Origin: Bdellovibrionota bacterium
GTDB taxonomy: Bacteria; Bdellovibrionota_C; UBA2361; JBIKUX01
Length of the DNA stretch: 64,000 bases
Reading direction: 5' to 3'
NCBI GenBank assembly: GCA_044347345.1
Contig: JBIKUX010000007.1
Coordinates: forward strand, 42,310 to 106,309
Shown here: piece by piece, positions 1 to 64,000 of the stretch
Position numbering within the stretch: the first letter of the stretch is position 1
How the letters are laid out: the number at the start of each line of letters is the position of its first letter
The notes under the pieces: model-generated
Seen by the model: only the letters and a program-made list of their open reading frames with translations
Databases searched by the model: none
Told to the model about the DNA's origin: nothing
Position numbers and translations under genes: made by a program

Positions 1-154
1 CGCTCGCTACGATGGCAGGCCGTTCTTCTTTTGGAGCGGCGCGATCTCTTTTGGATCAGTGTAGAACTTAACAATACGCCCTAACGATAAGTAGGGTCTG
101 GTCTCCTGTTTGTTTGTTAGCGCAGGCATAATAACCTGAAACTCTTAGGAGATC

Positions 155-1719
155 ATGACTTCAATTTTCAACAAAATTTGGCATACTTCCCTCTAAGCGA
201 GTTACGGAACGCTTATTCGGTAGGGCTCGATAGAGGAGTTCCCGGTAAGCGTAGGCCACCCATAACCCTTCCTATGGTTTTTAAGCACCAAGAGAATCCT
301 AAACACAGCGATATTTTTTCTATTCTACTATCCACTCCAAGTGAGGTACTCATCCCGGTCGAGGTAGTTGCGAACACAGCGCTCACGTTACTCGCAGCGT
401 GTAAGCCCGCAGAAGGAGAGACGACCGATCCCGTAATTGTGTTAGTAGCAGAGAGCCTTATTGCATCTTCGGCCTCTGCGCGGTGTCCAAAGGGTATCGC
501 TAATGCCCTCGCCTCGGGCATAGTCGACTGCTTAATAAAAGAGCCGCCGACTCAAACTCCGGCTGAGGTTAGTACCATCACCTTTGATCCTGTAGCTACG
601 CGGCTGATGGCGCTGTTTTCCTCCATAAACAATGCTATGGTTTGCGGTGATAGTGGCTATCAAGAGGGGAATATTCATAAACCGGGAACAGTAACAAGTT
701 TTCTAAATATGTCGCCAGCAGTTCTTGCACCGCAAGATGAGGAACTAGCTTAACGTCTTCAGAGGTTCCTGCAATACGCTCGCAACAGCAACACTCAGTT
801 TGCACTAGCTTTAAACTATCCTTCCTCGTGCCCTGATACAAATTATTGCGGGATTGTTGCGACTTTTGAAAATGGGTTGCAAGACTGGTTTATTCATCCA
901 ACGCCAGGGGCGTTTAGGTTTCCGCTGGGTGCTCCCATCGCGTGGAGAGATGATGACTTAACCCAAAAATTGAAAGAACGGACGGGTAGCACAAACCATA
1001 ATGAGGAATATATTCCTAAACGCGAAAGGCAGTTCAACGAAAGGATAGCTGCAGTAGTAGCTCAGGTCTGCTTTCCTGGGGTGGAAAAAGTATTTCTGGC
1101 TGGGCATAACTCATCCGCAGACTATTTTGGGTATGATCTTGTCGTTCAAATTAGAGGCCCTAACGGGGAACTTAAGTTGTACGGCTTTGATATTAAAAGC
1201 TCCGTCGTCGGAGTTAATCGTCGTTTAACAGACTTCATTAAACACCGCCAGAGCTTAAAGCAGAACGTGCAAGAGCTAACCGGGTGGGTAGGAGTGTTTA
1301 ATGATGAATGGAATGAATATATTCTATGGGCTATCAGAGAAGATAATATATGCGAGTTTATACAAAAAAAAGATGATGATGATGAGGGGAAGAACTTAAT
1401 GGAACAAATCTGGTCTATCTGCAACCTTCTCCCCAATGATTTCGCTACCACGGAACACGGCCTTAGATTGGGCCTGCCACTACCAGTAGACCTTGATAAC
1501 CTGGAAAACATTATAAAGGATATGGAGACGGCTTTCGCACTCGAACCTCATCCCGATGCCTTCTATTGTGTACAGGCATTGGCGATTAGTTCGAGGTCTG
1601 GTTTCAGAAAGTCTAGAGAGGATATATTTGAGCTGTTTGAATTGTTGAGCCTCTGTGAAGATATGTCGCACAAACTATTTAATGCAATGTTAGAGTTCGA
1701 GGTGTTTGTTGAAACTTAG
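155..1719 (+). pseudogene. Interrupted ~520-aa orphan gene with a C-terminal PD-(D/E)XK nuclease-like motif
   Basis: AGGAG precedes ATG at 155, which needs +1 nt to enter ORF 178..753. ORFs 178..753 and 877..1719 are in the same frame, separated only by TAA at 751-753 (EELA*RLQRFLQYARN...GLQDWF). The C-terminal part has GYDLVV...YGFDIKSS. Confidence 0.5.
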
Positions 1720-1795
1720 GGCTAAAGCACGCTGACCCGTAAAGTGATGATCTAATTTATTAAATAGCCAGATCACTCTTCCTACCCTCTTACTC

Positions 1796-1907
1796 CTACC
1801 CTCTTACTCTCAGGGATGTAGAGAAACCGAAGCGTACAGCTGTATGGCACACACAACTTCAATAATTATGACCTAAACACCTCTAGGTCTCTGAGAAAAA
1901 GAGACAA
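1796..1907. mobile_element. ~110-bp MITE-like element with IS4/IS50-like terminal inverted repeats (copy 1)
   Basis: Left CTCTTACTCTCAGGGATGTAGAG (1801-1823) and right CTCTAGGTCTCTGAGAAAAAGAG (1881-1903) are imperfect inverted repeats. The tips resemble IS50 ends (CTGACTCTT/CTGTCTCTT). Confidence 0.5.
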
Positions 1908-1911
1908 AAGA

Positions 1912-2085
1912 GAGCTTGCAGCTCCTGGCCTACTCTATGTTTTTGGTGTCCCGCCAGTTCGCGTCGACATACTCAACAATCTAACTGGTGCCCGCTTTGC
2001 AACAGCTTGGAAGAAGCGAGTAACTAAGAACATAGAAGGTGTGAAGGCAAAGATAGTCGGTAAAGGCACGCTTATTAAGTTAAGC
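1912..2085 (+). pseudogene. C-terminal fragment of a DUF6036-type nucleotidyltransferase
   Basis: Translates to ELAAPGLLYVFGVPPVRVDILNNLTGARFATAWKKRVTKNIEGVKAKIVGKGTLIKL, the typical G.PP.R.DI...G..F..AW pattern. There is no start. Confidence 0.6.
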
Positions 2086-2182
2086 GGAACCACTTCGTAG
2101 ACACGTTTGATGAGCCTAGCCCACGAACTGGTGGCCCGCACGCACTAGGCTCATCGGTAGTAGTACTAGCTACCACCACCGC
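2085..2182 (-). mobile_element. IS91-family transposase C-terminal remnant
   Basis: SSWARLIKRVYEVVPL matches the IS91-like SWARLI.RVYEVDPL motif. Confidence 0.65.
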
Positions 2183-2386
2183 TTTTCGTTAGCTTTCATC
2201 TTAGGGCGGTAGTACAAACTAGCGCGACTGATTCCCAGGTTCAGCTGCTGATACTTCCGACACTTTCTGCCCACCACGTATCTTAGCAAGTACCTCCGCC
2301 TTAAGCTCTTTCGATACAACTTTTCCCATAGACACTCCCTTAATAAATTGAGGTTCGGGTGTCTAAAAAATACGGGGGGAACATCA
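2183..2386 (-). mobile_element. Internally deleted IS3-family remnant
   Basis: IS3-like end TGATGTTCCCCCCGTATTTTTTAGACA at 2386-2360. An OrfA-like start MGKVVSKELKAEVLAKIRGG jumps to the OrfB-like LGISRASLYYRPK. Confidence 0.6.
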
Positions 2387-2415
2387 GTTCCGTATGCTGG
2401 CACCCAGGACATCGT

Positions 2416-2750
2416 ATGCCGTCGAATATAGCTCCCGTCTCAAGCAACTCATTCTTGGAGTTGTCGATTCTTGTTCGGTATGGTCTCGCCTGCACCGAAC
2501 TTACCTTCCCGTGATTTTGTTGTTCCCGCGGCTCGCGGTACCGCAGGCGTGCCCCAATTGATACAGTTCTTTACCGACTTGTGTACCACTGTCACGAGCA
2601 ACTTAAATGGTGGTGGGAGGAGCGGTTCCAGCAGCAGTACGGAAGCATTACGCGATGAAGTACGTGAAGCGCTTCATTCATACCTTGACTGCGTAGTGCT
2701 CGAGCATGGTTGCTCAAAGGCAAGGCGCGGTGCACTGCGTGCCAGCCAGC
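2416..2750 (+). repeat. ~335-bp inverted repeat of the IS91 5' region (partner 12693-13044)
   Basis: Near-identical to the reverse complement of 12693-13044. Confidence 0.92.
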
Positions 2751-3150
2751 ATACGGAAACTCCGAGCGTTCTTCCGGTATGATCGCGCCTTGCACTTGCA
2801 TCTCTACGCAAGTGCTTGGGTGAGTGTGCTTTGGCGAATATCAGGGAGAGTCAATGCCCGACGGCATCCCCGGCGCCGGCCGTGGCATGTGCGCTCCTCC
2901 ACACTGCTGGGGAGAGAGCCTATCGCATCATTCTGCATCTCCATGCACTCGTAATCGCCAATCTCCTCGACCGGGAAGTTGCAGACTCAATCCTCGCTCA
3001 AACCCATACTACACCAAACCACGCCAACCGAGCCCCGAACGGAAGATATTCAACGACGTGAGATTCGCGCACTGCCTCCACCGGTAGCCACCAAAAAAGG
3101 CCTTCCACCCACAGAAGTATTTAAGTCGAAACAGAAGCTATTCCAATGAT
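2416..3150 (+). mobile_element. IS91-family (HUH/Y2) transposase pseudogene
   Basis: Frameshifted pieces: DTVLYRLVYHCHEQL.WWWEERFQQQYG, LRDEVREALHSYLDCVVLEHGC, KLRAFFRYDR, LHTAGE...LHLHALV (HUH motif), LLDREVADSILAQ. Confidence 0.75.
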
Positions 3151-3519
3151 TAAGAGCGACTTGACTACAATAAAGCTTGGAGATGGTCTGCCCCGGGAAT
3201 CTAATCCGAGCCTTGTGTGAGGCTCCAAGGACTCCGGATAGTCAATACTCGCTCTAGTTACGAACGAGCATCGGATTGTACTACCATCGGGGAGTTTTCG
3301 GCTTTAGCTATAGGGATGGTTGGAGAGATACACTTAACCCACTGATCTTATCTACTTGTTCCTATATAGTACTTAGTAGTCTAGATCTTCTCTAGTTCTA
3401 ATTTTTACGGAACCGACCTTAATTTAATTATTTTTCCGTTGGCTTTTTGGCTCTTCTGCAGCCTATTCGCGTTCGTTGTCGAAGCGACCCTCTCCGTAAA
3501 CTAATGGGAGTGAAACGGT

Positions 3520-4202
3520 ATGCCCAGCACCAACACAGCTGTAGTAGTCCCCGCAGAGTACTACCCTTTACCTATCCCTGCCAAACGCAAGGTAAATCGG
3601 AAGGCCCGTGCAGCGAGGGCGTTGCCGACGCCAGTAAAACGTAAACAGCTGCGGCCGGCGCATCGAGTTCCTAACTGCACTCATGGGCAGAAAATTGATA
3701 TTAGTGCGGTATTCCCCTGTTCATCCTTCTATCTCCTCCAAAAGCGTCTATTACCGACTCTTCTTTCGATTGCAGCCGGTATTTTTTGTTTAATAGTCCC
3801 TCCCTTCCGCACCTAATGAGTGCTATCTCCAGTGAGTCAGGCTTCTGGGGCGCAACAACAGCACTACGGTGCGTTGCTCTATTTCCAGTTCTCTACTTCC
3901 TGTACTGGAAAACTTTCCTCCAGACCCACCATGTATATGTAGACGGGTTTAGGCTAGTACGCGTGTGTGGTGTGCTCAACCGCGCAGTGGACTCCCGAAT
4001 TATATCGGTAGTGGGCGCCATTGCCCTAGAACAAACCCCACTCCAATACCTTTTCGGCTTCTACGACCTTAAATTCTTCCGAGCCCCCGGCAACACCCCA
4101 ACCAAATTTATCTCCATCCCCTGCCTGCGAGAGCAAGATGCACTTGAGCTGCAGCAGTATCTTTGCGATCAGATGAGTCGACGGGCTATGGCGGTGGCTT
4201 GA
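3520..4202 (+). CDS. Membrane protein with a bacterial PH domain (YdbS/bPH_2-like), frameshifted at T6 3782-3787
   Basis: ORFs 3520..3816 and 3786..4202 fuse with one added T. Two TM segments are followed by GVLNR...I..EQTPLQYLFGFYDL...IPCL. Confidence 0.65.
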
Positions 4203-4261
4203 GGGGGGGGGGGGGGGGTGAGCTTGTCCGCTACTGCCTCGCCTTGGATTTATAAATCCAC

Positions 4262-4570
4262 TCAGAAAACACCACCATTGCCGAAGTAGTCGTGGGCCTC
4301 CCCGGACTCCCGATCCTCGGCATAATAGAAGACGTATTTCTGATAATCACTCCAACTTTTTTCCCTCCTAATACTCTCTAGTTGAGGGGGTAATGTCGGC
4401 ACTCCAAAATGTCCTTCAAGCTCGAAAAACTTTGAGAATAAAGGCTCGCAAAATTCCAAGTACAATCTGTACAACGGAGTCTTATAAGAGTGAATCAGGG
4501 CGCAGCCGCGTCCATACGCGTGGGCGGCCACCATATCGTAATACCCCCGTCTCGGAGCGACCCTTATCAC
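4262..4570 (-). CDS. Hypothetical protein, probably a 3' fragment
   Basis: 102-aa ORF with protein-like composition; the upstream frame is broken. Confidence 0.3.
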   Translation of the reverse strand: MIRVAPRRGYYDMVAAHAYGRGCALIHSYKTPLYRLYLEFCEPLFSKFFELEGHFGVPTLPPQLESIRREKSWSDYQKYVFYYAEDRESGEAHDYFGNGGVF

Positions 4571-4790
4571 CGCGCAACCCTGATAGCCAATGAGGGCAAA
4601 ATACTGGGGTATTTAGAAAAATCTACCCCTTCTGTCTCGATTTTCTCCCGCTCTATAAGCAGCACCACAAGATACTAGCGTACCTATCAATTACCTCGTT
4701 TTCTAGGGCTCTTTATTTGCCTAAACTTCACGGGCTCCTAGCGCTTTTAGCCCAAGGCCATATACCGCCCCTTGAATTACCGAGGCAGAA

Positions 4791-5768
4791 TCAAAGAGAA
4801 GAAATTCTTCGAGCAGTGTAGCCCACTGGTTCATACTGTTGACCCTTCCTCAAAGCCTCAACAATACCTAGAATATCGCGACTATCACTAACAATCCCTA
4901 CAATTCTACCTAAAGGCGGCTCATCATCGGTACGGCCCTTCTCAATCTTCTCTCTAACCTCTGTCCAAAGGATATCTATTTCCGCAATTGATGGCGTCTT
5001 TCCATAGGCTCCGAGGAAAACAACCACGTCGAGGCCAGCCCTGAGCCCGGCAGCTATACCGCTTGGTGAATCCTCGACCGCAATACCTTGCTTACCACTG
5101 AGCCTTGCCACGTCAGCAGCTTTCACTGCTTGTAGATAAACATCGGGATATGGCTTACGTCGACCACCTCCAGCCATGAAGTCAACGTTTTGGGCGCTAA
5201 AAATTTTATTTTTTGGGAAGTACTTCGTCATTCTTGTTGATTGAAGAATTGCAGTGAGCCGCTGATCAGCGCTACTCGACACGAGATAAGGGACAATACC
5301 GAGGTTGGTCAACTGCGACATAAGCTCCCGAGTTCCAGAAGTCAGCTCAAGGGGAGGGTTTCCTCGCAAAAAGTCCTCGGTAATTCTCTCCATCTCGAGA
5401 TCAGCCCAACGATCAACAAAATCCTCTATGCCCTCTTGGAAAGGGTTCCCATTTGTAATCTTCACTTTGAGCATGTCGCGAAACGCTCCACCCGTATGGC
5501 CTGCTATGAATTGGTCCACACTCTCAGTGAATTCAACAGCGGTTCCTTTCTTGATATTCCAGGCTCCTATGGCTTCTCTTAGGACATCATAACAAACAGT
5601 TAGAGCGCGACGCTCGGTCTCTGCTAAGGTATCATCACAATCAAGATAAAGAATCGGCACCTCTTTTGCCTCAAAACATAGAGGCAAAAGAATCTCGTTA
5701 CCTGATCGATCCAACAAACCCTGTGCTGGCTCCCTACTCGCACTAACAGCGGCACCACTTGTAAACAT
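4791..5768 (-). CDS. HAD-family (subfamily IA) phosphatase
   Basis: Motif I DCDDTL, motif II VSSS, KPYPDVY, motif IV VEDSPSG; GAGGAG RBS upstream. Confidence 0.9.
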   Translation of the reverse strand: MFTSGAAVSASREPAQGLLDRSGNEILLPLCFEAKEVPILYLDCDDTLAETERRALTVCYDVLREAIGAWNIKKGTAVEFTESVDQFIAGHTGGAFRDMLKVKITNGNPFQEGIEDFVDRWADLEMERITEDFLRGNPPLELTSGTRELMSQLTNLGIVPYLVSSSADQRLTAILQSTRMTKYFPKNKIFSAQNVDFMAGGGRRKPYPDVYLQAVKAADVARLSGKQGIAVEDSPSGIAAGLRAGLDVVVFLGAYGKTPSIAEIDILWTEVREKIEKGRTDDEPPLGRIVGIVSDSRDILGIVEALRKGQQYEPVGYTARRISSL

Positions 5769-5792
5769 GAAAACTCCTCAAAAATGAATAAA

Positions 5793-7292
5793 TTATATTT
5801 GGCTTAGAAACATATCAAGCGCCACACCAGCCCCTTTATCTCGGATCACTTGGGCCCACTTTGAGGCTGAACTTCGGAAATTTTGTTCGTTCACTAGAGC
5901 CCCAAAGATATCTTCTTGGTCAAGAAACCTTTCAATACCGCCTATTGCGGCGCTACGCAATTGCTCCGTCATGGGATCATCAATATGAGAGCTACCTCCA
6001 TTTGCATCATCAACAATGAGAAAGTTCCACCAACTTGCTACGACAAGCGCCGCCACCGGACACTGCCTTTTTTCATAGATCGCATCGACCACCACCGGAA
6101 GAATAAAGCGAGGTATTTTCGCCGAGCCATCCTTACAGATTCGTAGTACGTGATCCTTAATCGCTGGATTTCGAAACCTCTCAATTAACGTCTCACAATA
6201 CTCACCAACATCTATACCAGGAACAGGGTCAAGGGTTGGAAGAGCCTCATGCGTCATGTAGTGCGCCAGCAAACGACGGAATCTCTCATCCTGCGCAACT
6301 TGAAAGATGTATTCAAAGTTAAGGAGATACCCCAGATATCCCATTGCAGAATGGGAAGCATTGAGAAGACGTAATTTCATCTTCTCAAAGGGCGCGACAT
6401 CGTCAGTAAATTGCACGCCGACCTTCTCCAAATCTGGCCGCCCGAGAGAGAAGGAATCTTCAATAACCCACTGACAAAACGGTTCTGCTACGACAGGACA
6501 ATGGTCTATCACACCGTAACAGGACTCCAAATGAGCCTTATCATCATCAGTCGTAGCTGGAGTTATTCGATCCACCATCGAGCTAGGAAAGGCACCACGC
6601 AAAGATAACCACTCACCGAGGGAGGGATCCAATAATTCACAGAAAGAAAGCATAGCACGCCGGCAGACACGCCCGTTTTCCTGAAGGTTGTCGCAAGACA
6701 GAATCGTAAAAGGTTCAATCCCTCTTTCCTTTCGGTGCATCAAGCCTGCGGCAAGATAACCGAAAACAGAACGAGGCGACTCCGGATTATCGATATCATG
6801 CTGAATATCAATATCGTCTCTCAGAAATTCACCCGTGCCAAGGTTCATTTTGTAACCGCCTTCTGTAATTGTAAGGGTGACAAGTTTGGTAACAGGCGAG
6901 GCGAGGCGCTCGATAAACTCCTTTTGAGCATCAGGAGCCACAACCATCCCAACATGAGAACCAATTACTCTTAGCTTATCTCCGGATTCACCTTTTTCTA
7001 AAAGACAGTACAAATAGTCTTGACTAGCCATCGCCTTCTGCATAATCCGGTCATGGGTGAGAACACCTGCACCGAAAATACCCCAATTCAGATCCGCAGT
7101 CTCACGGAAATAACGGTCAAAATAGTACGCTTGGTGCGAGCGATGAAAAGCGCCAACGCCTATGTGAACAACACTAGGAATAAGAGCCTCTCTATTGTAG
7201 AGAGGCACGTCAGCCGCGTGAGCTAACTCCCCCAAAGAGGAGCTACAAACAGTTAAGAGAGGTAATACAGATGCAGTCTGTGAATCGCTCAT
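5793..7292 (-). CDS. Mannitol 2-dehydrogenase (long-chain polyol dehydrogenase family)
   Basis: VHIGVGAFHRSHQA, TLTITEGGY, ILSCDNL, SMVDRITP, EPFCQWVIED, catalytic KLRLLNASH. Probable ATG at 7292. Confidence 0.92.
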   Translation of the reverse strand: MSDSQTASVLPLLTVCSSSLGELAHAADVPLYNREALIPSVVHIGVGAFHRSHQAYYFDRYFRETADLNWGIFGAGVLTHDRIMQKAMASQDYLYCLLEKGESGDKLRVIGSHVGMVVAPDAQKEFIERLASPVTKLVTLTITEGGYKMNLGTGEFLRDDIDIQHDIDNPESPRSVFGYLAAGLMHRKERGIEPFTILSCDNLQENGRVCRRAMLSFCELLDPSLGEWLSLRGAFPSSMVDRITPATTDDDKAHLESCYGVIDHCPVVAEPFCQWVIEDSFSLGRPDLEKVGVQFTDDVAPFEKMKLRLLNASHSAMGYLGYLLNFEYIFQVAQDERFRRLLAHYMTHEALPTLDPVPGIDVGEYCETLIERFRNPAIKDHVLRICKDGSAKIPRFILPVVVDAIYEKRQCPVAALVVASWWNFLIVDDANGGSSHIDDPMTEQLRSAAIGGIERFLDQEDIFGALVNEQNFRSSASKWAQVIRDKGAGVALDMFLSQI

Positions 7293-7564
7293 GGGGCTCC
7301 GAGTCTTATACGTCAGATTGTGAAATATCAAACACCGTATAAATACTTGATCCGCGGCCAAAAATCAATGACAAACCGTCTGTCTAAACCAATTAGCCTG
7401 ACCACCTAGGGCCAGTGCACGCAATTCACGCCCCCTGTGGCAGTACGCCTTACTTCTCAAAAAAAAGTTCGGTCACATCCGTCATACTTCCACAGAAACA
7501 AGCCACGCACTAAAAGGTTCGCAGAGGGCCTCTCCAAGAATCAACCTCTGCCAAAGCGGCTCTC

Positions 7565-9418
7565 TCAGTTCGCAAAATAATCGGTTGGGCACTTCAAAGG
7601 ATTTACGATGGACCGACTAACCTCAAGGACCCTCTGGGAAGCCTGACCGTTAGGCTGTGCTCGAAGCGCAATAAAGTACTCAGTCAAACGTTGACGAAAG
7701 GAAGGAAGCTCTGACACCAGAATCTCACGCCCATCAGACGATGCGAAGCCCGTCCCAAATAGCCACGATTCCTGGTCAAGGAGCGCCTCAATACCAGCAG
7801 TCTCTTGAGCGTCCAAGAGCATCGTCCGAGAATCAGCTAAACCTGCATTACCCGACTGAAAAACCTCTACCGCGGCTAAACTACTGGCTCTCGCATAGGT
7901 AGCGGCAATCTGGGCAACCTTTTCGGGAGAGTCATCTTGAAGCTGCACGGCAGCGCCAGTCTCGTCCATTTGGTCAAGCAGAGTGCGGAGATAGCACGCG
8001 TAGGTGAGGGTAAGGGCCTTAGCAGATTCAGTATCATCAGAAAGCGCTGCGATAGCAGCGCCAATACGATTGGGCATCTTGGAGGTACCCTTATTATTGA
8101 GACGATTCAATGTGTTTACTCCGCTTATAAAAGCATTTCTTCGCCGCGCTTGCACCTCTTCAATGAAACAATGAATTTCCGGCCTTTTAAGACCGCCCAC
8201 ACCTCGACCTAACTCTGTGGTCAAAACAGCCTCCTCGAGAGCCTGAAACGACGGGAACGACAAGAACTCACCGAGAGTTGAAAAACCAGCTCGAGTACCA
8301 AGCTGACCAGCTATTACGTCCAGCGAGTTTATAAGACGGCTCTTCATGTGCACGTGGGCAGCAACACTAGGTACTTGACTTACGCCAGAAACCAGCGAAA
8401 AGTCCGGGATAACAACTTGTCCCTCATTGAGATATCCTGCTGGATCTTCCACCTCATACTTTAAGCATCGATGCCTTTCGGTAACGACTGCTATCCCGTC
8501 GCTAATGCCAGACGGATGGTACATCCATGACTTATCAACGGTATCTTGCTGGGGCGTAATTCGATCGACGACTGTAGACAGGACAGGCAATTTTTTCCAT
8601 ATAAAATCAGCAAATCCTTTAAGCTGTCCTTCTGTTATCTGCTCCTCAAGCTGAGCTGCCATGTTACTCAAGGCCACGCGTAAAATATCACCATTAAGCC
8701 AAGGAGGAGTATTGTCCAAGGACATAACAACGAGAGGAGGTCTATTCTGCACAAATCTCTGAGCCAACTCTTCGACCACGGGAGCAAGGGCAGTCCGATA
8801 TCCTGCCCCATTTCCAATCCTCTCAAAACCAACGCGACCAACTCGCTCAACAAGGGTGGCAACGTCTTCCCTAATCTCGTCACAGGTCCGGAGCCTTCCC
8901 TCCCGAGGATCCCCATCGACAAAATAGGCCCCTTGAGTCACCGTAAAAGTCGCCATATCAGCAGACTCAAGGTAGTTAGCGAGTATCTGCGGATCAGTAG
9001 GACCGTGAACCGAAGCTACCACCGACCCAACCAAGGATACCTCGCGGCTATCATTTTCGACAGCGCCCACGGTGTAGAGGTGATTCTGCTTTCGAAGTTG
9101 CTGAACTTTTTCCGGCGAGCGCATGCTTACCGCCACTATCCCCCAAGACGGCTCTTGAAGCCATCTAGCCTGTGCACAATTTAAGTCTTCAATTATGGTG
9201 CCTAAATGAGCCGCAAAAAAATTACTAATGCCAAAATGGACGATGCGAGGATTAAGCTGAGCACGCGAGTACGGCAGATACGATTCGGGGTCAACTCTGT
9301 CAGAGCTGATGTGATTAGAATCACCAATGCCCCCACTAGCTCCCACAGCTAATTGGTTATACCCACCTAGGTCTAAAATATAAGATGTGACTGGTTCATG
9401 GCTGGATTGATTGAACAC
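7565..9418 (-). CDS. Divergent mannitol dehydrogenase-family protein (617 aa)
   Basis: IVHFGISNFFAAH, WGIVAVSMRS, TFTVTQGAY, VMSLDN, TVVDRITP, KSRLINSLD. Confidence 0.8.
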   Translation of the reverse strand: MFNQSSHEPVTSYILDLGGYNQLAVGASGGIGDSNHISSDRVDPESYLPYSRAQLNPRIVHFGISNFFAAHLGTIIEDLNCAQARWLQEPSWGIVAVSMRSPEKVQQLRKQNHLYTVGAVENDSREVSLVGSVVASVHGPTDPQILANYLESADMATFTVTQGAYFVDGDPREGRLRTCDEIREDVATLVERVGRVGFERIGNGAGYRTALAPVVEELAQRFVQNRPPLVVMSLDNTPPWLNGDILRVALSNMAAQLEEQITEGQLKGFADFIWKKLPVLSTVVDRITPQQDTVDKSWMYHPSGISDGIAVVTERHRCLKYEVEDPAGYLNEGQVVIPDFSLVSGVSQVPSVAAHVHMKSRLINSLDVIAGQLGTRAGFSTLGEFLSFPSFQALEEAVLTTELGRGVGGLKRPEIHCFIEEVQARRRNAFISGVNTLNRLNNKGTSKMPNRIGAAIAALSDDTESAKALTLTYACYLRTLLDQMDETGAAVQLQDDSPEKVAQIAATYARASSLAAVEVFQSGNAGLADSRTMLLDAQETAGIEALLDQESWLFGTGFASSDGREILVSELPSFRQRLTEYFIALRAQPNGQASQRVLEVSRSIVNPLKCPTDYFAN

Positions 9419-9772
9419 TATCCCTCATGCGGACTTCAACTACGACAGAGCCAAGCAATGCACAAGAAAAGTGGCTAGCGAGGCTGTGAACTGAGAGCGA
9501 AAAACGGGAAGTGCTAACGCTTAGGTAATACACTGTAAAAATTACCTAACTAACCTGATTATTATGTGTGTAGGCGACAGAATTGTAAAGGCCTTAGAGT
9601 GCATTTTCTGTTTTTCTACCAGCGGTAGATAAATCGAACTTCTTAGGAAGTTAATCTAGAAGCGACTGGCCGAACACCCCCTATCGCTTCAACCAGCGGT
9701 TATTGACAGACTACGGGTGAAGTTTTTACCATACTTCGCTTAAGAACCCCATTCCTCTAAAAAGGCCAAGTT

Positions 9773-10681
9773 ATGATTAGGACGTCTCCAGTAGTATGTT
9801 TCGGAGAAGTCCTGTGGGACTGTCTCCCCGACAAAAAAGTCCTAGGTGGCGCGCCCGCTAATGTAGCGGTGCGTTTATCACAGCTTGGTTTACCAGCATT
9901 TCTGGTGAGCGCTGTAGGTGAGGATAATGCTGGCAGGGATATAATCAAAGAGCTCAGCGAGCTTGGAGTGGATACCCGGCATGTTCAATGTAATTCGCAA
10001 AAAACAGGAAGGGTCGAAGTAACGCTAAGTGACGACAAAAACCCGCGGTTTGTTATTGAACAAGATGTTGCTTACGACTATATAAGACCTGAAGTTGAGC
10101 TTGAAGCGCTGCTGTCATCTTGCTCAGTCCTAGTATTCGGCACACTTGCGCAAAGGTCCCCGCAAACGGCATCGACACTATTTTGGCTTATGGAGAGAGC
10201 TCCTCAAGCGACTAAAGTTCTGGACGTAAATCTTCGAAAAGACTGCTACAGCGCAGAGTCAATCAAAAAATCTCTCGAAGCCACCGATATAGTAAAGCTT
10301 AACGAGACAGAACTTCTCATTCTGTCTGATCTTCTTAAAATTTCGTCTGATCGCGGACATCATAATTTTCTGAAGCTACTAAATGAGCAGTTTTCTTTGC
10401 AAGGTTCGATTCTTACCCGCGGTGAAAAGGGAGTCTTCTGCCTTACCAAAGAAAACCAGGAAATAGTTGTACCGGCTAAATCCATCTCCGTTGTTGACAC
10501 TATCGGAGCTGGCGATGCCTTCACCGCTGGACTGGCGAGCGGCCTGTACCACAAGTTTTCTTTGGAGCGATGCTGTATGATTGGAAATGAAATGGGTGCC
10601 GCTGCCGCACAATCCGAAGGTGGCACCGGGAGGCTGCCAAAAGATTTCGATATACCAGCTCTCTTCGAAAAGGTTGATTAA
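9773..10681 (+). CDS. PfkB-family carbohydrate kinase (fructokinase)
   Basis: FGEVLWD, GGAPANVA, DVNLR, KLNETE, VVDTIGAGDAF. Confidence 0.92.
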   Translation: MIRTSPVVCFGEVLWDCLPDKKVLGGAPANVAVRLSQLGLPAFLVSAVGEDNAGRDIIKELSELGVDTRHVQCNSQKTGRVEVTLSDDKNPRFVIEQDVAYDYIRPEVELEALLSSCSVLVFGTLAQRSPQTASTLFWLMERAPQATKVLDVNLRKDCYSAESIKKSLEATDIVKLNETELLILSDLLKISSDRGHHNFLKLLNEQFSLQGSILTRGEKGVFCLTKENQEIVVPAKSISVVDTIGAGDAFTAGLASGLYHKFSLERCCMIGNEMGAAAAQSEGGTGRLPKDFDIPALFEKVD

Positions 10682-10897
10682 GAGCAGATCATCCAACTAT
10701 TTTCCGGCGCAGATGTGAGCCTTTAGAAGTGGTGACACTATAGAACCCGAGGTGGCTTCACCCACCGAGCTTTAGGTTCGGTGCAACCTTCATAATCAAA
10801 CATATCCCCACTGCACTGGCATCCCCGCCAAAAACATCCCACCTAATAATGGCATTAACGCCATTTCTTCCCCCCTTTTTTTGGTACACTGCCCAGT

Positions 10898-12262
10898 ATG
10901 TAGCGGGAAATACTTACGAGCTTAGAACTTTGGCGGGCGGGCTCCTTTGGGGGTTCGAAAGCCTCTGGTTCTGCGCGGGGCGCGGCAGACGGGGAAGTCG
11001 TTTATTGTGCACGCCTTTGGCAGCCAGGCGTACCGCAAAGTGCATGTGGTCGACTTTCGCGTCTAACGTAACTTGCGCGAAGTGTTTCAGCATACGCTCG
11101 AGCCAGCATCTATCCTCCGTTAGCTCGAATTCACGTTAAATGAAACAATCGACCCGTCCCAAGACTTGGTCTTTTTTGATGAAATCCAAGACGCGCCGGG
11201 GGCGGCTGCCCGGGGGTCTGTAGGCTCGTTTAAGTATTTTAAGGAGAACGCGCCCGAGCTACACATCATCGGGGCTGGTTCTCATATCGGCCTTACCAAA
11301 AATGAGGAGCCTTTTCCCGTCGGTGCAGTGTCTTTTTTGACTATGTATCCGATGTCTTTCTATGAGTTTCTCAAGGCTATTTAGAATCGGGTGCTGCCGG
11401 AGTTAGAGTCCATCTCGTTGACAGCGCTCAAACCTATTCCAACGGTAATCCACCAGCACCTCCTCAGTCGGTGGCGTGAGTATCTTGTGGTGAGTGGATT
11501 GCCCCGGAAGGTCGTAGCCACCTACATTGCGATGAACGCTGCAAGCCCGTTAGAGCGATTTAACGCAGTGCGCGAGAAACAGTATGCTCTCATCGAGGGA
11601 TATCGCAGCGATTTTTCGAAACACTCAGGAACGGTCAATGCCAATCATATCGACCACGTTTTCACGGCAGTTCCGCATCAACTCTCAACGTCGCTCGATA
11701 CTTCGGCCAAACGATTCCAGTTTGCCGGGATAATTCCCCAACAAGCCCGCTTTCGAAATTTAAGGGATCCGATCGGCTGGTACAAAAAAGCCCGGCTTGT
11801 CATCCCCACACTGATTGCCAATTCTGGCGAGCAACCACTTACGCACACACATTGCTGAGAATCAATTTAAGCTCTATCTGTTCGACATCGTCTTGTTGCA
11901 TGCCATGCTACAGGTTCCAATCGCCCTGTTGCTGCACAACGAGCTAAGCTCATATTAGAAAGGCTTTATCGTTAGAAAACTTTGTTGCTCAAGAGTTGCT
12001 CCAAGGCAATGAGGACGACCTTATCACTTGGCAACAAGGCGAGGCTGAAGTGGAATTTCCTGGGGTGGAATTTCTTACCCACAGCCCCTTAGGCGATGTA
12101 ATACCTATAGAGGTCAAATCATCGGAACGGAGCCGCAAAGCAAAAAGCCTCGACTCATTTATTACTCGCTATAAACCGAATCAGGCCTATAAGATCACCG
12201 ACCAAAATATCGGGGTAACATCGGGTAAGGTGATTACAACTCTGCCTGCTGCATCTGGCTAG
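10898..12262 (+). pseudogene. AAA_14/DUF4143 ATP-binding protein pseudogene
   Basis: M*REILTSLELWR, KPLVLRGARQTGKS (Walker A), VFFDEIQ, FPVG...MYPMSFYEFL, KLYLFD, EVEF, IPIEVKS. Multiple stops and frameshifts. Confidence 0.85.
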
Positions 12263-12329
12263 GTTATTGCGAAGTCACGGCTAAGTACATCGGCTAACTA
12301 CCCTCCCCACTCATACATACTCGGCACAA

Positions 12330-12684
12330 GCGCCTTCAAAAACACCTCGACGGGTAAACCTCACACCATCAACTGTAAGCATCTCGTCACCGCGATACAA
12401 ACAGAAACGCTGCGCTTCTGGATACGCCTTGCCGAACGCATGTAATCCTTTGAGATCTGAAACAATCAAGGAGGCGAGAATGTTTAACCTCTATCGCGAC
12501 GAAAAGGTTTGAGCCGTGCACTATAAAGTCAACTTCTAGGCCAGACTGTGTGCGCCAGAAAGTAGCTGTATGAGGCTCAAGTAAATACGCTGACCATGCC
12601 CACAGATGTTGGGCTACAAGCCCTTCTAGCGCGGCCCTGGCCATGAGTGAATTAAATATCCCGGCATCAAAGAGATAGAACTTA
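12330..12684 (-). pseudogene. DUF4143 C-terminal fragment, truncated by the IS91 remnant
   Basis: KFYLFDAGIF...LEGLVAQHL...FWRTQSGLEVDFIV...AIEVK. Confidence 0.75.
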
Positions 12685-12692
12685 GTGGTGGG

Positions 12693-13044
12693 GCTGGCTG
12701 GCACGCAGTGCACCGCGCTTTTGAGCAGTGCACCGCGCTTTTGAGCAACCATGCTCGAGCACTACGCAGTCAAGGTATGAATGAAGCACTTCACGTACTT
12801 CATCGCGTAATGCTTCCGTACTGCTGCTGGAACCGCTCCTCCCACCACCATTCAAGTTGCTCGTGACAGTGGTACACAAGTCGGTAAAGGACTGTATCAG
12901 TTGTGGGGCACGCCTGCGGTACCGCGAGCCGCGGGAACAACAAAATCACGGGAAGGTAAGTTCGGTGCAGGCGAGACCATACCGAACAAGAATCGACAAC
13001 TCCAAGAATGAATTGCTTGAGACGGGAGCTATATTCGACGGCAT
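12693..13044 (-). mobile_element. IS91 5' remnant, inverted copy of 2416-2750
   Basis: Reverse-complement identity to 2416-2750; it also carries an internal 20-bp tandem duplication (GCAGTGCACCGCGCTTTTGA x2). Confidence 0.8.
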
Positions 13045-13318
13045 GGTTAAATAGCCGGTAAGACGTCAATATTAATCGATTTGGCGTCCAATTTATTCAG
13101 TAGTTTCATTAGGAGAAAAATTGGGATGATTGATACAGCGTTAGTTTCGGGGGGAGCAATTCGAGGTCTAGGAGCATCGAAATCGAGCTACCAGACCACA
13201 TGAGTTACGTGACGTGAAAGAAAAATCATAACCCCACTGATTTCAGCAGTCTTAGCTACTGGTGTAGGCGTTAGTGGGAGGTAAGGTAAGATGAGGGGAA
13301 TAAAATAAACAATCCCCC

Positions 13319-13606
13319 CTACTCCATGCAACGCTCCGGCAATGGCGGCGGCGGGAAAATACCCATTCTTACGTGCCAGTATGCCCAGGAGCGGGGGTCG
13401 ATAATGCCCGCTGGAGCAGCGCGAAGGGCTGCCCGAAACTCATCGTCGCTTACATGCGCCCGGATACTTTTCATATCCTCATGAGTTGCATAGCGCATGG
13501 CATACGCGAGAAATCGCACGGGTTGCGCAATCGCGACCATTGGCTCCTCAAACCAAATAATTCTGCGACTGATGGCAAGCAGTTCGGGGGTCGCTGGCAG
13601 ATGCAT
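13319..13606 (-). CDS. Small partner protein (putative antitoxin) of the AbiEii-like gene
   Basis: Start codon abuts the upstream stop; IIWFEEP...RFLAYAM.Y...APAGIIDPRSWAYWH. Confidence 0.7.
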   Translation of the reverse strand: MHLPATPELLAISRRIIWFEEPMVAIAQPVRFLAYAMRYATHEDMKSIRAHVSDDEFRAALRAAPAGIIDPRSWAYWHVRMGIFPPPPLPERCME

Positions 13607-14278
13607 CTAATCCTCATCTCCCTTGTCAGGAGTCTTAAGCACGGAGAGCACAGGGATCTTGTCTAGTTCGGTATTATGCACCGCTTCGATAAGTCGAACT
13701 TTTAGCTCGTGCGGCAGCGACATTAGTGATTCTTCCTCGAAGTAGCAGAGGGCTTTAAGAGCACTTTGCGGAGCAAACGTATGCCCATACAGTGCTTGGC
13801 CTGCTGCAAGTATAGCAGGCAGTGCAATCCCGTGAGTAATCAGTGCGTCTATATCAATATAGTCTTTCGCCTCTGCCCGTTTCTGCACAACTGCAGCCTT
13901 TGTTCCGGCAATATCAAGCAACGAAGCAACTCTCAATTGATTGTCTGGCGCAAACAAGGGGGGGCGCAGCAACGGCAGATGAGGCACGCCAAAGAAAGAG
14001 AGCTTTACCCACCCACCTCTTTCCACGCCGACGGTGAGAGTCTGCGGTGCCTTTTCCAAAATCGTCGCACCTTGCAGCAGCTCGAGAGCGAGCACTTCAT
14101 CTGGATCAATTAATCTTGTGCCGAAAAAATTAAAATCAATAGACTCCCGATGCCCAAGATGAAGAGCAAGAGCGGTACCACCGTAAAGAGTGAACCATGG
14201 CGGAATCGCAACTAGCTCATGCCAAAGTTCTCTTTGGGGCGTAGGAAGTATCTGTAGCTGCGGAAGAAATGGTGCCAT
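13607..14278 (-). CDS. AbiEii/AbiGii-family nucleotidyltransferase (type IV TA toxin-like)
   Basis: LYGGTALALHLGHRESIDFNFF, VKLSFF, DIAGTK, KRAEAKDYIDI. Probable ATG at 14278. Confidence 0.85.
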   Translation of the reverse strand: MAPFLPQLQILPTPQRELWHELVAIPPWFTLYGGTALALHLGHRESIDFNFFGTRLIDPDEVLALELLQGATILEKAPQTLTVGVERGGWVKLSFFGVPHLPLLRPPLFAPDNQLRVASLLDIAGTKAAVVQKRAEAKDYIDIDALITHGIALPAILAAGQALYGHTFAPQSALKALCYFEEESLMSLPHELKVRLIEAVHNTELDKIPVLSVLKTPDKGDED

Positions 14279-14346
14279 CGCCGCAAAGTATACTTCGTCT
14301 GTGGCCAGCGAGGCTAGATCGGAAGCCGCGCGTATTAAACCTTTGC

Positions 14347-14490
14347 GACTTTGAACCTCTAAGTCTCTGAGGGAAAGAGGTGGGGGGAAAGAGGTGGGGC
14401 TGAGGCGATACTCTTTATACCATCCGAAATGCCTTTCCGCCTGTAAGAACAACCTCGCGGGCCATACTAGTTCCGGAATTTTGCAAGAGC
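14347..14490 (+). repeat. Composite repeat: 14347-14397 matches 19863-19944 and 14398-14490 matches 20963-21055
   Basis: The 93-bp block has one mismatch. The first block carries CTCTAAGTCTCTGAGGGAAAGAGGTGG, an IS50-like end. Confidence 0.9.
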
Positions 14491-14602
14491 CTTCCTAATT
14501 AAACAAGTTTTTCAGATTTTCGGCCTACTTACTAACAAGAAGGGGGATTTTAGGTAAATATTGCTATAAAAAGAAAGCCCTTCATCACTGTATTCGCCTT
14601 TT

Positions 14603-15493
14603 CTATTTCGCCGTCCAACACGATCGTAACGTTGCAATGACTTCGCCGTGGACGTTACCGAGTAGATCGTTGTGTCCGACGGCATCTTTACGGAGAAATG
14701 TGGTACGCACAGAAGAATGTGCGGAGCGTAGGATTGATTCGCTGTGATGCGCGCCGATTATTCTATCCGCTGTACCATGAGCAATAATGGCGCACGCATC
14801 ACGGAGCTGCGCTACATACTGGGCAGTCGGAAATTCATACCAAAGGAACGGCGCAAGGTGACCAATAAGTGCTGTTTCCGCTACCAGTTCTCCCAGGTGA
14901 GCATACGGCGCAAGCAGGATGATCCCGCCTGCCTGGTATTTGCCAGCCACATACGCAGCTACCCCTGTGCCTATTGAGTTACCGACGACCAGGAGCTGCT
15001 TGGCTGATGAGAGAGGTTCACGCTTCGATACAAGCTCAAACGCCGCATCGGCATCAGCGTAGAAACCTTTCTCTGAAGGCCATCCAGAAAACCGGCCATG
15101 GTACCCCCGATATTCAACCGAATAACTCGTCACTCCAGCAGCTGCGAGCCACCGCTGCAAAGCAACAAAACTGCCGAGTGATTCGGCATTACCATGAAAT
15201 AGGAGCGCAACCGTGGGAGGGGCCTCACCAATCCATGCCTCTTTTGCTGTATGACGCCACACATGAACCGTCGCACCGTCCAAGGCCGTAGTAGACAGCG
15301 CCTCAACATCGGCAGGGGGGACACTCATTTGGTTAATCACCGAGCCAGTATACAGCCCGGGGAACAGGTGAAAGTCCTGGGTAACGACAAAGAATATCGC
15401 CATGACCACCGTCGCGATGCTACCGCGAAGCAGCACGAGTGGTGCCTGACGAAGGGCCCGAGCAAAAAAGCGTGGAGGAAGAACGATAGACAT
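14603..15493 (-). CDS. Alpha/beta hydrolase (ABHD/Bem46-like) with an N-terminal TM segment
   Basis: FHGNAE, EYRGY, GNSIG nucleophile elbow, HGTADRII, GHND. Confidence 0.88.
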   Translation of the reverse strand: MSIVLPPRFFARALRQAPLVLLRGSIATVVMAIFFVVTQDFHLFPGLYTGSVINQMSVPPADVEALSTTALDGATVHVWRHTAKEAWIGEAPPTVALLFHGNAESLGSFVALQRWLAAAGVTSYSVEYRGYHGRFSGWPSEKGFYADADAAFELVSKREPLSSAKQLLVVGNSIGTGVAAYVAGKYQAGGIILLAPYAHLGELVAETALIGHLAPFLWYEFPTAQYVAQLRDACAIIAHGTADRIIGAHHSESILRSAHSSVRTTFLRKDAVGHNDLLGNVHGEVIATLRSCWTAK

Positions 15494-16179
15494 TCGGCTC
15501 CGCCTTATAAGAAGAATAGCAGAGTCAGCCACGCTGTGGTGCGAATCATTCCGTTGCTGTTTTGATTTACTAACACGCCTGATTGATTCGATTATTACTT
15601 AGCTGACCCCTTATTTAGACAGCAATCGATCCTTTCCTGTGTTCTGCCGATCGTGTGATCCTCCACTCATGATTGAAAAAGTGAGCTGCCTGCCGTGCGA
15701 GTAGGGCTTAGAAGAATTGGGGACACAGGCTAGTGTCTCTAATCTAAGATACTAATATGAGATACTAATATGAGACACCCAGATTAGCACTTAGAAAAAA
15801 ATATAATCACAAATTTTTAGTGGGTTAGCCGAAAACGGGGCGTCGTTCTACAAAAACCGCCGAAGTCAGAAAAAAAACCAAGCGATCCGACGACCAAGCA
15901 ACCGATTGCTCCGAATTTGAAAATAGACTGCCACGCGTCGCCGCCGTACCTTTGTATTATCGCACTATTAAGTGAGCGTAGGTTCTCTTGCTCGACTAGC
16001 TATATTGACCCCATCCTGATGTTAGAAATTGCGGAAAATCCGAATAAAAAAAGTATGCAACTACTAAAGAAATTACAGCTATTTTTTTTTGAGTTCTCGC
16101 GCCTCTTTCTCTCAAAGGCGCCGTCTAAAAAAAAGCGATCAGCCAGAGTAACCGGTGTGGCCCAGAGGCAGCAACGGTT

Positions 16180-17370
16180 TTAGCCAATCAACCCTTCAAA
16201 AAGCTCTTTGGGAGATTCAGCAGAGAGTAATCTATCTCCAATCTCTCGGGTGATGAGCAGCGTCTTCGACTCTGGATATTCCTGCTTAAAGGCATTGAGC
16301 CCTTTGTAACCCGCATCTTTTCCCGACTTGATCTCAACCGCACAGGTAAATTTCGGACTCTCGACAACAACATCAACATCCTGTCGGGAGTTAGACCAAT
16401 AGTGAAGTTGATACTCCATGGTGTTAAATAGCGAGATCATCGCCGCCTCGTACACGTGACCGAACCATGCGCTGTCATGGCGTATTTTGGTGGGGTCATT
16501 TAGCCCATGAATCAGAGCACTCGCAAGAGGAATAATTTTTGGGCTTGATGTTCGTTGTCGTATTTTACCACCGGAGTATCGATAAAGAAGCTTGAGTAGA
16601 AAGCCTTTCTCCATGAGCTCGAGGTAGTTCTTGATGGTAGATGAAGCGGACTTTTCATTCAGTTGCCCTACCAATTTCGAGAAGGAGATCTCCTGACAGG
16701 GGAGAGAAAGGACAATGTGCAGCAACTGCCTAAAGACAGCCGTATTGATAACTGGCCGGAGAGAAAAAATATCTTTGGTGATAATCGGCTCTATGATGGC
16801 GTCTCTAATGAAATTTGAGCACCGCTCAAACTCCTGACTGGATCTCTTCTTCAGCAACTCACCTAGTATCGGATAGCCACCAAAGGTTAGGTAATCATAC
16901 AGGTTCCATTGGTAGAGCGAACTCATTTCATAATGACTCCAGTGTGGAGCCTTTATGAGTTCAAAACGACCAAGCAGGCTCTCTTCGCCTTGCAGCAAAA
17001 GATCGAGGTTGGAAGAACCCAAGATAACGACGCTTAACTCTCTTCTGCTTCTCTCTTCGTCATACAGCTCTTTGATCAGCGGTGCCCACCCAGAAACGTT
17101 CTGTATTTCATCGAATGCGATTATTTTATGTCCAGGAATCCTTTTAATCTGTTCCCATTCAAACCGTATAGTTTGATGAGGATCAGAACCAGGGTTATCA
17201 AACTGCACATACCTTGCACGATCAGGAAAGGTCTGTAGAAGCGTCTTAATGGCTGTGGTCTTTCCCACCTGTCTTGGGCCACACAAAACCTGAATCAGTG
17301 GCGTGAAAGACGTCAGACGCTCTTCCAATATCCCGTAGAATTGTCTAGTAAAAACAGCTTGTTTTGCCAT
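16180..17370 (-). CDS. AAA_14/DUF4143 ATP-binding protein (intact)
   Basis: GPRQVGKTT, FDEIQ, LGSS, ESLLGRF, FGGYP, YWSN..DVDVV, AVEIKSG. Confidence 0.9.
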   Translation of the reverse strand: MAKQAVFTRQFYGILEERLTSFTPLIQVLCGPRQVGKTTAIKTLLQTFPDRARYVQFDNPGSDPHQTIRFEWEQIKRIPGHKIIAFDEIQNVSGWAPLIKELYDEERSRRELSVVILGSSNLDLLLQGEESLLGRFELIKAPHWSHYEMSSLYQWNLYDYLTFGGYPILGELLKKRSSQEFERCSNFIRDAIIEPIITKDIFSLRPVINTAVFRQLLHIVLSLPCQEISFSKLVGQLNEKSASSTIKNYLELMEKGFLLKLLYRYSGGKIRQRTSSPKIIPLASALIHGLNDPTKIRHDSAWFGHVYEAAMISLFNTMEYQLHYWSNSRQDVDVVVESPKFTCAVEIKSGKDAGYKGLNAFKQEYPESKTLLITREIGDRLLSAESPKELFEGLIG

Positions 17371-17499
17371 AACTGCAAAATAGTAAAATACATCTCACTA
17401 TTTTGCAAGATATATCTTACTATTTAGGGAGCCAAAGGCTTTAGCGCCAGTAAAGCCTTCTTGTCTCCCCTCCCCCTCCCCTCTCTCGCCTCTTACTCC

Positions 17500-17611
17500 C
17501 TCGCCTCTTACTCTCAGGGATGTAGAGAAACCGAAGCGTACAGCTGTATGGCACACACAACTTCAATAATTATGACCTAAACACCTCTAGGTCTCTGAGA
17601 AAAAGAGACAA
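17500..17611. mobile_element. MITE-like element, copy 2
   Basis: Same inverted ends as 1796-1907. Confidence 0.5.
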
Positions 17612-17886
17612 AAGAGAGCTTGCAGCTCCTGGCCTACTCTATGTTTTTGGTGTCCCGCCAGTTCGCGTCGACATACTCAACAATCTAACTGGTGCCCGCT
17701 TTGCAACAGCTTGGAAGAAGCGAGTAACTAAGAACATAGAAGGTGTGAAGGCAAAGATAGTCGGTAAAGGCTCGCTTATTAAGTTAAGCGGAATCACTTA
17801 GTAGACACGTTTGATGAGCCTAGCCCACGAACTGGTGGCTCGCTCGTACTAGGCTCATCGGTAGTAGTACTAGCTACCACCACCGC
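17504..17886 (+). repeat. 383-bp direct repeat, copy 2
   Basis: Matches 1800-2182. Confidence 0.95.
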
Positions 17887-18080
17887 GGGGCTGACTAGAG
17901 ATGCGAGCCTAGCTTGGCTTGGGCTTTCCTCGCCCCCCGCGCGTGCGAGCTGCGTCGTAGCCAAAGTATCGGGTAGTTGCCTCCCATCGGTCGGGGGGGA
18001 GATGTAAACCGAGAGCCTGGCAAGAAAGGTAAGCGGCTTACCCTGCCATAACACGACGCCTGCGGCGCTGCGCTAGGTAA
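17790..18080 (-). mobile_element. IS91-family transposase remnant (middle to C-terminus)
   Basis: KPLTFLARLSVYI, then after a frameshift DRWEATTRYFGYDAARTRG, then SSWARLIKRV. Confidence 0.75.
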
Positions 18081-18130
18081 CGACTGCTACGCCGTCAGTC
18101 GAAAGCTTTGTGAGGGCAAGTGGCGCGGGT

Positions 18131-18358
18131 TCAAGGTAACGAGCCAAGAACTGGAGCTGCTAACTGCGAGCCGATAAACGTGCCGAGTAATGCCCCGCCA
18201 ATACCTAAAAAACTGGTGCCAACCAGTCCCATAGGGTCACGGCCTGGCATTAGAATTCGTGCGGCCAAGCCCACACCAAACCCCACCAAGGTAATAAAGA
18301 GGAGGCTTAAAGAAACTTGCTCCTGTAAAGATTCAATCAGTGCACGAATTTCTTCCAT
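18131..18358 (-). CDS. GlsB/YeaQ/YmgE (transglycosylase-associated) membrane protein, possibly truncated
   Basis: GFGVGLAARILMPGRDPMGLVGTSFLGIGGALLG. Confidence 0.75.
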   Translation of the reverse strand: MEEIRALIESLQEQVSLSLLFITLVGFGVGLAARILMPGRDPMGLVGTSFLGIGGALLGTFIGSQLAAPVLGSLP

Positions 18359-18646
18359 CGGTGGTTATCCAACTAGCAAGAATAACTAATATTTAAACCG
18401 TTAGCACCGGACTATTTTTAGTGAGGCTGCTACCCAGAGCGACCAGGCTGTACAAAAAGATGTACCAGTTCGTAAGCAAACGCTGATTAGAGCAACAAAA
18501 ATAGTGTAAGCGAGATAACGTATGCTGCCTACCATCCCACCACCCCGATAATATCCTCCCAAACCGGTCCATCTCAACATTCCCTAACTGGCACTAATAC
18601 CAGGAGGAACCCCGTCTTCAACGTTACCGATATCCCCCGTAGTCCT

Positions 18647-19672
18647 TTGTTGCCAGCCGGTAGCGCCGCCCCAGATAACTTTTCACAAAACAGTGAAATC
18701 TCGGGTATGACTCAAGTTAAAACCCCACAGGATCCGGAGTACTGGTGCGTTTCTGATGACAAGACCGAAATTCAAGTATTCTCAATCACAGCAGATGGTA
18801 AGCTTACCCTGCTGCGAGAAATTGACCCCTTTAGTGGTGACGAGGCGAAACGCCCTAAGTTCCCAGATTTCGAGGCATTAGCGGTCGTAGACAACGCTTA
18901 CGGCAATCCGCAAACAGTTATCATCTCAAGCGAGCCTAAATATGATAAGGAAACGAAAGCGCTGCTGGCACCGCAAACTTTCTACTCGTTAGATCTCTCT
19001 GATGGGTCGGTAACCACATACAGCCTGCCACTGGAATTAGAAGGCAAAAATGGCATAGAAGCAATCACGGTAATCGACTTGCCCGATGGCGAAAAGGCGA
19101 TCGTCGCGATAACGGAAGATCCGCAAGGCCTCACGCACCAAGTGCTAACCTTACGCCTACCATCAATTACTAACCCAAACACTAAACTAACTTTGCTAAA
19201 CCAAGCAGAAATTGACCTTTCGGAGGTTCCCGCCGCTTTCGGGATAGACAACCCGGAGGAGAAGGTTATCCCGCAGATAAAAGAAGTATTTGCCGGCCCA
19301 GATGGCGACTTGAAATTTCTAGTTGGTTTATTCAACAAAGATTCAGACAACCCTAAGAATGCAAGTATTGTTTACTCGCTTAGCTTAGAGGGTGAGGCAA
19401 ACAATGGGAAAACCGCCGAGACCGCTCCAAAGCTTGTGATTCACGACGAAGGGTTTGCTCCAAAAGAAGGTTTTTTTCCTGGGGTGCCGACTATCGTGAA
19501 TCCATGGTCAGACAATTACGAAGCTGCTGTTTATGGTCCGGATTGGGTTTTAAATCTGATTTCGGACAATAATTCTGACCCTAAGCAGGACCAGAACCAC
19601 CTTTGGGTTAATGATGCCCCTCAAGCCCCCAGAGCCCCCAGCGAGGCCTTAGTGAGTGCCTATGTATTATAA
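18647..19672 (+). CDS. Beta-propeller protein, esterase-like phytase/SdiA-regulated-like; true start probably ATG 18522 via a C4 frameshift
   Basis: Repeated blade motifs: EISG, VSDD, DFEALA, NGIEAIT, NYEAA, LISDNN. Confidence 0.6.
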   Translation: MLPAGSAAPDNFSQNSEISGMTQVKTPQDPEYWCVSDDKTEIQVFSITADGKLTLLREIDPFSGDEAKRPKFPDFEALAVVDNAYGNPQTVIISSEPKYDKETKALLAPQTFYSLDLSDGSVTTYSLPLELEGKNGIEAITVIDLPDGEKAIVAITEDPQGLTHQVLTLRLPSITNPNTKLTLLNQAEIDLSEVPAAFGIDNPEEKVIPQIKEVFAGPDGDLKFLVGLFNKDSDNPKNASIVYSLSLEGEANNGKTAETAPKLVIHDEGFAPKEGFFPGVPTIVNPWSDNYEAAVYGPDWVLNLISDNNSDPKQDQNHLWVNDAPQAPRAPSEALVSAYVL

Positions 19673-20104
19673 GTGTCCCCGCCCCCCCGGATGGATGGTC
19701 AAACGCCCAGCCCGGCACAATTCTGCGTTAGTAGCACCGACGGGTAGGAACAACTATAACCCCCATTGATTTTAGTAGCCTAGGTCTTAGGAATATTTAA
19801 TATTGTGGTAATGCTGGGGAGTTTTTGTGTGCAATGTGGCCACGGAAGCACTAAAAACGGGTGACTTTGAACCTCCCTCTAAGTCTACCTCCCTCTAAGT
19901 CTCTGAGGGAAAGAGGTGGGGAAAGAGGTGGAGGAAAGAGGTGGAGATTGTCCCACACTAAATAAAGACTACTTTTCCATTTTATTGCAGTCCAAGGCTC
20001 AAGAAACCCTCTGATTAAAGCAGATGAGCTGATTCTGTGAACCAGTCATAATCCGCACGAGGATAGGGGAAGGAGCTTTCCTAGAATAACTGAGGAGAAT
20101 AAAG

Positions 20105-20812
20105 ATGACTAACCCAGTTCACCAAAGTCAAACACTCGAAACGAGCACCACATCTGAGGTTTCAGCAGTCCATCACCCAGGTAGGAATTCAACCTTACTT
20201 GCTCTTGTCACCGAAGCCCAACTCGATCTTGCGGCGAATCGATCGTTCATAGAAGAGCTCGTCAAACAATTTAATCAGCTAAACCCTATTCAGGTAGTCA
20301 GCGATCCAAGCACTGAGATAATCTCCATCCCGGAGGGTGCTATCCAGTTGGCTGAGGTAACCACCAATAGCTTATTCGATAACGGTCTCGGACAAGCAAT
20401 ATTTGAATTGATGGCAACGGTCAAACCAGGTGACATAGTGGGAGTAGCCACTGAGACTCCTGATGTTTTTGGTGATGAAAAATTAGGAACTTTTGCGAGC
20501 TGGAATGTTGTGGGAAAGACTCCTGATGGCGACCTTGTCATAGAGGTGGCTACACAAACTGTTCACGCGAGTCACCAAAGACTCCTCGAGGAGGGTTATG
20601 ACAAGATCAACCCACAATTTTTCGGTCCCGACATTATTCGTTTTGCTATAGACCCCCAGAATCCACGCTTTGATGGCACCGAGCTTATGTGGCCACGGCA
20701 GTATGATCGCTCTGGGAACAACATCGGGTGGAACCCGCAACTTTCTAGTGCCGTGTACGGAGAAGAGGTCAGAAGAGCCCTTCAACGAATTGGATATCCA
20801 AGCTCAGAGTAA
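20105..20812 (+). CDS. Hypothetical protein (235 aa)
   Basis: Intact ORF with GAGGAG RBS; no motif recognised. Confidence 0.7.
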   Translation: MTNPVHQSQTLETSTTSEVSAVHHPGRNSTLLALVTEAQLDLAANRSFIEELVKQFNQLNPIQVVSDPSTEIISIPEGAIQLAEVTTNSLFDNGLGQAIFELMATVKPGDIVGVATETPDVFGDEKLGTFASWNVVGKTPDGDLVIEVATQTVHASHQRLLEEGYDKINPQFFGPDIIRFAIDPQNPRFDGTELMWPRQYDRSGNNIGWNPQLSSAVYGEEVRRALQRIGYPSSE

Positions 20813-21251
20813 GCCTCGGATGTTTTAGGTTCTCGCTTTGACGACTCACCAAGCACTTTTAGGACTCCCTACCTAACGACTCCCACACAAATAGAGCTAC
20901 AGATGATTCTTCCACCCGCAAAGAAGCTAGCTCACGCCTAAAAACAGCGTTTTGGCAATAAAGGCTGAGGCGATACTCTTTATACCATCCGAAATGCCTT
21001 CCCGCCTGTAAGAACAACCTCGCGGGCCATACTAGTTCCGGAATTTTGCAAGAGCTTCTTATTGGTATTTAATTTTGGTGAGTCAGTAGCATTACTTAGA
21101 GTTTTAAAAATAGTCTCAATTTTAGCCTAAGTTATTATTGTTGATTTAATGGCGGTTAATCCATCCATCTAACAGCTTAGTTCATGTAACTAAATTTATT
21201 TTTAGACGGCAACACAACTGCACCCAACATACTTACATGCACCCACCATAC

Positions 21252-22748
21252 TTACAAACCAAACAACACGGTCTTTTGTCGCATATAACTTTCTGTAACT
21301 GTTTCTAAACAAGCCTCTCTACCAAAGCCTGAATTCTTAAAACCGCCGTAAGGTGTCCCCGGCCTAAAAACGATATTTTGATTGATCTGTACGAAACCAG
21401 CTTCGGCCTCATTTGCAAATCGAAGCGCTTTACCAATATCGCGAGTCCAAAGGTATGCCGCCAACCCATAACTCGTATCATTGGCCGCGGCAAGCGCAGC
21501 ATCAAAATCAGTAAAAGGAATAACAAGGCATACAGGTCCAAATATCTCTTCTTTAGCTAAACGAGAATCATTGCTAGCACCGTACACAATGGTTGGTCGA
21601 CAGAAAAAACCCTCGCTAAAAATCTTAGATTCAGGAAGCTCACCCACTTGAGCAAGCTCAATTTGAGGGTCAGATTTAACCTCATGAATGTAACTCATCA
21701 CCTTCTCGTACTGCTGACGAGAAATAATACTCCCGATATCCGTTTGCTCTTGAAACGGATCACCTATTCGGAGTGCCTTAAGCTTGAGCTCTAAAAACTG
21801 TTTAACTTCAGCAAGAATACTATTATGCACAAATACCCGACTAGCAGCAGAACAACTTTGCCCTTGTCTAGTAAAACGCATACCACTTACGATTCCATTA
21901 ACCGCCTGCTCAACATCTGCATCTTCAGCGATAATCATCGGGCTCTTACCACCCAGCTCCATCGTCGTACTAATTAGCCTCTCTCCAGCTTTAGCGGCAA
22001 TACTGCGGCCAGTCACTGTAGAACCGGTAAAACTAACCTTTCGCACATCTTCATGCGCTACAAGAGCAGCGCCAGCGGATACACCTGTACCGCAAACTAC
22101 ATTAAGTACGCCGGAAGGAAATAAATTACCAATCAGCTCAGTAGCTTTAAGTACCGCCAAAGATGCATTCTCCGAGGGTTTTACAACTACCGTATTTCCG
22201 GCAAGTAATGCAGGTGCAATTTTATGCACCATAAGCATCACCGGTACGTTCCACGGAATAATGGCACCAACCACCCCAACAGGCTCGTAAACAGTAAGTG
22301 TCATCATCTCGCGAGCCACAGGTATTGTTTGACCCTTTATTTCACCCCCAAGACCCGCGTAAAATTCAAAAACGTCAGCTACACTTAACGCCTCTAAGCG
22401 ACTCTCAGTGCGAAGTGCCTTGCCAGTTTCAAGTGTAATAATACCGGCTAGTAACTCTGAATGCTTGCGCAGCTCTTCCCCACAGGCTCGAAAAATTTGC
22501 CCGCGCTCTCGAGGCGTGCTTTGTCGCCAACTACTAAATGATTTGACGGCAGCACTAACAGCGCGGTCAATATCTTCTGCATTACTAGCTGGTATGCAGC
22601 CTACCTCTTCATTTCTTGCAGGATCAATAACCGGAATAGTCTGTCCAGTTACAGAAGGTATAAATCGACCATCAATAAACTGTTTATTCCAAAGAGATTT
22701 TGCTACATTCTTAGCATGCAAGCGCCGTTCATCTGCGAGGTCTGTCAT
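21252..22748 (-). CDS. NAD(P)-dependent aldehyde dehydrogenase
   Basis: IIPWNVP, KPSE, FTGSTVTG, ELGGKSP, GQSCSA, EEIFGPV, PYGGFKNSG. Confidence 0.95.
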   Translation of the reverse strand: MTDLADERRLHAKNVAKSLWNKQFIDGRFIPSVTGQTIPVIDPARNEEVGCIPASNAEDIDRAVSAAVKSFSSWRQSTPRERGQIFRACGEELRKHSELLAGIITLETGKALRTESRLEALSVADVFEFYAGLGGEIKGQTIPVAREMMTLTVYEPVGVVGAIIPWNVPVMLMVHKIAPALLAGNTVVVKPSENASLAVLKATELIGNLFPSGVLNVVCGTGVSAGAALVAHEDVRKVSFTGSTVTGRSIAAKAGERLISTTMELGGKSPMIIAEDADVEQAVNGIVSGMRFTRQGQSCSAASRVFVHNSILAEVKQFLELKLKALRIGDPFQEQTDIGSIISRQQYEKVMSYIHEVKSDPQIELAQVGELPESKIFSEGFFCRPTIVYGASNDSRLAKEEIFGPVCLVIPFTDFDAALAAANDTSYGLAAYLWTRDIGKALRFANEAEAGFVQINQNIVFRPGTPYGGFKNSGFGREACLETVTESYMRQKTVLFGL

Positions 22749-22848
22749 TAATATCCTCCAAGAATATCTAGTTCCGACAATATCTATTTTCCTTAAACCG
22801 TTTTCTTCGATCAGAATAAGTAAATTATACAAGAAAATTACGATGAGC

Positions 22849-23813
22849 TCAGGGCTGTCGGCAGATTGCCCTACTACACAACATTGAACCAAAAACAACA
22901 AGAATGGCTCCAAAAATTAGAGTAAAGGAGAGATTATGGTGCGAAAGGATGGCAGTAACTAAAGTGGAAAAAAGCGGGATAAACATCGAAACAATCGATA
23001 TGGTTACGATGTTCCCATACCTCATCCCCATATCCCAGAAAAGATATGCAGTCGCTGCTAGAATAGCCCACATTACTAAAAGAGCAATATCATTGGGCAC
23101 AAAGCTTGGTAAAGGTTCTAGGCCAATAGCAATAAATAACAGCGGGAGGGATGTTACCAACATATAAAGCGGTACCGGTGATATTCCCTCTGGGTTAAGT
23201 AACTTTCGCGAAAGGTTACTATAAAGAGCCCAAGCCACTGCATCTATCACAGCTAAGGTGTAGGCAAACATGTTTACCTGAATAAAAGATCCTGAGGTAA
23301 TACCGGCGGAAGGATCACTCCATGAAGAAAATTTTACAGCTATTACACCGGCAATGACGCTGACTAAACCAAACGCAAGCCACCAAACATTTGCCTGAGC
23401 GTGGCGGAATAAAACTCCAAAAAGAAGTGTTAGTGACGGCCACAGATAGTTAAGAATTCCTACCACCAAAAGCTCTCCACTATTCTTAGCAAGCCCTACA
23501 GCGAGCCAGCACGCGGTGACATTTAAAAACCAGAAAGTTCCACAAATAAACAGAGCGCGAGTGTTATGTAGGCAGATTCCAAATAAAATCCCGCGTTTCC
23601 AAAAAAAAGTGTAAGGATGATACCAGAGATAGCAAGCTCAAACCCGGCACCATAAAAAACTCCAAATGCAACGGTAATTCGGTTCATTACCAGGATGGCT
23701 AAACTCCATATCAAACAAGCTAAAAACCCGCTTAATGTAGCCTTAATGGGAGTAAACTGAGAGAAGCACAGATTCCGTATCATAAACCGAATTTTATGGA
23801 TGGAATAAATCAC
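22849..23813 (-). CDS. EamA/DMT transporter (YddG-like), frameshifted in A8 at 23601-23608
   Basis: ATLSGFLACLIWS in the first ORF and VGILNYLWPSLT in the second. One added base restores a single frame. Confidence 0.8.
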
Positions 23814-23955
23814 ATAATCAGTAGATGTAGCTAAATAAGTTCTATCTTTATTAGTGTTATCGATATAGGAACGGATTAAATATTTTTTGGTACATTAACT
23901 TTTACAGTGTAAAATCTCACTGTATAAATTCTCACTGTATAAATTACTGCGCTAA

Positions 23956-25401
23956 TTAACGTGTTAAAGAGGGCAGCCTTAAAGTATCAATTATGGCTCT
24001 AAGTAGCGCTATATTATCAGAGTGACCAGTCATACAAGCAGTGACCCTACCCCGTAAAGGACGGCCTAATAAGCTTAGATCACCTATAACATCTAATATT
24101 TTGTGCCGAACAAATTCATCAGGGAATCGAAGCGCTACATTAATCGGGCCATCCTCGCCAACTAGAACAAAATTATCAAATCGACCACCTTGAGCGAGAC
24201 CCTGCCTCTGTAACCCACCAATGTCACGTACCAAACCAAAAGTACGCGCAGGAGCGATGTCAGCTAAATACTGTTCTGGAGAAGAGAGCGTAAAAGAATA
24301 TTCTTGAATTCCCAACGGTGGCGGATAGACTAATTTATATGTAACCGAAAAATCCTCCGCTGGCTCAATCTCAATAAATTCACCTCGCTCACCAGATGTA
24401 GCAACACGAATTGTTTGTGGAATAGCTACTTCCCAAATATCACCATCTTGCTCTTCGACACCCGTCTCACTGATCAAAGAATAGAAATCAAGTGCTGACC
24501 CATCCATGGCCGGTACTTCATCGTTACACTTAATCAGCAGATTTGTTATTCCAAAAGCTCTAAGAGCAGAAAGTAAATGCTCAACAGTGCTCACATGTAC
24601 GCCAGAACCCTTAAGAGTAGTGGCAAAGCCTGTAGATTCTACAAAAGAAACTAGTGCTGGTACGGCAGATCCCCCAGCCACTCCAGCAAAATGAATACCT
24701 GACCCTGAAGGAAGAGGCTCCAAGCTAAGTCCCGTCTTGCGGCCAGTATGTAGCCCTTGCCCGTAAACTAATGCATTTCCAGCCAAAGTGCGTTGCGATA
24801 TTTTTCTTCCGGCTGCCACCTTATCCGAAAAAATGAACGATAAAGGATTTATCTTTACAGCTTGACGAAGTATGACCTTTGAGTCTTGTAATCTTCTGTT
24901 CCCATGCAAGGGCTCTCCTTGCAAGATTGCACTGTTATCATCGACTTCATTTACAGATGCACTTTTATCGTAATCACTTTTATCGTAATCATTGCCCGTC
25001 CCAGAGACACTAGGCGATGATGTTACTGACTCAGGTTGCTTAGATATAAGCCGCCTAACTGTTTCCACTGTGACTGTCAGATCCAGAGGTTTCTCCAAAA
25101 AGTGAGAGGCTCCCTGCTTTGTAGCCTCTACAGCAGTGGCTATTGTTGCATGACCGCTAATCATAACCACTGGCACTTTAGGGGCAGCAGCAATTATTTG
25201 CCCCAATGCCTCTAATCCATCAATACCCGGAAGCCAGATATCAAGAAATATCAGAGCAGGTCGCTCGTTCTCTAAAAACTTAAACGCTAATTCAGCATCA
25301 TTCACTACTACGGTTTCCAGCCCTTCATCAGCAAGTATTTGCTGTAAAGCCCGACCAATGCTCGGCTCATCGTCAATCACTAATACTCGCCCTGAGGTCA
25401 T
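23956..25401 (-). CDS. lpxC: Response-regulator receiver domain fused to UDP-3-O-acyl-GlcNAc deacetylase LpxC
   Basis: REC: VIDDE, FLDIWLP, ISGH, LEKP. LpxC: QRTL...GQGLHTG, STVEHLLSAL, EVPAMDGSA, IAPARTFG, RHKILDVIGD, GH. Confidence 0.93.
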   Translation of the reverse strand: MTSGRVLVIDDEPSIGRALQQILADEGLETVVVNDAELAFKFLENERPALIFLDIWLPGIDGLEALGQIIAAAPKVPVVMISGHATIATAVEATKQGASHFLEKPLDLTVTVETVRRLISKQPESVTSSPSVSGTGNDYDKSDYDKSASVNEVDDNSAILQGEPLHGNRRLQDSKVILRQAVKINPLSFIFSDKVAAGRKISQRTLAGNALVYGQGLHTGRKTGLSLEPLPSGSGIHFAGVAGGSAVPALVSFVESTGFATTLKGSGVHVSTVEHLLSALRAFGITNLLIKCNDEVPAMDGSALDFYSLISETGVEEQDGDIWEVAIPQTIRVATSGERGEFIEIEPAEDFSVTYKLVYPPPLGIQEYSFTLSSPEQYLADIAPARTFGLVRDIGGLQRQGLAQGGRFDNFVLVGEDGPINVALRFPDEFVRHKILDVIGDLSLLGRPLRGRVTACMTGHSDNIALLRAIIDTLRLPSLTR

Positions 25402-25479
25402 GAAACTGGATTCCGATTTAATAAGTGGCCTCATATTTTTTTACAACCATATTCTGTAACTATACTAGCCAATAAAAAA

Positions 25480-26793
25480 TTAACACATGATCGTCTGATC
25501 TCTATCTGGCCCCACGCTGACTATACTAACAGGAACCCCTGCAAGATCGGCAATCAAAGATAAATATCGCCGCGCTGCATCAGGAAGATCACTTAACCTT
25601 CTGGCTCCTGAGATATCCTCATTCCAACCTTCAGTTTGAATGTACTCCACTCCTACCCTACTGAGCTCATCTGCAAGCATGGGGATATTATCTGTAAACT
25701 TTTGTTCACCCAAGGTATAAGAACACGCAATCTTCAGCTCAGATAATCCGGATAGCACATCAAGTTTAGTAATAATCAGTTGTGAAATACCACTAATTTT
25801 AATCGCATACCTAAGAAGAACCATATCAAGCCATCCACATCGCCGAGCTCGACCGGTAGTGGTACCAAACTCACTACCTTGCTGTCTAAGAAACTCACCC
25901 GTCTCTTCTTGCAATTCAGTAGGAAATGGCCCCTCACCAACGCGAGTTGAATAAGCCTTGGTTACTCCAAAAATTGTTCCAATAAACTCAGGTGTTACTC
26001 CACAGCCTGAGGCGATTGACGCTGGTAGGGTAGAAGATGAAGTAACAAAGGGAACCGTGCCAAAAATTGGATCTAGCAATACTCCTTGAGCTCCTTCAAA
26101 AACCACTTTTTCTCCGCGACCTTTAGCCTCAAGCAATACCTCACTTCCGTCACCGCAAAAAGGTAAAACCTCTGCTACCGCTTGCTCTATTGATTCCCAA
26201 ATAGTAGCAAATGATACACCATCTCTGTCTCCAAGAACTTTAGTCATATATAAATTTTTTTGCTCAACTACAGAGACGAGTCTACTGCGCAAAGTATCAA
26301 GCGCGCGGAGCTCAGCTACCCGCACCCCACATCTAGCGGCTCGATCCTCATAACATGGCCCTATACCTCGACCAGTAGTACCAATCTTTACTCCACCAGA
26401 AGACCCACCACTACCGCTTTCGCGCAAGTTATCTATTCGACGATGATAAGGAAGCACAAGCTCTGTACGTCCATCAACAATAAGACGCTCTGGGCTAACA
26501 TTTATTCCAGCTTGCCGCAATCTTGTTACTTCATCGGCAAAACCTTGTGGTTCTAAAACTACACCCGCGCCAATTAAGCACCTCGTGCTGCGGCGCAAAA
26601 TACCAGACGGTATAAGATGTAATTTAGTGGTAATACCGCCTACCACTAAAGTATGACCAGCATTATTACCCCCATGAAAGCGCACCACCAAATGAGAATC
26701 TTCAGTCAAAAGGTCGACTATTTTGCCCTTACCCTCATCTCCCCATTGCGCTCCAACAATTGTGAGTGCCTTATCGTCTCTGATTACAGTCAT
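25480..26793 (-). CDS. purA: Adenylosuccinate synthetase
   Basis: GAQWGDEGKGK, GGNNAGHT, IGTTGRGIGP, EGAQG, EFGTTTGRARR. The ATG overlaps the truB stop. Confidence 0.97.
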   Translation of the reverse strand: MTVIRDDKALTIVGAQWGDEGKGKIVDLLTEDSHLVVRFHGGNNAGHTLVVGGITTKLHLIPSGILRRSTRCLIGAGVVLEPQGFADEVTRLRQAGINVSPERLIVDGRTELVLPYHRRIDNLRESGSGGSSGGVKIGTTGRGIGPCYEDRAARCGVRVAELRALDTLRSRLVSVVEQKNLYMTKVLGDRDGVSFATIWESIEQAVAEVLPFCGDGSEVLLEAKGRGEKVVFEGAQGVLLDPIFGTVPFVTSSSTLPASIASGCGVTPEFIGTIFGVTKAYSTRVGEGPFPTELQEETGEFLRQQGSEFGTTTGRARRCGWLDMVLLRYAIKISGISQLIITKLDVLSGLSELKIACSYTLGEQKFTDNIPMLADELSRVGVEYIQTEGWNEDISGARRLSDLPDAARRYLSLIADLAGVPVSIVSVGPDRDQTIMC

Positions 26794-27815
26794 AAAAAGT
26801 TGTCTTCTTCTCGTTGATAAAATAACCTGCTCCACTCTGGGTCTCCTTGAAAATTTACCGAACAACCAAGAAGTCCAATCGGAGCCTGCTGAGGATTAGA
26901 GTATATAACAATTTGCTGATATTTGTCGTCGTTGGTTAGATTTTTTCTACTACAAGCAGAAAAATCATGAAGTAACTTGGAAACTCTCTCTGGGAAAATG
27001 CCAGTTTGCAGCATTTTGCACTCAGTTTCATTGCAAGTAAGAGGAATAAAACTAGATGGCTCAAAAATTCGCCACCAAGGTAGGATAGTTAAACCACTTT
27101 CTGCGTCGACAGTTACATCAGGTTTAGTAGTAAAAGATACATTAATTTTATTTGAATTTTTTACATTGAATGGGAAAATTGATTCCCGCCGTAAACTTAG
27201 TAAACAACCCTCTGTTCCTAGTATCTTGGCAATATCTCTAGCTAAGGATCTAATATAGGTACCCTTACTACACCTGATCGAAAAAGATACAGATTGAACT
27301 CGGTCTCCATCAAGTGTAGCTACTCCTAGTGAAAAAGAAAAAACTGTGACCTCTCGAGCCTTAAGTACCGGCTCATTACGACAATTCTCGGCCTGATCCA
27401 TATTGGTAGCCCTTAAATGTCGAGAAATAACGTAAGCTCTTACTCCAGAAACTTTAACAGCACTTACATTTGGGGGAACTTGAGAAATTTTACCTGTAAA
27501 AGAAGGGATTATATCCAGCAGGTCTTTTAATTTAGGCAGTACATGCGAACGCTTAATAATTCTACCTGTAACGTCATCAGTATCGGTGGCTAGTCCAAAT
27601 AAAAACTCACCAGAATACTCCTTAACACCAGATTGCACAAAGGAAACCAGTCTAGTTGCCCGACCAGTTAATAGAACTAAAAGGCCTGTAGCTGCAGGAT
27701 CAAGAGTACCTGCATGCCCAATTTTATCAAACTTATGAGTTCTCTTTACAAGCCCTACGACTCGTGCTGACGAATATCCATAAGGTTTGTCGACAAGAAT
27801 TACTCCGCTTTGCAT
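26790..27815 (-). CDS. truB: tRNA pseudouridine(55) synthase
   Basis: KIGHAGTLDPAATG, CSKGTYIRSLARD. Confidence 0.95.
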   Translation of the reverse strand: MQSGVILVDKPYGYSSARVVGLVKRTHKFDKIGHAGTLDPAATGLLVLLTGRATRLVSFVQSGVKEYSGEFLFGLATDTDDVTGRIIKRSHVLPKLKDLLDIIPSFTGKISQVPPNVSAVKVSGVRAYVISRHLRATNMDQAENCRNEPVLKAREVTVFSFSLGVATLDGDRVQSVSFSIRCSKGTYIRSLARDIAKILGTEGCLLSLRRESIFPFNVKNSNKINVSFTTKPDVTVDAESGLTILPWWRIFEPSSFIPLTCNETECKMLQTGIFPERVSKLLHDFSACSRKNLTNDDKYQQIVIYSNPQQAPIGLLGCSVNFQGDPEWSRLFYQREEDNFL

Positions 27816-27842
27816 AAGCTAGTTACTTATACAATCGATTAC

Positions 27843-28814
27843 TCAAAAAAGCTTTTCAAGAGCGGGTATAAGGCGAGCCATTAACTCATCTATGTTCTTA
27901 CGCCACCGAAAAGCTGCGGCGGTAACATGCCCACCTCCTCCAAAGGATTCAGCAAACAAAGATAAGTTTGGTTCACTACCCTTACCTCGCAAAGAGATGC
28001 GCCAAATCTCGCCGTCCCATTTGATTAAGACTCCAACCCTAACTCCTTCAATATCTCTTATCCGTTCAACTAAACCATCAGTATCACTGTACGAAGCCCC
28101 TGCATCTCGGTACATTTGCTCCATTACTATTGCATAGGCAATTTTACTACCTAAAATGAACACAAGGTTCTGTAGAGCCTTGGCATGTAACCTAATACTG
28201 CCGATAGATTGCTCTCCAAAAAGATGCTCAGATATTGCGGATAAATCAGCCCCAAGATCAACAAGTTTAGCAGCCACTAGCAAAGTATCACTAGAGGTAC
28301 TAGGGTAGCGAAAGCTACCAGTATCAGCTATTAATCCTGCTAAAAGACTTCTAGCTGATTCACTAGAAATTTTCCAACCAGCCTCACTTAAAAGCTTAAA
28401 TACTACCTCAGCTGTTGAACTAGCCTTAGCCTCTACTAAATTTAGTCCTCCAAAATGAGTATTTGAGATATGGTGGTCAATATTGACCCAAGGAACTCCT
28501 TCTGGAAGTTGTTTAAGCAGTTGTTCCCCTACTCTATCCGCCCCTCCACAATCACAAAAAACTACAACATCAGGTCTCCATTCCGGTAATGTTCGCTGAA
28601 AAATGGAGAGCTTTGGAAAAAAATTAAATCCTTTACTAATCTCGTCACTAGTTACTATCGCTACTTCTTCCTTTCTTCTCTCTTTGAGTGCTAAAGCCAA
28701 TCCTAGGCTACTTCCAATAGCGTCAGCATCGGGATGAATATGGGTTGTAATAAGAAATCTACGATGTTTCTCGAAAATATCTATGATATCGCTCTGATCT
28801 TTGCGTAAAACCAC
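27843..28814 (-). CDS. nrnA: DHH/DHHA1 oligoribonuclease/pAp phosphatase
   Basis: HIHPDADAIGS, NIDHH, DTGSF, GGGGH; lies between rbfA and truB. Confidence 0.9.
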   Translation of the reverse strand: MVLRKDQSDIIDIFEKHRRFLITTHIHPDADAIGSSLGLALALKERRKEEVAIVTSDEISKGFNFFPKLSIFQRTLPEWRPDVVVFCDCGGADRVGEQLLKQLPEGVPWVNIDHHISNTHFGGLNLVEAKASSTAEVVFKLLSEAGWKISSESARSLLAGLIADTGSFRYPSTSSDTLLVAAKLVDLGADLSAISEHLFGEQSIGSIRLHAKALQNLVFILGSKIAYAIVMEQMYRDAGASYSDTDGLVERIRDIEGVRVGVLIKWDGEIWRISLRGKGSEPNLSLFAESFGGGGHVTAAAFRWRKNIDELMARLIPALEKLF

Positions 28815-28834
28815 AATAACTATCCCCTTTTCGG

Positions 28835-29272
28835 CTAAAGTTTTTCAGAGGTGAGTGACAGCGACGATAAATTGCTATCCTCTGATGCCTCCTCTTCTTT
28901 TGCCGACTGCTCAGAACAAGTGTTGCCATCAGCGGCACTCACCTGATGCATTAATCTGTCTATTTGATTTTGTACATCAGAGGTCTCATCGTAGTAAAAA
29001 CGCAAAGCTGGAGCAGTGCGTAGTTTTAACTCCTTTGCTACAACTGAGCGGAGTAAACCCGAAGCAGCCTCCAGACCGTCTGCTACATCCTCTCTACGCT
29101 GGCTGTCACCTATGACAGTCCAATAAACCTTAGCAAGCATTAAATCAGTAGTAGTAACTACTGATGTAACTGTAACTAAATCTAGCCTAGGGTCGCTTAA
29201 TCTCAGTAAAGTCGTTGCCAAAATAGCTTGGATCCGCTCTGACACACGGAACAACCGTCGCTGTTTCGCCAT
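28835..29272 (-). CDS. rbfA: Ribosome-binding factor A
   Basis: DPRL..VTVT.V..TDL..AKVY, LRTAPALRFYYD. Confidence 0.93.
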   Translation of the reverse strand: MAKQRRLFRVSERIQAILATTLLRLSDPRLDLVTVTSVVTTTDLMLAKVYWTVIGDSQRREDVADGLEAASGLLRSVVAKELKLRTAPALRFYYDETSDVQNQIDRLMHQVSAADGNTCSEQSAKEEEASEDSNLSSLSLTSEKL

Positions 29273-29283
29273 AAGGGTCAATC

Positions 29284-32200
29284 CTATAATGTGGCGGCTA
29301 CTTCACGAACTTCAAAAACTTCAAGAATATCTCCGACTTTAATATCATTGAAATTTTCAACCCCGATACCACATTCATAGCCACTCTGAACTTCTTTAAC
29401 GTCGTCCTTAAAGCGTCGTAGACTTGACATTCTACCTGTATAAATGAGTCGACCATCACGCACTACACGAACATGCGCACCACGACGAACGTTACCATCA
29501 CTAATATAACAACCAGCAATTGTACCAATTTTAGGAACAACAAAAGAATTTCTAACCTCAGCACGCCCAAGCGATACCTCTTCTTTAATTGGATCTAGGA
29601 GACCCACCATGGCCTTCTTAATATCATCTAAAAGCTCATATATAACCCTGTAAAATCTTACCTGAATACCGAGTCTTTCAGCTTCAGCTAAGGCTCGCAC
29701 TTCACCGCGCACACCGAATCCTACAACAATAGCTTTTGAGGCAACGGCAAGTTGCACATCATTTTCTGTTACACCGCCTACTCCACCATGAAGCACCCTA
29801 ACTCTTACTTTATCGGTACTTAGTGCCAGTAAGGCCGCACTAACGGCTTCAAGAGAGCCATGTACATCAGTCTTAGCAATTACATTTAACTCTTCTGGCT
29901 CCTCGCTGGAAGCGCGTCGAGAAAACTCTTCTAAACTGATTGGACCACTAGCTCGAGCCCGATCAATGACGGCTGCTTTTTCAAGCCTATGGCTTGCTAT
30001 TTCGCGAGCCTGCCCTTCTTCAAGCACGATAAAAAAATCATCTCCAGCTTGGGGTGGAGCATTGAACCCAGAAATTTCTACGGGCATTGAGGGGCCTGCC
30101 TCGTCAATACGTTCCCCTCTTTCATTCTCCATTGATCGCACACGGCCGTAATCAGTTCCTGCTACAAAAATATCACCAATTCTTAGAGTTCCACTCTGGA
30201 CTAATACAGTTGCAACAGAACCCCGACCACGCTCTTGGCTGGCTTCAACAACTACCCCTCTAGCTCGTCTCTCTGGATTGGCCTTAAGCTCCCGAATGTC
30301 AGCAAGCAATAAAATTCCGTCAATAAGCTCAGCTACGCCATCCCCCTTAAGCGCGGATACTGGAAAGAACATGGTATCACCACCCCAGTCTTCCGGCTGT
30401 AATCCATACTCTGCCAGCTGCTGCTTTACCCGATCTGGATTAGCATCGCGCTTATCCATTTTATTGACTGCTACAACGATAGGTACCTCAGCCGCTTTAG
30501 CGTGATTAATTGCTTCGATAGTTTGAGGCATAACGCCATCATCAGCAGCGACCACCAAAATTACGATATCCGTTACCTTAGCTCCGCGAGCCCTCATAGA
30601 GGTAAATGCCGCATGACCAGGTGTATCGATGAAGGTAACAGCCTTTCCTTCAGCAGTTTTAACTTGATAAGCTCCAATGTGCTGAGTAATGCCCCCGTGT
30701 TCTCGCTCTGCCACGCTACTCTTCCGAATATAATCGAGTAAAGATGTTTTTCCGTGGTCAACGTGACCCATGACAGTAACAACTGGAGGACGAGGCAATA
30801 ACTTTGTTACGTCATCCTCAACTAGCTCCTCTTTAAAGATGTCCTCATCAAAAGCGGTGTTTTCAACTTGATAACCAAATTCATCAGCTATTATCGTTGC
30901 GGTGTCCCTATCAATAGACTGGTTAATTGTGGCAAGTACACCAAGGGACATTAACTTTTGCATGACCTCACCAGCTTTTAAACTGAGCTGACGAGCCAGT
31001 TCACCTACAGTTATTGCATCGGCAAGCTTAATTACTCTTTTTGATGCCTTTGGACCTTTAACCTCAGCAACTGAAGCTCCTTTGATTAAATCCTTACCTC
31101 CTTTACTGCTCTTTAATGATCTAGTTGACCTACGACTCCCCTCTCTTCCATCGTAATCAATCAAATCAATGCGGGATATCTCTCTTTTGCGCGATTTACC
31201 TCGACCTTTCCTAGCAGTTTCGTCGTCTTCATCATCTAAAATTGTAGGCACTCCGATCCGACTGATTGTGCTGGCGTTAGATAAAACAGAACTAGAAACA
31301 GCACTAGTGGCTACTACACCTGGTGTTGAAGAAGTGCGTTTTGCCTCTACTTTTGCCGCCTTGCGATGAATTGGTAACTCAATTCGGCCAAGAATCCGTG
31401 GGCCTGAAGCTTTAGGAGTTACGCGAGTTCCGATAGTACTTTCTTCCATGTCTAAATTTACACTACTTTTACCTCTAGCTACATGCGCTTCCTCTTCCTG
31501 CTCTTCTTCTATTTCACTTGCTATTTCTTCCGGCTCAACCGTAACCACCAACAACTGTTCGTCCGCAGCAGGCTCCTCATCAAGGTCATCCGTCGGATCT
31601 AGCTCTTCAAATTGACGAACATTAGCTTCATCGACTTGTAACCCAAGTAGTGCGTGATTATCGACTGTAGCACTACCAACCACCTCCAAATTATCCGAGG
31701 TAGCATCAGCTTCTTCTTCTTCCGGTGTTAACTCATCTTCAGTGAATAAAAAACTAGTTTCCCTCCGCTTACCATCTAATATCTGAAATTCATCATGTTG
31801 GGCTTCTGGCGCACTAGAGCCACTCATTGTATCAGACTCTTCAACTTTCCCTCTAACTCGAGCGACAAGTTGCTCAACGTCGCTATTTTGAACTGCTCCC
31901 ACTTCAGATAAACTTTTGTCACTTACGTTACCAGCAAACGATTTTGCTAATGCCAACTCATGACGCTCCCCTTCATTAGAGACCACGACATACCCTGCCC
32001 CGATTTTTCCGGAAGTTTTCCCAGAATTTACCTCTAAATTACCCTGTTGATTTGGAGTATTCTTTACAGACCCTACACTCTTAAGATCAGAGTCTTCAGA
32101 TTCTTTAGATAACGACTCTTTAGGTGAACTGTCACTAATTCCTTTTAATGAACCTGATGCTACTGAGAATTGCCCTCCGCTACTAGTAGCCGTGCGTACA

Positions 32201-32571
32201 GAAACGGTACTGGATTTACTAGAATTGTTATTATTAATGCTACCATCAGTACCGGTACCTTGCCGACGACGGATAATAACGCCACCCGCTCTTTGCTCAA
32301 CAAACGTATCCTCACCTCTAGTGACTCTGCGCACTACTGTCCCTTTTTGATCAGGAACACTGACAGCCGCAGACTTTGTAGTACCGTTCGATAACGCACC
32401 TGTAGCCTGGCGAAGTAGAGCCCGACGCAATGTCTCGACCTGCTTATCATCGAGAGAGTGGGAGTGAGATGTTTTATCTCGATACCCTAACTCTTGAGCC
32501 TTAACAATAACCACTTTATTGTCGACCCCTAGCTCTTTTGCAAGCTCATAAATTCTCATTCGCGACATCAT
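29284..32571 (-). CDS. infB: Translation initiation factor IF-2 (1095 aa)
   Basis: RIYELAKEL, VMGHVDHGKT, DTPGH, NKMD, SSLRRFKDDV. Confidence 0.97.
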   Translation of the reverse strand: MMSRMRIYELAKELGVDNKVVIVKAQELGYRDKTSHSHSLDDKQVETLRRALLRQATGALSNGTTKSAAVSVPDQKGTVVRRVTRGEDTFVEQRAGGVIIRRRQGTGTDGSINNNNSSKSSTVSVRTATSSGGQFSVASGSLKGISDSSPKESLSKESEDSDLKSVGSVKNTPNQQGNLEVNSGKTSGKIGAGYVVVSNEGERHELALAKSFAGNVSDKSLSEVGAVQNSDVEQLVARVRGKVEESDTMSGSSAPEAQHDEFQILDGKRRETSFLFTEDELTPEEEEADATSDNLEVVGSATVDNHALLGLQVDEANVRQFEELDPTDDLDEEPAADEQLLVVTVEPEEIASEIEEEQEEEAHVARGKSSVNLDMEESTIGTRVTPKASGPRILGRIELPIHRKAAKVEAKRTSSTPGVVATSAVSSSVLSNASTISRIGVPTILDDEDDETARKGRGKSRKREISRIDLIDYDGREGSRRSTRSLKSSKGGKDLIKGASVAEVKGPKASKRVIKLADAITVGELARQLSLKAGEVMQKLMSLGVLATINQSIDRDTATIIADEFGYQVENTAFDEDIFKEELVEDDVTKLLPRPPVVTVMGHVDHGKTSLLDYIRKSSVAEREHGGITQHIGAYQVKTAEGKAVTFIDTPGHAAFTSMRARGAKVTDIVILVVAADDGVMPQTIEAINHAKAAEVPIVVAVNKMDKRDANPDRVKQQLAEYGLQPEDWGGDTMFFPVSALKGDGVAELIDGILLLADIRELKANPERRARGVVVEASQERGRGSVATVLVQSGTLRIGDIFVAGTDYGRVRSMENERGERIDEAGPSMPVEISGFNAPPQAGDDFFIVLEEGQAREIASHRLEKAAVIDRARASGPISLEEFSRRASSEEPEELNVIAKTDVHGSLEAVSAALLALSTDKVRVRVLHGGVGGVTENDVQLAVASKAIVVGFGVRGEVRALAEAERLGIQVRFYRVIYELLDDIKKAMVGLLDPIKEEVSLGRAEVRNSFVVPKIGTIAGCYISDGNVRRGAHVRVVRDGRLIYTGRMSSLRRFKDDVKEVQSGYECGIGVENFNDIKVGDILEVFEVREVAATL

Positions 32572-32739
32572 TAAATTATCCTACACCGTTACAATTTTTA
32601 GTTACGGTTTTCTAATTTGTTACACTAGTACATTCCAGGGCTTTAAACGGTATGTTGCATCAACTAACATCAGATTAATGAACATTAACTGAAAACAACA
32701 AAGAAATCATTACCCACTTAATTCATACACTATCTTGCT

Positions 32740-33249
32740 CTAAGAAGCATCCAGGGATCTCAGCTCTTCTACCAGCTTAGCAACAGCTCCGGATAGCAAA
32801 CTTTCGGATGGCAGAAAACTCCCAGATTCCTTTTCTACAACTCTAAGCTTCCTCAATCTACGACTAGAATGGCTACGACTACCTATAACTCTACCTAAAA
32901 CACGAGTGAGCGCCCTAGAGCCTCGCTTACTACATTCCAACAATCCAATACATGACTCCGTTGGATGAATGTACGCCCCACGACACTGCTCTGTCATACC
33001 ACGATCAACAGTAAATATTTTTTTCGCCAGATCCTTATCAGATAAAATTTCAGGTTCTCCTATAGCATTGCTACTATCTTCACTACTATGTAGACCGCGC
33101 CTATAACCAAATACTACTCTAACCAAATTTTTCTTGGGTTCTCGCCTTTGACAGGATATACACATCCTCACAGGCTCGTCACTCTTAATCAACTTAGCAG
33201 CTTTACTCGAACTTTTTGATATACAGCTCTTTTTATATTTAACTATCAC
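32740..33249 (-). CDS. ylxR: YlxR/DUF448 RNA-binding protein
   Basis: PVRMCISCQRR..K..LVRVV...RGAYI...C; lies between nusA and infB. Confidence 0.8.
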   Translation of the reverse strand: MIVKYKKSCISKSSSKAAKLIKSDEPVRMCISCQRREPKKNLVRVVFGYRRGLHSSEDSSNAIGEPEILSDKDLAKKIFTVDRGMTEQCRGAYIHPTESCIGLLECSKRGSRALTRVLGRVIGSRSHSSRRLRKLRVVEKESGSFLPSESLLSGAVAKLVEELRSLDAS

Positions 33250-33388
33250 TTTAAAATGCGCTTTTATATAAAATGAATTGATTTAAATTAACAGTAAGTC
33301 CCAGCTTTATTTAATTTACGGCCTCATTTAATTCACAGCCTTATTAGGCTCAAATATTTTACTTTTCTCCTCTCCATACCAAATCCTT

Positions 33389-34861
33389 CTACCTTAACGG
33401 GCTTCGGCGCAAAAACTCCTCAGCCGCCACTCTCACAGCCTCAATCTCTTCAGCAGTAAACCCAGAAAGTTGACTTAACTCTTCATCTCGCTCTACCAAA
33501 CCTTGTATGCCGGTAAACCCATTTTCAAGCAACCTTTGCACCAAAGATTTCTCAATACCAAGTCCAGTTAAATCTGTTGTTTCAAGTGGATCAACTTCTT
33601 CCCCAAGAAGGCCATTTTCACGGAGCTCTTCAACGTGCGCCTTTGCACTCTGAATAATCTGCTGAGCACGCTCGTCGGTCATTCCATGCAAACTAGCTAT
33701 TTCGTCACAGCTCACTTCACTCACCTCTAACGCACTACGAAATCCTTCCTGAAATAGTAATTCCGCTTCCGTAAAAGTTATTCCAGGAATGCTGTCAAGA
33801 GATGCTCTCGCTCTTTTTGACTCTTTTTCAGCTACCGACGCACTAATTACATCAATTTTCCAGCCCGTTAACTTACTTGCAAGCTTAACATTTTGTCCCT
33901 TACGACCAATAGCTAGTGGAAGCTGATCATCTGCAACGATTACCTCCATAGCGTGAGCCGAATCATCAAGCACGACTCTGTTAACTACCGCGGGAGCAAG
34001 AGATCTCGCCACATAAGATGGCTCATCCGGAGTCCAAGTAACTATATCAATTCGCTCTCCACGAAGCTCCTGACGAACAGCTTGAACTCGTGTACCCTTT
34101 ACTCCAACACAGGCTCCTACCGGATCAACTCCGGAATCGTTAGAGTGCACCGCTATTTTAGCTCTATCCCCAGGTTCACGAGCAACAGATTTAATCTCAA
34201 TTACCCCTTCTGCCATCTCTGGCACTTCAAGCTCAAAGAGCTTTTTCAAAAATTCAGGATGACTCCGCGTGAGAACTATTTGTGGACCACGTGCAGTTCG
34301 ATCTATGTCTAAGATCATACTACGTACTCGGTCACCCTGCCTGTATCGTTCACGCAAAATCTGCTCACGGCGAGGCAATATAGCCTCAGTACGACCGAGG
34401 TTAACTATCACGTTCCCACGGTCGTACCTTTGAACGATTCCGTTAATGAGTTGCCCTCGAGAATTCTTGAATTCTTCATAAATTACCCCCCGCTCTGCAT
34501 CTCGCACCTTTTGGGAGATAACTTGCTTAGCGGTTTGTGCGGCGATTCTGCCAAGAACAGTTGTATCAAGTTGTTGGCCAAATTCGTCGCCTATCATAGA
34601 ATCAGGATCATAAACTCTCCTTGCTTCCTCGAGAGATATTTGAGTTCCCGAATCAATAACTGTACTAACTACCGTCCTAAATTGCCGAACCTCAATATCT
34701 CCCGTACTAAAATTAATCTCTACTTCAAGATTAAGACTGTGGCCGAAGTGTTTTTTAGCCGCAGACAGCATGGCAGATTCAACAGCCTCAACGAGAACCG
34801 CTCTATCTATTCCTTTATCTTTACCTATTTGGGTAATAATCGCATTTAAATCGAACGACAT
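33389..34861 (-). CDS. nusA: Transcription termination factor NusA
   Basis: GRIAAQTAKQ, AREPGDRAKIAV, AIGRKGQNV; C-terminal HhH repeats. Confidence 0.97.
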   Translation of the reverse strand: MSFDLNAIITQIGKDKGIDRAVLVEAVESAMLSAAKKHFGHSLNLEVEINFSTGDIEVRQFRTVVSTVIDSGTQISLEEARRVYDPDSMIGDEFGQQLDTTVLGRIAAQTAKQVISQKVRDAERGVIYEEFKNSRGQLINGIVQRYDRGNVIVNLGRTEAILPRREQILRERYRQGDRVRSMILDIDRTARGPQIVLTRSHPEFLKKLFELEVPEMAEGVIEIKSVAREPGDRAKIAVHSNDSGVDPVGACVGVKGTRVQAVRQELRGERIDIVTWTPDEPSYVARSLAPAVVNRVVLDDSAHAMEVIVADDQLPLAIGRKGQNVKLASKLTGWKIDVISASVAEKESKRARASLDSIPGITFTEAELLFQEGFRSALEVSEVSCDEIASLHGMTDERAQQIIQSAKAHVEELRENGLLGEEVDPLETTDLTGLGIEKSLVQRLLENGFTGIQGLVERDEELSQLSGFTAEEIEAVRVAAEEFLRRSPLR

Positions 34862-34906
34862 TACTCTTCTTTACCTCTCACTCTTTTGCGACTAATTTTT
34901 TTTACA

Positions 34907-35464
34907 TCAGAAAACAAAATCCACTCGACACTCCAACACCGAAGATAATTTTATAGATTTCTTTAAACCCTTCGGAAGAATAGTGACAATAATTTCATCT
35001 ACCAATCCGTCCTCATTACTCCTTACCTCATCTAAAAGAGCTCGGCTCTTATATTTTTTAAACTTACCATTTTGCTCTTCATGGTAAGTTATATCGATAC
35101 GCTGACTTACGGCCATAGTAAAGTGCTCAGGTCGTCGAAGTCTTCTGTTAATTCCAGGCGTAGAAACCTCCAGTGTTACCTCACCTGGCATTAATGAATC
35201 CACCTCTGGATGGTCAAGTATAAGCCGACTAAGCGCTGCACAGTGTTCATGAGTAACTCGTTGTTCATGAGTAACTCGTTGTTCAGGAGTAACTCGTTGT
35301 TCAGGAGTAATTAGCTCAACACCACTTTTGCCCTCTATAAAAATTCGTAACACTCCGTCAGCTTCGCAAGGGGGTTCAATATCATAGATAATGCAACCCA
35401 CACGGTCAGCCGCTATCGCGACTTCTTGCCAAACATAATCGGAGAGAGAAAAATCCTGAACCAC
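34907..35464 (-). CDS. rimP: Ribosome maturation factor RimP
   Basis: LRIFIE, LEVSTPGINRRL; lies upstream of nusA. Confidence 0.9.
   Translation of the reverse strand: MVQDFSLSDYVWQEVAIAADRVGCIIYDIEPPCEADGVLRIFIEGKSGVELITPEQRVTPEQRVTHEQRVTHEHCAALSRLILDHPEVDSLMPGEVTLEVSTPGINRRLRRPEHFTMAVSQRIDITYHEEQNGKFKKYKSRALLDEVRSNEDGLVDEIIVTILPKGLKKSIKLSSVLECRVDFVF
35244..35310. repeat. 18-bp tandem repeat (about 3.7 units) within rimP
   Basis: TGTTCA(T/G)GAGTAACTCGT units encoding TPEQRV/THEQRV. Confidence 0.9.
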
Positions 35465-35942
35465 AATACTAACTAAAACTTTTAAATAACAGCAAACAAA
35501 ACTATCTAATTTATCTAAAAACTACAGTACTATACCCTTTACACAACCCAGATTCTAGAAATACAGACTCTAGAAATCTAAACCTTAGGAGAACTGCAAT
35601 TTATCCAACCAGTAAACATCAAACATAGCTCCAAATTTAGCTGGTTTACCAATCAGCTAAATGCCATCTTTCCAATGCCTTAACATTTTAATTAGCAGAC
35701 CAAGTGCCTAGCTACTCCCTAGTAGCTAGGAAACTCTAAATTTAGCTCCCTGAAAATGTTACTGAAATATGAGTAGTGAGTTACCACTTTAAAACGAAAT
35801 ACTTAATAATAACATCTTACTAGAGAGGCAAAATGGTGCGTTAGAGACATGAATAAACGAAAACCGTTTACAAAGAATAACTTAGTACTTTTTTATTGTA
35901 AACGGCATATACTTAGCTTTCATACCTTAAAATGACGACAGC

Positions 35943-36734
35943 CTACAAAGCAACCTTAAGAGAAGTAATTGCTTGCAAATCCTCTTTCTCCCTCCCCTTA
36001 GCTGGTACGTTGTCATAAGTTTGACGAATCGTAAACACAAGAGCGAGGTTAGTAGCCAGTGCCGACTCTATTCCTACTTCACCAATCACAAGATAGTTGT
36101 CTGAATTTTCTACATCCATCAACACGCTTGCTGATTGATAAACCTTAGAAGTACAGGAAATAATCCATTCAAATTTATCGCCGATACGAGGTGCAAGATA
36201 GTCGTGAGTTATGCCTCCTTCCCTCTCAAAAACATAAGATGGACCTCCTTCAAGCCTAAAACTAACTGTCGGATTTTTCCAAAAATAGTATCCAAATCCT
36301 GGATCTAAGGTGAGACGATAATCAACATCAGCTATTTCATCATAAAGAAAGAAGGTTCCAAAACCAGCAAACCAACGCTCGTTGACCAACCGGTCATAGC
36401 GCAACTGAGAACGAAAATCATTTCGATTAGTCTGACCAAACTGGTCAGTCTTGGCATTAGAATCTTCACCGTAGTTATAAGCCGCCATTAAATCGTAAAT
36501 ATTGCGATTACTCTCCCGGGTTGCCTTTCCACCTAGATTAAGCACTGTTGTTTCACTGTTTCCCTTAGTAATATTTAAACCAGCACTTATACTTTTGTTC
36601 CACTGATCTAAAACCTTTTTCGGAGCACAAGGGTCAAGGACAGGGTCGCATGCGGCATGAACTTCTTGAAAACCTAAATGAAGACAAAACACTAATAATA
36701 AAATGAATCGAACTAAACAGGATGTTTTTAACAT
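35943..36734 (-). CDS. DUF481 (YdiY-like) outer-membrane beta-barrel
   Basis: Signal peptide; W..SISAG.N.TKGNSET; GPSYVFE; YDNVPA.GREKED. Confidence 0.85.
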   Translation of the reverse strand: MLKTSCLVRFILLLVFCLHLGFQEVHAACDPVLDPCAPKKVLDQWNKSISAGLNITKGNSETTVLNLGGKATRESNRNIYDLMAAYNYGEDSNAKTDQFGQTNRNDFRSQLRYDRLVNERWFAGFGTFFLYDEIADVDYRLTLDPGFGYYFWKNPTVSFRLEGGPSYVFEREGGITHDYLAPRIGDKFEWIISCTSKVYQSASVLMDVENSDNYLVIGEVGIESALATNLALVFTIRQTYDNVPAKGREKEDLQAITSLKVAL

Positions 36735-36789
36735 TGAGAGGCCTCATCATGTAAATCAACAATTTTTAATTGCGAGTGAGGCTACTACA

Positions 36790-36836
36790 AATAAAAAAAT
36801 GGGTCATCTTTTATGTGGACTTTCCCGCTTTTTATT
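36790..36836 (-). terminator. A/T-flanked hairpin (terminator or rimP-leader-like)
   Basis: AATAAAAAGCGGG...CCCATTTTTTTATT on the minus strand. Confidence 0.35.
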
Positions 36837-36899
36837 CCCCCTCTTGTAAAGAATTAAGTGAAAAAAAAGATTATGTGCACTAGTAAAAATTCACGAATC

Positions 36900-37790
36900 T
36901 TAAGCTTCAGAGAGTTCACGCTCCAATAACCTAAAATACTGATCGGCACGACCATAAGCAGATGCATATCCTGTATGTGAAGCAAATCGCAATAATCGAA
37001 TTTCACTTCTTGCAGGAAGACTCCGATCAGGATGATATCTCTCCCAGTCACCTCTTTCATAAGCCACAACCAGCTCTCTCGCACTGGCTATAATTCTTCT
37101 TGCTTCCGAACGTAATTTTTCTTCGGGAGTAAGCTCTCGACCCTCAACAAATACATTAATAATTGGCAAAATACCCCGTTGAGCTAGATAACGATTCACT
37201 ACAATTTGCGGCGAAAAACCAAAATCATTGTGTAACCTGTAATCAATTTTACTTTGGATAAATTTTACCTCGTTAGCCATGGAGATAAACTGATACCCTA
37301 AATGAACCAAGGCAAGTAAATCGCCGACTGAAGCCAATATTGCTGCAGTATGAACCAATGTCACCGACTCAACCGTCATAGCCTCAGCTATAAACCGAGC
37401 AACCTTGCCAATCATAGTGCCTCTTAAAAGAAGAGCATCGTACCACCACCGCTCTTCACCCTTGAGAGGAAAACCAGTTAACTGGCGATCCATGACAGAC
37501 AAAAATGACTGAAGTCCATTCTCTCCTAGACGGATTACTGATTGCTCAAGCGACGATAACGGTGCTAATCCAGACCCAGAAAGACGATTAGCCGCACAAA
37601 GAAGCTCTAAAGTAAGTACAGGATCATCCAATAAGACTTCGCGTAACTGATTCGGACGTAAATTCTTATTAGACGCTAGAAGGTGCACTCGTCCTAAAGA
37701 ATTGGCCGAAGGAGCAAGTGCCCTCTGATAAATCTTAGATAGTGGCTCTTGCTTTTTATTAGGAGAATTAACAGTTAACCGACGCCTCAT
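36900..37790 (-). CDS. Stand-alone HDOD domain protein
   Basis: L..VLLDDPVLTLELL.AAN...SSLEQSVIRLG, AAILASVG.L. Confidence 0.75.
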   Translation of the reverse strand: MRRRLTVNSPNKKQEPLSKIYQRALAPSANSLGRVHLLASNKNLRPNQLREVLLDDPVLTLELLCAANRLSGSGLAPLSSLEQSVIRLGENGLQSFLSVMDRQLTGFPLKGEERWWYDALLLRGTMIGKVARFIAEAMTVESVTLVHTAAILASVGDLLALVHLGYQFISMANEVKFIQSKIDYRLHNDFGFSPQIVVNRYLAQRGILPIINVFVEGRELTPEEKLRSEARRIIASARELVVAYERGDWERYHPDRSLPARSEIRLLRFASHTGYASAYGRADQYFRLLERELSEA

Positions 37791-37844
37791 TTTAATAGAG
37801 CATCTCAATAAAAAAAAATAAAATCAGCCCTTAGTCACTTACCA

Positions 37845-39356
37845 CTACCACTGCATATGAAATAACCCTGATACATCAATACGGGCAAATGTATGAGCTC
37901 CAAAAAAATCACGCTGAGCCTGGGTTAAATTTTGCGGAAGGCGAGCTGTTCGATAAGAATCAAAATAAGCAAGCGAGGCTGCCAAAGCCGGAACTGGAAT
38001 CCCCACCGATGCTCCGTAAGCTACAACTTTTCGTAAAGAACCAACAGTTCGCAAAACTTCCGTCCTCATACTAGGCGCAAGAAGAAGGTTAGGTATCTCA
38101 AGCGTTTGATTAAAAGCGTTCGAAATTTCATCTAAAAAACGCGCTCGTATTATACATCCTCCCCGCCAAATTTTGGCGATGGTGCCGAGATTTAGCCCCC
38201 ATCTCCGAGCGTCTGAAGCTACCCGTAAAAGATAGAGGCCTTGAGCATACGAAAGTATTTTTGCCGCATACAAAGCATCGTGAACTTCATTGGTGGTAAT
38301 GTGAAAAGCACCTTCGCTGCCACAATCATTCAATGAATCGCAATTTAAAACTTCACTAGCTAATACTCTCTCTTTTTTTAATGAACTAAGAACTCTTGCA
38401 TCTACTGCTGAAGCTATGGTTGGAATGCTTACTCCTAGTTCAAGGGCTGATATTACTGTCCACTTTCCTGTACCTTTTTGCTCGGCTGCATCCAAAATTT
38501 TATCAATTAAGTATCCATCGCTACGATCATCACGACAACTAAAAATCTTCGCAGTAATCTCAATTAAAAAACTTTCAAGTACTCCTTCATTCCATCGACT
38601 AAAAATTTCGCTAAGTTGCAAAGGTGTCTGATGAAGACCCCGATGTAAAATATCGTATACTTCAGCAATTAGCTGCATATCTCCGTATTCGATACCATTA
38701 TGCACCATCTTCACAAAATGCCCTGCACCATCTGGTCCCATATATGCAGTACATGGCTCGCCGTGGACTGAGGCAGCTATCCTGGATAATAAGGGAGACG
38801 CTTCTTCCCAAGCTTTTTGCTCGCCACCAGGCATAATACTGGCACCATTGAGTGCTCCTTCTTCTCCTCCAGATATTCCAACGCCTAAAAAAAAGATTCC
38901 CCTTGAACGACACTCCAACTCTCTACGAATAGTATCTTCGTAGTGAGCGTTACCGCCGTCTATCAGTATGTCTCCTTTATCCAAAAGTGGCATAATTTGA
39001 CCAAGAAGCTGATCCACCGGAGCTCCTGCCTTGACCATCATGATAATTTTTCGAGGTCTCTCGATAGCTTGAACAAAACTTTCCAAAGAGTCGGTATAAA
39101 TAAAATTACTTTGGGGATGCTGCTTTACAAAATTAGAAGTACGCTCAGTCGTGCGATTGTACACAGCACAAGAAAAGCCGTTTCTTTCGATGTTCCGAGC
39201 TAAATTTTCACCCATAACGGCAAGACCAATTAAGCCTACAGCCGCTCTAGAACAATTTTTCTTTGCTTCAAACGAAGCATCCTTGTTTACATCACCAGCG
39301 CCTTTAGTGCGGCTGCTTTTTGACGATGATGTATGCAACTCAATTACTTCGCCCAT
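37845..39356 (-). CDS. gndA: 6-phosphogluconate dehydrogenase (NADP, decarboxylating)
   Basis: GLAVMG, DGGN, SGGEEGA, VKMVHNGIEY, QRDFFGAH. Confidence 0.97.
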   Translation of the reverse strand: MGEVIELHTSSSKSSRTKGAGDVNKDASFEAKKNCSRAAVGLIGLAVMGENLARNIERNGFSCAVYNRTTERTSNFVKQHPQSNFIYTDSLESFVQAIERPRKIIMMVKAGAPVDQLLGQIMPLLDKGDILIDGGNAHYEDTIRRELECRSRGIFFLGVGISGGEEGALNGASIMPGGEQKAWEEASPLLSRIAASVHGEPCTAYMGPDGAGHFVKMVHNGIEYGDMQLIAEVYDILHRGLHQTPLQLSEIFSRWNEGVLESFLIEITAKIFSCRDDRSDGYLIDKILDAAEQKGTGKWTVISALELGVSIPTIASAVDARVLSSLKKERVLASEVLNCDSLNDCGSEGAFHITTNEVHDALYAAKILSYAQGLYLLRVASDARRWGLNLGTIAKIWRGGCIIRARFLDEISNAFNQTLEIPNLLLAPSMRTEVLRTVGSLRKVVAYGASVGIPVPALAASLAYFDSYRTARLPQNLTQAQRDFFGAHTFARIDVSGLFHMQW

Positions 39357-39485
39357 TTTTAGTGCTCCTTAAAATTTGCAAGATTTGGGAAAGATACGCG
39401 AAAGGTCGCTTTCTGAAAAGAAGTGACAAAAAAATCCTCTTCCTAAACATGGCCTAGAAAAACAAAACAGAATATAAATCTAACT

Positions 39486-40529
39486 ATGTCTTCCTCACAT
39501 TCATCTATCTTTCCAAACGCTACTACTGCCACCTTACCAAATCTGCCACTGTTAAACCTCGAGGTTACGGCAGTGCCAAAAAAGCCTCTAGCTTTACCAG
39601 CTTTTAAGGGCTCTTGGCTACGAGGTATTTTAGGAGTAGAGCTAAAGCGCTCAGTTTGCCTTTTTCCTGACCATATTTTATGCAATCAGTGTGAAGTAGT
39701 ATCAAGTTGTGGCTTTCCTCTGCTCTATGGTGAGGGTGTTTCTGGTACTAATGGAGCTCCCCCACTTTATATAATCCGATTGAGCAAAACTGAGAGCAAT
39801 TTTTCCACCGATAGAAATTGTTCTATCGAAACTCCCCTCAAATTTGGAATATCCCTTATAGGGCCAGCCACATCTTGGGCTCTTCAGATAGTCATCGCTT
39901 TAAAAAAGGCTCTTTTTGCTCGTCATATTAATTTGCAGTCAGTGATATCAGAAGACACTCTAATCTTTAGTTCAGATGGAGGCGGAGAGTGGAAATGGAC
40001 ACCTCCTACAATTCAATTTTTACCATTCCCTGAACTCATTCCCAATGCCTCTCATAAAACGATTAATACAGATAAAATTTCATCTGATGAAGGGCCACTG
40101 CAATATACCATTAATTTTATCTCTCCATTTCGAGTAAAAGCTAACGGCTCTTTAGTTAATGGTTCGAATCTTTCACTACCAATTTTGGTTTCAGCCATGG
40201 AGCGACGTCTGAGCACAACATGGAAGGTAGCAACTAACGTCACACCAGCTCGCGAACTTTTTAATGACATTAAGTTGGCTGCACAATCTGCAGTTCCAAC
40301 TCTAAAATCACTCACCTGGCATGAAGAAAGACGTTTTAGTCATCGTCAAAAAACTGGTATGAATCTGGGAGGTATCTATGGCACGGTTAGTTATCTACTA
40401 CCCTCACAAATTTTTAGTCAAGCATTTGACAACCTGTTTACAGTAGCCTCAAAACTGCATATCGGAAAACAAGTTTCCTTCGGTTTAGGTTCCTTTAGTT
40501 TTTCAAAAATAACTCATCTGATTGCCTGA
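39486..40529 (+). CDS. cas6: CRISPR RAMP endoribonuclease Cas6 (orphan)
   Basis: FKGSWLRGILG, Cys cluster C..ILC..C....SC, F.SPFRVK, RRFSHRQK..MNLGG, G-rich loop LHIGKQVSFGLG. Confidence 0.85.
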   Translation: MSSSHSSIFPNATTATLPNLPLLNLEVTAVPKKPLALPAFKGSWLRGILGVELKRSVCLFPDHILCNQCEVVSSCGFPLLYGEGVSGTNGAPPLYIIRLSKTESNFSTDRNCSIETPLKFGISLIGPATSWALQIVIALKKALFARHINLQSVISEDTLIFSSDGGGEWKWTPPTIQFLPFPELIPNASHKTINTDKISSDEGPLQYTINFISPFRVKANGSLVNGSNLSLPILVSAMERRLSTTWKVATNVTPARELFNDIKLAAQSAVPTLKSLTWHEERRFSHRQKTGMNLGGIYGTVSYLLPSQIFSQAFDNLFTVASKLHIGKQVSFGLGSFSFSKITHLIA

Positions 40530-40684
40530 TTGAAGCATAGTATTGCTTTAGAAAAAGATACTGAATAAAAAAGCTCCAAAAGAATTTTGGTAGCCAAGCT
40601 TTAATTTTTCATAACACTGATCTACGCCTCTACTATTTTAGTTCAAATTTATAATATTATAATAGAACTTTCGCTCCGCACCTC

Positions 40685-42121
40685 TTAGCTCAAATCTAGA
40701 GAATCAGCGACTAGAGAATCAGTTAATGGAGGACGCAGGAGCAACTTTCTTGCGGCTATTGCTGTTTCTGCCAAGGAAACATGAGTTCTGTGAAGGCGTC
40801 CAATCTGATTAAGATGGTCTGCTGTTTGAGATATAAGCCTTGATATATCTCCAGGAGCCGCTCCCGCTAACGTTATAAGGGATACAAACTCATCCCAACT
40901 AGTAGAGTACATCCACTCCACCGCTGCTGTGGCAGCATCTGGAACAACTTTAAGCTCAACTGTAAGTGGACTATCATAGGCCGCTCTTACCTTGGCAACT
41001 ATCTCCTCTAACTTACGTACTTCAGAAGAGCCTAAAGGACTTCGCTTAATGGAAAAATATTGCCTATGCGGATCAGCTGAAAGGGATGCAACTATTGCCA
41101 CCAATTTTTCAGAAGTGACTCCATCGACTAAACCAGCTTCAATTATCTCAGCAAGCTCAAGAACCAGACTAGTGCACAATTCAGCAGCCCAGAGTCCTTT
41201 AATTGTAAGATTACCATTCTCAATAAATTTTAGAGATTCAAGACCAACTAATGATTGCCTAAGCTGAGACAACTGTCGCCCCTCAAGTTGGTCAGCCTCT
41301 CTCTCAAGTCTCCTAGCTCTTTTCTCAATACGCTTTTTCTGGGTCTCTTTCAGAGACTCCCCACCATCTCCACTTTGCGAATAAATACTCATTACTTCCT
41401 CACGCAAACCCTTGGCGGTTTTACGATCCAGAAAGGCTGCCAAACTACGGGCAACAGTGTAACTTAGATCATCTACATTTCGAAATTTTAAAAGATTTAA
41501 CACCGTTGAAGGCGCAGCAAAATAAGCAGAGCTTAAGGGCTCGGGAGGGCGATTTGCCACCTCATGAATAACTCTAGCATCACAAAACAAACTCGGAGCC
41601 ACAAGACATAATCCCACCGCATCTTTACCTCTGCGACCGGCTCTACCTGCCATTTGCTGGAGCTCAGATGGAAGTAATACTCTAAATCCCTCGGAACCTC
41701 TCTTACTGTGAGAAGTAATCACAACACTTCGAGCTGGAAAATCTACGCCAGCTGCTACAGTTCCTGTAGCTATCAATAAACGGAGCAATCCTTGAGCCAT
41801 GAGCTCTTCAAGCAACAAGCGCCACTGCAAAAGCTGCCCTGCATGATGAGCTCCTGCACCTGTTTGAACTAAAGCCGCATACTGTGGATGAGCTCTAATA
41901 ACCTCAGCCATGAATTGATACTTAACAAGTACAGCATCTACTGCACGTTCAATCTTATCTTGATGTACCTGAGAAAGCTTTGTGGTCCGACCTGAAGCAA
42001 GAAATTCTATATCTAAGTCACATTGCTTGCGGGCTGATCTAAAAAGAATAGCAGGAATAAGTGAATCTCGTTCTAATTGAGCAAGGATTAGACGCACTGG
42101 ATATTCGCGGAGAATTGTCAT
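40685..42121 (-). CDS. Ski2/HelY-type DExH helicase, C-terminal half (RecA2 plus C-terminal domain)
   Basis: PAILFRSARKQCD, HHAGQL, ATGTVAAGVDFPARSV, QQMAGRAGRRG. Confidence 0.85.
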   Translation of the reverse strand: MTILREYPVRLILAQLERDSLIPAILFRSARKQCDLDIEFLASGRTTKLSQVHQDKIERAVDAVLVKYQFMAEVIRAHPQYAALVQTGAGAHHAGQLLQWRLLLEELMAQGLLRLLIATGTVAAGVDFPARSVVITSHSKRGSEGFRVLLPSELQQMAGRAGRRGKDAVGLCLVAPSLFCDARVIHEVANRPPEPLSSAYFAAPSTVLNLLKFRNVDDLSYTVARSLAAFLDRKTAKGLREEVMSIYSQSGDGGESLKETQKKRIEKRARRLEREADQLEGRQLSQLRQSLVGLESLKFIENGNLTIKGLWAAELCTSLVLELAEIIEAGLVDGVTSEKLVAIVASLSADPHRQYFSIKRSPLGSSEVRKLEEIVAKVRAAYDSPLTVELKVVPDAATAAVEWMYSTSWDEFVSLITLAGAAPGDISRLISQTADHLNQIGRLHRTHVSLAETAIAARKLLLRPPLTDSLVADSLDLS

Positions 42122-42135
42122 GGTGCTTTTGTACC

Positions 42136-43023
42136 TTATGATGAGCGGGTTCGATTTGGACGGTTTGAATCTCTGCGAGAACGTGCTTGACCTTCTTTCT
42201 TACTGGAACTAAATCGACCATTATTTTGATTAGTATTTTTGATATTTTTTTTCTTAGCTATCAAGCTCCTACCCAGTGGCGGCCTTAGACGCATTCCGGT
42301 TTGATCTAGAGTAGCTCCTTGATAAAACTCTGCTACTTCAGAAAATATGGCGCCACCTGCATCACGTAAAGGTAAAACTCCGTAGTCTGGATGCAAAAAA
42401 CCGTAGCGTAATTCCACCGGTCGCACGGCTTTTGTTACAACTACACACTCCTTACCACGCACTTCACTTATCCATTCAGCAATTTCAATGTAGTTTGAAA
42501 TTGACGCAGAAAGCATTAATAACGTTGAACTAAGTGGAGTAAGTATGATGCTCTCTTCCCATACTGGCCCCCGTTGCGCATCAGAAATATAATGCACTTC
42601 ATCGAGAACAACTAAACTATACCGCTCACCCACTCTATAAAGTTCATTACGATATATTTCGGTAGTCGCTACTACAACAGCCGCATCTCCTTCAATCTTT
42701 CTGTCACCTGTTAACAATCCTACCGGATACTCTGGCTCAAATTTAGCCTTTAATTCATTAAATTTAGTATTTGAAAGAGCCTTTAAAGGTGTGGTATAGA
42801 CTGCTGAACTCTTTTGAGCCAAAGTGGTTTTGATTGCCTCAAGCGCAATAAATGTTTTACCAGAGCCCGTAGGCGCTACTACCAAGACGTCTTTTTTCTC
42901 TCCAACGGCAGCTATTGCCTCTCTCTGAAAATCATCTACAACAAAAAGCTCGCCTTCAGGAGTACCTATTCCACTTAAAAAATTTGCTCTAGCATTTTCG
43001 ATACGACGCAGTTTATTCCCCAC
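42136..43023 (-). CDS. Ski2/HelY-type DExH helicase, N-terminal half (RecA1)
   Basis: DDFQREA, APTGSGKT, TTPLKALSN, GLLTGD, DEVH, LSAS, RPVEL. Confidence 0.88.
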   Translation of the reverse strand: MGNKLRRIENARANFLSGIGTPEGELFVVDDFQREAIAAVGEKKDVLVVAPTGSGKTFIALEAIKTTLAQKSSAVYTTPLKALSNTKFNELKAKFEPEYPVGLLTGDRKIEGDAAVVVATTEIYRNELYRVGERYSLVVLDEVHYISDAQRGPVWEESIILTPLSSTLLMLSASISNYIEIAEWISEVRGKECVVVTKAVRPVELRYGFLHPDYGVLPLRDAGGAIFSEVAEFYQGATLDQTGMRLRPPLGRSLIAKKKNIKNTNQNNGRFSSSKKEGQARSRRDSNRPNRTRSS

Positions 43024-43045
43024 AAAATATCCACTTAACCTGTTT

Positions 43046-43861
43046 TTATCTCACCTCAGATGTGTTTAGTAAATCAAACCGACACTGAACAAATGTGCTC
43101 AATTCCTTAAAATGATCACTATCATTTTCAAACGACACCCTTACAGAATTATTTTTACCTCTCGCTCGCATCTCAGCAAGTGTACCCGACCAACTTATCC
43201 TTCCATTAAAAAGGGCAAGAACTGTTCCCACAGTAGGCAAAAGTCGTCTCAAATCATGACTAACTAAAATCACGGTGCTATTATACTCTTTCTGCAGCTC
43301 AACTATTAGGCTCATAATTACACTACTAGCTACAGGATCTAGTCCGCTAGTTGGATCATCAAGCAAAAGAAGTGATGGATGGTTCACTAAAGCCCGAGCT
43401 AACGATACGCGTCGCCTCATTCCTCCGCTTAGCTCTCCCGGCATTTTCGCCCACGCCCAGTCTAAACCAACTCTAGCGAGAATAGCTATGCTACGTTCTC
43501 GAGCTTCATCTTGCTCATTCGCGGCAAGACGGTCAATTGGAACTCTTCCACTCACTAAAGGAAAAGCTACATTGTCTAAAACTGAGAAAGAATCAAACAA
43601 AGCTCCCTCTTGAAACATCAAACTTACTGATATTGACCCATCTTGCCTACCTACATTTGGATAGCCATAGATGTTTCCACCTGATAACGGATAAATACCA
43701 GCTAAAGTTTTCAGAAATAAGCTTTTTCCTCCACCACTGGGTCCGATGAGGCCAGCTAAAGTTCCGTGAGGCAAAACAAAAGACAACCCATCCAGTACTA
43801 TTCGTCCATTAGCTTCCACTAGCAGATTATCAACTATTAAAGATTCCTGTTTTTCAAACAT
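43046..43861 (-). CDS. ABC transporter ATP-binding protein (MlaF/Mkl-like)
   Basis: GPSGGGKS, FQEGALFDS, LSGGMRRRVSLARA, DDPTSGLDPV, SHD. Confidence 0.88.
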   Translation of the reverse strand: MFEKQESLIVDNLLVEANGRIVLDGLSFVLPHGTLAGLIGPSGGGKSLFLKTLAGIYPLSGGNIYGYPNVGRQDGSISVSLMFQEGALFDSFSVLDNVAFPLVSGRVPIDRLAANEQDEARERSIAILARVGLDWAWAKMPGELSGGMRRRVSLARALVNHPSLLLLDDPTSGLDPVASSVIMSLIVELQKEYNSTVILVSHDLRRLLPTVGTVLALFNGRISWSGTLAEMRARGKNNSVRVSFENDSDHFKELSTFVQCRFDLLNTSEVR

Positions 43862-43886
43862 ACTATGACAATTGTTTCTAGTTGCA

Positions 43887-44924
43887 CTATTTCGCAAACA
43901 TTGATAGGTGACTCGCTTCGCATCTATTAAGTCTAGCTTCACTCAGAATAACCTTTTGCTCGTCTAATGATCGGGCTCTGCAAATCGGAACTGCCCATAT
44001 TTCTCCAGTGCCCATTTGAGCTGCAAGTTGCTTTATCTTCCCCGGAATGGCAGTTGGTGGCAGATACTCTTCTAGTAGTTCTACATATCTCTCCATCGTA
44101 GATAGCTTCCAGTCATATGGGCGATTAAAGGATGAAGATGAGGTGATTCTTTTGAATATATATGGATCATTCATAGCTGCTCTTCCGATATAAAGCCCTG
44201 CTATCTTGTTACGAGCTCCATCCTCATCATGCAAAGCTAAATAAGCCGAAGCAGCATCTACAATATCTCCACTACCACAAACTGGTATTGAAACTGAATT
44301 AGCCACTTCACGCACAATACCCCAATCAGCCCGACCACGATAAAGTTCAACCCGAGTACGACCATGAACTGTAATCCCGTCAACCCCCTCTCCTTCGCAG
44401 ATGTGAGCTATTTCCACGGCATTTTTTACATTACTATCCCAACCAGAGCGCATTTTTAAAGTGAGTGGAATAGAGACTGCTTTACGAACTGAGCGAAGTA
44501 TTTCCTGAAGATGTTGTGGTTGTCTCATCAATTCACATCCCCCTCCACGTTTAACCACTTTCGGAGCCGGGCAACCACAATTAATGTCTAATATATCCGC
44601 ACCACTATCCTGAACTAAGCGGGCCGCTTCTGTCATACGATAAATATCATAGCCAAATATCTGCACAGCAAAGGGAGCTTCATCACTGAATCTGGCTATC
44701 ATATCCATGGTACGATGATTGCCACGAGTCATTCCTTCAACTGATACAAACTCAGAAACCGTTAACCCCAAACAATTCATTAATCCTGATCCAACGGCGC
44801 TACATTCTGAGATCAGTTGGCGAAATGCTCTAGTAGTAACGCCACTCATGGGCGCTAAAACCAACCCTGAAGAGATAGTTAATTTACCTAAGCTAAACGA
44901 GGGTAATGACGACACTATATGCAT
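43887..44924 (-). CDS. dusB: tRNA-dihydrouridine synthase
   Basis: LAPMSGVT, VQIFG, DINCGCP, KMRSGW, VHGRT, GSGDI. Confidence 0.9.
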   Translation of the reverse strand: MHIVSSLPSFSLGKLTISSGLVLAPMSGVTTRAFRQLISECSAVGSGLMNCLGLTVSEFVSVEGMTRGNHRTMDMIARFSDEAPFAVQIFGYDIYRMTEAARLVQDSGADILDINCGCPAPKVVKRGGGCELMRQPQHLQEILRSVRKAVSIPLTLKMRSGWDSNVKNAVEIAHICEGEGVDGITVHGRTRVELYRGRADWGIVREVANSVSIPVCGSGDIVDAASAYLALHDEDGARNKIAGLYIGRAAMNDPYIFKRITSSSSFNRPYDWKLSTMERYVELLEEYLPPTAIPGKIKQLAAQMGTGEIWAVPICRARSLDEQKVILSEARLNRCEASHLSMFAK

Positions 44925-44942
44925 AAATACGAGCTATCTAAC

Positions 44943-46736
44943 CTAACTTTCCATTTTTGTATCTTGAATTATAGAAGTGGCAGCAAGAATAGCTTTTTTA
45001 ATGGCCGAGCTTAGATCGCGAATTGTAAAAGGCTTACGAAGAAAAAAAGTAGCACGATGAGTTAGTAAATCATCAACTGTTTCTGGAACCCACATGCCAC
45101 TGATAACTATAACTGGCATCTCTGGGAACCTCTTACGAACCTCTCTTACAACTAAATCTCCACCTAAATAAGGCATAACGATGTCTACCATAGCCAAAAG
45201 GAACGGACTTTGACGAGACTTTAGTTTCTCTAAAGCTTCTTCACCAGAAGCTGCGGACTCTACCGAATACCCAAGATGACGCAGGCTCATTGCTATGGCA
45301 TTTCGAACTAACTCTTCATCATCTACAACTAAAATAGTTTTATCTGAATCAAATGTTGAATATGCTTGAGTTTGTGATTGAGTTTGAGGGCTGTCATAAA
45401 TTTTCTGAGGATTACCAGCATCTATAACATTAGACTGCTTCAAATTTTCGCTCAATGCGTCACTAGTAACTTTACGAGCTAAGAATACCGTAACTGTTGT
45501 GCCAACTGATTCTTTAGATTCAACTTCTACTAACCCACCAAATCTGGTAACTATCGACCAAACGGTCGATAAACCCAGACCTATTCCTCGTCCAGCCTTC
45601 GTGGAAAAAAATGGCCGAAAGATAAACTTCTTCACATCACTCGGGATACCACATCCTTTATCGGTAATGCGCAGCATAACACAGGATTCGCTTCCCACAG
45701 ATTGTTGTTTTAACTTGCCTCCGTTTACCTCCTTAAGCTCTATGCCAATTTCACCACTCTCCCCAAGTGCATCGCGTGCATTTATTACGAGATTTACGAT
45801 AACTTGCGAAAGAGGTCCCTCGGAGCCCAACACAAGACACTCTTCATCGGTAACATCTAAATTTAAACTAAAGTTTGGAGATAAAGCTCCGCGAAGCAAC
45901 TTGCAGGTACTTAAAACCACATCTCTTAGAGAAATTTGGGAAACCTCATCTTCTTCCTTTTTTGCAAAAGCCAGAATTTGTCGAGTGATCTGAGCTGATT
46001 TCTTTGCCCCCTGTTCAATAGCATCTATTGATTCAATATGAGTACCAGTTCTAGGGAGTATCGACTTAAGAAAAGAAACATGGCCTAAAATACCAGTAAG
46101 CATATTATTAAAATCATGCGCTACTCCTCCTGCAAGGATGCCCAGTGTCTCAAGCCTTTGTGGATGCAAATGGGTATCCTGCATTCTAAAGGTATCGCTG
46201 ATAATTTTATGCGAAAATTCTGGGCTCAAAGATTTACCATAATCAGGAGGGATAGTGGGATGTACACTATGTAAAACTAATCCTTTTATACCGTCGATAA
46301 ACTTAAGTTCTTCAACTCGCGCAACCAAACCCAAACCCAAACCCAAACCCAAACCCAAACCCTGACCGCGACCCTGAGCCAGCTCATTCTGCGAAGACGC
46401 GCTGTTCGGACTCTGATAACAGAGACGCATTAGCTGTAACTCACCACCCGATAAAATTCTGCAAGAAGAGTCATCAGCAAATAAATCATCACACAACAAA
46501 TGATCCGAGACGGCCAAACGGTGATCGATTAAGGTACAAGAAATAGTAGCTCCTACTATTTCTTGTACCTCACCGCTATCTTCATCTGCATTCTGACCTA
46601 GTAACAATTTTTCAGCTTGCTTATTTACATAAAGGCATACTCCAGCGGTATCAAGAAAGATTATTGGCAAAGAAATAGAGTGAATAACATGTTGGAAAAG
46701 AGGTAACATGTACACATAATCTAGCTGAAAGGTCAT
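44943..46736 (-). CDS. Hybrid sensor histidine kinase/response regulator (PAS-HisKA-HATPase-REC)
   Basis: AGGVAHDFNN, NLVINARDA, DKGCGI, PFFSTK, GLGLS, VVDDE, DIVMP, KPF. Confidence 0.92.
   Translation of the reverse strand: MTFQLDYVYMLPLFQHVIHSISLPIIFLDTAGVCLYVNKQAEKLLLGQNADEDSGEVQEIVGATISCTLIDHRLAVSDHLLCDDLFADDSSCRILSGGELQLMRLCYQSPNSASSQNELAQGRGQGLGLGLGLGLGLVARVEELKFIDGIKGLVLHSVHPTIPPDYGKSLSPEFSHKIISDTFRMQDTHLHPQRLETLGILAGGVAHDFNNMLTGILGHVSFLKSILPRTGTHIESIDAIEQGAKKSAQITRQILAFAKKEEDEVSQISLRDVVLSTCKLLRGALSPNFSLNLDVTDEECLVLGSEGPLSQVIVNLVINARDALGESGEIGIELKEVNGGKLKQQSVGSESCVMLRITDKGCGIPSDVKKFIFRPFFSTKAGRGIGLGLSTVWSIVTRFGGLVEVESKESVGTTVTVFLARKVTSDALSENLKQSNVIDAGNPQKIYDSPQTQSQTQAYSTFDSDKTILVVDDEELVRNAIAMSLRHLGYSVESAASGEEALEKLKSRQSPFLLAMVDIVMPYLGGDLVVREVRKRFPEMPVIVISGMWVPETVDDLLTHRATFFLRKPFTIRDLSSAIKKAILAATSIIQDTKMES
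46325..46361. repeat. (CCAAAC)6 microsatellite encoding a Gly-Leu repeat in the kinase
   Basis: Seen directly; translates to GLGLGLGLGLGL. Confidence 0.9.
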
Positions 46737-47296
46737 CTATGCAACCTTACATAACTATTAATTTGTCTTAAATTGTCCTAAAAATAAAAAAATTGAACTC
46801 ACAGTAATTTTTTCAATTGAAGATCCACTAGTACACATAAGTACGAAAAAAATCCTATCTAGCCCAATTAAAAAATTTACTGCACCATCATTGTGGTAGG
46901 GCTCTTAGTTTTAGGTAATTGTGGCATTATTTAAAACTATTTATCGTTATTCATAACACCGTGATGGGATTTTGTGTAGTCGGTGAATCGTTATAGAAAG
47001 AGGAGAATCCTAACGAGAGAGTAGTTGAATAAAAGCAGTGGAAGTATAAGAGGTAACAGCACAAAACAGTGCTTACAAAAGATTACTTAAAAAATTTCGA
47101 GGCAACGCTTCGAACAAAAATCAGCTATCCAGCTGATTTGGCAGTAAAGGGTTTGAATAAAAAGACTTAAAAAAAGGAGTGGGTTGATAACAAAGAACTG
47201 CTGATTAAAAATTATTAAGTTATTAAAATTGTTAGCAAATCTTAGTTTCAATGCCGTTTATAATGTAAAGGGTTTCACTTTAAAAGGGGAAATGCA

Positions 47297-47665
47297 ATGT
47301 CCCAGAAGTTAAAAGGTACCGTTAAGTGGTTTAACGATGCTAAGGGTTATGGATTTATCGAACACAGTACTGGAAGAGATGTCTTTGTGCATTTCAGTGT
47401 CATCGAAGGTGAGGGGTATAAAACCTTAAAGGATGGTGAACCAGTTGAATACGATATCGTAGAGGGTGAAAAAGGGTTACATGCAAAAAGTGTTCGCCGC
47501 TTGAATCCTCCTCTAAAAAAGGTAGCTAGCTCTCTAAACATTGAAGTGACAGTTTCAGAGGACAATGAATTATTCTCTAATCTACCAAAATCAGAATCGA
47601 GCGATATCATCATTAGTTCCTATCCTACAATAAAATCGGATTCATTATCTTCCAGCGGAGAATAG
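47297..47665 (+). CDS. Cold-shock domain protein with a C-terminal extension
   Basis: [22 protein letters not shown]. Confidence 0.93.
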
Positions 47666-47817
47666 CACTCTTCGGAAAAATCTTGATGACCAAAACTACT
47701 GTAAGAGAACACAAGTAAGGGACTAGAATTTTACTGGTGAAAAACTCACGGAAGAGCTTTACCCCTAGCCCTTCTAAAACAGATTATCTTACAAACTACA
47801 CTGGGCATTAACACTTT

Positions 47818-48921
47818 TTAGACTTGTGCTTCTAGAAAAGGTAAATTAGTAGGCCGTTTTTGTCTAATTTCTTTAGTTGCAAGCTGGCCACAAGCTGCAT
47901 CGATATCTGGACCTTTAGACCATCTGATAGTTGTACGAATACCAGACTCGCTCAGTTTTCTTAACCAACAGTGCGCCCATTCTTCAGTGGGGGGAGAGAA
48001 ACCAAGGCCAGCGTTACTGTTATAAGGAATAAGATTAATCTTTGCCGCAATTCCTTTCAAAAGTTTAGGTAACCTCTGTAAATCTTGTGGAGTGTCGTTA
48101 ACACCCGATAACATTACATATTCCACAGTTACCTGATTTTTGTTCTTTTTTGCCCCCAAATAGCTAGGCCAACCAGTCCTAAGCGTTTCTAACAGACTAT
48201 TTAGCGGATACTTCCTGTTTACCGGCATAATGGCGCTACGAACTTCGTCAGTAGTAGCATTAAGGGATACAGCGAGACTAGCCGGTACTTCTGTTCTAAA
48301 TTTTACTATTGCTGGCACTAATCCGACTGTTGATATCGTTATTTTTCTAGGAGAGATGCGAAAACCGTATTCACTGGTCAATATTTTAGTAGCACGAGCT
48401 ACATTATCAAAATTATGCAGAGGTTCTCCCATTCCCATAAAGACCATATTGGAAAAAGAGGCACCGTATTGAGCCGCATCTGACATAACCAATCGAACCT
48501 GAGCTAAGATTTCACTGGTATCTAGATGTCTTATAAAACCCATCGTACCTGTGCGACAAAAACTACATGCCATGCCACACCCTACCTGGGAAGATACACA
48601 CAGAGTGTATCTATTAGGCTGTTTTATAAGAACGGTTTCTACCTTTTGGCCATTGGGAAGCTTTATTAAGTATTTTCGAGTACCATCCGAAGAGTCGACT
48701 CGCTGTTCAACGGTGGCATCAAGAAAAACAAATCTCTCATCGATGAAATCTCGCAACGAGCGAGCGATATTACTCATCGCTCCAACATCAGTTACACTCT
48801 TCCTGTAAACCCATTCAAAAAGTTGTACAGCTCTAAACTCTGGTTCACCACGCTCTTTTGCCAGTAGCGAGGTGAGCTCTGGAAGGGAGAAAGAGAAAAA
48901 ATTTAACTTATCGCCACTCAC
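47818..48921 (-). CDS. rlmN: 23S rRNA/tRNA m2A methyltransferase
   Basis: CVSSQVGCGMACSFC, MGMGEP, DIDAACGQL. Confidence 0.95.
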   Translation of the reverse strand: MSGDKLNFFSFSLPELTSLLAKERGEPEFRAVQLFEWVYRKSVTDVGAMSNIARSLRDFIDERFVFLDATVEQRVDSSDGTRKYLIKLPNGQKVETVLIKQPNRYTLCVSSQVGCGMACSFCRTGTMGFIRHLDTSEILAQVRLVMSDAAQYGASFSNMVFMGMGEPLHNFDNVARATKILTSEYGFRISPRKITISTVGLVPAIVKFRTEVPASLAVSLNATTDEVRSAIMPVNRKYPLNSLLETLRTGWPSYLGAKKNKNQVTVEYVMLSGVNDTPQDLQRLPKLLKGIAAKINLIPYNSNAGLGFSPPTEEWAHCWLRKLSESGIRTTIRWSKGPDIDAACGQLATKEIRQKRPTNLPFLEAQV

Positions 48922-48969
48922 ATCAAATCAATTGAAATTATAATTTCAAAAATCTTTGCTTAATAAAAA

Positions 48970-49383
48970 TTACCGTGCTAACTCGGGAAAGAAGAATGCT
49001 ACCTCATCAGCCGCTGTCTCCTTACTATCTGACCCATGAACGGAGTTTTCACCGATGCTAAGAGCAAAGTCCCTACGAATAGTACCTGCCTGAGCTTTAG
49101 CTGGATCAGTTGCTCCCATAATTTCGCGATTTTTTAAAACTGCCCCTTCTCCCTCCAGTACTGAGACAAACACAGGTCCACTTATCATAAATGAAACTAG
49201 CTCTTCAAAAAATGGTCTTTCCTTGTGCACAGCATAAAACTGCTCAGCCGACTCTCGACTTAAAGTGACTAATTTGGCTGCTACTAGAACGAGCCCCGCG
49301 TCTTCAAATTTTTGGATTATTTTCCCGATAATATTTCTTTTAGTTGCATCGGGCTTAATTATTGAAAGAGTTCGCTCTACCAT
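48970..49383 (-). CDS. ndk: Nucleoside diphosphate kinase
   Basis: [23 protein letters not shown]. Confidence 0.97.
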
Positions 49384-49436
49384 TGTTATGATCCTTCTAA
49401 TACTTGTTTTCTGATTCTCTTTTCTAGTTCTTTTCT

Positions 49437-50660
49437 CTAATTCTCTTCTCTAATTCGAGCAGTAGCTTCGGCTAACCTCCTTAAGCCCTCAGCAATATTT
49501 TCATCTGAGGATGCAGTGCTCATGCGAAATGCTCGGTCATCACCAAATGGCGTACCAGGTACAATAGCTACCCCTGCTAATTCAAGGAGCCGAGACGCAA
49601 AATCCACGGAGTCCTTTACTTTACCTGATTCACAAAGTTCATCAATCCGTGGAAATAAATAAAAAGCCCCATCTGGTGCATGATGAAGCGACAAGCCAGG
49701 TATTTTTGCTATATTTGCACGAGCTAGTTCTGTACGGCGAGCAAAAGAGGCAATCATCCCATCTAAAAAATCCAATGGACCTCTAAGCGCAGCAAGACCA
49801 GCATACTGGGCAATCGAGCAAACGTTCGAAGTCGTCTGACTTTGATACTTACTCATGGCACTAATTAATGGTGTTGGACCTAACGCCCATCCTACCCGCC
49901 AACCCGTCATGGAGAATGTTTTTGAGCATGCACTGACAGTAACAAGGCGGTCTTGCAAGTCTGGAAGAACGGAACTAACAGAGCAAAAAGAAAAGTGAGA
50001 GAAGGTGAGCTTTTCATAAACTTCATCCGACAAAATCAGTAGATGATCCCCTACTTTACCTTGTTTAATGGCATCCCTTAATACCTCACCCAAGGCACTT
50101 AGATGTTCCCTAGAATACCCCATTCCCGTTGGGTTAGATGGGCTATTTAATATCACAACTCTAGTTCGAGGATTTAATGATTTTTCTAGCAACTCGGGAG
50201 TCATGAGATATCGATCAGTTGCTTTAGTAGAAACTACTCTTGGCACACCTCCGGCCAGCTCTACCATCGGAGGATAACTTACCCAATAAGGAGCTGGAAC
50301 AATAACTTCATCTCCTTGTTCAAGTACAACACTGAGAAATTGGTAAATAGCCTGCTTTCCCCCGTTGCACACGATTGTGTTTGCATCTGTATAAGTCACT
50401 TGATGCTGTTTGGAGTAATAAGTAGCAAGCTCTTTTCTTAACTCAGGAATACCAGGAACAGCCGTATATTTGGTTTTTCCCTGAGACATCGCTTGAAGCG
50501 CGGCTTCTTTAATGTGATCGGGAGTATCAATATCTGGCTCGCCCGTAGACAAATCAATAATTGACCTACCCAAAGCTTTGAGCTCAGTAGCTTTTTGCTT
50601 AACTGCAAGGGTGGCACTCGGAGCCAAACTCTTGAAGCGACGATTTATATAGCTAACCAC
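49437..50660 (-). CDS. PLP-dependent class I aminotransferase (aspartate aminotransferase-like)
   Basis: [29 protein letters not shown]. Confidence 0.93.
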
Positions 50661-50732
50661 AATTTTTTCTCCATTAACGTTACGCTTCTATAAATACATG
50701 ATTTTTAAAATAATCTTGTAAAAATTTCTATT

Positions 50733-51578
50733 TTACACAGGAGTAAAAGAAGTAAGTTTAACTCTTACTTTGCCAATAAATACATCGCTCTGAATCTCTA
50801 GTACATCGCGCTTAGAGTCATCGGTTAAAAAAATAGAGGCTTTTCTGAGCTTTTGTCTCACTTTTGGCTTGGTAAGATTAAGCACAAAGGGAGATATCAC
50901 GAAAACTTCTCTGTTTTTCCCTTGTAAAAACTCTTTTCCTCTTTTAATCGCCTTTAGCTTTATAGCGTACCTACTTTTGCCATTAAATACATCAAGGTAT
51001 TTCTCATCACCAACTTTCCATGACAAAGCTCTACTCAAAAAAGCAGCACTGAAAGGATCTAACGTGAAGTTATTGGTCACAAAGTCATATACCTCATCAA
51101 GCACACCATTTTTTTTTCTTTCCGATCTTATTCTCCCGTCGGAAGCAAAGGATACTTCGTAAAATTTACGCCGTGAATTTTCCTGATGGTCTACCGTTAG
51201 ACTCTCCGGCTTCATGGTTGTCTCATCAATAACTCCCTTAGCGAGATACCGAAGACGATACAATAAGTCGACCACCTTGTACGAGCGTGCGACAGCAGTA
51301 AAGTGATATTTTTTATCAGATTTTACCACTGTTAATTTTGCCTCTGCAGCAGGTATCCCTTGCCAACTAACTTCATATCTGTAGGTACCAAGAGAAGGAA
51401 CAAACGACGGATCTGGGCTGTACACAGGAGTAGAAATGCGAACTTGGTCAGGAGGAATAGACGGCTCAGCTTGAAGTGTCCCTAATGATGGTTTAAGTAT
51501 CAGTTGAAAAACTAATAAGAGCCACACCGAGATAAATTTCATAGTTATACTCGATAACAAAAAAATATTAAGAGGCAT
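50733..51578 (-). CDS. DUF3108 exported protein
   Basis: Signal-like N-terminus; YEVSWQGIPAA, LDPFSAAF..R, VFNGKSRY. Confidence 0.75.
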   Translation of the reverse strand: MPLNIFLLSSITMKFISVWLLLVFQLILKPSLGTLQAEPSIPPDQVRISTPVYSPDPSFVPSLGTYRYEVSWQGIPAAEAKLTVVKSDKKYHFTAVARSYKVVDLLYRLRYLAKGVIDETTMKPESLTVDHQENSRRKFYEVSFASDGRIRSERKKNGVLDEVYDFVTNNFTLDPFSAAFLSRALSWKVGDEKYLDVFNGKSRYAIKLKAIKRGKEFLQGKNREVFVISPFVLNLTKPKVRQKLRKASIFLTDDSKRDVLEIQSDVFIGKVRVKLTSFTPV

Positions 51579-51652
51579 TTATACTCTTCTTCCGCTACAC
51601 TCTTCTTCCGCCATTGCCCTTAGTAGCTAGTTTATGAAACGATCGCCATCAA

Positions 51653-52867
51653 ATGATAACACCTACCCTATTAACTCGTTCTTTTCGCCATCCTTATTCT
51701 TGGGCTAAGGGCAGTCATTGGGAGCATACTAGTTTATTACTCCACTGCTCAGCACTTATGCGCTCAGAAGTTAAATCATCCCTGCTGATTCCAACATCAC
51801 AGGAATTAGTATCACAGTCATCATTTGATTTACCGCCCAACCCTATCTCATCTGAATCAACTACACACCTAACCGTTCATGGATGGGGAGAAGTGTGTCC
51901 TCCGCCCGGAGAACGGCGAAATTGGAGTGAGGACTTAGAAATTGTAGAGTCTATCTACAATTCAATGAACATTTTAGATCTTTTAGCTATGCCAGATCCG
52001 GTAGAAGCTGTTTCGTTACTGCTTACACCTTTAGCAACTGAACCCCGCCTACGTTGTGGCCTTTCTTCTGCTATTTTTTCAATGATAGCTCAAGCTAAAG
52101 ATATTTCTCTCGGTAAGCTGCTAGCAAACTCGACGTACGGTGGCATAAAGCTTAGTCAAGCTAGCCGTGTTCCGGTCAACGGCCTTATAGTAGAGCACGA
52201 CCACTCCAAAGTTATCGCTCAAGCCGAAAACTATGTAGCAAGAGGTATAAGTACAATAAAAATAAAATGTGGCAGAAATATTAAAGATGAATGTGCGCGA
52301 ATAGGAGCTCTAATTGGAGCTGTTGGAAAGGATATTAAAATTCGCCTCGATCCAAATGGATGCTGGAATAAAGACCATCTAATGTACTTAGCAGATTGCC
52401 TTAGTGATGCAAACATTGAGTACATCGAGGAACCAACCGACCCAAAATCTCCCCCTGAAACGATCCAAGCTTTAAGAGAGATAAGTCCATTTCCATTTGC
52501 CAATGACCACTGTGCTTCATCAGCTAGCGATACAATTACTTATATAACCAAGTACCCACCGGAGTTTCTTATTGTCAAACCTCAAGTAGTTGGTGGCCCG
52601 GATGAAGTAGCAAGAATTATCACTCATGCTCAGAGCACAGGAATAAAAACAATTATCACAGCAAGCCTTGAATCGAGAGTTGGCGTAAATGTCGCACTTC
52701 ACTGTGCCTCACTTCTTCCCACACCATTACCTCCTTGTGGTCTTTTAGTGGGAGAGCATGTTATACACGATGTGTCTCTGCCTCTCTCTGTGCACCAAGG
52801 ATATGTTAACGTGCCTAACTCACCGGGACTCGGGTTTATACCATCTGGTATGACATTTCCGTTTTAA
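51653..52867 (+). CDS. Enolase-superfamily enzyme, o-succinylbenzoate synthase (MenC)-like
   Basis: GWGEVCP, KIKCG, RLDPNG, YIEEP, IVKP.VGG, SLES, PGLG. Confidence 0.75.
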   Translation: MITPTLLTRSFRHPYSWAKGSHWEHTSLLLHCSALMRSEVKSSLLIPTSQELVSQSSFDLPPNPISSESTTHLTVHGWGEVCPPPGERRNWSEDLEIVESIYNSMNILDLLAMPDPVEAVSLLLTPLATEPRLRCGLSSAIFSMIAQAKDISLGKLLANSTYGGIKLSQASRVPVNGLIVEHDHSKVIAQAENYVARGISTIKIKCGRNIKDECARIGALIGAVGKDIKIRLDPNGCWNKDHLMYLADCLSDANIEYIEEPTDPKSPPETIQALREISPFPFANDHCASSASDTITYITKYPPEFLIVKPQVVGGPDEVARIITHAQSTGIKTIITASLESRVGVNVALHCASLLPTPLPPCGLLVGEHVIHDVSLPLSVHQGYVNVPNSPGLGFIPSGMTFPF

Positions 52868-52891
52868 CAACCTTTATCTATTTGCAAAACA

Positions 52892-53641
52892 ATGGAAATA
52901 GAACAAAAGCGCTTTTATTGGCTATTATCTTGGATAACTACTATTCCCTTTTTAGTTTGCTTCATCGGAACCCTGGTAATTTTCGATCCGGTTCACAGAC
53001 TAGCTTATCTTTTTGGAAGTAAGATTTTCCGCAAAAGTCTTGTTGCTATGAACGGCTTAATTCTCTTTTGGCTACACCTTTGGTGTGGCACCCGTTTTAA
53101 TGTGAAAGGACTAGAGAACTTAACAAGTATAAAACAAGCCATAATAGTGGCGAATCATGAGAGCATGTTTGATATACCTCTAATTTTATGGTTCTTACGG
53201 ATGCTTTCTCCGCAATTCATTGCAAAGCAAGAGTTAGGGAAATACCTGCCCAGCATATCTTTTCTTTTGCGTAACATGGGGTCTTTAATGATCAATCGAA
53301 GCGACAAGGGGGGGGCACTAGCAAGTATTCGAAACTACGGCGTTAAAGCCAGTGAAAAAGATCAATCAGTAGTAATTTTTCCAGAAGGTACACGCGCTAG
53401 AGACGGAAAAATGAAGCGGTTTAAATATGGAGGAACGCAAGCTCTTATTGATACCATGAAAAGAGCGGCAGTTATTCCAGTTACAATAAACAATTCTTAT
53501 AAAATTGTTAAACATAATCTTCTTCCAATTCCTTGGAGAATTGATGTCAATATGATAGTGCATTCGCCACTTTGGCCAGAGATTAACTCTCAAGAAGTTT
53601 ATTGTAATCAAATAGAAGCTATGATTCGTTCTGGGAAATAA
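52892..53641 (+). CDS. plsC: 1-acyl-sn-glycerol-3-phosphate acyltransferase (PlsC family)
   Basis: NHESMFD, FIAKQEL, FPEGTR. Confidence 0.88.
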   Translation: MEIEQKRFYWLLSWITTIPFLVCFIGTLVIFDPVHRLAYLFGSKIFRKSLVAMNGLILFWLHLWCGTRFNVKGLENLTSIKQAIIVANHESMFDIPLILWFLRMLSPQFIAKQELGKYLPSISFLLRNMGSLMINRSDKGGALASIRNYGVKASEKDQSVVIFPEGTRARDGKMKRFKYGGTQALIDTMKRAAVIPVTINNSYKIVKHNLLPIPWRIDVNMIVHSPLWPEINSQEVYCNQIEAMIRSGK

Positions 53642-53692
53642 TAGACATCTCACACAAAGGATGATACCCAGAGTACTAAAGTTTTTTCATTT

Positions 53693-53775
53693 GCCCGAAT
53701 GGCGGAACGGTAGACGCGGCGGATTCAAAATCCGCTTCTCGCAAGGGAGTGGAGGTTCAAGTCCTCTTTCGGGCA
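53693..53775 (+). tRNA. tRNA-Leu(CAA)
   Basis: GCCCGAA/TTCGGGC acceptor stem, anticodon arm GCGGA-TTCAAAA-TCCGC, long variable arm, GGTTCAAGTCC T-arm; CCA is not encoded. Confidence 0.95.
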
Positions 53776-53880
53776 CTCTATTAATCTCCTGCGGGCACTC
53801 TGGTAATAAATTCTGCAAATTAAAAGATTAACACACTGCGTATTAATTATTTTAGTGTGCCAAATATCTTAGAGACAGCT

Positions 53881-54303
53881 TCAATTGGGAAATCTGAAGT
53901 TGGAAAACAAAAATGACGCAAGAACAGATAGGGCAACTGCGGCTACAATCGAGAGGAGACCGACAACTACAATCCAGATGAGGCTAATAAGCGCTCCCCT
54001 CTTAGACCCGATGGCAATACCTGTATTCGGGTACTTGAGGCCAACGCCAATAATCCACGACAAAAGAGCAAAACGGAGAATCATCAGAATGCACTTGTCA
54101 ACTTGGGTCATTTCGCTGCCGATCGCGCTGACGACTAACCCAAACACAAAACCAAGAAGATTTAAGGAAAGCGCACAAATAAATAATGTATAGTACTCCG
54201 TGCTATATTTAGGCTTGAACTTGGCAATGACGTTAGTGGCGAACTGCAACAGAGACGCAACTAGGAGTGCAGTGAAAGCATTTGTGACATTATTAATGAC
54301 CAA
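53881..54303 (-). CDS. Small 4-TM membrane protein (probable cassette, 5' end degenerate)
   Basis: Hydrophobic ORF downstream of a degenerate attC-like site and an AAGGAG RBS. Confidence 0.55.
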   Translation of the reverse strand: MVINNVTNAFTALLVASLLQFATNVIAKFKPKYSTEYYTLFICALSLNLLGFVFGLVVSAIGSEMTQVDKCILMILRFALLSWIIGVGLKYPNTGIAIGSKRGALISLIWIVVVGLLSIVAAVALSVLASFLFSNFRFPN

Positions 54304-54344
54304 TCCAATGAACTGTACAATTTAATTCTCCTTCCGGTTAGTGG

Positions 54345-54400
54345 GTCTAGTTTTCGAGTGAGTGGAAGCCAGAGCAATCCAATCGAATGGCTTGTTATCA
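54345..54400 (-). other. Degenerate attC-like site
   Basis: Minus strand GATAACAAGCCATTCGATTGGA...TCCACTCA...ACTAGAC. Confidence 0.35.
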
Positions 54401-54411
54401 TCATTATATTC

Positions 54412-54475
54412 TACTAACAGCTTGAATAGACGACTGCAGCAATTTCAGCTTTGTCTCGTTCACAAATAGTAATAA
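54412..54475 (-). other. attC-like site
   Basis: Minus strand TATTAC-TATTTG-TGAACGAGAC...GTCTATTCA-AGCT-GTTAGTA (R''/L''/L'/R' arrangement). Confidence 0.5.
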
Positions 54476-54479
54476 TTAT

Positions 54480-54895
54480 ATCATCGAGTTACATGGCTTC
54501 CATGCGAGGCCGCGATGCGGGGAGGTTAATAACATGATCACCAACAGTACGGAAGTGAAACATTCCCTCGCTCGCACCAAAATTCACCTTCATCCCTCTA
54601 TAAAAGATTTTTGAGTTTGCTCAGCTGGAATAGGTAAAGGCTGCCACCCATAGCTTCTCGCGAAACTTTCAAACTTGTTCACATCCTCAAACAACAACTT
54701 GAACTTTTCGCTAATTTCAAGCCCTTCACGCTGCCCAAATCCTGACATTGTGGGAAACTCATCACACTAGAAATACTCGGCATACTCAGGAATGTGACAG
54801 CGCTCACGCAGAGCTTTCTTATCGTTAATGTTACTTATCACCTGACAACCAAACAACTGCCCGCTCAATAGAATTGCTACAAGGATTTTATACAT
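54480..54895 (-). pseudogene. Lipoprotein cassette gene with internal stops
   Basis: MYKILVAILLSGQLFGC (lipobox)...YF*CDEFPTMSGFGQREGLEIS..., flanked by attC-like sites. Confidence 0.5.
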
Positions 54896-54913
54896 GGCAC
54901 CACCGTAGCCAAA

Positions 54914-55009
54914 GGATAACAGATGCTTACAATCTGTTTGCACCACAACAATACCACTTAACCCGAACGCGATTAAACAGCGCAAATCAAATGCTAAGCC
55001 TTATTATCT
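54914..55009 (-). other. attC-like site (best preserved)
   Basis: Minus strand AGATAAT-AAG-GCTTAGC-ATTTGATTTGC...GCAAACAGATT-GTAAGC-ATCT-GTTATCC, starting 6 nt after the stop of 55016..55576. Confidence 0.6.
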
Positions 55010-55015
55010 GACCTG

Positions 55016-55576
55016 CTACGCTGAGTTTATCACCCAAAATCCAGCTCTATTTGCTTCACCGTGCTTACTGATTGCTGATAGAAGCGCGTCGAATTTAACT
55101 GTCCGAAACTTAGGCTGATTTACTTCAGTATCTACGAGAGTAACAACATGATTCTCTACTTTATCAATAAGGCATGCATGTCCCCAATCAGTATTGTCTC
55201 TGAAAAGGGAAGCACTATTAAAACATGCAATAACATCGGCATTATTCCTGATGAGATTGTGAACCCAGTTTGACCCTTCGTTCTTCGGCACTGATTGATA
55301 ATACGTCTCTCTTAACGGATATTTGTTACGCTCAAAAAAAGCATTTAACGTGTATTTAGGATTTTGAATTTCGGTGCCAAATCCCGAAGTTGGCTTTACT
55401 CCAATACGTGCGTCAGGAAATAAAACTTTGGAGGTTTCAGGAACGGCTAGGCCAAGTTCATAGCCAATCTGGATAATCTGAAGCAGTGGTAGTTTTCGGC
55501 GGATTAGAATCATTAAAAGAGCGGTTGGTACACAGCAGTAAGGAGGTTGTGTGAGGGCTATATAGCGATGACTCAT
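55016..55576 (-). CDS. Papain/peptidase C39-like protein (gene cassette)
   Basis: LTQPPYCCVPTALLMIL (Q...C), WGHACLI (H), TLVD (D). Confidence 0.6.
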   Translation of the reverse strand: MSHRYIALTQPPYCCVPTALLMILIRRKLPLLQIIQIGYELGLAVPETSKVLFPDARIGVKPTSGFGTEIQNPKYTLNAFFERNKYPLRETYYQSVPKNEGSNWVHNLIRNNADVIACFNSASLFRDNTDWGHACLIDKVENHVVTLVDTEVNQPKFRTVKFDALLSAISKHGEANRAGFWVINSA

Positions 55577-55582
55577 ACTTAT

Positions 55583-55617
55583 CTATAACCAGAGAACGCT
55601 TGAGCGAATAGTTACGA
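55583..55617 (-). other. Internally deleted attC-like site
   Basis: Minus strand TCGTAACTATTCGCTCAAGCG (typical attC start) joined to GTTATAG, 6 nt before the ATG at 55576. Confidence 0.5.
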
Positions 55618-55784
55618 GTTGACCGCATGGCCGCCGATCATGAGGAACTGGAGATTTTTGATCCAATAGAGCGGCGTAAACTTCAAAAGATCGTAGAGAA
55701 ACCAAATTAAAAATTGAGTAAGGCTTGGAAAAATTTCTTTGGCGTGTAAAGTAATAAATATTTCCCCCTTCGGCCTGTAAGTAC

Positions 55785-56021
55785 TTGTGCAGGGCCATGA
55801 GTATTTTATTGATCACAAGAATGACCCCTGGTTTAAAGGGGCAGCCGTTCGTTGAAGACGTTCTCCTTGTCAAAAATCCACGCACGGAGCATTTGAGATG
55901 GCCTGCTCTTGATATCGATCTGCATGTAGACTCACCTGTATCACCGGATCACCTTCCCCTGATTGCATCAAAAAATAAGGCCAAAAATACCGCGCTGCGG
56001 CACTTAATGTCTACTTTTTAG
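55785..56021 (+). pseudogene. DUF2442 antitoxin-like fragment
   Basis: EDVLLV.NP..EHLRWPALDIDLHVDS..SP...PL. Confidence 0.55.
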
Positions 56022-56206
56022 GTAGATCTCCAAGCCGATACACCGCACCCAACTTCCTAAATTAATGATATAACTCAATATTTAATTGATTTTCTTATTC
56101 ATAAGGCTTCTAAGAAACGATTACGCCAGAATATAAAGGAACTTTGTTTGATGGTCGTCTATAGGTAAGGAAACCGTTTTGCAACGGCCTTTCTTATCAG
56201 ACTAAC

Positions 56207-56890
56207 ATGCGAGTATTTATGTTAAAAAAATTCCGAAAGTATTTCCTTTCAGCTTTGCTGTTTTTTCCTTTATTTCTCTTTAATCAGAGTAACGCTCAAG
56301 ACAAGCTGAAAGGGGAATTTTTTACCATTCAAAACGGTGGTAGTTATTTTGAAATCCTCGTAACTAATCCAACTGAGATAAAAAAAGGTGAAGAATTATT
56401 CCGAAAAGGGTCTATGTTTGTTCCATTTGGAACGGTGATAAAAGGGTCTCCGAATGGTCTTAATTTTCCGTTTTCTTGGCATTTAGAGCCAAAAACAATT
56501 GTTTTCACAGAAAGTTCGGCTGAAATTTATGATGCCTCTCCTTATCAGGTAGAGGCTGAACTCGACAGCTGGATCGAAACCTTGGGTAAATATGGTCCTT
56601 GGGGATGCCGTATAGTCGGCATGGGGAAAAGAAAAACGGTTCCCCTCCCCTTAACATTCAATAAAGTCCCAGATGAGAAAGTTTCTATACTCCCGATAAG
56701 CGCCGTATGGGATCACAAAGGCTCATATAGTTTTTCAAAGGTATTTGGACTACAACAACTACCTAAAGGAATACCTATCGGAAAACAAATTAAAATAAAC
56801 GCCTCTTACTTGGGACAAATTGTCGGTAAAACTTTTATAACTGTTCAAGCTCCGTCGATAATAGAGAGGAGAATGCTGAAAAAACAATAA
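56207..56890 (+). CDS. Exported BP74-like protein
   Basis: Signal peptide; G.VIKG...N.PFSWHLEP..I.F.E.SAEIYDASP..VE..LD.W...GPW. Confidence 0.7.
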   Translation: MRVFMLKKFRKYFLSALLFFPLFLFNQSNAQDKLKGEFFTIQNGGSYFEILVTNPTEIKKGEELFRKGSMFVPFGTVIKGSPNGLNFPFSWHLEPKTIVFTESSAEIYDASPYQVEAELDSWIETLGKYGPWGCRIVGMGKRKTVPLPLTFNKVPDEKVSILPISAVWDHKGSYSFSKVFGLQQLPKGIPIGKQIKINASYLGQIVGKTFITVQAPSIIERRMLKKQ

Positions 56891-57942
56891 CATCTAAATT
56901 TTTTATAAGACAGCTTGGCATTCGAGGTTTAATCCAAAAAACAAAATTTAGGAATACTACACCTAATTTTGCCAATCTAAGTTTTCAAAACCAACCTTAG
57001 AATTAGTCAAAAAACATCTCTGGAGCAGAACCCAGTACGAGACTAGACTTAGGCATTACAAAGTGAGTCCAAGAAGGTAACCAGGATATGCTCTAACAGT
57101 CCAAGTTAAGAAAACACTCTGCCATACCAATACAAATTGGACCAACAGAGCCTCCTGCACACATAGGACGTGCTATAAAAAGATCATATGGATACATCCC
57201 AAAAAGAAAACATTGGTCGAATAGAACAGTCTTTTCAAAAACTCAGGAGGAGAAAAAATGTAAGAATAAGCCAATGCGGAAAGACGGATTTAGGGCTAAA
57301 AGCACCAAGATAAAAAACATAATCTGGTATTGACATGAGCTTATTTCAAAATGGGAGCTGAAGGCTAACAATCTAATAATATTTAAAAACTCGAAAAAGA
57401 AAAAAGTAAACTACGAAAAATAAATAAAGAGAAAAATGGGCAAATATAGGCAGCCTCGGAAAGAAAGGTAGGTTTAGTTTATAATAGCTTAGGTTATTTA
57501 TTGCTGCTAAACCTACGAAAAACCCAATCGAATGAAGCCTTAAAAATTTTCGACTACCTCTACTCTAGTTCCTCCTAAGTTTTGCTTGTCGACTGACTTT
57601 GTGTATCGTACACTATAAGAGTGAGTGAAGTTTTTTGGTAATGTTGTATTAGCACATCTGAGACATTCAATAGAATTGCAACCCATCTTTAATTTATCCC
57701 CTATTTTACGGCCTTTATTGGTGAAAATCAGCTGTCAAATTGGCAGTGTGCTGGATAAATTTACCCTTGGTCAGTTAATTCCAAAAGTCTTGGATCGAAT
57801 TAAGATCGTACAAAAAAACTATCTTCATATTGGTAGGATGTTAGGCTGGGATGCTTTAGGCAAATCGGTCTTTTTAAGACAGAATAATTTAGTCGATTGA
57901 TATAAATCAGTCGAATTTAGTGTGATTGGTATGGAGTAATGT

Positions 57943-58347
57943 GTGAAGAGGATTTACGTAGGCAATCTTCCGTTTGCAACCACTGAGGACGATCTTACAG
58001 CTCTTTTTTCTTCTTATGGGAAGGTTAAAAAAGTAACTGTAGTTCGAGACAAGATAGATGGTAGACCCAAAGGGTTTGCATTTGTTGAGATGGAGGAAGA
58101 TGACTCAGCACTCGCAGCAATTGAAGGGCTTGATGGCTCGTCAGTAGGAGGACGTACCGTTAAAGTAAGTGAAGCTCGGCCATCCACAGGTGGCGATAGA
58201 GGCTCTTACTCAGGTGGCGGGGATAGAGATAGAGATAGAGGAGGCGACCGAGGTGACTACCGAGGGGGAGGCGACCGTGACCGAGGCAACCGCTCTCGCG
58301 GTGGTATGGGCGGTGGAACTGGAGGAGGCAATCGCTTCAGAGGATAA
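57943..58347 (+). CDS. RRM RNA-binding protein with a Gly/Arg/Asp-rich tail
   Basis: RNP2 IYVGNL, RNP1 KGFAFVEM, RGG/DR repeats. Confidence 0.93.
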   Translation: MKRIYVGNLPFATTEDDLTALFSSYGKVKKVTVVRDKIDGRPKGFAFVEMEEDDSALAAIEGLDGSSVGGRTVKVSEARPSTGGDRGSYSGGGDRDRDRGGDRGDYRGGGDRDRGNRSRGGMGGGTGGGNRFRG

Positions 58348-58371
58348 AGACGCTTCGCGAAAAACTCTACA

Positions 58372-58396
58372 GATGCCTAAGTTGTACTTGGGCATC
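58372..58396. terminator. Hairpin between the convergent RRM gene and rpoD
   Basis: GATGCCTAAGT-TGT-ACTTGGGCATC, an 11-bp stem. Confidence 0.45.
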
Positions 58397-58499
58397 CGTT
58401 ACATTTGTTTAGTTAGCTGTACAGTTTAATACATAGAATAACAGATAAAATAGATAAAATAGATAAAGTAATAGCTACTGTAAGTAGCTAATTTACCTT

Positions 58500-61097
58500 C
58501 TAAACAAAGCTCTTAAGCTTTTTACTGCGACTCGGATGACGCAACTTTCTTAGAGCTTTTGCTTCAATCTGCCTGATTCTTTCTCGGGTTACATCGAAGT
58601 TTTGTCCTACCTCTTCTAGCGTATGGTCACTTTTTTCACCTATACCAAATCTCATTCTTAAAACTTTCTCCTCACGAGGCGTCAAACTTGCCAACACTCG
58701 GCGAGTTTGATCCTGAAGATTCATATTAACTACAGCATTAGCTGGAGAAACAACTCTCTTATCTTCTATAAAGTCACCGAGGTTAGAGTCATCCTCTTCA
58801 CCGATTGGAGTTTCAAGAGATATAGGCTCTTTTGCAATCTTAAGAACCTTTCTTACCTTATCGACCGGAATCTCCATCCGATAAGCTATCTCCTCAGGAG
58901 TTGGCTCTCTTCCAAGCTCTTGAACAAGCTGCCGACTAGTTCGAACTAGCTTATTGATCGTTTCGATCATGTGAACTGGTATTCGAATAATGCGCGCTTG
59001 ATCAGCAATGGCTCGAGTAATCGCTTGACGTATCCACCATGTAGCATACGTTGAAAACTTGTAACCTCGCTGATACTCGAATTTATCAACGGCCTTCATT
59101 AATCCAATATTTCCCTCTTGAATCAGGTCAAGAAATTGAAGTCCTCTGTTTGTATATTTTTTAGCTATAGATACAACCAAGCGCAAATTAGCTTCAACTA
59201 ACTCTCTCTTTGCATCAGCAGCTTTCATTTCGCCATCCATGAGACGCTGAACCGCAGAGCGAAACTCAAGAAACCCCATCTGGACTCGCTCTTCAAGAGC
59301 GCTAATTTTTGCAATAATTTCAGTTAAGCCAGTTACTATTTGTTTGGCGTCGCCTACCTTTATTCTGCATTTCTTGGCGACACGTTGTATGGCGAGCTCA
59401 TCACCTGAGGAAAGCTCTCTGTCAATTTCTAGGATATCACGTGGAGTGCACTTCCACTTGCGCGCAGATTCTCTAAGTCGCTGAAAAAGAGGTTTTGTTT
59501 CCTCATAAACCGCTTTAATGCGGTCAGACATGATATTGAACTGTTTTTGATTGAGGTTTAATTCAACCGTCTTTTGAACAGCTTCTTCTAGTAAGCTTGA
59601 GAGATCTTTGTGTATGTCGTCTCGCTTATCACTTGATGAAGAGAGTACTTTGCCATACGCATTGCGAACATCATCTAGTAGCTTCTTATAAACATAAGAT
59701 TTCTCAAGAAAAGCCTCTTTTTGGGCTAATTCTTCTTCGCTCACTGTAAGTTGAGGAGACTGCTCACCTAAATTATTCTCTTCAGAATCGAGCTCAGCTT
59801 CAGAGTCATCTTCGTCGTCATCCCCATCTGATCCGTCTGGGCCTTCCGCTTCTTCTTCTATGAACAAATCTCTTAGGCGTAATTCGTCATTCTTAACTCG
59901 ATCAAAAAGATTAGCCACATACTCGATAGTAAGAGGTTGAGTTAAAACTTCTTGACGAGCAAGCAACAGACCGCTCTCAATCTTTTTTGCTATCTGCACC
60001 TCGCCTTCACGAGTGAGTAAGCTTACATTTCCCATCTCTCTTAGGTATAGACGAACTGGGTCAGTACTCTTTCCTAGAGCAGAAGTATCTAGCAAAGGTT
60101 CTCGAAGGCGACGACCACCTCCAGCTCCATCATCATCAAACTCTTCCTGTGCCTGCTCAATTATATCGATGTCGAATTCACCAAACATCGATATAACTGA
60201 TTCCATCTGCTCTTCTGAAACAAATTCCTCAGATAGAGCCTCGCTCAGATCATCAACGGTGACAAATCCTTTCTCTTTACCGAGGTCTAGGAGGCGCCGT
60301 ACCTCGCGAGCACTGCGACCACCTGAACCTGCTCCGTCGCCGTCTTCATCATCCTCAATATCTTCCTCGTATGATGTATCCTCAAATTCTTCTACCGCTA
60401 ACTTACGGCGAACTTCCCGCTCATACTCGTCGGGAGCCTTTTGAACATTTATTCCTCTTCTTGGCCGCGCAGTTCCAACTATAATTTGTTGATTTGAACT
60501 TATCTCTTTATGCTCAGGGGAACTAACAAATTGCTCACTGGCTGTGGTAACCTGACTTCTTGCATTAGCTGTTTTTATCTTAATTGATGGTGTAGATTCG
60601 GACCGGAGATGTTTCGCGGGTCTTTCGCGCTTTTGTGCTCGCTTTGCTTTGATAAGTGATGATGCTCTTTTTGCAGATATCACGCGTCGCTTAACACTAG
60701 CACCTATTTTTCCACTACCAGAGCGACCACCAGCTCTTGTTCCAGCTTTTCTTACTTGAGTTGGAGTTGATGATAATGATGAACCTTTATGGGCACCCTT
60801 TTTGTTACCAGTGACTGCTGTATCTTGCGAGCCACGGCGACGCGTAGCTGTAACAGCCTTGCTCGTTGAGCTGCCTGACTTGCGGCTTTTCTTAGTTTGG
60901 TCTCCTGCTTTTGATTTTGTACTAGTTGATTTCTTTATTTTTTTTGCCATTTTATCGACAGAACTACGAGTCGGAACACTGCTAGATTTTTTTGGGCGAC
61001 CAGTTGTTTTTGTGACTCCGCTTTTTTTGGAACTAGCTTTTTTAACGCCTTTGGTCTTTGCCGACGCTATCCCTTTTTTTAATTTCTTGTCCGCCAC
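58500..61097 (-). CDS. rpoD: RNA polymerase sigma-70 factor with a long basic N-terminal extension
   Basis: [51 protein letters not shown]. Confidence 0.97.
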
Positions 61098-61263
61098 AAT
61101 TATCCTCTAAAACTTTCTTGGTGGTTATTTGGTAAGATTTTCTCAGTTATTTCAAGCTATTTGGTGTATGTCAAAATATCTTATTATTTTGTCAAGAATT
61201 ATTGTAATAAAATTATGCGCATAAAACACCTTAAGCATTACCGGTAACATTAAAGCTCCATCA

Positions 61264-63105
61264 CTATACTAGTTTTGCTTCCCGTACCATAGCGACTTTA
61301 CGTTGCATCAAGCTAAGTCTCTCACTTTCATTCTGTGTTGATAAAAGTTTAGCCTCAAGCGACTTAAGACCCTCATTAATTACACGACGTCTTAAAGCTT
61401 TTATGCAATCATTTAAAAGTTGCTTAAAATCAACTCCTCTTTTCTCACTAATTATCATTACTTCGTCCCACAAATCTCGCCACGGGGAACCGGCACTTTC
61501 AACAAATTTTTTTCGTCTTTCTAAATATTCTTGAGAAGAAACTGAGCTTGGATCTTGACGTGCATTTTCGATAAAGTCATTGATAAAAGTCCTTACATAA
61601 TCATTTAAAACTATTTCAAGTTCTTTAAGGGGAAAACTAAGCAACCCTGCTTTAGTAGACCCTAACAATGCACGCACTAGCTCCAGTTCTAAAAGAGTGA
61701 ATTGTCGAAGAGATTGATCTGATTGTGGGCTGCTATTAGACCTACTTTTATCTTCTTTGTGTCGATAAGAATTTATAATTGGAGGTTTTTCTCTCTTAAG
61801 AATATTATACAAAATGTCCACTCCTATACCTATAGCAGCACCGGTTCTCCTAAGAAGATCATCCTGCGCAACGGGTGAGGCAATAGACCTTGCCACTTTT
61901 AGTACCTCTGCTATGACTCGCTCTTTGGCACCAGGACCGAATGATGCTCCATTACCTAATGTTAAGTTATCCTTAGCTGCTTGAACGAGTCCTTTAACGT
62001 ATGCTTCTACCATTAAGATTTGTGGTAACTGTCTTACGGAAGCAGCATCTCTTGTTTTAACAAAAGAGTCTGGATCTTCACCTGAAGGCAAAAATGCAGC
62101 CATCAATTCGACTGGTTCTCCAGCTACTAAAGGATAGCTATTTATAGCTGCTCTCTGCCCAGCTGAATCTCCATCAAAAAGAATGATAATTTTACTGGCA
62201 AACTTTTGCAGTAAAGAGATGTGGCCTTTTCCGAGAGCTGTGCCACAGCATGCGACTACATTTTTGATTCCAGCACAATGGAGTGAAATTACATCTAGGT
62301 AACCTTCAACTACGTACATTTCAGATGATGAACGAGCTGCTAAGCTGGCTTGTAAAATACCGAACAATACGTCTTGCTTTTTATATAGAGGAGTTTCTGG
62401 TGAGTTTATATATTTGGGAATACGGTGCTGAGCATCTGTTGAAAAAAGTTTTGGAATTATTCTACCGCCAAATCCAAGGACTTTTCCTCCGTGACTGCTG
62501 ATGGGAAATATCACTCGACCCCGAAAAAGGTCGTACAAACGACCATCTCGGCCACGTCGTGCCAATCCGAACTGTTCCAGAGCTGTCTCACTTATTCCTC
62601 TGCGCACCATTTCAGAAATAAGGAATTTACCCTCAGGAGGTGCATAGCCAATATGAAATGTTTCCCGTAATTCTTGGTTAATTCCTCGCTCATCGAGATA
62701 TTTTTCAACCTCTAAAGGTGCTTTTCTCAGTGCGGCGATAAAAATCTCTTTAACTATCTCGTTAATTTTTGCGGCGGCGAATCTTCCGTCATCAGCGGAG
62801 GATGTACTTTTAATGTTTAGCGGTACTCGATATTTCTCGGCTAGAGCTTCAACAGCTTCTCTAAAATCTACAGACTTAAGCTTCATTACAAATGAAAAAA
62901 TGTCCCCCCCGATGCCACAGCCAAAACAGTGAAATGTTCCTTTACTTTCATCTATGTAGCACGAAGGGGATTTTTCAGCGTGAAATGGACAGCAACATGC
63001 AAGGCGAGAACCTCGTGGATAAAGCTCAGTAATCTCTCTGAAAAGAGCCGCAATGCTTGAGCGAGAACGAATTTCTTCGATTGAAGCGTTGGTGATTAAG
63101 CCCAT
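61264..63105 (-). CDS. dnaG: DNA primase
   Basis: CPFHAEKSPS, CFGC, FGGR, KYINSPET, VEGYLDV, FDGDSAG, GEDPD. Confidence 0.96.
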   Translation of the reverse strand: MGLITNASIEEIRSRSSIAALFREITELYPRGSRLACCCPFHAEKSPSCYIDESKGTFHCFGCGIGGDIFSFVMKLKSVDFREAVEALAEKYRVPLNIKSTSSADDGRFAAAKINEIVKEIFIAALRKAPLEVEKYLDERGINQELRETFHIGYAPPEGKFLISEMVRRGISETALEQFGLARRGRDGRLYDLFRGRVIFPISSHGGKVLGFGGRIIPKLFSTDAQHRIPKYINSPETPLYKKQDVLFGILQASLAARSSSEMYVVEGYLDVISLHCAGIKNVVACCGTALGKGHISLLQKFASKIIILFDGDSAGQRAAINSYPLVAGEPVELMAAFLPSGEDPDSFVKTRDAASVRQLPQILMVEAYVKGLVQAAKDNLTLGNGASFGPGAKERVIAEVLKVARSIASPVAQDDLLRRTGAAIGIGVDILYNILKREKPPIINSYRHKEDKSRSNSSPQSDQSLRQFTLLELELVRALLGSTKAGLLSFPLKELEIVLNDYVRTFINDFIENARQDPSSVSSQEYLERRKKFVESAGSPWRDLWDEVMIISEKRGVDFKQLLNDCIKALRRRVINEGLKSLEAKLLSTQNESERLSLMQRKVAMVREAKLV

Positions 63106-63143
63106 ACCATTAATTACTCAACTTGGAAAATAAGGGCAAGCAA

Positions 63144-63656
63144 CTATGGTGTTGTTGAATCTTCGAGAGGTATTATCATGGCTTCATAAGCAACTAAAAT
63201 CTCTCGAATTTCATATTCTCTTGCACCTCCTGGAGCTTGAACGCGAGCAACATCTCCAGGTTCTTTTCCAATTAACGCTCGTCCGATGGGAGAATCGTAA
63301 GAGATATAGCCACGGTTTATATCGCTCTCTTCAGTGCCGACGATTGTAAATTTTCGTTCTTCACCACTATCAACTGATTCGAGAAACACAGTGACACCGA
63401 ACATCACTCGAATAGGGTCTTTAATAGAAAGAGGGTCAATGACATCGGCAGCAGCTAAGCGAGCCTCGAGATCTCTAATTTTAGCCTCAACCATTCCCGA
63501 GCGCTCTTTAGCAGCATCGTAGTCGCCGTTCTCTGAGAGGTCTCCGTGACCGCGTGCGACCTCAATAGCTTCTGCCAGCTCAACTCGCATGCCTTTAAGC
63601 TTTAACAATTCGCGGCGCAGTAATGCATAGCCGGATGGGGTCATTGGGTATTTCAT
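63144..63656 (-). CDS. greA: Transcription elongation factor GreA
   Basis: ARGHGDLSENGDY, ISYDSPIGRALIGK. Confidence 0.95.
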   Translation of the reverse strand: MKYPMTPSGYALLRRELLKLKGMRVELAEAIEVARGHGDLSENGDYDAAKERSGMVEAKIRDLEARLAAADVIDPLSIKDPIRVMFGVTVFLESVDSGEERKFTIVGTEESDINRGYISYDSPIGRALIGKEPGDVARVQAPGGAREYEIREILVAYEAMIIPLEDSTTP

Positions 63657-63834
63657 AAGCTTACTCCGCCTAACAATTCTCCATCGTCTCCGAATAACCA
63701 GAGCCAGGTCAAGTCTCCCATAGTGTCAGAGACGCTGTGGTGCCAGGAGCGAGGAGAATATCTAGCAACTTATTGCGAAGTCTCTCGAGTATAAGAGGAC
63801 GCATTATTGTTCTCATTACTCAGGAGTATGTAAC

Positions 63835-64000
63835 ATGGGCAAGGCTCTTCGCGTCGAACAAGCTGATACAGTTTGGTTTATTACCAGTCGTACTATTCGC
63901 TCCGAACTTTGGTTCATTCGATGCCCTAAACTAATCGAGCGTATGAAGGCTTATTTAGCTAAATATGTGAAAAAATACGGCGTTATCATATATGCTCATT
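63835..64000 (+). mobile_element. REP-associated tyrosine transposase (RAYT/Y1) N-terminus, cut by the window end
   Basis: AGGAG at 63822, then MGKALRVEQADTVWFITSRTIRSELWF...LAKYVKKYGVIIYAH. Not in the ORF track because it has no stop. Confidence 0.65.

Follow-up and report, generated by a model that had tools for sequence, protein, structure and literature searches.

The question raised by this locus is why LpxC, the enzyme that commits the cell to lipid A synthesis, should carry a response-regulator receiver domain at its N-terminal end, and whether a sensor kinase could act on lipid A synthesis through it. In the window, by which we mean the whole 64,000-nucleotide stretch of DNA that was analyzed, the REC-linker-LpxC open reading frame (ORF) lies on the minus strand at 23956..25434, has its stop codon at 23956-23958, and encodes 492 amino acids (aa) from the first ATG. 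An earlier note on this DNA had placed it at 23956..25401; the single continuous ORF described there is indeed present, but position 25401 corresponds to an alternative start at the second ATG (Met12), and the ORF reaches 25434. The public gene call P0002 likewise begins at Met12, giving a 481-aa protein that is 100% identical and is found on five contigs. Which of the two ATGs serves as the start codon is uncertain, as no obvious Shine-Dalgarno sequence precedes either of them. According to Pfam, the same-strand run upstream of the fusion gene comprises rimP, nusA, ylxR, infB, rbfA, a DHH-family gene, truB, and purA, which confirms the rimP-nusA-infB-truB-purA run recognized earlier and adds ylxR, rbfA, and the DHH-family gene to it. 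The gene directly upstream, purA (25480..26865, minus strand; Pfam Adenylsucc_synt), is a conserved neighbor in the lineage, located at -1 in the same orientation at 35 of the 81 fusion loci. As had also been observed, no kinase gene adjoins the fusion gene, the nearest one, at a distance of about 19.5 kb, being that of a hybrid kinase (44943-46736).

The LpxC deacetylase domain comprises residues 212 to 486 (23977..24801, minus strand) and contains all the family-invariant catalytic and zinc-binding residues. Pfam PF03331 (LpxC) matches residues 214 to 482 with an E value of 4.6e-78 and 262.9 bits (cut-off, 27), covering profile positions 1 to 267 of 268, and NCBIfam TIGR00325 (lpxC) scores 223.4 bits versus a cut-off of 187.25. 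In an alignment of 33 fused proteins, E285-H286 (TVEH), T398-F399, H444, K445, D448, and D452 (HKxLD..D), and H471 are invariant, and E285, H286, T398, H444, K445, D448, D452, and H471 are at least 95% common with 39 unfused or FabZ-fused LpxC proteins. For their assignment we used H79, H238, D242, E78, H265, T191, and K239 of Escherichia coli LpxC, which we take to be its zinc ligands and catalytic residues. The AlphaFold model (pLDDT 86.4) superposes on solved LpxC structures with TM-scores by target of 0.79 to 0.96 (0.95 to 0.96 for Aquifex aeolicus chains) and rmsd values of 1.3 to 3.1 Å; the domain is of the short type, best covering A. aeolicus LpxC, and its C-terminal tail is short and variable. 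Both profile matches and the 33-protein alignment agree with the complete LpxC, with TVEH and HKxLD motifs, that had been read from the ORF, and the fused protein is, as judged from its sequence, a catalytically complete LpxC predicted to act as a UDP-3-O-acyl-GlcNAc deacetylase. The earlier note had asked whether this is the sole lpxC gene, and no LpxC match other than the fused protein was obtained in the genome, which is 95.8% complete. Since LpxA, LpxB, and LpxK are encoded as well, the lipid A pathway is predicted to depend on the fused protein.

The receiver (REC) domain, of the NtrX type, spans residues 17 to 125 (25060..25386, minus strand; Pfam PF00072 Response_reg, E value of 4.5e-26), and its predicted phospho-acceptor is Asp65, whose codon, positioned from the translation, is at 25240..25242 on the minus strand. 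The intact phosphorylation residues (DD, D, S, K) pointed out in the earlier note, namely, D21, D22, D65, S93, and K115, are invariant in the 33 fused proteins; in an alignment of 77 sequences including distant clades, D22, S93, and K115 are still invariant while D21 and D65 are conserved in at least 90%, and the phospho-acceptor pocket is retained across several phyla. The conservation of the receiver matches that of the enzyme part, unlike that of the linker. The best NCBIfam model for the receiver part is NtrX (NF051870, 97.2 bits) and the closest solved structures are 4d6x_A and 5m7n_A, by which the initial NtrC/NtrX-like designation can be sharpened to NtrX-derived.

Between the two domains, residues 126 to 190 (24865..25059, minus strand) form a variable, disordered linker with unconserved alignment columns, varying length, pLDDT values below 50 at residues 136 to 190 in the AlphaFold model, and a low-complexity insert that is absent from relatives. 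From the end of the last REC helix (residue 131) to the start of LpxC (residue 212) there are about 80 aa, as originally estimated, and in longer relatives a degenerate AAA+ domain, alone or together with HTH_8, takes this position. Directly before LpxC, residues 191 to 211 (24802..24864, minus strand) constitute an ordered, conserved segment with a consensus motif in the 33-sequence alignment; the two 10-residue blocks of residues 191 to 210, with mean pLDDT values of 81 and 90, are modeled as a short strand and a helix. Because the linker is disordered and variable, rigid allosteric coupling of the two domains is unlikely. Single-chain models gave pTM values of 0.76 and 0.81, above the rough expectation for two independent domains, but, read without coordinates or PAE, pTM was not counted as evidence for packing of REC against LpxC. 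A predicted complex of the receiver (residues 12 to 135) and the LpxC part (residues 191 to 492), both given as alignments and run without controls, scored 0.01 versus a mark of 0.32 and is given no weight in either direction as regards docking.

The earlier note had made its reading depend on the presence of the fusion in relatives, and all 30 relatives, drawn from 20 other families, encode REC-LpxC. The fusion occurs throughout the phylum sample and was seen in 137 species genomes. In this sample, LpxC was detected in 119 of 124 genomes, in open frames of 430 to 526 aa; among the shorter LpxC frames fetched from the sample, four run into the end of a contig, and the fifth (genome G031, 412 aa) is fused too. 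The frame is continuous in 79 of 80 genome loci, the remaining locus being cut by a contig end, and all of the best 120 database proteins are continuous fusions. The counts for relatives, loci, and database proteins, along with the identical protein on five contigs, refute an artefact of assembly or gene calling that joined two genes, the probability of which we regard as practically nil. A full-text literature search of main texts, with most subscription journals outside its scope, found no description of a REC-LpxC fusion, in agreement with the earlier note, which knew of no characterization.

The ancestry of the protein is apparent from longer relatives of 650 to 749 aa, in which REC is followed by a degenerate sigma-54 AAA+ domain (Sigma54_activat, AAA_lid), sometimes by a Fis-type HTH_8 domain, and then by LpxC; intermediates consisting of REC, HTH_8, and LpxC also occur. 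The best family match of the long relatives is NtrX, with 335 and 247 bits, under the cut-off of 600, and on reading the sequences their REC, AAA+, HTH order was found to lack the GAFTGA loop, which we took as the motif for judging the AAA+ domains. One long relative, P0147, is without the acceptor Asp. In the fusion protein itself, Pfam detected neither an AAA+ nor an HTH domain, and in the NtrX equivalog test (NF051870) it reached 97.2 bits versus the cut-off of 600, the receiver alone matching. Since the long REC/AAA+/HTH/LpxC relatives match NtrX best, the fusion protein is, on comparative sequence grounds, NtrX-derived but not an NtrX, and lies at the pared-down end of an NtrX::LpxC family. 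In the tree of LpxC domains, the 58 rows with a fused regulator are all set apart by a branch with support of 100 from 36 unfused and 3 LpxC-FabZ rows. Within the fused set, long forms fall among short ones, two such pairs having support of 100; this mixing indicates that the middle domains disappeared on several occasions and that the receiver persisted. Resolution in the receiver tree is poor: all fused receivers and the canonical NtrX receivers group with support of 85, which is not starred, in a group that also takes in two further receivers from the same genome, and we considered this tree too weakly resolved to be the sole proof of NtrX ancestry. Apart from the fusion, no protein of the genome has an NtrX-type receiver signature; no free NtrX was found, and all the other sigma-54-type regulators retain a GAFTGA-like loop. 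A sigma-54-type regulator on contig C4 had become a candidate for free NtrX because the first loop regular expression missed its loop; it was discarded given its near-canonical GAFTHA loop, full Sigma54_activat domain (247 bits), and non-NtrX receiver.

As regards the kinase, three metagenomic loci (L104, L111, and L122) have a short REC-LpxC gene whose immediate upstream neighbor, in the same orientation, encodes an NtrY-type kinase (NtrY_N, HAMP, PAS, HisKA, HATPase), and a fourth (L114) shows this in part; ruvB precedes ntrY in L104 and L111. The genome studied here has a single NtrY (G000:C33:9712-11970, outside the window), identified with an E value of 5e-123 versus 2.5e-18 for the next match. 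Its gene sits between ruvB and the aconitase gene without an adjoining regulator, on contig C33, and is not adjacent to the fusion gene, which is on contig C10. Upstream of ntrY lies an ORF of 197 aa, for which Pfam gave no match at an E value of ≤0.05. PlrP (DUF4390) is described as a periplasmic third component of an NtrYX-type system (PMC13001219); searching the genome for DUF4390 gave no match, but the control matched nothing either. NtrY is encoded in all 31 genomes (this one and the relatives); 30 of them have it at one location, and in the other (G029) it is divided between two contigs. It is also encoded in 116 of 124 phylum genomes, including all 73 high-quality ones. The eight phylum genomes in which the query used did not find NtrY are all 55 to 85% complete; the two f22 family members are among them, and of these G031 has the fusion. 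Even relatives of ~1.8 to 1.9 Mb with only 6 to 10 kinase candidates have kept an orphan NtrY. Based on the adjacency in relatives and on elimination, the single orphan NtrY of the genome would be the most likely phosphodonor for the fusion.

Two other kinases were considered. A soluble PAS-HisKA-HATPase kinase encoded with an HDOD protein (G000:C10:15429-16601) could be the cognate kinase instead of or besides NtrY, as the divergent HDOD/PAS-kinase gene pair adjoins the fusion gene in 14 genome loci and is within 7 kb of it in one more, and the genome studied here has a clear ortholog pair (E value of 1.5e-76 versus 4.8e-24 for the next match). However, here the kinase gene is followed by its own stand-alone receiver gene, some 50 kb from the fusion gene, and the kinase was not found in 8 of the 30 relatives, all of which have the fusion. 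Moreover, among the 30 relatives adjacency is seen only in the two genomes of family f8 (G007 and G026) and so is probably due to one rearrangement; we deem this kinase an unlikely partner. The hybrid kinase at 44943-46736 (PAS-HisKA-HATPase-REC), which the earlier note had suggested as a possible partner, is not linked to the fusion in any of 81 neighborhoods, nor is any kinase like it a conserved neighbor there, and it was set aside as a weak match to the linked kinases (E value of 8.4e-6 to the PAS kinase and 1.7e-12 to NtrY).

The explanation that we favor, with a probability of roughly 0.62, is that of an NtrX-derived response regulator in which NtrY phosphorylates Asp65 and LpxC is gated. 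On this reading, an NtrX-type regulator (REC, AAA+, HTH) became fused to LpxC and later shed its AAA+ and DNA-binding parts, leaving a response regulator with LpxC as its output and an intact receiver tethered by a flexible linker. The orphan membrane kinase NtrY would phosphorylate Asp65, and the phosphorylation state of the receiver would set UDP-3-O-acyl-GlcNAc deacetylation and hence the flux into lipid A. By analogy with CheB, the single most likely mechanism would be that the unphosphorylated receiver restrains LpxC and that phosphorylation relieves this restraint, possibly via receiver dimerization. Lipid A synthesis is thus probably under the direct control of a sensor kinase, exerted on the protein itself via the fused receiver. 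The two-component control of LpxC proposed in the earlier note gains comparative support from the conserved pocket, the retained receiver, and the ntrY adjacency in four loci; that NtrY is the kinase here, that phosphorylation alters LpxC output, in which direction, and whether through activity or stability, is what we infer.

RssB and CpdR are phospho-dependent proteolysis adaptors, and the receiver might set the abundance of LpxC rather than its catalysis, its phosphorylation state exposing or hiding a degradation signal or recruiting FtsH, Lon, or ClpXP. LpxC is under proteolysis in E. coli and possibly subject to Lon in some alphaproteobacteria (PMC12444477), FtsH is encoded in the genome, and the flexible tether suits a recruitment role. 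Conversely, a LapB-type zinc ribbon was not found with a 28-position model, whose control list looked unspecific, no protease or adaptor gene is a conserved neighbor in 81 loci, and LpxC is of the short type with a short, variable tail; control by abundance appears improbable. That the receiver is a non-signaling relic, kept only as a folding, solubility, or dimerization module, would be in line with the clear decay of the AAA+ and HTH parts of the ancestor and with the missing acceptor Asp of P0147, but we hold it to be very unlikely in view of the five phosphorylation residues, invariant in 33 and near-invariant in 77 sequences, of a receiver as conserved as the enzyme, and of the orphan NtrY kept even in the small kinase repertoires mentioned above. 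To go beyond phospho-gating of LpxC by NtrY is tentative, and we would rather bet against it: NtrY and REC-LpxC might form a two-protein feedback loop replacing the enterobacterial YejM/LapB/FtsH circuit, with membrane-embedded NtrY sensing the envelope, in which case the NtrYX effect on lpxC transcripts in alphaproteobacteria might be what remains of an ancient NtrX-LpxC partnership, with the fusion as its "Rosetta stone."

CheB, PleD, WspR, and RpfG are response regulators with enzyme outputs. Like CheB-type regulators, the fusion has an N-terminal receiver, a flexible linker, and a catalytic domain, and these regulators offer a model for phospho-gating; the catalytic domain is unrelated, however, and the likeness would concern the possible working mode and not membership. 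Among NtrY/NtrX systems (Brucella, Rhodobacter sphaeroides, and Caulobacter; PlrS/PlrR in Bordetella), NtrX is the closest to the fusion receiver by NCBIfam and solved structures, and the NtrY gene precedes the fusion in the four metagenomic loci, though unlinked in the genome studied here; the fusion differs in that AAA+ and DNA-binding domains are missing and that its output is an attached enzyme rather than transcription. A link of NtrYX with the envelope and with the amount of lpxC transcript has been described, deletion of ntrYX in R. sphaeroides raising lpxC transcript abundance 8.8-fold (PMC7240162, PMC12444477). Known posttranslational control of LpxC includes FtsH/LapB/YejM proteolysis in E. 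coli and activation by MurA in Pseudomonas aeruginosa (PMC12444477), whereas the regulator of the fusion is a covalently attached phospho-receiver; in this 2025 review, the words fusion, fused, receiver, and response regulator are absent. In Desulfovibrio vulgaris, the only target mapped for the DNA-binding response regulator DVU2934 is lpxC (PMC3333781); this, too, is a two-component system dedicated to lpxC, but one that is transcriptional and made of separate proteins. Another natural LpxC fusion is found in the bifunctional LpxC-FabZ proteins (NF009667), with P0251, P0258, and P0265 among the representatives; there, the partner is a C-terminal metabolic enzyme instead of an N-terminal signaling domain, and the LpxC domains group with unfused LpxC on the tree.

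Outer-membrane lipid synthesis is controlled at LpxC, which has also long been a target for antibiotics. To our knowledge, every well-described control of LpxC operates by proteolysis, a partner protein, or transcription. If our reading is true, the receiver on LpxC would be a fourth control mode, direct phospho-signaling to the enzyme, fixed across this phylum and present in several others. It would also provide a concrete biochemical output for the widespread and poorly understood NtrYX family and would explain the changes in lpxC expression and lipopolysaccharide levels in alphaproteobacterial NtrYX mutants.

The minus-strand open reading frame at 23956-25434 encodes, in one continuous frame of 492 aa, a receiver (REC) domain and LpxC. 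The earlier note had recognized the single frame and placed it at 23956..25401; that upper end, however, is the second ATG (Met12), and the first ATG extends the frame to 25434. Met12 is also the start of the public gene call of 481 aa, which is 100% identical to the fusion and is found on 5 contigs. As had been read from the sequence, both domains are present according to Pfam, REC at residues 17 to 125 (E 4.5e-26) and a complete LpxC at residues 214 to 482 (E 4.6e-78; profile positions 1 to 267 of 268), and the protein passes the NCBIfam lpxC equivalog model with 223.4 bits versus a cut-off of 187.25. The rimP-nusA-infB-truB-purA run said to end in the fusion lies upstream on the same strand and comprises rimP, nusA, ylxR, infB, rbfA, a DHH-family gene, truB, and purA, while the 3' side carries a 96-aa ORF without a family match, an EamA-type transporter, and an aldehyde dehydrogenase. 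No kinase is adjacent, in agreement with the earlier note, the nearest one within the window being a hybrid PAS-HisKA-HATPase-REC protein at 44943-46736. A few kilobases 3' of the fusion, an AbiEii-type nucleotidyltransferase toxin homologue (13607-14452, minus strand) and an AAA_14/DUF4143 ATPase (16180-17370, minus strand) may form a small mobile or defence islet.

When we inspected the whole genome (2.53 Mb, 68 contigs, 95.8% complete) for further lpxC genes, the fusion itself was the only LpxC match, and LpxA, LpxB, and LpxK were each found in one copy. Each of the 120 top-ranking relatives in the database has both domains. The absence from relatives that would have spoken against a genuine fusion was not encountered, since in all 30 relatives within the order, which represent 20 other families, LpxC sits in a frame of 430 to 490 aa with a REC match just upstream in the same frame, the fusion gene running into contig ends in two of these genomes (G012 and G027). 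Across the phylum sample of the collection, LpxC was detected in 119 of 124 genomes; of the frames shorter than 430 aa fetched from it, four are cut by contig ends and the fifth, from the small genome G031, is a REC-LpxC fusion of 412 aa. A one-genome-per-species scan identified an encoded relative in 137 genomes. Both parts are matched in 79 of the 80 loci retained, the remaining one being cut by a contig end, and the titles of these loci cover uncultured Bdellovibrionota/Bdellovibrionales, Oligoflexia, "Deltaproteobacteria," Dadabacteria, and Deferrimicrobium/Deferrimicrobiaceae. The REC-LpxC fusion is thus real and fixed. Another lipid A gene of this genome, located outside the window (G000:C7, locus L197:4329-7562, minus strand), is also a fusion: LpxB and an MsbA-like ABC exporter share one 1077-aa frame in the order LpxB, ABC_membrane, ABC_tran, adjoining kdtA/waaA and lpxK.

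Judging from conserved residues and a predicted structure, both halves of the fusion look functional. The phospho-acceptor residues that the earlier note had seen retained, D21, D22, D65, S93, and K115, are invariant in an alignment of 33 fusions; in a 77-sequence alignment including distant clades, D22, S93, and K115 remain invariant and D21 and D65 are conserved in at least 90%. In the LpxC part, E285, H286, T398, H444, K445, D448, D452, and H471 are common, at the level of at least 95%, to 39 unfused or FabZ-fused LpxC proteins. Six positions (G235, Y294, K302, C318, P371, and L424) tell fused from unfused LpxC domains, and the window's protein deviates at two of them, with F at 294 and Y at 318. 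The linker columns of the 33 fusions vary in length and show no conservation. The AlphaFold model has a mean pLDDT of 86.4, falling below 50 in residues 136 to 190 only, whereas residues 191 to 210, a short segment ahead of LpxC, are ordered; the pTM values of the models are 0.76 and 0.81, and superposition of the LpxC part on solved LpxC structures gives TM-scores by target of up to 0.96. The linker of the window's protein (24865-25059, minus strand) is among the longest in the 33-sequence alignment and contains a short duplicated acidic, low-complexity stretch absent even from the 85%-identical relative P0003.

The receiver, described beforehand as NtrC/NtrX-like, can be assigned more sharply to the NtrX side and is NtrX-derived. 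Its top NCBIfam model is NtrX, and the nearest solved structures are 4d6x_A and 5m7n_A, which we take to be Brucella NtrX. A profile search over 1.84 billion representatives gave two groups, short fusions of about 400 to 505 aa and proteins of 650 to 749 aa, for which Pfam reports Response_reg, Sigma54_activat, AAA_lid_14, sometimes HTH_8, and then LpxC. Intermediates also occur: P0139 (491 aa, labelled Entotheonellia) consists of REC, HTH_8, and LpxC, and P0136 (505 aa, labelled Nitrospinota) of REC and LpxC with a Fis-type helix-turn-helix still visible by eye. NtrX is the top NCBIfam model for two long forms (335 and 247 bits, under the cut-off of 600), and one source annotates P0124 as NtrX. 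In 16 aligned long forms, read by eye, the receiver and LpxC are well conserved and the AAA+ core is eroded: the GAFTGA loop is absent, the acidic pair of Walker B is lost, Walker A is broken in some, and six of the 16 lack the HTH.

A quick IQ-TREE phylogeny of the LpxC domain alone (100 rows) contains a branch with support 100 that has 36 unfused and 3 LpxC-FabZ rows on one side and all 58 regulator-fused rows on the other; the short rows P0171, P0190, and P0216, possibly fragments, group with the fused proteins. Long and short forms are interleaved, with pairings at support 100 of P0140 with P0139 and of P0133 with P0144 and P0147, and the window's fusion is one of 26 short forms that make up a clade with support 96; the long form P0129 is sister to this clade at a weak support of 80. 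Provided that the tree is rooted within the unfused proteins, this pattern would fit a single fusion, after which the AAA+ and HTH parts were lost independently several times. The receiver-only tree is in agreement, albeit weakly: one group (support 85) unites every fused receiver with three canonical NtrX receivers encoded next to ntrY, and it includes two other receivers of the same genome.

Clustering of neighbours over 81 loci found purA directly 5' of the fusion in 35, mreB 3' of it in 23, and the infB-rbfA-DHH-truB-purA run in about 20. A divergent HDOD and PAS-HK gene pair adjoins the fusion in 14 loci and lies at most 7 kb away in one more. The genome studied retains this pair outside the window, some 50 kb away from the fusion, in an operon of HDOD, a soluble PAS-HisKA-HATPase kinase, and a stand-alone 129-aa receiver (G000:C10:14458-17005; locus L101:2459-5006). 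Among the 30 relatives, adjacency is confined to the two f8 genomes, and in 8 the PAS-HK kinase was not found. A second, weaker HDOD-domain protein (36900-37808, minus strand; E 8.3e-10), just 5' of a DUF481 gene and the rimP run, is not orthologous to the HDOD gene paired with the kinase. Elsewhere in the window, a Ski2-like helicase (40685-43023, minus strand) occupies two adjoining ORFs, with DEAD/ResIII domains at 42136-43023 and Helicase_C and DSHCT domains at 40685-42121, either a split gene or a frameshift; the C-terminal part of a 347-aa ORF (39486-40529, plus strand) weakly matches Cas6 (E 3.1e-9), and an RpoD-like sigma factor of 865 aa (58500-61097, minus strand) carries a long N-terminal extension, region 1.1 beginning at residue 264.

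A stronger kinase lead than the HDOD/PAS-HK pair is NtrY. In three metagenomic loci (L104, L111, and L122), a protein of 742 to 746 aa with NtrY_N, HAMP, PAS, HisKA, and HATPase domains is encoded on the same strand and immediately 5' of a short REC-LpxC (441, 434, or 420 aa), and in a fourth (L114) the contig starts inside the same kind of kinase upstream of a short REC-LpxC; L135, L163, and L165 hold a canonical ntrY-ntrX pair without LpxC. The sole NtrY-type kinase of the genome studied (G000:C33:9712-11970, 753 aa; E 5e-123 versus 2.5e-18 for the next match, NtrY_N above cut-off) has no adjacent regulator gene, its neighbours being aconitase and, at the opposite end, ruvB with a 197-aa ORF; ruvB precedes ntrY in L104 and L111 as well. 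Some lineages carry the NtrY gene next to the fusion, and the genome studied keeps it as an orphan. NtrY was detected in 31 of 31 genomes, this one and its relatives (in one place in 30, split across two contigs in G029), even in those of about 1.8 to 1.9 Mb with just 6 to 10 kinase candidates, and in 116 of 124 phylum genomes, including all 73 of high quality; the 8 genomes lacking a match, among them both f22 members, are all 55 to 85% complete. No receiver occurs within 1.5 kb on either side of NtrY in the 6 loci examined. The other sigma-54-type regulators of the genome all have a GAFTGA-like loop, and the NtrX-type receiver signature is found in the fusion only, so that this kinase and this receiver are each left without another obvious partner.

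We propose a model in which NtrY would phosphorylate D65 of the fusion and thereby change the output of LpxC. Given a disordered, variable tether and intervening domains that proved dispensable, docking and release or dimerisation of the CheB kind would be favoured over rigid allostery. Phosphorylation is taken here as activating, which is the commoner case among enzyme-output regulators. In the related PlrSR system, viability is reported to require high levels of the phosphorylated regulator (PMC13001219), which fits this sign. Phosphorylation may nevertheless act on LpxC with the opposite sign, or the receiver may control the stability of LpxC.

A 2025 review of lipid A regulation covers FtsH/LapB/YejM, MurA, Lon, and transcriptional control by NtrYX and ChvGI, with zero occurrences of the words fusion, fused, receiver, and response regulator (PMC12444477). 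For R. sphaeroides, an 8.8-fold increase in lpxC transcripts upon NtrYX loss is reported, and the region upstream of lpxC yielded no NtrX binding site (PMC7240162). In D. vulgaris, lpxC is targeted by a separate DNA-binding regulator (PMC3333781). This pairing of domains can be seen in public annotations, which name the proteins simply LpxC or NtrX. The earlier note knew of no characterization, and our full-text literature search, mainly of non-subscription journals, returned no description of a receiver-LpxC or NtrX-LpxC fusion. The fusion is a real, conserved, and apparently so far undescribed two-component variant whose regulator output would be LpxC itself, an enzyme of an essential pathway permanently attached to a receiver that is predicted to be phosphorylatable.
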